27,875 bases of DNA from a virus (Duplodnaviria; Caudoviricetes). The position numbers were made by a program, and so were the translations under genes. Below, one piece after another: positions 1 to 27,875 of the stretch; position 1 is the first letter of the stretch, and every line of letters starts with the position of its first letter. The notes below the pieces were generated by a model. The model made no database searches. It saw only the letters and a list, made by a program, of their open reading frames with translations, and was not told the origin of the DNA. The DNA is taken from the IMG/VR virus record IMGVR_UViG_3300026187_000072, positions 1 to 27,875 of that record, one strand, 5' to 3'.

Positions 1-33
1 CGTCCAGAGTGTGCTATCGAATTGATCGCATAA
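1..33 (+). CDS. gp10: 3' end of major capsid protein (T7 gp10-like), partial
   Basis: Frame 1 reads RPECAIELIA*, matching the (L)RPE(C/A)A-E-L C-terminus of T7-like capsid proteins; lies directly upstream of tail tube A as in T7 gene order. Confidence 0.8.
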   Translation, partial: RPECAIELIA

Positions 34-42
34 CCTGTTTTC

Positions 43-97
43 TCTCGGTGTTGGGAGGTCTGTGATTCGTTCCGCTCCCTCCATCGGGATTAATTTT
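43..97 (+). terminator. Stem-loop after capsid gene (position of T7 Tphi)
   Basis: TCTCGGTG pairs with CATCGGGA (with G-U) and GGGAG with CTCCC; followed by TTAATTTT. Confidence 0.55.
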
Positions 98-108
98 ATA
101 TACATATC

Positions 109-687
109 ATGGCACTGACGACGAAACTAGAAGCTGTAAATACAATGATCTCCGTTATTGGGGAAGCACCTATCAATACACTTACAGGCGTTAGTCTGCC
201 AATATCAGCTATACAAGCTCAAGCTGCATTAGAAGAAACAAGTAGAGCTATTCAGTCAGAAGGTTGGCACTGCAACACAGAACACGAATACGAACTGACT
301 CCGGATGCCTCGTCAAAAAGAATAACACTTCCGGCTAACACTTTGAAGTTTGACCTCGATCCATTGTTATACACCAGTGTTGATCCTGTACAAAGAGGTC
401 TGAAATTATACGACAGAAAGAACCACACAGAACAGTGGGACTCTAGCGTAAAAGGAACTATTACATTTGAATTAGAGTTTGAAGATTTGCCAGAACAGAT
501 CAGACATTATATTGCTGTTAAGGCTGCCAGAGTATTCGCTAATCGATTCATAGGCACTCGTGAGATAGAAGGGTTTACCCTTAGAGATGAAGTAGAAGCG
601 AAAGCCCGTGCAATCGATAGCGACTCTGAGAATGCAGACAGAACGATCTTCGACAGCTACAGCGTCTTACGAGTATTAGATAGATAA
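109..687 (+). CDS. gp11: Tail tubular protein A (gatekeeper/adaptor, T7 gp11-like)
   Basis: 192 aa; N-terminal T(K)LEAVN-M---IGE-P, IQSEGW-(C/F)N-E and FEDLP motifs typical of gp11; position after capsid. Confidence 0.93.
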   Translation: MALTTKLEAVNTMISVIGEAPINTLTGVSLPISAIQAQAALEETSRAIQSEGWHCNTEHEYELTPDASSKRITLPANTLKFDLDPLLYTSVDPVQRGLKLYDRKNHTEQWDSSVKGTITFELEFEDLPEQIRHYIAVKAARVFANRFIGTREIEGFTLRDEVEAKARAIDSDSENADRTIFDSYSVLRVLDR

Positions 688-691
688 AGCG

Positions 692-3600
692 ATGCCGTTG
701 GTCGTAACAAGCGTTCCTAACCTCGCTCAAGGGGTATCTCAACAACCAGATAACTTACGGTATCCTGGACAGTGTGACGAACAAATCAATGCTTGGGCTA
801 CTGTTGTTGAAGGATTGGTAAAGCGTCCGAATACCAGATGGATCAATGAATTTAACAGTGGTTCTACACCTACCAATCTATTCACACACTTCGTAAAAAG
901 AGATGAACAAAACAAGTATTGTGTCACTGTGTCTCTTGGTAGCGGTACTCCTTCACTTGGTGTTATTGATCTTGCTAGCGGAACAAACATCCCAGTAACT
1001 ACTACATCTATTGCACAGAGTTACCTCAGTGGTATCAGTAGTCCGTTAACAGACATACGAGCACTGACAGTAGCTGACTACACATTCCTTGTTAATAGAA
1101 CAAAAGAGGTTGATAAGAATCCAGTATCACTAGGTCAAATACCAGCTGATGAAGCTCTTGTGTTTGTTAAGCTGGGAGATTACGAGAAGGCATACAGTAT
1201 TTATATAGATGACAGTTTAGTGCCTCCTGATACATCCCTTGACAACCACCACGAATATGTTCATGTTCCAAATGCTCAACCTTCTACTTATATTAGCGGT
1301 CCTAGCTCAGGTACTCACGCAGGTAAACACGCTGATACTGAATTTATAGCTAAAGATTTAAAGTTATGTTTAGATAGTGAGTTAGGAACTGGAGCTACTC
1401 TAATAGGTATAGATGAGATTCAAGTCGTTAATGGAGGAAGCTATTTCATAGGTGGAGACGCAAGTTATAAAGTAGAAGTAGAAGTCACACAACCTACATT
1501 CGGTGACGGTACAGCATCGGCTTTAGGTGTCGCTAATATAAATTGTACCCTTATAACCTCCACTGGAATGTGCTTTGGAGAGATAGCTAGCGTAGACATG
1601 ATTCGTAAAGGTACTGGTTTCAGCTCAGACCAATCGACTTATCCTTTAGTATTTACTGTGAGAGAGTATTACTGGCGGGAAGGTATAGGTTGGTATCCCT
1701 GGCCTAGTGCTTTAACTGGAGGTGGTGGTGAAAGTTTGACCGCTACTACAACTTCTAGGGCTAATGTAGACATAACTAGAAAAGGTAGTGTAATCAAAAT
1801 AAAAAGTAACGACGGTCCGTTTAAGATACGAGTAGAAGATGGACTAGCAAATGAAGGTTTAGGATTAGCGTATCAAGAAGTAGCTAGCATTACTGATCTA
1901 CCTAAATCTTGTTTTAATGGTTTTTCTATAAAAGTAAAAGGTGATGCTGATATAGACCAAGACGATTACTTCGTTAGATTCTCTACTAAAGATAAGTCAG
2001 AGTTTGGAGAAGGTACTTGGGTTGAATGTCTTGGATGGACAAGAGATGAATCTGAGAGTGGTGTGTTAACAGCTATAGAAACTACTTTAGATGCTACTAC
2101 TATGCCTGTTACTTTGGTTCCTGTGTTTACAGGAGATGATATAACATCATTTAAATTACAATCACCAGAAGAAGATTTAAACCTAACACCGCCAGAAACA
2201 AGTGGGTGGGCAAAAAGAGCAGCTGGTAACGACGGAACCAATCCATTCCCATCTTTTGTAGGTAAAACCATCAACGATGTATTCTTCTTTAAGAACCGTT
2301 TAGGATTCCTCACAGATAGCAATGTTATCTTCTCCGAAGCAGATGAATACTTTAACTTCTTCCGTACTACTACACAGCAGTTGTTAGACAGTGCACCGAT
2401 AGATGTAGGATTAAGCCACACAAAGGTAGCAATTCTTCAACACGCTCTACCGTTCCAAGAGAAGTTGATGTTATTCAGTGATAACTCACAGTTCGTATTG
2501 AGAGGGGCAGATGTGTTATCACCTAAGACTGTAGCAATATCTCCAGTCACAGAGTACGATATATCAGACGGTATCGCTCCACTTGCACTTGGTCCTTATA
2601 TCTACTTTCCATTTAATCGTGGACAATACGAAGGAATGTTTGAGTACTTTGTTGATAACAACACTGAGGTATTTGAAGCGGAAGAGATAACATCACAGAT
2701 ACCTAAGTATATACCATCCAAGATTAAACAGATGGCTGGATCAGCTTCTGAGTCGATGGTGTTGTTACAAGATAATACAGATGCTAAGACACTATATGTC
2801 TATAAGTACTTCTGGAGTGGTAAAGAAAAGATACAGAGTGCTTGGCAGAAGTGGACATTTGATGACGATGTTACAGGATTTGATTTTATAGACAGTACAT
2901 TATACTTAATACTTAACGGTAAGGTGTTAGTAGAGATGCCTGTTGAGAATGCTCTGACAGATGTCGGATTGGATTATACATTGTTATTAGACAACAGAGT
3001 GGATGGGGATAGGGATTACGATAACGATAACTTCCCTGACTTACTTGTTAATTACGACGAAGAAACTAATAGAACTACTATATCTAATCTACCAGACGGA
3101 TACGGAGCTACTGTTGATAATACTACAGTGTTCACTAAGGGTGGATCAGAGCGTAAGCTAGTCGGATCAAGTAGCGGTACATCTGTAGAGATCGAAGGAT
3201 TCATAGCTAGTTATGTAGATAACGGAGGAGCTTATGTTCAGTATGATGGAGAGTATTACTACTGTATAAAGACCCACACATCCGTTTCTACTTTTGAATC
3301 ACAGTACTGGAGAAAAGCAGTATATCCACTAGAGGATACACCAGCCTGGTCACCATCTGTTACTTACTTTCAGGGTACTATTTATAGGTGTCAAATTAAC
3401 CACACATCACCTTCCAACTTTGCTACAGGCATACATTGGCAATCAACTACTGAAGTACCTTCCGCTCCTGAATGGGGACCGAATATATTCTACAACAATA
3501 AATATTACTTTGTAGTGGGTAAGCCGTACAATATGTTGTACAGGTTCTCCAATCAAGCGTTGAAGCAACCAACAGAAAGAGGAGGACGCAGTGCATCTGA

Positions 3601-3901
3601 TTACACATACCAAACTATTCGTAACGCTAGTATAGAGTACGCAGATACCGGACACTTCACAGTAGAAGTAACTTCCCGATTCAGAGATACTTACAGCTAT
3701 GTATACAATCCAGCTGTGTTATCTTCTATATCTACTCTTGATAGATTCACCCCAGAGAGCGGACACTTTAGATTTGGTGTACAGTGCAGACCAGAAGAAG
3801 CTACGATTGAAGTGAAGAGTAGTTCTGCCTTGCCAGTCAAGTTGTTAGCTGCAGAGTTTGAATCGATGGTAACTGGGAGAAGTAAACGATATGGAGCTTA
3901 G
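692..3901 (+). CDS. gp12: Tail tubular protein B (nozzle, T7 gp12-like) with large insertions
   Basis: PNL-QGVSQQPD, GLVKRP, VADYTFLVN, W--R-AG----NP-PSFVG--I-DVFFF-NRLGFL, D-PID, KIQSAWQKW motifs; 1069 aa versus about 800 aa in T7. Confidence 0.93.
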   Translation: MPLVVTSVPNLAQGVSQQPDNLRYPGQCDEQINAWATVVEGLVKRPNTRWINEFNSGSTPTNLFTHFVKRDEQNKYCVTVSLGSGTPSLGVIDLASGTNIPVTTTSIAQSYLSGISSPLTDIRALTVADYTFLVNRTKEVDKNPVSLGQIPADEALVFVKLGDYEKAYSIYIDDSLVPPDTSLDNHHEYVHVPNAQPSTYISGPSSGTHAGKHADTEFIAKDLKLCLDSELGTGATLIGIDEIQVVNGGSYFIGGDASYKVEVEVTQPTFGDGTASALGVANINCTLITSTGMCFGEIASVDMIRKGTGFSSDQSTYPLVFTVREYYWREGIGWYPWPSALTGGGGESLTATTTSRANVDITRKGSVIKIKSNDGPFKIRVEDGLANEGLGLAYQEVASITDLPKSCFNGFSIKVKGDADIDQDDYFVRFSTKDKSEFGEGTWVECLGWTRDESESGVLTAIETTLDATTMPVTLVPVFTGDDITSFKLQSPEEDLNLTPPETSGWAKRAAGNDGTNPFPSFVGKTINDVFFFKNRLGFLTDSNVIFSEADEYFNFFRTTTQQLLDSAPIDVGLSHTKVAILQHALPFQEKLMLFSDNSQFVLRGADVLSPKTVAISPVTEYDISDGIAPLALGPYIYFPFNRGQYEGMFEYFVDNNTEVFEAEEITSQIPKYIPSKIKQMAGSASESMVLLQDNTDAKTLYVYKYFWSGKEKIQSAWQKWTFDDDVTGFDFIDSTLYLILNGKVLVEMPVENALTDVGLDYTLLLDNRVDGDRDYDNDNFPDLLVNYDEETNRTTISNLPDGYGATVDNTTVFTKGGSERKLVGSSSGTSVEIEGFIASYVDNGGAYVQYDGEYYYCIKTHTSVSTFESQYWRKAVYPLEDTPAWSPSVTYFQGTIYRCQINHTSPSNFATGIHWQSTTEVPSAPEWGPNIFYNNKYYFVVGKPYNMLYRFSNQALKQPTERGGRSASDYTYQTIRNASIEYADTGHFTVEVTSRFRDTYSYVYNPAVLSSISTLDRFTPESGHFRFGVQCRPEEATIEVKSSSALPVKLLAAEFESMVTGRSKRYGA

Positions 3902-4337
3902 AATAGATGAAGCACAACTTGATATGGATGCTCCTGATTTGTACGAAGACTTACGGGAGGAAGATATGTTAGAGATCCTTGGATTAATGTCCCACCCTAG
4001 AGATGCTGTGTATATGTCTTACGCTACATCCAGCAAGTGCTACAGTGTAAAGGATGATAACAACTATCTATACTGTTCATTTGGAGTGGCTCCTATCAAC
4101 GGTACTAATATCGGAAGTGCTTGGTTATTAGGTACTAGAAGATTACCAAAGATTAAGAAGTTCTTCTTACAACACTCTAAGGAGCGGATGGAGGAGTTAC
4201 TAGTAGGATTTGATTACTTAACTAACTTTGTTATGCGTACTAACACACTGAGCATTAGATGGTTGGAGTGGTTAGGTGCTGAGTTTAACGATTGTCAGTA
4301 CGATAACTATCTGTCATTTATATTAGAGAGGAAGTAA
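3891..4337 (+). CDS. Internal virion protein A-like (gp13 position), putative acetyltransferase-fold protein
   Basis: 148 aa; LREED-LE, G-AWLLGT, L-NFV---N-LSIRWLEWLGAEF motifs; synteny. Confidence 0.75.
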   Translation: MELRIDEAQLDMDAPDLYEDLREEDMLEILGLMSHPRDAVYMSYATSSKCYSVKDDNNYLYCSFGVAPINGTNIGSAWLLGTRRLPKIKKFFLQHSKERMEELLVGFDYLTNFVMRTNTLSIRWLEWLGAEFNDCQYDNYLSFILERK

Positions 4338-4344
4338 TTTTGTT

Positions 4345-4989
4345 ATGTGTTTTCCAGCAATAGGAGCTTTAGTAGCAGGTTATGGTTCTGTGTCAGCAGC
4401 TACCGCAGCCGGAGTATCTGCAGCAACTTTAACAACTACAGGGCTTGCTGCAACAACCGGTGCTTTAGGTGTAGCTAGTTCGGCTATGCAGTTTGCAGGT
4501 CAACGACAACAAGCTAAACAACAAGCAGCTTACCAACAACAAGCACAAGCAGCAGAGCGTCAGCGTTTCCAGCAAGAACAAACTTCGATGCGTATGCGTC
4601 AAGCACAAGAGCAGGAAGCTGTTGGACGGGAACTTGAACAAGTCAGTCGTAAATCACAAGCAGCACTTGCTAGAGCTAGAGTATCTGCTGGAGAAGCAGG
4701 AGTAGCAGGTGCGAGCGTTCAAGCGTTGATGGATGACTATATGAGACAAGAAGCTGGGTATCGTAGTGCTTTGTTAAGACAGCAAGAGCTTGGAGCATTA
4801 GGTACAGGCTTAGGACTTGAACAAGCAGGGTTTGCTACACAACAGCGTCAGATCGGATTGTCACAACCAATAGATAGACCAAGCGGTTTAGGTGCTGTGT
4901 TAGGCGGTATACAAAGCGGTCTTAGCGGTTATCGTACAGGACTTGATATAGGAAGCAGACTTCCAACTAAATCTACAAAGACAGCATAA
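4345..4989 (+). CDS. Internal virion (ejection) protein B, gp14-like
   Basis: MC start, Ala/Gly-rich hydrophobic N-terminus, Gln-rich helix, AGE-GV-G-SV motif; synteny. Confidence 0.78.
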   Translation: MCFPAIGALVAGYGSVSAATAAGVSAATLTTTGLAATTGALGVASSAMQFAGQRQQAKQQAAYQQQAQAAERQRFQQEQTSMRMRQAQEQEAVGRELEQVSRKSQAALARARVSAGEAGVAGASVQALMDDYMRQEAGYRSALLRQQELGALGTGLGLEQAGFATQQRQIGLSQPIDRPSGLGAVLGGIQSGLSGYRTGLDIGSRLPTKSTKTA

Positions 4990-7361
4990 TGGCTAAGGAA
5001 CGAGTACAAGTACAAGGACTAGGGGATGTTGCTCCTGGTATTCAGCCTACCATTCAACGAGCAGGTCAGTACGGCATTCAGATGCAGAAGGCTGGTCGTA
5101 ACAAGTTGATGGATTTAGCGGATGCTTTAGGTCAAGTTAATCCAGCACTGCAAGCATACGGACAAGTTCAGAAGTTCCAGTACGAAAAAGGATTAGAGCG
5201 TGGTGAGATGGAGGCAGCTACTGCTGATCTTGAACAATCGATTGAAGGATTAGATGCAACCGGAGAGAAGTTAGTAGAGCAAGGATTGTTACCTAGATCA
5301 CAACTTGTTGGTTATCAACGAGCATATCGAAGACGCATTGGTCAGAGGGTCGGTAGAAAGACTTACGCTAGTAACTTAGAAGCTAGGATGGAAGAGGTAA
5401 CTCAGAACCTAGACAGCGATGCAGACATCATAGAGAATATAATAGCTGAAGAAAGACAGAAGATAGCAGATCAGTTAGGTGGTTCTCAATTCGCTATGCA
5501 AGGATTCGGTGATTATGCTGACTCTATTGAGAATAGTTTTTATAACAACGCTGTTAAGCGGAGAGACAAAGCCACTCAAGAGCACAACGAAAGCTTAGTT
5601 ATTGAAGATGCTAATGATAGATTTCCTAATCAGATACTAGAGGCTAGTGTAGAGGACGACTATAAAGATTTCGAGAATAGCTTAAAAACTTGGATGGAAG
5701 AACGAGCTAAAGAGGATCGTATACCAAGGTCTAGGATGGTTGAGTTAATTTGGAACGGAATGGCGAAGACAGCTGTAAGCGATCTGTTATTTCAAAAACA
5801 ACCAGACAAAGCTGAAAAGATTTTAAATGCTATAACAAGTGTAGATTTAACAGGCGAAGGCGGTAAGTTAGGAAATATAAATAGACCTAACGCTGAGATC
5901 AGGAAAGAAACTTTAATTTTTAAATCTCAAATACAAGAATTAAAAGAGGCTATTAAAAAGGATGTTGAGTTTGATGCTAATGATATAATGACTGTATTTA
6001 ATGCAGCTTTACATCCGATAGTTGACGGTCCTTCTGGAATAGAAAGTGTAGACAACACTAGCTTATCAGCCGTTCAAGCCTTCCTGAAAGATGTAGGTTT
6101 TGAGGGTGATATAGAAAAAGAAGCAAATGATTTACTGAAATCAGGAACACCGAACAGGTTGCTTTCTTATACTAGATTATATTACGCTAACGACGCTAAG
6201 AGAGAAGCTTATGGTTTGGCGTTACCTAAAATGGACCTTGCGATTGTTCAGAGGCAAGATAGGGCAAGAGCTTCATTACCTAGAGATGAACTAGAAGATG
6301 TTGAAGGTGCTATAAAAGAAGGAGTGGGGCGCGGAATTAAGGCTAAAGATATATTAGACTCTTATGATCCGAGCGGACCTATAACTGATCCCGCTGCTAA
6401 AGCTATTGCTGCTAGAGTGGAACTTGAGGAAAAAGAGAATACTTGGTTTGAAAGAGATGAAAGCTATAAAGACTACCGTAGCAGCTTAGATGCAGGGTTT
6501 GAAGATACATTACTAGAGTTTTATCCTAAATTAAAAGTTGGGGATGTCCGAAGGGAAATAGATAGCGACACTCCTATATTTAAAGATTTATATAATAAAA
6601 AGATAAAAGAAGCTCAGATAAAATTAAAGAACGCCCCAGATAGACTTGAAGCAATAAAGTCCAAGTTTGAAGAAATTAAAACTGAAGTGATGGGTAATTG
6701 GTCTGATTTTGTTAAAGCTAAACAGTTTTATGAAGAAGGTACGATAGTTGGCATTGAGCAAGCTAAAGCTAAAGGAGAAGAGTTCTTAGATGCTTTAGAC
6801 ATAAATGAGGAAACCTCTCAAGAGAAACTAGAATCTATTATAAAACCAGTATCTAAAGGATTTCTTAAAAGTATAACAGATTTTGGACCACCTACGGAAG
6901 AAGAGAAAGAAATGGAAAAACAATCTAAAATAATTAGAAATGTTGATCTTAATGAGCTTGGTCCGAATAAAATAAAAGATAGAAGAATAGCTTGGAATAA
7001 AGCTAATGTTGTTAAAAATGCATACAACAAAAACCCTGATAATGTAGATTTAATCAATATATATGAATTGATGCGTAGGAAATGGGGCTACCAGAATCCT
7101 AGTGAGTATTTATCAGATAGATCAGAGTTTGAGTTAGATTTTAGAGAGACTCCATTTTATACAGACAAGATAGCTTTGAAGGAAGAGGTAGTTGGTTTAT
7201 TTCAAGAATGGTCTGTGTATTCAAAAACACCCAAAGCTGAAAGGGACTTAGATGCTTTTCCTATCTTTAAAAAATGGAATGAGGTTTTTGGTGTTATCGA
7301 CGATAAAGATATTTTATTGGTAAAAGACGCACAACTTAACATACTGAAAGCACAACAGTAA
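4989..7361 (+). CDS. Internal virion (ejection) protein C, gp15-like
   Basis: 790 aa, helical and charged; LADALGQVNPAL N-terminal motif; size and position between gp14 and gp16 equivalents. Confidence 0.68.
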   Translation: MAKERVQVQGLGDVAPGIQPTIQRAGQYGIQMQKAGRNKLMDLADALGQVNPALQAYGQVQKFQYEKGLERGEMEAATADLEQSIEGLDATGEKLVEQGLLPRSQLVGYQRAYRRRIGQRVGRKTYASNLEARMEEVTQNLDSDADIIENIIAEERQKIADQLGGSQFAMQGFGDYADSIENSFYNNAVKRRDKATQEHNESLVIEDANDRFPNQILEASVEDDYKDFENSLKTWMEERAKEDRIPRSRMVELIWNGMAKTAVSDLLFQKQPDKAEKILNAITSVDLTGEGGKLGNINRPNAEIRKETLIFKSQIQELKEAIKKDVEFDANDIMTVFNAALHPIVDGPSGIESVDNTSLSAVQAFLKDVGFEGDIEKEANDLLKSGTPNRLLSYTRLYYANDAKREAYGLALPKMDLAIVQRQDRARASLPRDELEDVEGAIKEGVGRGIKAKDILDSYDPSGPITDPAAKAIAARVELEEKENTWFERDESYKDYRSSLDAGFEDTLLEFYPKLKVGDVRREIDSDTPIFKDLYNKKIKEAQIKLKNAPDRLEAIKSKFEEIKTEVMGNWSDFVKAKQFYEEGTIVGIEQAKAKGEEFLDALDINEETSQEKLESIIKPVSKGFLKSITDFGPPTEEEKEMEKQSKIIRNVDLNELGPNKIKDRRIAWNKANVVKNAYNKNPDNVDLINIYELMRRKWGYQNPSEYLSDRSEFELDFRETPFYTDKIALKEEVVGLFQEWSVYSKTPKAERDLDAFPIFKKWNEVFGVIDDKDILLVKDAQLNILKAQQ

Positions 7362-7362
7362 C

Positions 7363-10300
7363 ATGGCTACTGAAGAAGAATGGTTAGCTGGTTTTGATAC
7401 AGAAGCCGATCAAGCTGGAGATGTAACAACAGAAGTTAAACCACAGGAGGTTCCTCAAGATTGGGTAGCTGGTTTTGGAGATGAAGAGGAAGATGAGGTT
7501 GTAGATTTTGTTGATGAGGAACCAGTAAGAGGAAACGAAAGTGAACCGTTTTGGCATCCTTGGGTTAGACAAGCTACAGCTACATATCTTACAAGGCACA
7601 AACCCGCTGCTGAAATAATACAGAGATCAGCTGTTAGAACGGCTGAAGACTTATACAATGTAGTTAATGAAGGTATTCCGCTGGGTGATGGTAAAGCTGC
7701 TCGGTGGGAAGAAGAGTGGCTAGGCGATCCTAAGAATGCAGTAGTAGATATTAGTGCAGATATAGGATCGTGGTTAACATCTTTCTTTAGTGTTGGTGGT
7801 TTATTTACTAAGACCGTAACACTACCTGCTCAACTTCCTAAAATACAAAAAGGACTAGCGGTCGGTAAGGAATTATTTACATCTACTAAACTTGGTAAAA
7901 AACTATTTGGGGTAACTAAAGTAGCTTCAGAAGGTTTTTTAAAAGGTGCTGTAGCTGATTATATACGAACTGATGTTGATGATTTAGAAGCTAAAGAAGC
8001 AGTAGATAAAAGACTAGAGGAGTTATATATTGGAGCTGCTATGGGAGCTGGTGTTAACTTAACTGTTAACGGTTTAGGTAGGGTTATAGCTGCGGGTTCA
8101 AGGAAGATAGAAGCATTACGACAAGTCAGGAAAGCTTCTGAAGGAAAAGCTGATCCGGAGAAAGCGTTGAAAGATTTAAAGGAAGCTGTTGAAGAAGAGA
8201 ACGCTATTAAGCAAGACCTTAGTGAACAGATCGATCCAGCTAAAAACGACTTTGATGTGGAGCTTAAACCAAAGGTTGATGAGCCTGAATTGGAGGACTT
8301 TGATTTAGAATTTAAACCTAAAGCAGAAGAAACCCTTAAGCCTGAAGTAGAGACACCTGTCATTGAGAAACCTAAACCAAAGGTGGACCCAGCTGATGAA
8401 GTATTTCAATTTATACAAGGACAAAGAAACTACCCATTACAAGTACAAGCCTTGGTCCAAGAGACTATTAAGCTTAGTCAGCGTTTAACACCTAAAGTAA
8501 ATAGTTTAGTAGAAGATATATCAAAGCTAGATAATGCTGTGTTAAAAGAGTCTAATGTTGATGTAGGTAAATCCTTTGATGAAATAAAAAGTAAAATAAT
8601 AACACTTGAGGACGAGCTGCTTAGAAATAGAAAACTCGTAGATATAAGAGCTAAGGTAGGAAATTTCGCAGGAAGATTACTCGCTGGTTTTAGAAAGAAA
8701 GAGGTAGTGGATTTAACTAAACCTTTTGAATATAAACCAGAGGTACGCAAGCAGTTAGATAATATAGATACTTTATTAAATCTAATAAATAGCGTAAAGA
8801 CGGGTACTAACTACGGACAAGATATTGTTAAAAGATTAAGAACTGAATTATCTTTGTTGGATGAAGTAGCTGAAACAGGTAACTTAGCTGCTGCGTTAGA
8901 CAAACAATTTAACCTTACAGCCGAGAGTAGCTTAAACACTATTTGGGGTAACTATAAACAAAGAATAAGTAAACAAGTAATTAAAGAACTTAGGACTAAA
9001 GAACCAACTAATAAAGCAGCGTTGGAGTTATTTTCTAACAGAGTCACGACTACATTAAATGGTGCACTGAAGGGTAATAAAAAGGTAGCCAAGAAAGTAA
9101 AGACAGCTTTAGCTGATGTTCAAGATATAGTTAAGAACCCTGGTAAATACAGAGAATCCATAGATCAAATCATATCGGATATAACTAAAGCTAAAGACAT
9201 ACCAGCCGACGAAGTAAACAGGTCTTTACGGATACTGGAAGATTTAAAAGAAGGTGTTAACAGTCAAAGATTTATAGATAGCTTGCCTAATAGGGGTAAG
9301 ATAGTAGAGAAAATATTAAGAGAAGAAGTTGAGAACATAGGTAATAAGATCAGAGCTGCTGTTAATTCAGGAACCGAGAGGCAGTTAGTTGATGATGTTA
9401 TGTCCGATCTATCTGGTAAAATAAAAGAACTGAGTCAATCGGAGAAAGATATTTTATTAAATACGATACGAGTAGAACTAGCTAACACTGTAGCTTCTGT
9501 GCGGGATAGTATACTAGGAAACTTTAAATCTAAAGAACTGTACAAGCAGTATTCATTGAAATCTCAAATAAGAGAGTTGGATGAAATGGCTGATAAAAGC
9601 ATAGCTGAGATAAAAGAGTATTTAAAAGTTAACGCCAGAAAAGCACAAGTTGACCCCGAAGGTATTAAACAATTAAAGACAGAAGTCAGACAGTCTAGGA
9701 AAGTATTAACAGATATACTAAAGAACGAAGAGATCGCAGCTAAGAATGAATTTAATAAAGAATTTCTTAAGGCATTCCAGGCGATGGGTAGACACGGCAC
9801 TGAAGGTATTAATAACATAGAGTTATCACTTAGAGCTTTAGAAACCTATAGAATGAATACCGGTTTGTTAATGGGCTTCAGAACTTTTCTTGTAGGTCTA
9901 CCTTCTGGTATTATTAATTTAACATTACAACCACTTGAAACAGCTTTAAAAACTTTATTAAAAACAAAAAACTTACAAAAGATAAATAGATTAAATAGAG
10001 AAGTAAAAGCACATAAGTTAGCTATTGCTGAAATAGCTGCTACAAAATCATACTTCTCATCTTTTGTAGACGCATTGAGGGTGGCTAAGAACACACTTAA
10101 ATACGGAGATGAGGGTTCTTTTATGCCTCAAATAATGAGAAGGCATGAAGAAGATTTAACTAGCGTGTTGGACTCGGTAAAAGCTAAAGAAAAGCCTTAC
10201 ACTATAAACTTTAAAAACAAAAAAGAACTTGAGAAAATGGTAAAAGCTTACGGTGTAGATAACCCAGAGAATGCTACATTATTTAGAAGATTCCTAGAAG

Positions 10301-12186
10301 ATGTGGCGTTAGGGGAAGCTTCTACTCGTTTAAGTAAACTAACCCGACCCCTTTTTGATTTATCGTTTAGAGCCATGCAGATACCGGATCAAGCTATGAT
10401 ATTCTTGGGTTATATGCGTAATCAAGATGCTTTCTTTACGAAGCAAGGAATCGAGAATGGTTTATCAGGAAGACAGTTACAAGAATTTGTCAAAGATGGT
10501 TTAGATAAAGCTGTTGTTAGAACAGACGACGGTCTTATCAGGGCTGCTCAATTAGAAGGACAGCAGGACATCGAACAGCTATCTAGGATGATTACATTTC
10601 AACAAGAATACGCTGATAAATATGTATCTCAGTTCGCTAAAGGATTCGCTGATTGGTCGAGAGGTGGCGGTAGAGGGGGTCCTGACTTTCTTTCAAGATT
10701 CGATGACCCATATATGAACCCATCTAAAATAGCAGCTAGGTGGTTATCTATGTTTATAAAGACACCAACAGCGGTTGCTCAATGGTCTGTAGATAAATTC
10801 CCTATCACTAGGGGTACTCATTTAGGATTAATGGCTTTAGGTGGTGTTACTAAAAACACAATAGGTACAAATACTCAGCGAGCTATTAGAAGTTTAGAAA
10901 AATCTATAAAAGATATAGATAATGCTTTAACTATTAAACTTATAACAAAAGATGCTAAGGATGATTTCTTTAGACAAAGAGCTGACTTAGTAAAAACAAA
11001 AGAAGATTTAATTCTAAAACAAGCTGAAATAAAATCAGAAGCTTTAACTGATTTCTTTCTTGGAACTACTTTATTAGTAGGAATTACACACTGGCTGGCT
11101 GCTGGTAGGATAACAGGCTCAGGTGCTCATTTAAGTAGGGAACAAAGGGATAGATTGATTAAAGGGGAAGCTGCGTGGAAACCTAACCATATATATGTTG
11201 AGTGGGATGGTGAGTTAAAGGCTATAGATTACAGCAGGTTAGAGCCACTATCTACAATCCTGTCGTCTTATGTTGATATGATTCATCATTTAGAATTTTC
11301 ACAAGAAGACCCTACGGACGATGATGTAAATATGTTTAATGTAATGTTAACCTCCTTGATTTATAATTTTAAAAACAAATACTTTTTGAGAGGTCTTAGT
11401 GATTTCATGGATTTATTTAATCCTAACACTCCAGAGGGTAAATGGGAATCCTTTGCAGCGAGTCAAGTGGGTACATTACTACCTAGACCTATTTCTGAAT
11501 TTAATAAAATAAATCAAGAATATGCAGAATATGCTATAGGTTTCCAAGAGAAGGTTAGGTTAAGATCAGGCAGGACAAACCAAAGATTTGAAAGAAATTT
11601 ATTTGGCGAGAAGGTTAGCCGTATATACGGTCAGAAAGGTTTGTGGGGTATGGTTAATCCTATTCATGTTACTGATGTAAAGGATGACTCTGTTATGGGT
11701 GAGATTACTAACTTCAGAGAACCTGTAGGTAAACAAGACTTTTATAGAAAAAGAGGTTTGCGAGGCGATATAGACCTTAGAAAGTTTAGGAATAAATCTA
11801 ATCAATATCCGTTATTTCAAGCCTACGCTGATTTAATAAGCAGTAAGAAGAAGGAAGTGGAAATTGGCGGTAAGGTCTACAATACTACACTTAGGGGTGC
11901 TATAAGGAAGTTAATAAGAACTAAAGAATATAGAGATGCTATAACTGCTGGGGAGGTATTAGAAGGTGAAGTTAGTAAGATTGATTTGATAAGTGGATAC
12001 ATAGATGAATACAGGTCTTACTTTTGGAATCAGATGAAAGAAGATCGGAGATATAATAACTATGTTGATGAAGACGGTGTATCTTGGAAGAACTTTGTAA
12101 GAATAGAAGGCGTGAAAGAAAGACGCAGAAAAAGAACTGAACGCACCAAGGGTATGGAAGAACTAATGTTACCCGCTCTTGACTAA
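7363..12186 (+). CDS. Internal virion (ejection) protein D, gp16-like
   Basis: 1607 aa; FIKTP, G-ITGSG, IDYSRLEP, RNLFGE motifs in the C-terminal half typical of this family; immediately upstream of tail fibre. Confidence 0.75.
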   Translation: MATEEEWLAGFDTEADQAGDVTTEVKPQEVPQDWVAGFGDEEEDEVVDFVDEEPVRGNESEPFWHPWVRQATATYLTRHKPAAEIIQRSAVRTAEDLYNVVNEGIPLGDGKAARWEEEWLGDPKNAVVDISADIGSWLTSFFSVGGLFTKTVTLPAQLPKIQKGLAVGKELFTSTKLGKKLFGVTKVASEGFLKGAVADYIRTDVDDLEAKEAVDKRLEELYIGAAMGAGVNLTVNGLGRVIAAGSRKIEALRQVRKASEGKADPEKALKDLKEAVEEENAIKQDLSEQIDPAKNDFDVELKPKVDEPELEDFDLEFKPKAEETLKPEVETPVIEKPKPKVDPADEVFQFIQGQRNYPLQVQALVQETIKLSQRLTPKVNSLVEDISKLDNAVLKESNVDVGKSFDEIKSKIITLEDELLRNRKLVDIRAKVGNFAGRLLAGFRKKEVVDLTKPFEYKPEVRKQLDNIDTLLNLINSVKTGTNYGQDIVKRLRTELSLLDEVAETGNLAAALDKQFNLTAESSLNTIWGNYKQRISKQVIKELRTKEPTNKAALELFSNRVTTTLNGALKGNKKVAKKVKTALADVQDIVKNPGKYRESIDQIISDITKAKDIPADEVNRSLRILEDLKEGVNSQRFIDSLPNRGKIVEKILREEVENIGNKIRAAVNSGTERQLVDDVMSDLSGKIKELSQSEKDILLNTIRVELANTVASVRDSILGNFKSKELYKQYSLKSQIRELDEMADKSIAEIKEYLKVNARKAQVDPEGIKQLKTEVRQSRKVLTDILKNEEIAAKNEFNKEFLKAFQAMGRHGTEGINNIELSLRALETYRMNTGLLMGFRTFLVGLPSGIINLTLQPLETALKTLLKTKNLQKINRLNREVKAHKLAIAEIAATKSYFSSFVDALRVAKNTLKYGDEGSFMPQIMRRHEEDLTSVLDSVKAKEKPYTINFKNKKELEKMVKAYGVDNPENATLFRRFLEDVALGEASTRLSKLTRPLFDLSFRAMQIPDQAMIFLGYMRNQDAFFTKQGIENGLSGRQLQEFVKDGLDKAVVRTDDGLIRAAQLEGQQDIEQLSRMITFQQEYADKYVSQFAKGFADWSRGGGRGGPDFLSRFDDPYMNPSKIAARWLSMFIKTPTAVAQWSVDKFPITRGTHLGLMALGGVTKNTIGTNTQRAIRSLEKSIKDIDNALTIKLITKDAKDDFFRQRADLVKTKEDLILKQAEIKSEALTDFFLGTTLLVGITHWLAAGRITGSGAHLSREQRDRLIKGEAAWKPNHIYVEWDGELKAIDYSRLEPLSTILSSYVDMIHHLEFSQEDPTDDDVNMFNVMLTSLIYNFKNKYFLRGLSDFMDLFNPNTPEGKWESFAASQVGTLLPRPISEFNKINQEYAEYAIGFQEKVRLRSGRTNQRFERNLFGEKVSRIYGQKGLWGMVNPIHVTDVKDDSVMGEITNFREPVGKQDFYRKRGLRGDIDLRKFRNKSNQYPLFQAYADLISSKKKEVEIGGKVYNTTLRGAIRKLIRTKEYRDAITAGEVLEGEVSKIDLISGYIDEYRSYFWNQMKEDRRYNNYVDEDGVSWKNFVRIEGVKERRRKRTERTKGMEELMLPALD

Positions 12187-12190
12187 GTGC

Positions 12191-12220
12191 TTGAACTCCT
12201 AACTCAATAGTTAATAATAT
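12191..12220 (+). promoter_or_regulatory. Putative sigma70-type promoter for tail fibre
   Basis: TTGAAC-N18-TAATAT in the 40-bp intergenic gap. Confidence 0.35.
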
Positions 12221-12226
12221 ATTATC

Positions 12227-14545
12227 ATGGCAAACACCTATGTAGACTATGTCGGATCAGACGGAACCGGAACTGATGGTAAAGAATTTGCGTTCTCATT
12301 TCCATACATTAAAACATCTCATGTAGTAGTTGAGATAAACCAAGGTCCAGCAGGTGGAACCAATAAGTGGGAACGAACCACAGCCTTTACTGTATCGACC
12401 TCACCTAGTACACGAGTAGTTCTTGATTCTACTCCTAATAGCTTGTGGAAGATTCGGGTGTTACGAGACAGCGACGCTAATACTAGTCTTGTAGACTTTG
12501 CTAATGGATCAGTGCTGACCGAGACCGAGTTGGATAACGCATACCTACACAACCGCTACCTCGCTGAAGAAGCAGAAGAAGGTGTGTCTGGTGGTACTAT
12601 CTCAAAGAATGATGACGGACAGTTTAACGCTGATGGATTACGATTGGAGAACTTAGCTGATCCGGACTCCGACGACGATGCTGTTACTAAAGGATATGCA
12701 GACGGTAGATATGTAGACGAAGCTGGGGACACGATGACAGGTAACCTAGATATGGGTTCCAATGAAGTCACTTCTTCTTCTGCTCCTTCGTCTAATAACT
12801 CTCTTACTAACAAGTCCTATGTAGACGGAGAGGTAGCCACTGAAGCTGCTGCTCGTATAACAGGAGACTCTCAGCAAGTAACTAGAACTGGTGATAGTAT
12901 GTCTGGTGATTTAACCATGACTAGCCCAGCTAAAGTCGTACAAGCTGCTGCTCCTACTACTGCTAATGATCTGACCAATAAGACTTATGTAGATGGTGTT
13001 GTTGCAGCTGAAGCAGCCAATCGTGCATCCGGTGACCAGACTCTGACCAACTCAAAGGTATCTAAGAGTGGGGACACAATGACGGGTGCTCTGACACTAC
13101 CAGGAGCCGATCCAAGCAGTGATAATCACGCTACTAGGAAACGCTATGTAGATCAACAGATTGCTGTTGCAGTATCTTCAGGCACTCCAGGTGGACCAAT
13201 TGACACAGCTAATATATCTGATGCTGCTATCACTACAGATAAAATAGCAGACGACGCTGTTACCGCTGCTAAGTTAGATCACACTGCTGTTACTCCTGGT
13301 TCTTATACTAACACTGATATTACAGTGGATGAGAACGGACGGATTACTGCTGCTTCTAGTGGGTCTAGTGGTGCTGGTGCTACGAATCTAGGGAATACAC
13401 CAACTGCTAATAATGTAGAAATCACTTCATCCACAGGTACAAATACTACGGTTGCTGGTGCTACTACTAGTTTAGCTGGCGTGATGACAGGTGCTGATAA
13501 GACGAAGCTAAACGGTATTGAGACTGGTGCTACCGCAGATCAAACTGCATCTGAAATACTAACAGCAGTTAAGACTGTTGACGGAACAGGTAGCGGATTG
13601 GATGCGGATTTGTTAGACGGACAACACGCTAGTGCTTTTGCTGCCGCTTCTCATACACACACAGCTGCTAACATTACAGACTTTGATACGGAAGTAGCTA
13701 ATAACTCAGCAGTTGCTGCTAATACAGCGAAGGTATCTAACGCTACACACACCGGCGATGTTACTGGTTCTACTGCTCTGACGATAACTAACAATGCTGT
13801 TACGAGTGCTAAGATAAGTGATACAGACGCTAACTTTAGTATCAATTCTAGCGGACAAGTGCGAATAGGTACAACCGCTACACCATCCAGTTTACTAACA
13901 GTAGACGGTACAGTTGAGATTTTAAAAGATAGACAGTCAGGAACACCAGAAGGTGGTCAGATAGTACTCCGTGCACAAGACGCTACTCAAGAACGGTTTG
14001 TTATAGATAACTATGGAGTAGGAGATAGCATCTATAGGATATACACTACGGATGACGCTGGAACTCAAGCAGGGGTTGACCGCTTTAATATTAAAGCTTC
14101 CAATGGTTATGTAGGTATCAGTCAAAACAACCCACAGTATATGCTAGATATACAGGGTGATGTAAACATTACTGGTGATTTCAGAAAGAATGGAAATGTA
14201 ATTGGAGGTCTCTCTAAGTACAGTAGCGGGTGGTTTAACGACAGTGGTACAGGTTTATCTAACGGAAGTACTTATTCTTTTACGCATAACTTGGGAACTA
14301 CAGATATACAAGTAGCTGTTTATGTTAATTCATCCGCTTCGGATACTAACGCACAACAAATTTACAGCGAGCTTTTTTTTAGTGGCGGTACTCAATTTAA
14401 CTCCGGTGCTTTGGTGACTTCTATATCCAGTAATTCAATTGAGCTACAATTAGGGCAAAATGGTTATAGTGATATGGATAGTTCAGGTGGACTTTCGACC
14501 ACTACTTTTGATTCTAAATACATCAAAGTCGTTGTAATAGGATGA
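12227..14545 (+). CDS. gp17: Tail fibre protein (T7 gp17-like N-terminal adaptor)
   Basis: F-FSFPYI---HV-V and DF--GSVLTE-ELD N-terminal motifs; GDTMTG-L/TNK-YVD shaft repeats; GSGLDADLLDG motif; distinct C-terminal domain. Confidence 0.9.
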   Translation: MANTYVDYVGSDGTGTDGKEFAFSFPYIKTSHVVVEINQGPAGGTNKWERTTAFTVSTSPSTRVVLDSTPNSLWKIRVLRDSDANTSLVDFANGSVLTETELDNAYLHNRYLAEEAEEGVSGGTISKNDDGQFNADGLRLENLADPDSDDDAVTKGYADGRYVDEAGDTMTGNLDMGSNEVTSSSAPSSNNSLTNKSYVDGEVATEAAARITGDSQQVTRTGDSMSGDLTMTSPAKVVQAAAPTTANDLTNKTYVDGVVAAEAANRASGDQTLTNSKVSKSGDTMTGALTLPGADPSSDNHATRKRYVDQQIAVAVSSGTPGGPIDTANISDAAITTDKIADDAVTAAKLDHTAVTPGSYTNTDITVDENGRITAASSGSSGAGATNLGNTPTANNVEITSSTGTNTTVAGATTSLAGVMTGADKTKLNGIETGATADQTASEILTAVKTVDGTGSGLDADLLDGQHASAFAAASHTHTAANITDFDTEVANNSAVAANTAKVSNATHTGDVTGSTALTITNNAVTSAKISDTDANFSINSSGQVRIGTTATPSSLLTVDGTVEILKDRQSGTPEGGQIVLRAQDATQERFVIDNYGVGDSIYRIYTTDDAGTQAGVDRFNIKASNGYVGISQNNPQYMLDIQGDVNITGDFRKNGNVIGGLSKYSSGWFNDSGTGLSNGSTYSFTHNLGTTDIQVAVYVNSSASDTNAQQIYSELFFSGGTQFNSGALVTSISSNSIELQLGQNGYSDMDSSGGLSTTTFDSKYIKVVVIG

Positions 14546-14793
14546 TTGATTCCCTCCCAAGTCTTCTTAACACCGCTCTAGCTATTGCCCTGGGAGTTAT
14601 CGGGTGGATTATCAAACGTGTTATCGAACGCTTAGACATTGGTGATAAACGGATGACTAAGATAGAGGTGGAGTTAGCTGCTCAACGGGAGCGTGACATT
14701 GCTGTTGAAAGTAGGATCGGTAAAGTAGAACAAGCTATCAACGAGATGCACGGTAAGTTAGACCGGATGATGGAAATATTAATGAGGAAATAG
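14542..14793 (+). CDS. Holin-like small membrane protein
   Basis: 83 aa; one N-terminal hydrophobic helix (LLNTALAIALGVIGWII) plus coiled coil; ATGA overlap with tail fibre stop; gp17.5 position. Confidence 0.5.
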   Translation: MIDSLPSLLNTALAIALGVIGWIIKRVIERLDIGDKRMTKIEVELAAQRERDIAVESRIGKVEQAINEMHGKLDRMMEILMRK

Positions 14794-14796
14794 ACA

Positions 14797-14928
14797 ATGG
14801 GAAATCAAATTGGATTGTACGATAGGATTAACAAACGTAAAAGCTTGGGCATCAGTAGAAGTAAAAGTAAATCTACTATATCTCCTAAAGCCTACGCTAA
14901 TATGAAGCGTGGGTTCCCGAAGAAGTAA
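14797..14928 (+). CDS. Small basic protein (43 aa), not in ORF track
   Basis: MGNQIGLYDRINKRKSLGISRSKSKSTISPKAYANMKRGFPKK*; starts 3 nt after upstream stop; GLY--I--KRK resembles small basic late proteins of marine phages. Confidence 0.7.
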   Translation: MGNQIGLYDRINKRKSLGISRSKSKSTISPKAYANMKRGFPKK

Positions 14929-14934
14929 GTAGTC

Positions 14935-15066
14935 ATGCCGTACAAATCTAAAAAACAACAACGGTTAGCAGCTATGGCTGAACCTAGAGGTCACATAACA
15001 AAAGCAGATCTGATGGCTGTTAAGCGTAAGAAGTTAGCTATTAAGAAAAGGAAACTGGAAGAATGA
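14935..15066 (+). CDS. Small basic protein (43 aa), not in ORF track
   Basis: MPYKSKKQQRLAAMAEPRGHITKADLMAVKRKKLAIKKRKLEE*; starts 6 nt after previous stop. Confidence 0.65.
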   Translation: MPYKSKKQQRLAAMAEPRGHITKADLMAVKRKKLAIKKRKLEE

Positions 15067-15133
15067 TCCTAATAGTCCTAATAGCCTCAGCCGAAAGAAA
15101 TGGAAGTGCAGAGGGGCTAAATCAGTAGCTTAA
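15050..15133 (+). pseudogene. Start-less 3' remnant of a small basic phage protein
   Basis: Reads GNWKNDPNSPNSLSRKKWKCRGAKSVA*; in-frame TAG at 15035-15037 and no ATG/GTG start after it; stop lies 1 nt before next ATG. Confidence 0.55.
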
Positions 15134-15134
15134 C

Positions 15135-15401
15135 ATGGCTAGACCGTACAGAAGACCTCGTGTTGTTAGACCGAGTCCATTAATCGCTCAATACAATACA
15201 CTTGGAGCGGTAGCTTCGGGAAGTGCGACGGAAGCGATAGCTACGGCAACAGCTGCTAAAGTAGTGACAGATTCCATTACAGCTGATCCAGACATCATCG
15301 GATTAAGTGGTGGTAATGCACCGTTGAGTGACCCACAGATCGATTCTTTAGGAGCAACTGCTAGTGATAACTTAGATGTTTACGAAGGAGGAGGAGCATA
15401 A
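15135..15401 (+). CDS. Hypothetical protein (88 aa), possibly virion-associated
   Basis: Arg-rich N-terminus and Ala/Asp/Gly-rich remainder; tightly packed with neighbours. Confidence 0.7.
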   Translation: MARPYRRPRVVRPSPLIAQYNTLGAVASGSATEAIATATAAKVVTDSITADPDIIGLSGGNAPLSDPQIDSLGATASDNLDVYEGGGA

Positions 15402-15404
15402 CAA

Positions 15405-15638
15405 ATGTCTACATTTAGTAAAAGAATACAACTTAGAAGGGATACCCCCAGCAATTGGGCAGCCGCCAACCCCGTACTTTTAGAAGGGGAAATAGGCCTT
15501 GAATTGGACAGTACCCGCAACAGGATGAAGATCGGAAACGGGACGGATGCTTGGAATGATTTACCGTACTTCTTAGATGCACACGAGGAGGATGTTGGTG
15601 ATTACCAAGATTTCCTTGACGGCTTAACTACACCCTAA
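15405..15638 (+). CDS. Stand-alone Mtd_N / hyaluronidase-N-terminal-like fibre attachment domain protein
   Basis: RIQLRRDT--NW---NPVL-EGEIGLE-D---MKIGNG---WN-LPY is the characteristic signature of this domain. Confidence 0.8.
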   Translation: MSTFSKRIQLRRDTPSNWAAANPVLLEGEIGLELDSTRNRMKIGNGTDAWNDLPYFLDAHEEDVGDYQDFLDGLTTP

Positions 15639-15655
15639 TATAAAACCGCCTCGAT

Positions 15656-16003
15656 ATGAGTAGCTTACTTACACAATTAGGACAAAAGGTTAAAGCCAAG
15701 CTTAGTGATAAGTTTGATAAGTCTGGAGGGTTGATAAGTGGCTCACTGTCTGTATCGCAATCTATACAATTCGGTTCGTATCTAGCGTCAGCTTTACCAG
15801 AAAACGGTACATCCGGTCGTGTTATCTATGTAACAGACGGTGACGGAAACGGTGGTCCTTGTCTGGCGATTGACGACGGAACGGATTGGAAGATCATTGA
15901 ACTTGGCGGGAATGTACCCACTGTTACACATATACTTGCAGAAGATGGAGATAGCTTAACAACAGAGATTGGTGATATTCTAATAACTGAACCTGTTGCT
16001 TGA
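15656..16003 (+). CDS. Putative virion fibre/decoration protein (115 aa)
   Basis: MSSLLTQLGQK N-terminus shared with next gene; G-VIYVTDG--G-P-LA--DG--W motif; LAEDGD-L-TE tail. Confidence 0.65.
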   Translation: MSSLLTQLGQKVKAKLSDKFDKSGGLISGSLSVSQSIQFGSYLASALPENGTSGRVIYVTDGDGNGGPCLAIDDGTDWKIIELGGNVPTVTHILAEDGDSLTTEIGDILITEPVA

Positions 16004-16028
16004 CACCTATTAGCTCTCCTAATAACTT
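16000..16028 (+). promoter_or_regulatory. Putative sigma70 promoter
   Basis: Perfect TTGACA (overlapping the TGA stop) -N17- TAACTT, upstream of the 352-aa gene. Confidence 0.55.
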
Positions 16029-16067
16029 TATTTCACACAACTAACCCACAACAAAGGATTATATATT

Positions 16068-17126
16068 ATGTCTAGTTTGCTTACCCAATTGGGTCAAAAA
16101 ACCAAAGTAGAGCTTGATAAGAAGCTTGCCCTCGCAGGAGGAACAATGACCGGAGCTTTGACGCTCTCAGGTGCTCCTACTGATTCCCTTCACGCTGCCA
16201 CTAAGGCTTATGTAGATTCAGTATCTTCTACTGTTTCTGGTCTTCAAACAGAACTTGACGCTACTCAAGCTGGTGCTGGTCTTGGTACTGACGGTGCTTA
16301 CAGTGCTAACGGTTCGACCAACTATCTCGGTTCTGTTGCCAGCCTTAAAGCTGCTGACGAAGCTCTTGATAGCCAACTTAAAACTGTTGCTGACGCTGTT
16401 GCTTCTAACGATACCGACATCTCCAGTCTTCAGTCCAGCGTTAGTTCCAACGACAGTGACATCAGCTCACTTCAATCTGACGTTTCAACTGCTCAGTCCG
16501 ACATCTCTACTCTTCAATCGAACGTAAGCTCGAATGATAGTGACATCGCTACTTTGCAATCCAATGTGTCGTCTAATGACAGTGATATTTCTTCACTTCA
16601 ATCTGATGTTAGCACTTTGCAAAGTAATGTCTCTTCGAATGATTCGGACATCTCCACCCTTCAAAGCAATGTATCCAGCAACGACAGCGACATCTCTGCT
16701 CTGCAAACTCAAGCTGGTTCCCTTGCTGCCGACGGTAACTCCGCTTCCTTCTCCGGTAACATCAGTGCTGCCAACGCTACATTCAGCGGTAACTTGACTG
16801 TTAATGGTACTACGACTTCCGTAAACACCACTAACATCGATGTAACTGACAGCATCATGAACCTTTCTAAAGGTGCTGCTTCCGGTACTAACGCTTCGAA
16901 TGACGGTGGTTTCATCGTTGAGCGTGGTTCTTCCGAAAGCAATGTTGCTCTGGTGTGGGATGAAGGCGAAGATAAATTTGCCGTCTACACAACTTCAGCA
17001 ACTGCTGCTGCTACCGATATTTCGTCAACAGACGGATCGGCTGCTCTTGCAGACTTCGATGCTAACTTGTATCACAACGGAGTTGAACTTGGAACAGTTT
17101 CCGAGTTCGAAGCTGCTTTAAGCTAA
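16068..17126 (+). CDS. Coiled-coil fibre/decoration protein (352 aa)
   Basis: GGTMTGALTL/ATKAYVD fibre motif; long SSNDSDI-LQSNV heptad repeats; GNLTVNGTTT-VN and G---ERG----A--WDE--DKF motifs of marine phage fibres. Confidence 0.75.
   Translation: MSSLLTQLGQKTKVELDKKLALAGGTMTGALTLSGAPTDSLHAATKAYVDSVSSTVSGLQTELDATQAGAGLGTDGAYSANGSTNYLGSVASLKAADEALDSQLKTVADAVASNDTDISSLQSSVSSNDSDISSLQSDVSTAQSDISTLQSNVSSNDSDIATLQSNVSSNDSDISSLQSDVSTLQSNVSSNDSDISTLQSNVSSNDSDISALQTQAGSLAADGNSASFSGNISAANATFSGNLTVNGTTTSVNTTNIDVTDSIMNLSKGAASGTNASNDGGFIVERGSSESNVALVWDEGEDKFAVYTTSATAAATDISSTDGSAALADFDANLYHNGVELGTVSEFEAALS
16398..16712 (+). repeat. Coding tandem repeat, 7/14-aa units (SSNDSDI / S-LQSNV)
   Basis: Six SND(S/T)DI copies interleaved with xxLQS(N/D/S)V heptads. 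Confidence 0.9.
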
Positions 17127-17151
17127 GAGTTTAGTTACTCATCCATCATTA

Positions 17152-17189
17152 AGGGTCGCCACTGCGTAGCGGGGGCGGCTCTTTTTGTT
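17152..17189 (+). terminator. Rho-independent terminator
   Basis: AGGGTCGCC...GGCGGCTCT GC-rich stem followed by TTTTGTT. Confidence 0.85.
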
Positions 17190-17224
17190 GGTATTAATAA
17201 CAAACCTACTGTAATATATATTTT

Positions 17225-17461
17225 ATGTTATCACACCAAGAGGCATCGAAGCTGCACGATAAGGTAGCTCAAGCATATAGACATAGCATCGAGTTAATGG
17301 AAGCCGAAGGCGAATTTAACGCGGCACTGCTCAATGGGGCAAGACAACTCCTTAAAGATAATAATATAGTAATGGATAGCGGAGTAGGTTCACCGTTAGA
17401 GGCTTTGAATAACACAGTGATTAATGTACCCTTTGGGGAAGACGATGCAGCTGAAGCTTAA
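17225..17461 (+). CDS. terS: Terminase small subunit (T7 gp18-like)
   Basis: LH--VA, AA-LN-ARQ-LKDN-I and SPL--L---VPF motifs; upstream of TerL. Confidence 0.85.
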   Translation: MLSHQEASKLHDKVAQAYRHSIELMEAEGEFNAALLNGARQLLKDNNIVMDSGVGSPLEALNNTVINVPFGEDDAAEA

Positions 17462-18146
17462 GTTATTTAAAGATAGCCTAGAAAAGTATAAACATACTAA
17501 AGGTATACTTAAAGGAAGGCTTAACCAAGAAGCCCTACAAACAGGTAAAGCTAGAAGAACTTTTAGTAGAGGTAACCCACATCCTACAGTAGATGGTTTG
17601 TTTTATATACAGTGGAGTAAAGGTAAAGAAAGATGGGGAGATTCAGAAACACTGAAAAATTACATAGCTACTCAGACTGCATACAATAAAACAGATAAAA
17701 GAAGAGCTTACTTACACGCTTTCAATAGATCAGAGCAGGAAAAATTTAGGAAAGAAAAGTGGCGTACATCAGAAAAAGGTAAAGATTATTATAAAAAATA
17801 CCAAACCGAATACCAAAAAACACCAAAGATGAAGAAGTATATGGCTGAATGGTTTAGGTCTGATAAGGGAAAAGAATTACAAAGATACCACGCAGGTAAA
17901 AAAAGAGCTATAAAACTTAAAGCTAGTGAAGGTTTAACAAAAGAACACGAGGGTGTTATAAAACAAATTTATTCACACTGTGCACGAATCTCCGAAAAGC
18001 TTCAAATACCTTTCGAGGTAGACCATATAGTACCTCTATCAATAGGAGGCTTACACCACCCTAGTAATTTACAGATTGCACCTGCTAATTGGAACCGTAG
18101 TAAAGGAAACCGTAACACCGAGAGATGGCTACCAAACGGAATGTAA
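17445..18146 (+). CDS. HNH homing endonuclease
   Basis: C-terminal FEVDHIVPL--GGLH-P-NLQI-----NRSKGN; start taken at the second Met (track start 17424); overlaps terS and terL. Confidence 0.88.
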   Translation: MQLKLKLFKDSLEKYKHTKGILKGRLNQEALQTGKARRTFSRGNPHPTVDGLFYIQWSKGKERWGDSETLKNYIATQTAYNKTDKRRAYLHAFNRSEQEKFRKEKWRTSEKGKDYYKKYQTEYQKTPKMKKYMAEWFRSDKGKELQRYHAGKKRAIKLKASEGLTKEHEGVIKQIYSHCARISEKLQIPFEVDHIVPLSIGGLHHPSNLQIAPANWNRSKGNRNTERWLPNGM

Positions 18147-19813
18147 TAGTACCTCCGCAGTTAAAGAACTTTAAGAACTTCGTATACCTGGTATGGAAGC
18201 ATCTGAACCTGCCGGACCCTACCCCCTTACAGTACTCTATCTGCGACTACCTACAGCACGGTCCTAAGCGTAGTATAGTGATGGCGTTCCGTGGGTGCGG
18301 GAAGAGTTGGATTACATCAGCTTATGTAGTGTGGGAGTTGTTACTTGATCCTTCTAAAAACATTCTTGTTGTGTCTGCATCTAAAAACCGGGCAGACGAC
18401 TTCAGTACATTCGTGCTACGACTGATACAGGAGATGCCTGTGTTACAACATTTAAAACCTAACGAGAATCAAAGGTTTAGTAAACTATCGTTTGATGTTG
18501 GTCCAGCCGGAGCTTCTCATGCACCCTCCGTTAAGAGCCTTGGTATAACATCACAGTTAACTGGTAGTCGTGCTGACATTATTATTTGCGATGATATAGA
18601 GGTGGCTAACAATGCAGCTACACAAGGTATGAGGGATAAGCTATCTGAGCAGGTAAAAGAAACAGATGCTATCATAAAACCATTAGATACTTCTAAGATT
18701 ATATTCCTTGGTACTCCACAGACAGAAGAGAGTGTTTACCAGAAGCTTCGAGAAAGGGGCTACAAGGCATCTATATGGCCTTCTGAGTATCCAAAGGAGT
18801 CTGATGTGGCTAACATATACGGAGACGATTTATCGCCCTTTGTCGGAAATAACATAACAGAAGAGACAATAGGTACATCAACAGAGCCTGGTAGGTTCAC
18901 TGATTTAGATTTAGAGGAAAGGAAGCTATCCTACGGTCGCAGCGGTTACTCTCTACAGTTCTTACTGAATCCTAGACTTAGCGACCAAGATAGATACCCA
19001 CTAAAGATAAACGACTTAATAGTTATGGATGTCGATGTGGAGGTTGCTTACGAGAAAGTTATTTGGTCTTCTGATATAGCTAACGCTGATCTATCTCTAC
19101 CTAATGTAGGATTCAATGGAGATCGCTATAAAAGACCTAGCAGTACAACGGGTGACTTAATACCGTACACAGGTAGTGTTATGAGTATTGACCCATCCGG
19201 TAGAGGTGGAGACGAGACTGGTTACGCTGTTGTGTGTATGTTGAATGGTTATCTGTATGTACCGGAAGCAGGAGGTCTTAAAGGCGGGTACAGCGAACAA
19301 ACACTAAAGGAACTTGTTGATATAGCTAAACGAAACAAAGTTAACAAGATCGTAGTAGAAAGTAACTTTGGTGACGGTATCTTTACTGAACTTATTAAAC
19401 CTTTGTTTAGAACAACATACCCTGTAACAATAGAGGAGGTACGACACTCTAAGCAAAAGGAGCTACGGATCATAGATACTTTAGAACCAGTGCTTAACGC
19501 TCATAGACTTATTGTTGATCCTAAAGTTATTAAGCATGACTATCAGTCTGCTCTTAGCTACCCTATAGAAAAACAAGCTTATTACCAACTGTTTCATCAA
19601 CTATCTCGTATAACAAAAGAAAGAGGTAGTATAACACACGATGATAGATTAGACGCTTTAGCTATTGCTGTTGCTTATTGGACAGAACAGATGGCTGCTT
19701 CAGCTGATAGAAACATGTTAGAAAGAAAACAGGAGCTGCTACAGGAAGAGTTAACAAAGTTTACTGATAGCTTTCATAAAAGGAATAACAAAGTTTCTGT
19801 AACTTGGATATAG
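18125..19813 (+). CDS. terL: Terminase large subunit (T7 gp19-like)
   Basis: AFRG-GKSWIT Walker A, LTGSRADIII-DDIE Walker B, LGTPQ, IDPSGRG-DETG, ESNFGDG, HDDRLDAL nuclease motifs. Confidence 0.97.
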   Translation: MATKRNVIVPPQLKNFKNFVYLVWKHLNLPDPTPLQYSICDYLQHGPKRSIVMAFRGCGKSWITSAYVVWELLLDPSKNILVVSASKNRADDFSTFVLRLIQEMPVLQHLKPNENQRFSKLSFDVGPAGASHAPSVKSLGITSQLTGSRADIIICDDIEVANNAATQGMRDKLSEQVKETDAIIKPLDTSKIIFLGTPQTEESVYQKLRERGYKASIWPSEYPKESDVANIYGDDLSPFVGNNITEETIGTSTEPGRFTDLDLEERKLSYGRSGYSLQFLLNPRLSDQDRYPLKINDLIVMDVDVEVAYEKVIWSSDIANADLSLPNVGFNGDRYKRPSSTTGDLIPYTGSVMSIDPSGRGGDETGYAVVCMLNGYLYVPEAGGLKGGYSEQTLKELVDIAKRNKVNKIVVESNFGDGIFTELIKPLFRTTYPVTIEEVRHSKQKELRIIDTLEPVLNAHRLIVDPKVIKHDYQSALSYPIEKQAYYQLFHQLSRITKERGSITHDDRLDALAIAVAYWTEQMAASADRNMLERKQELLQEELTKFTDSFHKRNNKVSVTWI

Positions 19814-19829
19814 CTTCTATAACAAACCT

Positions 19830-20330
19830 TGTTCACTTCGTTCTCATCGCTATTGCTCACTTCGTTCACCAATAGCTCTCTTTAGTAGATATATATAGGT
19901 GCTGTTGTAGTTAGTTTAAATACACTAAGTATAGTAGCTATACCTTGAAAATCTGAAGTTAGACTTTTAATTTACATGGTTTATTTATAAACACAATTAT
20001 CCTTAAAAACCTAAGTTAAAGTGTTAGTATCAGTCTCTTTGTTAAAGTAACAGCGAAAGAACGGATGTATGAGCTGTTCAACAACGCTGAACTGATATGA
20101 GGTAGCTGAAGCTAACTTTGGTTTAGTCTTTGTAGTGTTAACGGAAAAGAAGCTATAAAAGCAATAGCAGCTATACTACTCTAAAGTAATTGCTTGTATA
20201 CTTACCCTTGATTAATACATTGAGGATCGTTTAAAACGAACTCTAAAGTACATATCTAAATATCATTATTATACAAAGTAACAGCCGAAGGAAGCGTGTA
20301 AAGCATAAAAGTTAAAACATCAGTGTTTAA
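19830..20330. repeat. Non-coding region with short direct repeats near the genome end
   Basis: TCACTTCGTTC x2 (about 19833, 19856), AAAGTAACAGC x2 (about 20044, 20275), CTCTAAAGTA x2 (about 20179, 20241). Confidence 0.6.
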
Positions 20331-20396
20331 CAGGGGTACAGCAGGGTGTGAGAAAAAGCTACCAAAACATCTCGAAACAGAGTATACTTATAACAC

Positions 20397-20612
20397 ATGC
20401 ATATAGATGACCAAACAGACACCTTCCAGTACGAACTGGCAAAGCTCATATACCGCTTTAAAAGAGAGTACGATCTTAACGACTACACAATAGCTGGGTG
20501 TTTAGACTTTGCTAAGCTGTCTGTACTAACTGAAACAGATGATGTTATCTTTACACCCGATGAGGAAATACTAGATGAAGAAGACACCGACACCTTTGAC
20601 CCACAGTTCTGA
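20397..20612 (+). CDS. Hypothetical protein (71 aa, acidic tail)
   Basis: Open frame with AT-rich leader after the non-coding block. Confidence 0.7.
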   Translation: MHIDDQTDTFQYELAKLIYRFKREYDLNDYTIAGCLDFAKLSVLTETDDVIFTPDEEILDEEDTDTFDPQF

Positions 20613-20817
20613 CGAAGCCCTTGACCTTCCGATCATACGGATCGTCTCAACAGAAGATGAGATGTTTACCAAGATGAACCTGGAGATGGAAGATGAAACC
20701 CATAAAATGCTTGTTAAATGGGGCAAAGAGGTAGCATCCGATGAAGACTATATAAGCATAGCTATAACAGCTGGTATAGAAGAGTATGTAGATGCCTTAG
20801 ATAACAAGCAAAAATAG
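20575..20817 (+). CDS. Hypothetical protein, possible ribbon-helix-helix DNA-binding fold
   Basis: KMNLEME alternating strand followed by two amphipathic helices; start uncertain. Confidence 0.55.
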   Translation: MKKTPTPLTHSSDEALDLPIIRIVSTEDEMFTKMNLEMEDETHKMLVKWGKEVASDEDYISIAITAGIEEYVDALDNKQK

Positions 20818-20823
20818 GTGCTT

Positions 20824-20906
20824 CAAAAGGTTTTGGTAGAAAAATCTGAGAGGCTTATGATGAGCATTACCAAAAAGATTTGGTGAAAAAATGCGAGACA
20901 CTTACG
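20824..20906 (+). repeat. Imperfect tandem duplication, about 35 bp
   Basis: CAAAAGGTTTTGGTAGAAAAATCTGAGAGGCTTA versus CAAAAAGATTTGGTGAAAAAATGCGAGACACTTA. Confidence 0.7.
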
Positions 20907-20955
20907 CTATATACGCGTGCGTTAATTACCCCCGCATACCCGTAAGTATTTTATA

Positions 20956-20963
20956 GGGGAGGG
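20956..20963 (+). other. KOPS-consensus octamer (GGGNAGGG)
   Basis: GGGGAGGG, oriented toward the dif-like site 16 bp downstream. Confidence 0.4.
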
Positions 20964-20979
20964 GGATATTGTTATACTA

Positions 20980-21007
20980 ATTAGACATAATGTTTATTAT
21001 GCGAATA
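20980..21007 (-). other. dif: dif-like XerC/XerD recombination site
   Basis: Minus strand TATTCGCATAA-TAAACA-TTATGTCTAAT; 11-6-11 layout versus E. coli dif GGTGCGCATAA-TGTATA-TTATGTTAAAT (XerD arm 9/11; inner CGCATAA of XerC arm identical). Confidence 0.8.
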
Positions 21008-21237
21008 GTGACTATGTTGATAATCAGTAACTTATGAAAGTCTAAGCTGTGATGTTGTAAAAACATAATAAAACTGCATCAATTATTTTCGCAAATCAAC
21101 AGAGATTGTTAGCGTTTTGCGTCATCAGTCTATGGCTTTTGTTAGTCGCCTTAATGCAATCTTCTTGCGATTGGTCTTGTATTTGTTTTTCTTCTTCAAA
21201 GTTCTTTTTTCATTTTAAATTGAAACGATTGAAAGAT

Positions 21238-21258
21238 TGAGATTGAGTCTCAGTATCA
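21238..21258. promoter_or_regulatory. Fur-box-like operator
   Basis: Two 7-1-7 elements offset by 6 bp (TGAGATTGAGTCTCA, TGAGTCTCAGTATCA), each 10/14 to TGATAAT-N-ATTATCA. Confidence 0.5.
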
Positions 21259-21312
21259 ATTAGCAATTACTTTCTGCCCTATCAAATTGTGAATAACTTT
21301 TTTTAGATTGTG

Positions 21313-21341
21313 TTGACAAGCGATTCAAATTCGTTCAATAG
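21313..21341 (+). promoter_or_regulatory. Putative host-RNAP early promoter
   Basis: Perfect TTGACA with upstream T-tract; the -10 at 17 bp (CAATAG) is weak; sits before the first early ORF. Confidence 0.45.
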
Positions 21342-21387
21342 GTGAGATCAGCAAGGCAATTCCGCTTTGTTATAACTACTACTACTA

Positions 21388-21702
21388 ATGAATAAAGAAA
21401 CTATCGAATCAGTACGCCATGAAGTCAGAGAGCTTCAGTTATGGATTGAAAACACTAGCACTTATTACGAACGCTTTCTTGTTCCGATTGCAAAGAGCTT
21501 TCAACGCAAGATCAAAAAGAATACCTTTGACATGACTAAAGCTCCTAAAACTTATTATGCTGTTTGCTTGTTAGCTTCTAATGATTACAAGGAGCAGTTT
21601 GGATATTCATTTACTAAACTTGTCAGGGACTTAGTAGCACAAAACTTGGCTGAAGAATACCACGCTGAAATTTTAGCACAAAACGGGGAGATGTTCTCAT
21701 GA
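21388..21702 (+). CDS. Hypothetical early protein (104 aa)
   Basis: First ORF of a tightly coupled early cluster. Confidence 0.8.
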   Translation: MNKETIESVRHEVRELQLWIENTSTYYERFLVPIAKSFQRKIKKNTFDMTKAPKTYYAVCLLASNDYKEQFGYSFTKLVRDLVAQNLAEEYHAEILAQNGEMFS

Positions 21703-21785
21703 AACAAAAACTCTTAGATCTCTTAATCATCAACGCAATCTTTGGCTCCTTTTGGCTATTCGCTTTGATCTACTTTACTTCTTAA
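21699..21785 (+). CDS. Small hydrophobic peptide (28 aa), not in ORF track
   Basis: MKQKLLDLLIINAIFGSFWLFALIYFTS*; ATGA overlap with upstream stop. Confidence 0.6.
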   Translation: MKQKLLDLLIINAIFGSFWLFALIYFTS

Positions 21786-21805
21786 TCCTTACCTGACCTT
21801 ACAAA

Positions 21806-22003
21806 ATGAATACTTACATAGAACATAAAAACCTTATTCCTTACTTACTTGAACTTGGATGGATGATTTCCAAGGATACTTGGACGGATTGTCCACAGAA
21901 AGTATACGACAAACTTGCAAAGTTATCCGTGGATGATCTTGAACTTGTTTGCATGGAATACCATAGCGACATTACATCCGATTTAGTTACCAACCTTACA
22001 TGA
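21806..22003 (+). CDS. Hypothetical early protein (65 aa)
   Basis: ORF track; fits the operon. Confidence 0.7.
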   Translation: MNTYIEHKNLIPYLLELGWMISKDTWTDCPQKVYDKLAKLSVDDLELVCMEYHSDITSDLVTNLT

Positions 22004-22007
22004 CCAC

Positions 22008-22142
22008 ATGAATAAACAAATTAAAAATGTAACTGAACATCACTACGGCTTTACAACTAAGTATTTTGTTGAGTATGAAGACGGCTCAACTGAGTGGACT
22101 TATGTTTGTATTAAATCCTATTTACCTTTCATTCAAGAATGA
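22008..22142 (+). CDS. Hypothetical early protein (44 aa), not in ORF track
   Basis: MNKQIKNVTEHHYGFTTKYFVEYEDGSTEWTYVCIKSYLPFIQE*; fills the gap, ATGA overlap with next gene. Confidence 0.6.
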   Translation: MNKQIKNVTEHHYGFTTKYFVEYEDGSTEWTYVCIKSYLPFIQE

Positions 22143-22450
22143 GTGTCACCATCTACCTAACCGATCATAACGGACGAAAGGTTGCTTTCTTCTATCGAAT
22201 AGATAGCGAGCGATACCTTACCTGTCCACAGCTTATATGGGCTTGCCGTCAGCATCCTGAGTATCAAGGCACAGCAGAATCAAAGGAACACTTCATAGAA
22301 CAAGCAAAGAGTGTTATCAAGGAGCTTAATAAAATTTCACAAAATAACCGATCAACTTGTGAAAAAATTCCGTGTGATACTTGTGGGTTGACTTCTCCAA
22401 AAATGGAGGCACAAGATACCTGCCCACAATGCTTAATAAATGACCAGTAA
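22139..22450 (+). CDS. Hypothetical early protein with C-terminal zinc-ribbon-like motif
   Basis: CDTC-x12-CPQC. Confidence 0.7.
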   Translation: MSVTIYLTDHNGRKVAFFYRIDSERYLTCPQLIWACRQHPEYQGTAESKEHFIEQAKSVIKELNKISQNNRSTCEKIPCDTCGLTSPKMEAQDTCPQCLINDQ

Positions 22451-22661
22451 CAACCTAACCGACCCAGATTTCCTAGACATGAACGACCTTGATAACGACC
22501 ACATCCGGGCTTTGATCCATCATTACCTGTCCGTCCGTGAAAAGCTTCCGGATAATTTAACTGTCCGTGACAGGCTGGAGGAGCTGCAAGCGGAACTGAT
22601 TAACCGATCTTCAACGATTGAAGGAATGATCCGACAAACAACCGACAACCCAATAAAATGA
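22440..22661 (+). CDS. Hypothetical early protein (73 aa)
   Basis: ORF track; overlaps both neighbours. Confidence 0.7.
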   Translation: MTSNNLTDPDFLDMNDLDNDHIRALIHHYLSVREKLPDNLTVRDRLEELQAELINRSSTIEGMIRQTTDNPIK

Positions 22662-22735
22662 TGACAATGCTAGGCTTTGGCTGTTTCCTGATCTGTGGAT
22701 TGATACTCTTTGCCTGGTGTTATGATATGCTATGA
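22658..22735 (+). CDS. Small hydrophobic peptide (25 aa), not in ORF track
   Basis: MMTMLGFGCFLICGLILFAWCYDML*; ATGA overlaps at both ends. Confidence 0.6.
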   Translation: MMTMLGFGCFLICGLILFAWCYDML

Positions 22736-22896
22736 AAGAAACCTTATTACAACCGAGCGACATGATTGAAGAATTAATGTACCATATTATGTGGAATGAG
22801 TTTGACGGGGAGCTTGATCCCAACCACAAATACTTTCCACTTTACCTGTCCTTGCAACAGCTACTTGAGGACGAAACCAAACGATTAGAAGAATGA
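22732..22896 (+). CDS. Hypothetical acidic protein (54 aa), not in ORF track
   Basis: MKETLLQPSDMIEELMYHIMWNEFDGELDPNHKYFPLYLSLQQLLEDETKRLEE*; ATGA overlaps at both ends. Confidence 0.7.
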   Translation: MKETLLQPSDMIEELMYHIMWNEFDGELDPNHKYFPLYLSLQQLLEDETKRLEE

Positions 22897-23702
22897 GTGT
22901 ACCGAAGAAATACATCTATCAAAGTGGTGCTAACAAAGGAAAGATAAACTTAGCGTTGGTTCAAACAGGATTACCTGACCGCAGACGAGGCGACAAGCAT
23001 CCACACATAACCGGATTGTTCTTCATAACTTACCGAAACGGACGCAAGAATCCAGAGCAGTGGGGTAGTTACGCAAGCTTACAGAAACTAATAGAAAAGA
23101 ATCGAAAGCATAAGCTGTTAAACCCTGAGTATTACCGAGATAAAAGAAGGAAGTATATTGCACAGCATCCTGAAAGAATCAAAGAGACTAACCGAAAGTC
23201 CAAAGCTAAGAGACGGGCTGAAGGAAAAGAGCAAGCGTACAAGAAGTTGTACAACAAAGCTAATCCAGGTGTTATTGCTGAGATTAACAGGAAGCAAAGG
23301 CTTAAGCGTAAAGAGAACGGCAAGACACAGGCTTACAACCAACAAGACCACATCAGAATTGACCGAGCTTTACGGAGCCGTCTTAACAACGCTATTAAAG
23401 ATGGTAACAAGTCTGCTAAAAGTATCGAGTTATTTGGTGCTAGTCCGTTACAAATTAAAGCACACCTTGAGTCTCAGTTTACAGAAGGAATGTCTTGGGA
23501 TAACTACGGAGAGTGGCATATCGATCACATTATTCCGTGTGCATTCTTTGACATGACTAAACCGAGCCACCAAAAGGTATGTTTTAACTGGCAGAACTTA
23601 CAACCACTTTGGGCTGAAGAAAACCGAAGTAAATCCGATAAGATTCCGTGGTATGTTTTATTGACAATCTTAATGAACAACTACAAAACCATAACGGTAT
23701 GA
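22893..23702 (+). CDS. HNH-type endonuclease (LE-QF---MSW-NYG-WHIDHI-P subtype)
   Basis: LRSRL...HLESQFTEGMSWDNYGEWHIDHIIPC--FD-----Q--CF---NLQPLWA-EN-SK-DK. Confidence 0.88.
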   Translation: MSVPKKYIYQSGANKGKINLALVQTGLPDRRRGDKHPHITGLFFITYRNGRKNPEQWGSYASLQKLIEKNRKHKLLNPEYYRDKRRKYIAQHPERIKETNRKSKAKRRAEGKEQAYKKLYNKANPGVIAEINRKQRLKRKENGKTQAYNQQDHIRIDRALRSRLNNAIKDGNKSAKSIELFGASPLQIKAHLESQFTEGMSWDNYGEWHIDHIIPCAFFDMTKPSHQKVCFNWQNLQPLWAEENRSKSDKIPWYVLLTILMNNYKTITV

Positions 23703-23899
23703 GAGGATACAATTACGACGGCTGGCTTAACAGCAATAACCCATACGATGATTTATACGATGAAGAAAAAGAAAGAGAGTGGCTACTTAAAGAGATTGAA
23801 GAATTTGAAGGTGATGAAGAAGCTATTGAGCACTGGCTCAGGTGGGAAGGATACGAAGACCCAAGAGAAAAAGGACAGCGGAATTTTTTGGGAAGCTGA
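23699..23899 (+). CDS. Hypothetical acidic protein (66 aa)
   Basis: Start reassigned from 23648 to the ATG overlapping the HNH stop (ATGA): MRGYNYDGWLNSNNPYD... Confidence 0.65.
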   Translation: MRGYNYDGWLNSNNPYDDLYDEEKEREWLLKEIEEFEGDEEAIEHWLRWEGYEDPREKGQRNFLGS

Positions 23900-23934
23900 A
23901 GCAGATATAATACGAACCGATTTACTTAACCGAG

Positions 23935-24177
23935 ATGTACCCTGAGAATCATATCGTCCAAGGCATAGCTAGACACGATCTGGATTACAGTTCCATAGAT
24001 CATAAGGCTATCAACGATGGCTTCCAACAGTTTTGGATGATGACTGAGATTTACGGGTTCGAACGGAATAAGGACGGGACATACAAAAGGACAGAGGACG
24101 GACGCTTGATTGCTATTCGTTCTAACCGTCCAAGGATGAAGCCAAAAGGTAACTTTGATTGGTTTGAGAATCTATGA
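23935..24177 (+). CDS. Hypothetical protein (80 aa)
   Basis: ORF track; ATGA overlap with RNAP start. Confidence 0.7.
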   Translation: MYPENHIVQGIARHDLDYSSIDHKAINDGFQQFWMMTEIYGFERNKDGTYKRTEDGRLIAIRSNRPRMKPKGNFDWFENL

Positions 24178-26495
24178 GTGGGCATGTAGCTAAGATGAGG
24201 GAGTGGGGACGGACGCAGTACCGTAACCGACAAGCCAAGCTGAGGCAGGAGGGGGAGAGTAGTCACACAGCATCGTGTAAGCGTATGTTGCAGAGTATGT
24301 GCCCGAAGTTAGGTGACCGTGTCAAGCACATCATCGATCAGTTCTCCGGTCCAGGATACACGACACCACTTTACCTGACCTTTGTCATGGATATGTGTCC
24401 GTATGAGATTGCTGTTATTGCTTTGCGTACCTTCCTCAACAACTTAGACAACCACTTAGCGATTGGTAAGATGGGGTACAGGATTGGAAAAGCATTTGAG
24501 AATGAAGCTCGGTGGAAGTATGCATTGGAGAACCTGAGTCTTAACAAACAAGACTTGTTAGCTATACCTGACCGTAAGAAACAGAGTAAGATCAAGCAGT
24601 TTTATAAGTATGAAGATGTCCGTTTTGAATTGTGGCATCACAAGGCTAAGGTTGGTTTAGGATTGTGGTTGTTGGAGGAGATACGCCAGCAAACTGGTCT
24701 GTTCAAAGTGGGTATGCGTGATAGTGTGAGCAGTAAGATGCCTGAACGCTTTGTATTACCTACTACTGAGTTTAAAGATTGGATACATCGCTTTGATAAG
24801 TGGAAGGAGGCGGGGCAAGTATTTAAGATGGCATTACCTGACCGACCTGTTGAGTGGCACGGATTGATGGGTGGTGGATACGATATAGAACAACTGCCTC
24901 CACAGACTTTCTTCACGGGGAAACCTGTTGAGTGGTTTGAAGGGAATAACTACGACCATGTCATGTCTGCTGTTAATAAACTTCAGAAGGTGGAGTGGCA
25001 GATCAATACGGATATGTTAGATATTACATTGAAGTGTTGGGAGAATGAGAGAGTAGTAGGAAACATTCCTAACTTTGGAGAGATACCAGAGCAACCATAC
25101 TATACAGGTGGCGATGAACAGGAGTTGAGTGTTTGGAAGTTAAAACAAAAAGATATTAAACAGACCAACGCTAGTAACAGCTCTAAAAGATACCAAGCTT
25201 GTCGTGTTTTACACTTAGCTAAGATGTACAGTAAGTGGGACAAGTTATACTTTCCGTATCGTTGTGATTACAGGGGTAGAGTGTACGCTATTCCGTACTA
25301 CTTACATCCACAAGGTTCCGATTTAGCTAAGAGTTTGTTAGACTTTAAGAATGGTCAGCAAGTAGTGGATGAGGAGGATGTTATGTCGATATTTGTCCAC
25401 GGTGCGAACATGTGGGGAGTAAAAGGTACACGGGATGAACGTATTGAGTGGGTAGGTAAGAGACAGAATTTTATCCTTGAAGCAGCGAATGATCCACACG
25501 GAAGCGATTGGTGGACGGAAGCTAGTGATCCGTTTTGTTTCCTGAGATTCTGTTTAGAGTTTAAGAAGTTTACGGAGGAAGGGTACGGATATGTTAGCTA
25601 TCTACCTGTTCGTCAGGACTGTAGTAATAATGGTATGCAGATACTGAGTTTGTTATTACGAGACAAAGACACGGGACGGATGTGTAACCTGGTAGAAGAA
25701 GACAAAGCTAATGATATGTATCAATATGTAGCAGATCGTATACACAATGAGCTAGTAAAAGATGGTGGTGTTATAGCTAAGACTTGGATGCAGTACGGTA
25801 TCAAAAGAAAGATAGCTAAGATGGCAGTGATGAACCGCCCGTACGGAGCTACTAGTTATAACTTGGTACAGGATTTATTTAAAAGTATAGGAGTTAATCA
25901 TCCGTGGAGTAGTACAGGCGAGATGTTAACTGCTGTTATATGGATCAGTAATATCATTAACACGATAGCTGATGAAGTGTGTGAACCAGTGAAGAAAGTG
26001 ATGAGGTATTTACGAGATACTATCAAATGCTTACCTAACGAAAACGGTATTACTTGGACTACACCTACAGGATTTAAAGTTAAACAGAAATTCCGTAAGT
26101 ACAAGAAGGTAGATTTAGAATCTGTATTTGATAACACTACTGTATATGTACGCACTCACACTGAGACGGATGAGGTAGATACCAAGCACCACGGCAACGC
26201 AGTGACTGCTAACTTTATCCACAGCTTAGACGCTTGCATCGTACATCAAGTTGCTAATGAGGTTGACTTTGACTTGGCTACTATACATGACTGCTTTGTG
26301 ACCCACGCTTGTAATGTACGAAGAATGAATACAATTGTACGAGAAACATATGCAAAGACATTTTCTGTTGATCTCCTGACTGAGTTCCGAATGGAGCAAA
26401 TCAACAACAACCCGACCGCAGAACTTCCATCCGTGCCGGAGCTTGGAGACTTAGATGTCTCCGCAGTAAAGCGTATGAAGTATCTGTTGTCTTAA
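24174..26495 (+). CDS. gp1: T7-like single-subunit DNA-directed RNA polymerase
   Basis: D-RGRVY, PQGSD--K-LL, motif A QDCSNNGMQ, motif B RKIAKMAVMNRPYG, NFIHSLDA, motif C IHDCF. Confidence 0.97.
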   Translation: MSGHVAKMREWGRTQYRNRQAKLRQEGESSHTASCKRMLQSMCPKLGDRVKHIIDQFSGPGYTTPLYLTFVMDMCPYEIAVIALRTFLNNLDNHLAIGKMGYRIGKAFENEARWKYALENLSLNKQDLLAIPDRKKQSKIKQFYKYEDVRFELWHHKAKVGLGLWLLEEIRQQTGLFKVGMRDSVSSKMPERFVLPTTEFKDWIHRFDKWKEAGQVFKMALPDRPVEWHGLMGGGYDIEQLPPQTFFTGKPVEWFEGNNYDHVMSAVNKLQKVEWQINTDMLDITLKCWENERVVGNIPNFGEIPEQPYYTGGDEQELSVWKLKQKDIKQTNASNSSKRYQACRVLHLAKMYSKWDKLYFPYRCDYRGRVYAIPYYLHPQGSDLAKSLLDFKNGQQVVDEEDVMSIFVHGANMWGVKGTRDERIEWVGKRQNFILEAANDPHGSDWWTEASDPFCFLRFCLEFKKFTEEGYGYVSYLPVRQDCSNNGMQILSLLLRDKDTGRMCNLVEEDKANDMYQYVADRIHNELVKDGGVIAKTWMQYGIKRKIAKMAVMNRPYGATSYNLVQDLFKSIGVNHPWSSTGEMLTAVIWISNIINTIADEVCEPVKKVMRYLRDTIKCLPNENGITWTTPTGFKVKQKFRKYKKVDLESVFDNTTVYVRTHTETDEVDTKHHGNAVTANFIHSLDACIVHQVANEVDFDLATIHDCFVTHACNVRRMNTIVRETYAKTFSVDLLTEFRMEQINNNPTAELPSVPELGDLDVSAVKRMKYLLS

Positions 26496-26516
26496 CAACC
26501 AAATACTAAATGAAAT

Positions 26517-26768
26517 GTGAGTAGAAAAAGTAAAACACTAACAGAAGAACAGAAAAAACAAGTGAGGTTAAATCCACCATTCATGCTTAATAGTTTTGAA
26601 GTAGCTGCATTGACAAATAAAAATGTCAAGTCAGTTAGGGAATGGATGAATGAGCCTGATTTTCCGTTATTGCGTGGTCCAGCTAAGAACTCTGAGATGC
26701 ATGTACTTAGAGATGAGTTAGTAAATTGGATGACGAAAAGAAATAAAAAAGCAGAAGTTACTGCATAA
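26517..26768 (+). CDS. Xis/AlpA/MerR-like helix-turn-helix DNA-binding protein
   Basis: L---EVA-L-------VREW-----FP ... V-RDEL--W pattern; GTG start. Confidence 0.6.
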   Translation: MSRKSKTLTEEQKKQVRLNPPFMLNSFEVAALTNKNVKSVREWMNEPDFPLLRGPAKNSEMHVLRDELVNWMTKRNKKAEVTA

Positions 26769-26785
26769 CACCGATAGATAAAACA

Positions 26786-27415
26786 ATGAGTATAAAAGCA
26801 CGAAAGAAACACGAGATTATTAAAGCTAAAGGAGTGGCTAAGTACTGTCACTTAAATGAACCAAACAAAAAGTTTGATCCAGAGTTTGGTGTGTACAGCT
26901 GTGATCTCATCATCGATAAAGCACAAGCAGACGCTATCAAACAGCAGCTTCGTCCGTTGTACGAGGAAGAGCTAAGAGCAACACAAGAAGCTAATCCTGG
27001 TAAAGGTATCACACAGCGTGAGTTTCCGATTGAGGAAGTGGATGGTGGATTCTTAATTAAAGCAAAGATCAAAGCTGGAGGACGACGCAAAGATGGTGAA
27101 GTATATCACATGTCGATTGCACTGTACGATTCCCAAGGTAAACATCTTGATCCGGAAGTAAAAGTCTGGGGTGGTAGTACAGTAAATGTAGCTTTCCGTC
27201 CGAGGTTTTGGTACACAGCATCAATGGGTTTCGGAGTTACCTTTGATCTGCAAGCAGTACAAGTCCTACAATTGGGAGAAGGTGGAGTATCCAGCATCGC
27301 AGCATCTGCATTTGGATTCACTACTGAAGAAGAAGGATTTGTTAATGGCGGTGAAAACTTAGAGGGTGGATTCGATGCGGAAGAAACGGAAGAAGAGGTC
27401 ATCGCCAACTTCTAA
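26786..27415 (+). CDS. gp2.5: Single-stranded DNA-binding protein (T7 gp2.5-like)
   Basis: G-AKY-HL-EP--KF, YDSQGK, VWGGS, GV---LQAVQV--L, acidic tail ending in F. Confidence 0.92.
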   Translation: MSIKARKKHEIIKAKGVAKYCHLNEPNKKFDPEFGVYSCDLIIDKAQADAIKQQLRPLYEEELRATQEANPGKGITQREFPIEEVDGGFLIKAKIKAGGRRKDGEVYHMSIALYDSQGKHLDPEVKVWGGSTVNVAFRPRFWYTASMGFGVTFDLQAVQVLQLGEGGVSSIAASAFGFTTEEEGFVNGGENLEGGFDAEETEEEVIANF

Positions 27416-27875
27416 GTACCGCTCTGGATTCGAACAAACCTTAGCTAACCAGCTACAGCGTAGTGGTGTTGCCTTTGAGTACGAAACAATCAAGTTAGAG
27501 TATCAGAAGATAGCTACTTACACTCCCGACTTCATACTACCTAACGGCATCATCATTGAAGCTAAAGGTGTGTGGACGGTGGAGGATCGAACGAAGCATT
27601 TACTAGTACGAGAACAACATCCACACCTAGACATCCGTCTCGTATTTATGAATGCTTACAATAAGATTCGGAAAGGAAGCAACACCACATACGCTCGTTG
27701 GTGCGAAAAGAAAAACATAATATATGCAAATAAACAAATACCGAAATCATGGCTTTCACCAACACACACCAACCCTGCCCTAAGTGCGGATCAAGTGATG
27801 CAAGAGCCACTAACGACGACGGAAGCTGGCATTGTTTCAGCTGTAACCGTCACGATGGAGGAGGAGGACGAGTGA
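27366..27875 (+). CDS. gp3: Endonuclease I / Holliday junction resolvase (T7 gp3-like)
   Basis: YRSGFE, YTPDFILPNGIIIEAKG, DR-KHLLV-EQHP-LDIR-VF, Y--WCEK, IP-SWL; start may be the ATG at 27375; TGA at 27873-27875. Confidence 0.95.
   Translation: MDSMRKKRKKRSSPTSKYRSGFEQTLANQLQRSGVAFEYETIKLEYQKIATYTPDFILPNGIIIEAKGVWTVEDRTKHLLVREQHPHLDIRLVFMNAYNKIRKGSNTTYARWCEKKNIIYANKQIPKSWLSPTHTNPALSADQVMQEPLTTTEAGIVSAVTVTMEEEDE
27749..27875 (+). CDS. gp4: Primase-helicase N-terminal zinc-binding domain (T7 gp4-like), partial; not in ORF track
   Basis: MAFTNTHQPCPKCGSSDARATNDDGSWHCFSCNRHDGGGGRV...: H-PC--CGSSD...DG--HCF-C Cys4 zinc ribbon. Confidence 0.9.
   Translation, partial: MAFTNTHQPCPKCGSSDARATNDDGSWHCFSCNRHDGGGGRV

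Follow-up and report, generated by a model that had tools for sequence, protein, structure and literature searches.

The phage and its genome-end region

The window analysed here, a stretch of 27,875 nucleotides, is a 27.9 kb fragment of a T7-like phage in which tail and core genes, a terminase, small early open reading frames (ORFs), an RNA polymerase, SSB and endonuclease I were recognized. For the T7-like class, both the single-subunit RNA polymerase and the T7 gene order are present, and identity to the nearest relatives in GenBank is about 30% for the polymerase and 62% for the terminase. The genomes of relatives span 37–42 kb. Between the terminase and the small early ORFs lies a largely non-coding stretch, which harbours most of the features listed in Table 1.

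Table 1. Coordinates of the features discussed in the text, numbered from the first letter of the window
Feature	Positions	Strand	Remarks
Terminase small subunit (17225–17461), HNH gene and terminase large subunit (18125–19813)	17225–19813	+	
71-residue ORF	20397–20612	+	No known family; beside the dif-type site in the clade; site-independent anchor
Terminus motif AAAAATGCGA with C-tract (20929–20941)	20887–20941	+	Motif ends at 20896; a second copy ends at 20849
Putative direct terminal repeat	20896–21180	+	Placed by homology; right edge provisional; 246–281 bp in three reference phages
G-rich octamer fitting the KOPS consensus	20956–20963	+	Within a G-tract conserved in the end region of the genome; not linked to the XerD arm
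dif-type XerCD core site	20980–21007	−	XerC-type arm 20997–21007, spacer 20991–20996 (TAAACA), XerD-type arm 20980–20990
IHF-consensus-like motif	21022–21034	+	One mismatch
T7-type RNA polymerase	24174–26495	+	No integrase family found between the dif-type site and this gene
T7-type endonuclease I (Holliday-junction resolvase family)	27366–27875	+	Candidate resolver of an XerC-made junction

Two HNH-type endonuclease genes are present (17424–18146 and 22893–23702), the first of which sits between the two terminase subunit genes. An 83-residue excisionase-like HTH gene follows 3′ of the RNA polymerase (26517–26768; phrog_66, E = 5.5e-5); it was considered as a component of the system described below and discarded, being found at only four of the 88 loci that hold both flanking genes. 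A promoter scan returned nine candidates against 8.0 expected, and the repeats near the dif-type site were unremarkable.

No recombinase family was found among 29 ORFs of the window. Since the window is an incomplete genome, the absence of an integrase leans on the relatives: PF00589 was detected in none of five relatives of 34.6–41.7 kb, four of them at least 90% complete, and a PHROG scan of 61 ORFs from two complete relatives (of 84 listed, the remainder being core genes or overlapping frames) revealed a lytic gene set and no integrase, repressor, partition or replication-initiator family. The lack of an integrase in the window, reported in an earlier note made from the sequence alone, was thus upheld, and in these relatives it extends to a tyrosine recombinase encoded elsewhere in the genome.

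A dif-type site matching the chromosomal dif of Opitutia

The minus strand of the non-coding segment 20980–21007 reads TATTCGCATAA TAAACA TTATGTCTAAT, a 28 bp sequence with an 11-6-11 layout. Its core pattern, RCATAA-N6-TTATGY, occurs once in the window, against an expectation of 0.01. The arms lie one mismatch from the host consensus described below and the best match in 200 first-order Markov resamples of the window lies four mismatches away, a control that is partly circular, as the host consensus was found through a pattern derived from the phage sites. Read again, the sequence fits its earlier description as a non-coding dif-like XerCD site, and the site is real, far beyond chance. Three near-complete relatives carry a single full site each. 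Searches of GenBank phage DNA with the site gave only matches at E ≥ 0.4.

Scanning half of the genome collection with the pattern TTCGCAYAA-N6-TTATGTCTAAT yielded 120 loci, 115 of them from Verrucomicrobiota, of which 89 are named Opitutia. Octamers of the form GGGNAGGG converge on these loci from both flanks (139:5 and 112:4), and each of five genomes searched whole contains one copy of the pattern; the loci are therefore chromosomal dif sites. Among five such genomes, XerD scored over the cut-off in four and FtsK-gamma in all five. The strong polarity of GGGNAGGG around Opitutia dif indicates that it is probably the host KOPS. dif had previously been predicted for three Verrucomicrobia (Kono et al., 2011; PMC3025954).

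The phage site shares with Opitutia dif the 11-6-11 layout and an identical XerD arm, while the core of its XerC arm is off by one base; unlike the chromosomal sites, it lies on a phage and is not flanked by convergent KOPS. The suggestion that matching arms and spacer to bacterial dif sites would predict the host proved fruitful, and the sequence match makes Opitutia (Verrucomicrobiota) the likely host class, a well supported inference. The host-type spacer TATRYA is found at 85 of the 120 host loci, and in a marine Opitutales family, 66 of whose 76 genomes carry the site, the spacers divide into TATGCA (41), TATACA (12), TATGTA (7) and others (6) by our own count of the table. The spacer of the window, TAAACA, occurs at eight of the 120 host loci and in none of the 66 genomes of the marine family; its mismatch to the host is central (position 3). 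At three host dif loci (L164, L171 and L249) an extra lone XerD-type arm is found 70–1040 nt away, which could be a remnant of Xer-integrated elements.

Conservation and drift among relatives

Relatives were anchored on the 71-residue gene, so that their selection was independent of the site. From 192 loci with this gene, 17 were too short and were dropped, and the 175 left represent 92 distinct end regions. A dif-type site is present in 88 of these, in a further one the XerC arm is good and the XerD arm has decayed, and three are without the site; the conservation of the 28-mer, which the earlier note had left to be checked, is thereby established. The groups of L099, L419 and L441 are site-less close relatives, with an anchor gene 90–96% identical, and represent natural deletion variants, while L131, L134, L421 and L444 keep the XerC arm next to a decayed XerD arm. 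The polymerases of the clade diverge to about 31% identity. Most relatives with terminases at 61–65% identity are without the site; among such distant T7-like phages, L009, L011/L012 and L022 have an Opitutia-type site shortly after the terminus motif. In two relatives (G403, position 16262; G404, position 16307) a second perfect or near-perfect XerD-type arm that has the spacer TATATA and lacks an XerC arm lies in the tail-gene region.

Within the site the XerD arm is almost invariant and the XerC arm less so, and the 57 distinct 28-mers contain 20 different spacers. Both the 6 bp spacing and the bases flanking the cleavage points are maintained. Most of the 57 sites are host-like at spacer positions 1 (50), 2 (53) and 6 (52), and several spacers, such as CATTGA, CATCAC and CTGGTG, mismatch the host at both ends. 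The orientation of the site has switched at least 18 times on the tree of the flanks.

Of the 30 phage sites whose spacer is of the host type (TATRYA), 26 show changes in the arms, spread over many positions; of the 27 with a different spacer, 19 have arms of consensus sequence. This association between spacer type and arm quality (Fisher p = 1e-5; for independent pairs taken from supported branches, the median p is 0.02 and the range 0.02–0.18) is indicative only, given that T was accepted at two positions of a consensus arm and that the region is mosaic, which also makes the tree-based test a rough correction. None of the 57 phage sites equals the site with TATGCA, TATACA or TATGTA, the three commonest of the marine Opitutales family, and two equal a host-type site with the spacer TATATA. 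Judged from these indicative sequence comparisons, the phage sites tend to avoid an exact copy of the host site, through a changed spacer or a changed arm.

The G-rich octamer

In the window, the octamer GGGGAGGG (plus strand) faces the XerD-type arm across 16 nt. In Opitutia, GGGNAGGG is strongly polarized around dif. The geometry in the window had led to the proposal that XerD at the phage site is activated by FtsK loaded at the neighbouring KOPS. This geometry was seen as described; as a design feature it did not survive comparison with relatives. Such octamers occur three times in the window against 1.08 expected, and at least three were obtained in nine of 100 shuffles, so that the octamer by itself is not above chance. 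The G-tract that contains it is faced by the XerD arm in 41 of the 88 distinct relatives and by the XerC arm in 47, and the octamer fits GGGNAGGG in 39 of the 88, namely in 21 of the 41 with the orientation of the window and in 18 of the 47 with the opposite one. The octamer is also retained in the site-less relatives L099 and L419. Away from the site, KOPS in 748 kb of phage DNA are unpolarized (seven toward the site and eight away), and the polarity toward the site on the XerD side that characterizes FtsK-activated dif, evident in the host control, is lacking. The octamer is best read as a piece of the variable G-tract of the end region; a KOPS-to-XerD design was rejected on these grounds, and activation by FtsK loaded at this octamer is very improbable.

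Position within a putative terminal repeat

The terminus motif and the C-tract that follows it mark the start of the terminal repeat in Lo5R7ANS, vRsoP-WF2 and ProddE and the start of the record in RHEph21, which opens inside the motif; CRP-114 has the motif in a record opened elsewhere. In Lo5R7ANS a repeat of 246 bp, recognized by comparing the record ends, begins at the motif itself; in vRsoP-WF2 the repeat (281 bp, with an annotation at either end) begins 7 nt past the motif, and in ProddE (271 bp, labelled as predicted) 15 nt past it. Alignment of these repeat starts leads to window positions 20895–20903, and we infer a left genome end at about 20895–20911. In all 88 distinct relatives the site starts 72–174 nt past the terminus motif, with its far edge within 202 nt. 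If the repeat of the window phage is similar in length to those of the reference phages, the site would be a direct repeat present at both virion ends; its location inside the terminal repeat is thus probable, as placed by homology to phages of other hosts.

Assemblies were uninformative on this point. Contig ends in 201 distinct loci with the end motif do not cluster, and in four runs the contigs covering 19700–22300 span the site with no joint there, although contigs cannot show ends or rare junctions. End repeats of 127 bp in G404 and G406 were discarded as termini: their start is distant from the terminus region and they are likely to be overlaps left by the assembler, which is probably also true of a 99 bp repeat in OR062943.

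Close to the site lies a match, with one mismatch, to the IHF consensus. An exact match is found within 70 nt of the site in 57 of the 88 relatives, against a background of 0.03 in a stretch of equal length; counted from the start of the site it lies at +36/37 or +41/42, often as a palindromic pair. This motif, the free orientation and the free spacer, which fit any reaction of a site with its own copy, might be reconciled with a circular episome whose single site resolves dimers in the manner of cer and psi on plasmids, possibly with IHF as an accessory factor. In cer and psi, about 180 bp of accessory sequence lies beside the XerC arm, whereas the IHF-like motif near the phage site tracks the direction of the genome and not one particular arm, and it occurs with one mismatch in the repeats of site-less reference phages. 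Because the motif tracks genome direction, IHF is not favoured as a Xer accessory; it may have a role in packaging or transcription. The two complete relatives have no partition, replication-initiator or repressor family, and an episome would leave the fixed place next to the terminus unexplained, all of which makes this reading quite unlikely.

The in-repeat position had gone unseen in the earlier note; as deduced from homology, it favours recombination between the phage's own copies of the site.

Search for integrated copies

The earlier note had proposed that host XerCD, together with FtsK, are borrowed by the phage, integration at dif being one of the outcomes considered. A borrowing of XerCD is consistent with the conserved, host-type core site and the lack of a phage recombinase; integration found no support. 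If the site were the attP of an integrative element exploiting Xer (IMEX), the phage would circularize, XerCD would insert it into the host dif and the altered spacer or arm would stabilize the prophage. The attP sites known so far depart from dif either in the spacer (VGJ) or in the XerD arm (TLC and GGI) (PMC5357621). The VGJ class is defined by a spacer that differs on the XerD side and the TLC class by a degenerate XerD arm together with an activator; among the phage sites, departures in the spacer and in the arm both occur, along with sites that fit neither class. No element-encoded recombinase was found in the relatives, in keeping with an IMEX, the window itself being incomplete. The mostly host-like spacer positions 1, 2 and 6 and the central mismatch of the window spacer are also compatible with integration, and T7-like phages of SAR11 lysogenize (10.1101/410191), which by analogy offers a precedent.

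No T7-like genes were found beside dif at the 120 host loci, 80 of which had flanks of up to 6 kb, and all 164 phage loci run on into phage DNA past the site, none of them matching the host loci. Terminase searches of Opitutales genomes gave two matches in 401, one in 76 and one in 101 (overlapping sets); those in G357 and G468 are T7-like and belong to distant T7-like contigs without the site, and a third, in G020, is weak. The anchor gene was absent from all 401 genomes of the class. The spacers that mismatch the host at both ends and the absence of a repressor family from two complete relatives also count against integration. A search for prophages at host dif therefore found no integrated copy; these negatives are weak, as the phage loci seem to come mostly from virus-rich samples and MAGs lose prophages. 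In gokushoviruses, dif motifs vary in the spacer and the XerD arm and yet integrate, and fewer than 100 prophages are reported in more than 100,000 genomes (PMC7062461); because gokushoviruses display both, spacer drift and missing prophages are compatible with integration, which we consider unlikely.

The attP sites of VGJ-phi, TLC-phi and GGI (PMC5357621, PMC9226527) and the gokushovirus motifs (PMC7062461) resemble the phage site in belonging to integrase-free elements and in departing from the host site in spacer or arm. The window clade differs in consisting of tailed dsDNA phages with a lytic gene set, no integrated copy found and a site beside the genome end; it lacks a single attP architecture, and where an arm is altered, it is the XerC arm in most cases. 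Temperate Autographiviridae (HTVC019P-type pelagiphages, LUZ100 and ProddE) share with it the gene order, RNA polymerase and terminus motif, whereas their integrase and attP upstream of the RNA polymerase were not found in the window phage or its relatives. At three mismatches, no dif match was detected in ProddE, Lo5R7ANS, vRsoP-WF2 or RHEph21.

Sites in other tailed phages

A scan of viral contigs with the dif pattern returned 119 loci, 76 of which were examined with long flanks, two of these being from host genomes. Of the 76, 28 are not T7-like, and in 25 of the 28 the site lies within 361 nt of an HTH gene that usually adjoins a terminase. These include a second tailed group (L310, L343, L332, L336, L279, L285 and others), in which an Opitutia-type dif lies beside the HTH gene, a putative small terminase, and the large terminase; its spacers are mostly non-host (GATCCA, TAGTGA and CATGCT). 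Two contigs of this group, L538 (G409:C82) and L539 (G434:C241), occur in Opitutales assemblies that hold an intact host dif and are not integrated at it. Their spacers are TAATGA and CATGTT, against TATACA and TATGCA in the host, and each contig forms a candidate phage–host pair with its assembly.

A further parallel is offered by the rV5-like coliphages (Vequintavirus), of which Gotham and Murica have a dif-pattern site with the spacer TGGGTA. This spacer presumably differs from that of the chromosomal dif of E. coli. In Gotham the match lies at 175–193, within a 459 bp repeat annotated at both ends. These are unrelated myoviruses of E. coli, with the site about 170 nt from the end. The 459 bp terminal repeats have been published, and the available part of the Gotham genome paper does not mention a dif in them (PMC7471380). 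A literature search of mostly freely accessible papers, main texts only, found no account of a dif lying in the terminal repeat of a phage or carried by a T7-like phage.

Proposed role and implications

The explanation that we favour, at somewhat under an even chance, is that host XerC and XerD recombine two copies of the site, so that the phage genome is circularized or sister genomes are linked head to tail, the bounds of the repeat, the binding of Xer proteins and the product all being presumptive. Packaged DNA would carry a near-copy of dif at both ends, within the direct terminal repeat, and host XerCD would bind both ends of one genome, or those of sister genomes, giving a circle or a head-to-tail concatemer. 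The likeliest route would be an XerC-first exchange without guidance by FtsK, finished by replication or by the phage endonuclease I, and the departure of the spacer or arms from the host site would limit recombination with the chromosome. Because both copies of one repeat always share spacer and direction, spacer and orientation would be free to drift.

End joining of this kind is supported by the match to the host, the fixed distance to the terminus motif, the occurrence of both orientations, the drift of the spacer and the parallel in Gotham. Against end joining, T7 makes concatemers without a circle and without Xer, three of the 92 distinct relatives lack the site, which is thus dispensable, and the repeat of the clade was located through homology with phages that infect other hosts; of the three repeats used as references, one is labelled as predicted. 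A similar role is played in P1 by Cre and loxP, which circularize incoming phage DNA. As in P1, the window phage would have a tyrosine-recombinase site twice on linear virion DNA and use it for end joining; P1 differs in having its own recombinase and headful packaging, whereas the window phage would use a host enzyme and a short exact repeat. Dimer resolution by Cre/loxP is cited in PMC3556154, and IMEXs and ColE1 offer examples of exchange that begins with XerC, needs no FtsK and is completed by replication or a resolvase (PMC9226527, PMC5357621).

XerCD might also bind the site without completing a crossover and so act as a cap or tether at the ends, obstruct FtsK or exonucleases, or bring in chromosome-segregation proteins of the host. 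The near-invariant XerD arm, set against a free spacer and orientation, the constrained distance from the end and the location of the site beside putative packaging genes in an unrelated phage group would all fit such a function; the conserved 6 bp spacing, the bases kept next to the cleavage points and the covariation of spacer type with arm quality are easier to explain by strand exchange, and binding alone appears an improbable account.

Known hijacking of Xer comprises integration by small non-tailed phages and islands and dimer resolution by plasmids. A dif placed by the DNA end in a large T7-like clade, beside putative packaging genes in a second group associated with Opitutia and in a cultured lytic coliphage points instead to phages processing their own ends. 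More tentatively, it is plausible, if short of probable, that a detuned host dif has come to lie in the terminal repeats of unrelated tailed phages time and again, with host XerCD serving as a Cre/lox-like end-joining enzyme in lytic growth and the T7-like phages of Opitutia as one such lineage. If true, a host-dependent step would be added to the circularization or concatemer formation of phages with terminal repeats. The clade-specific arm, in turn, gives a likely host class for many uncultured aquatic phages of Verrucomicrobiota.
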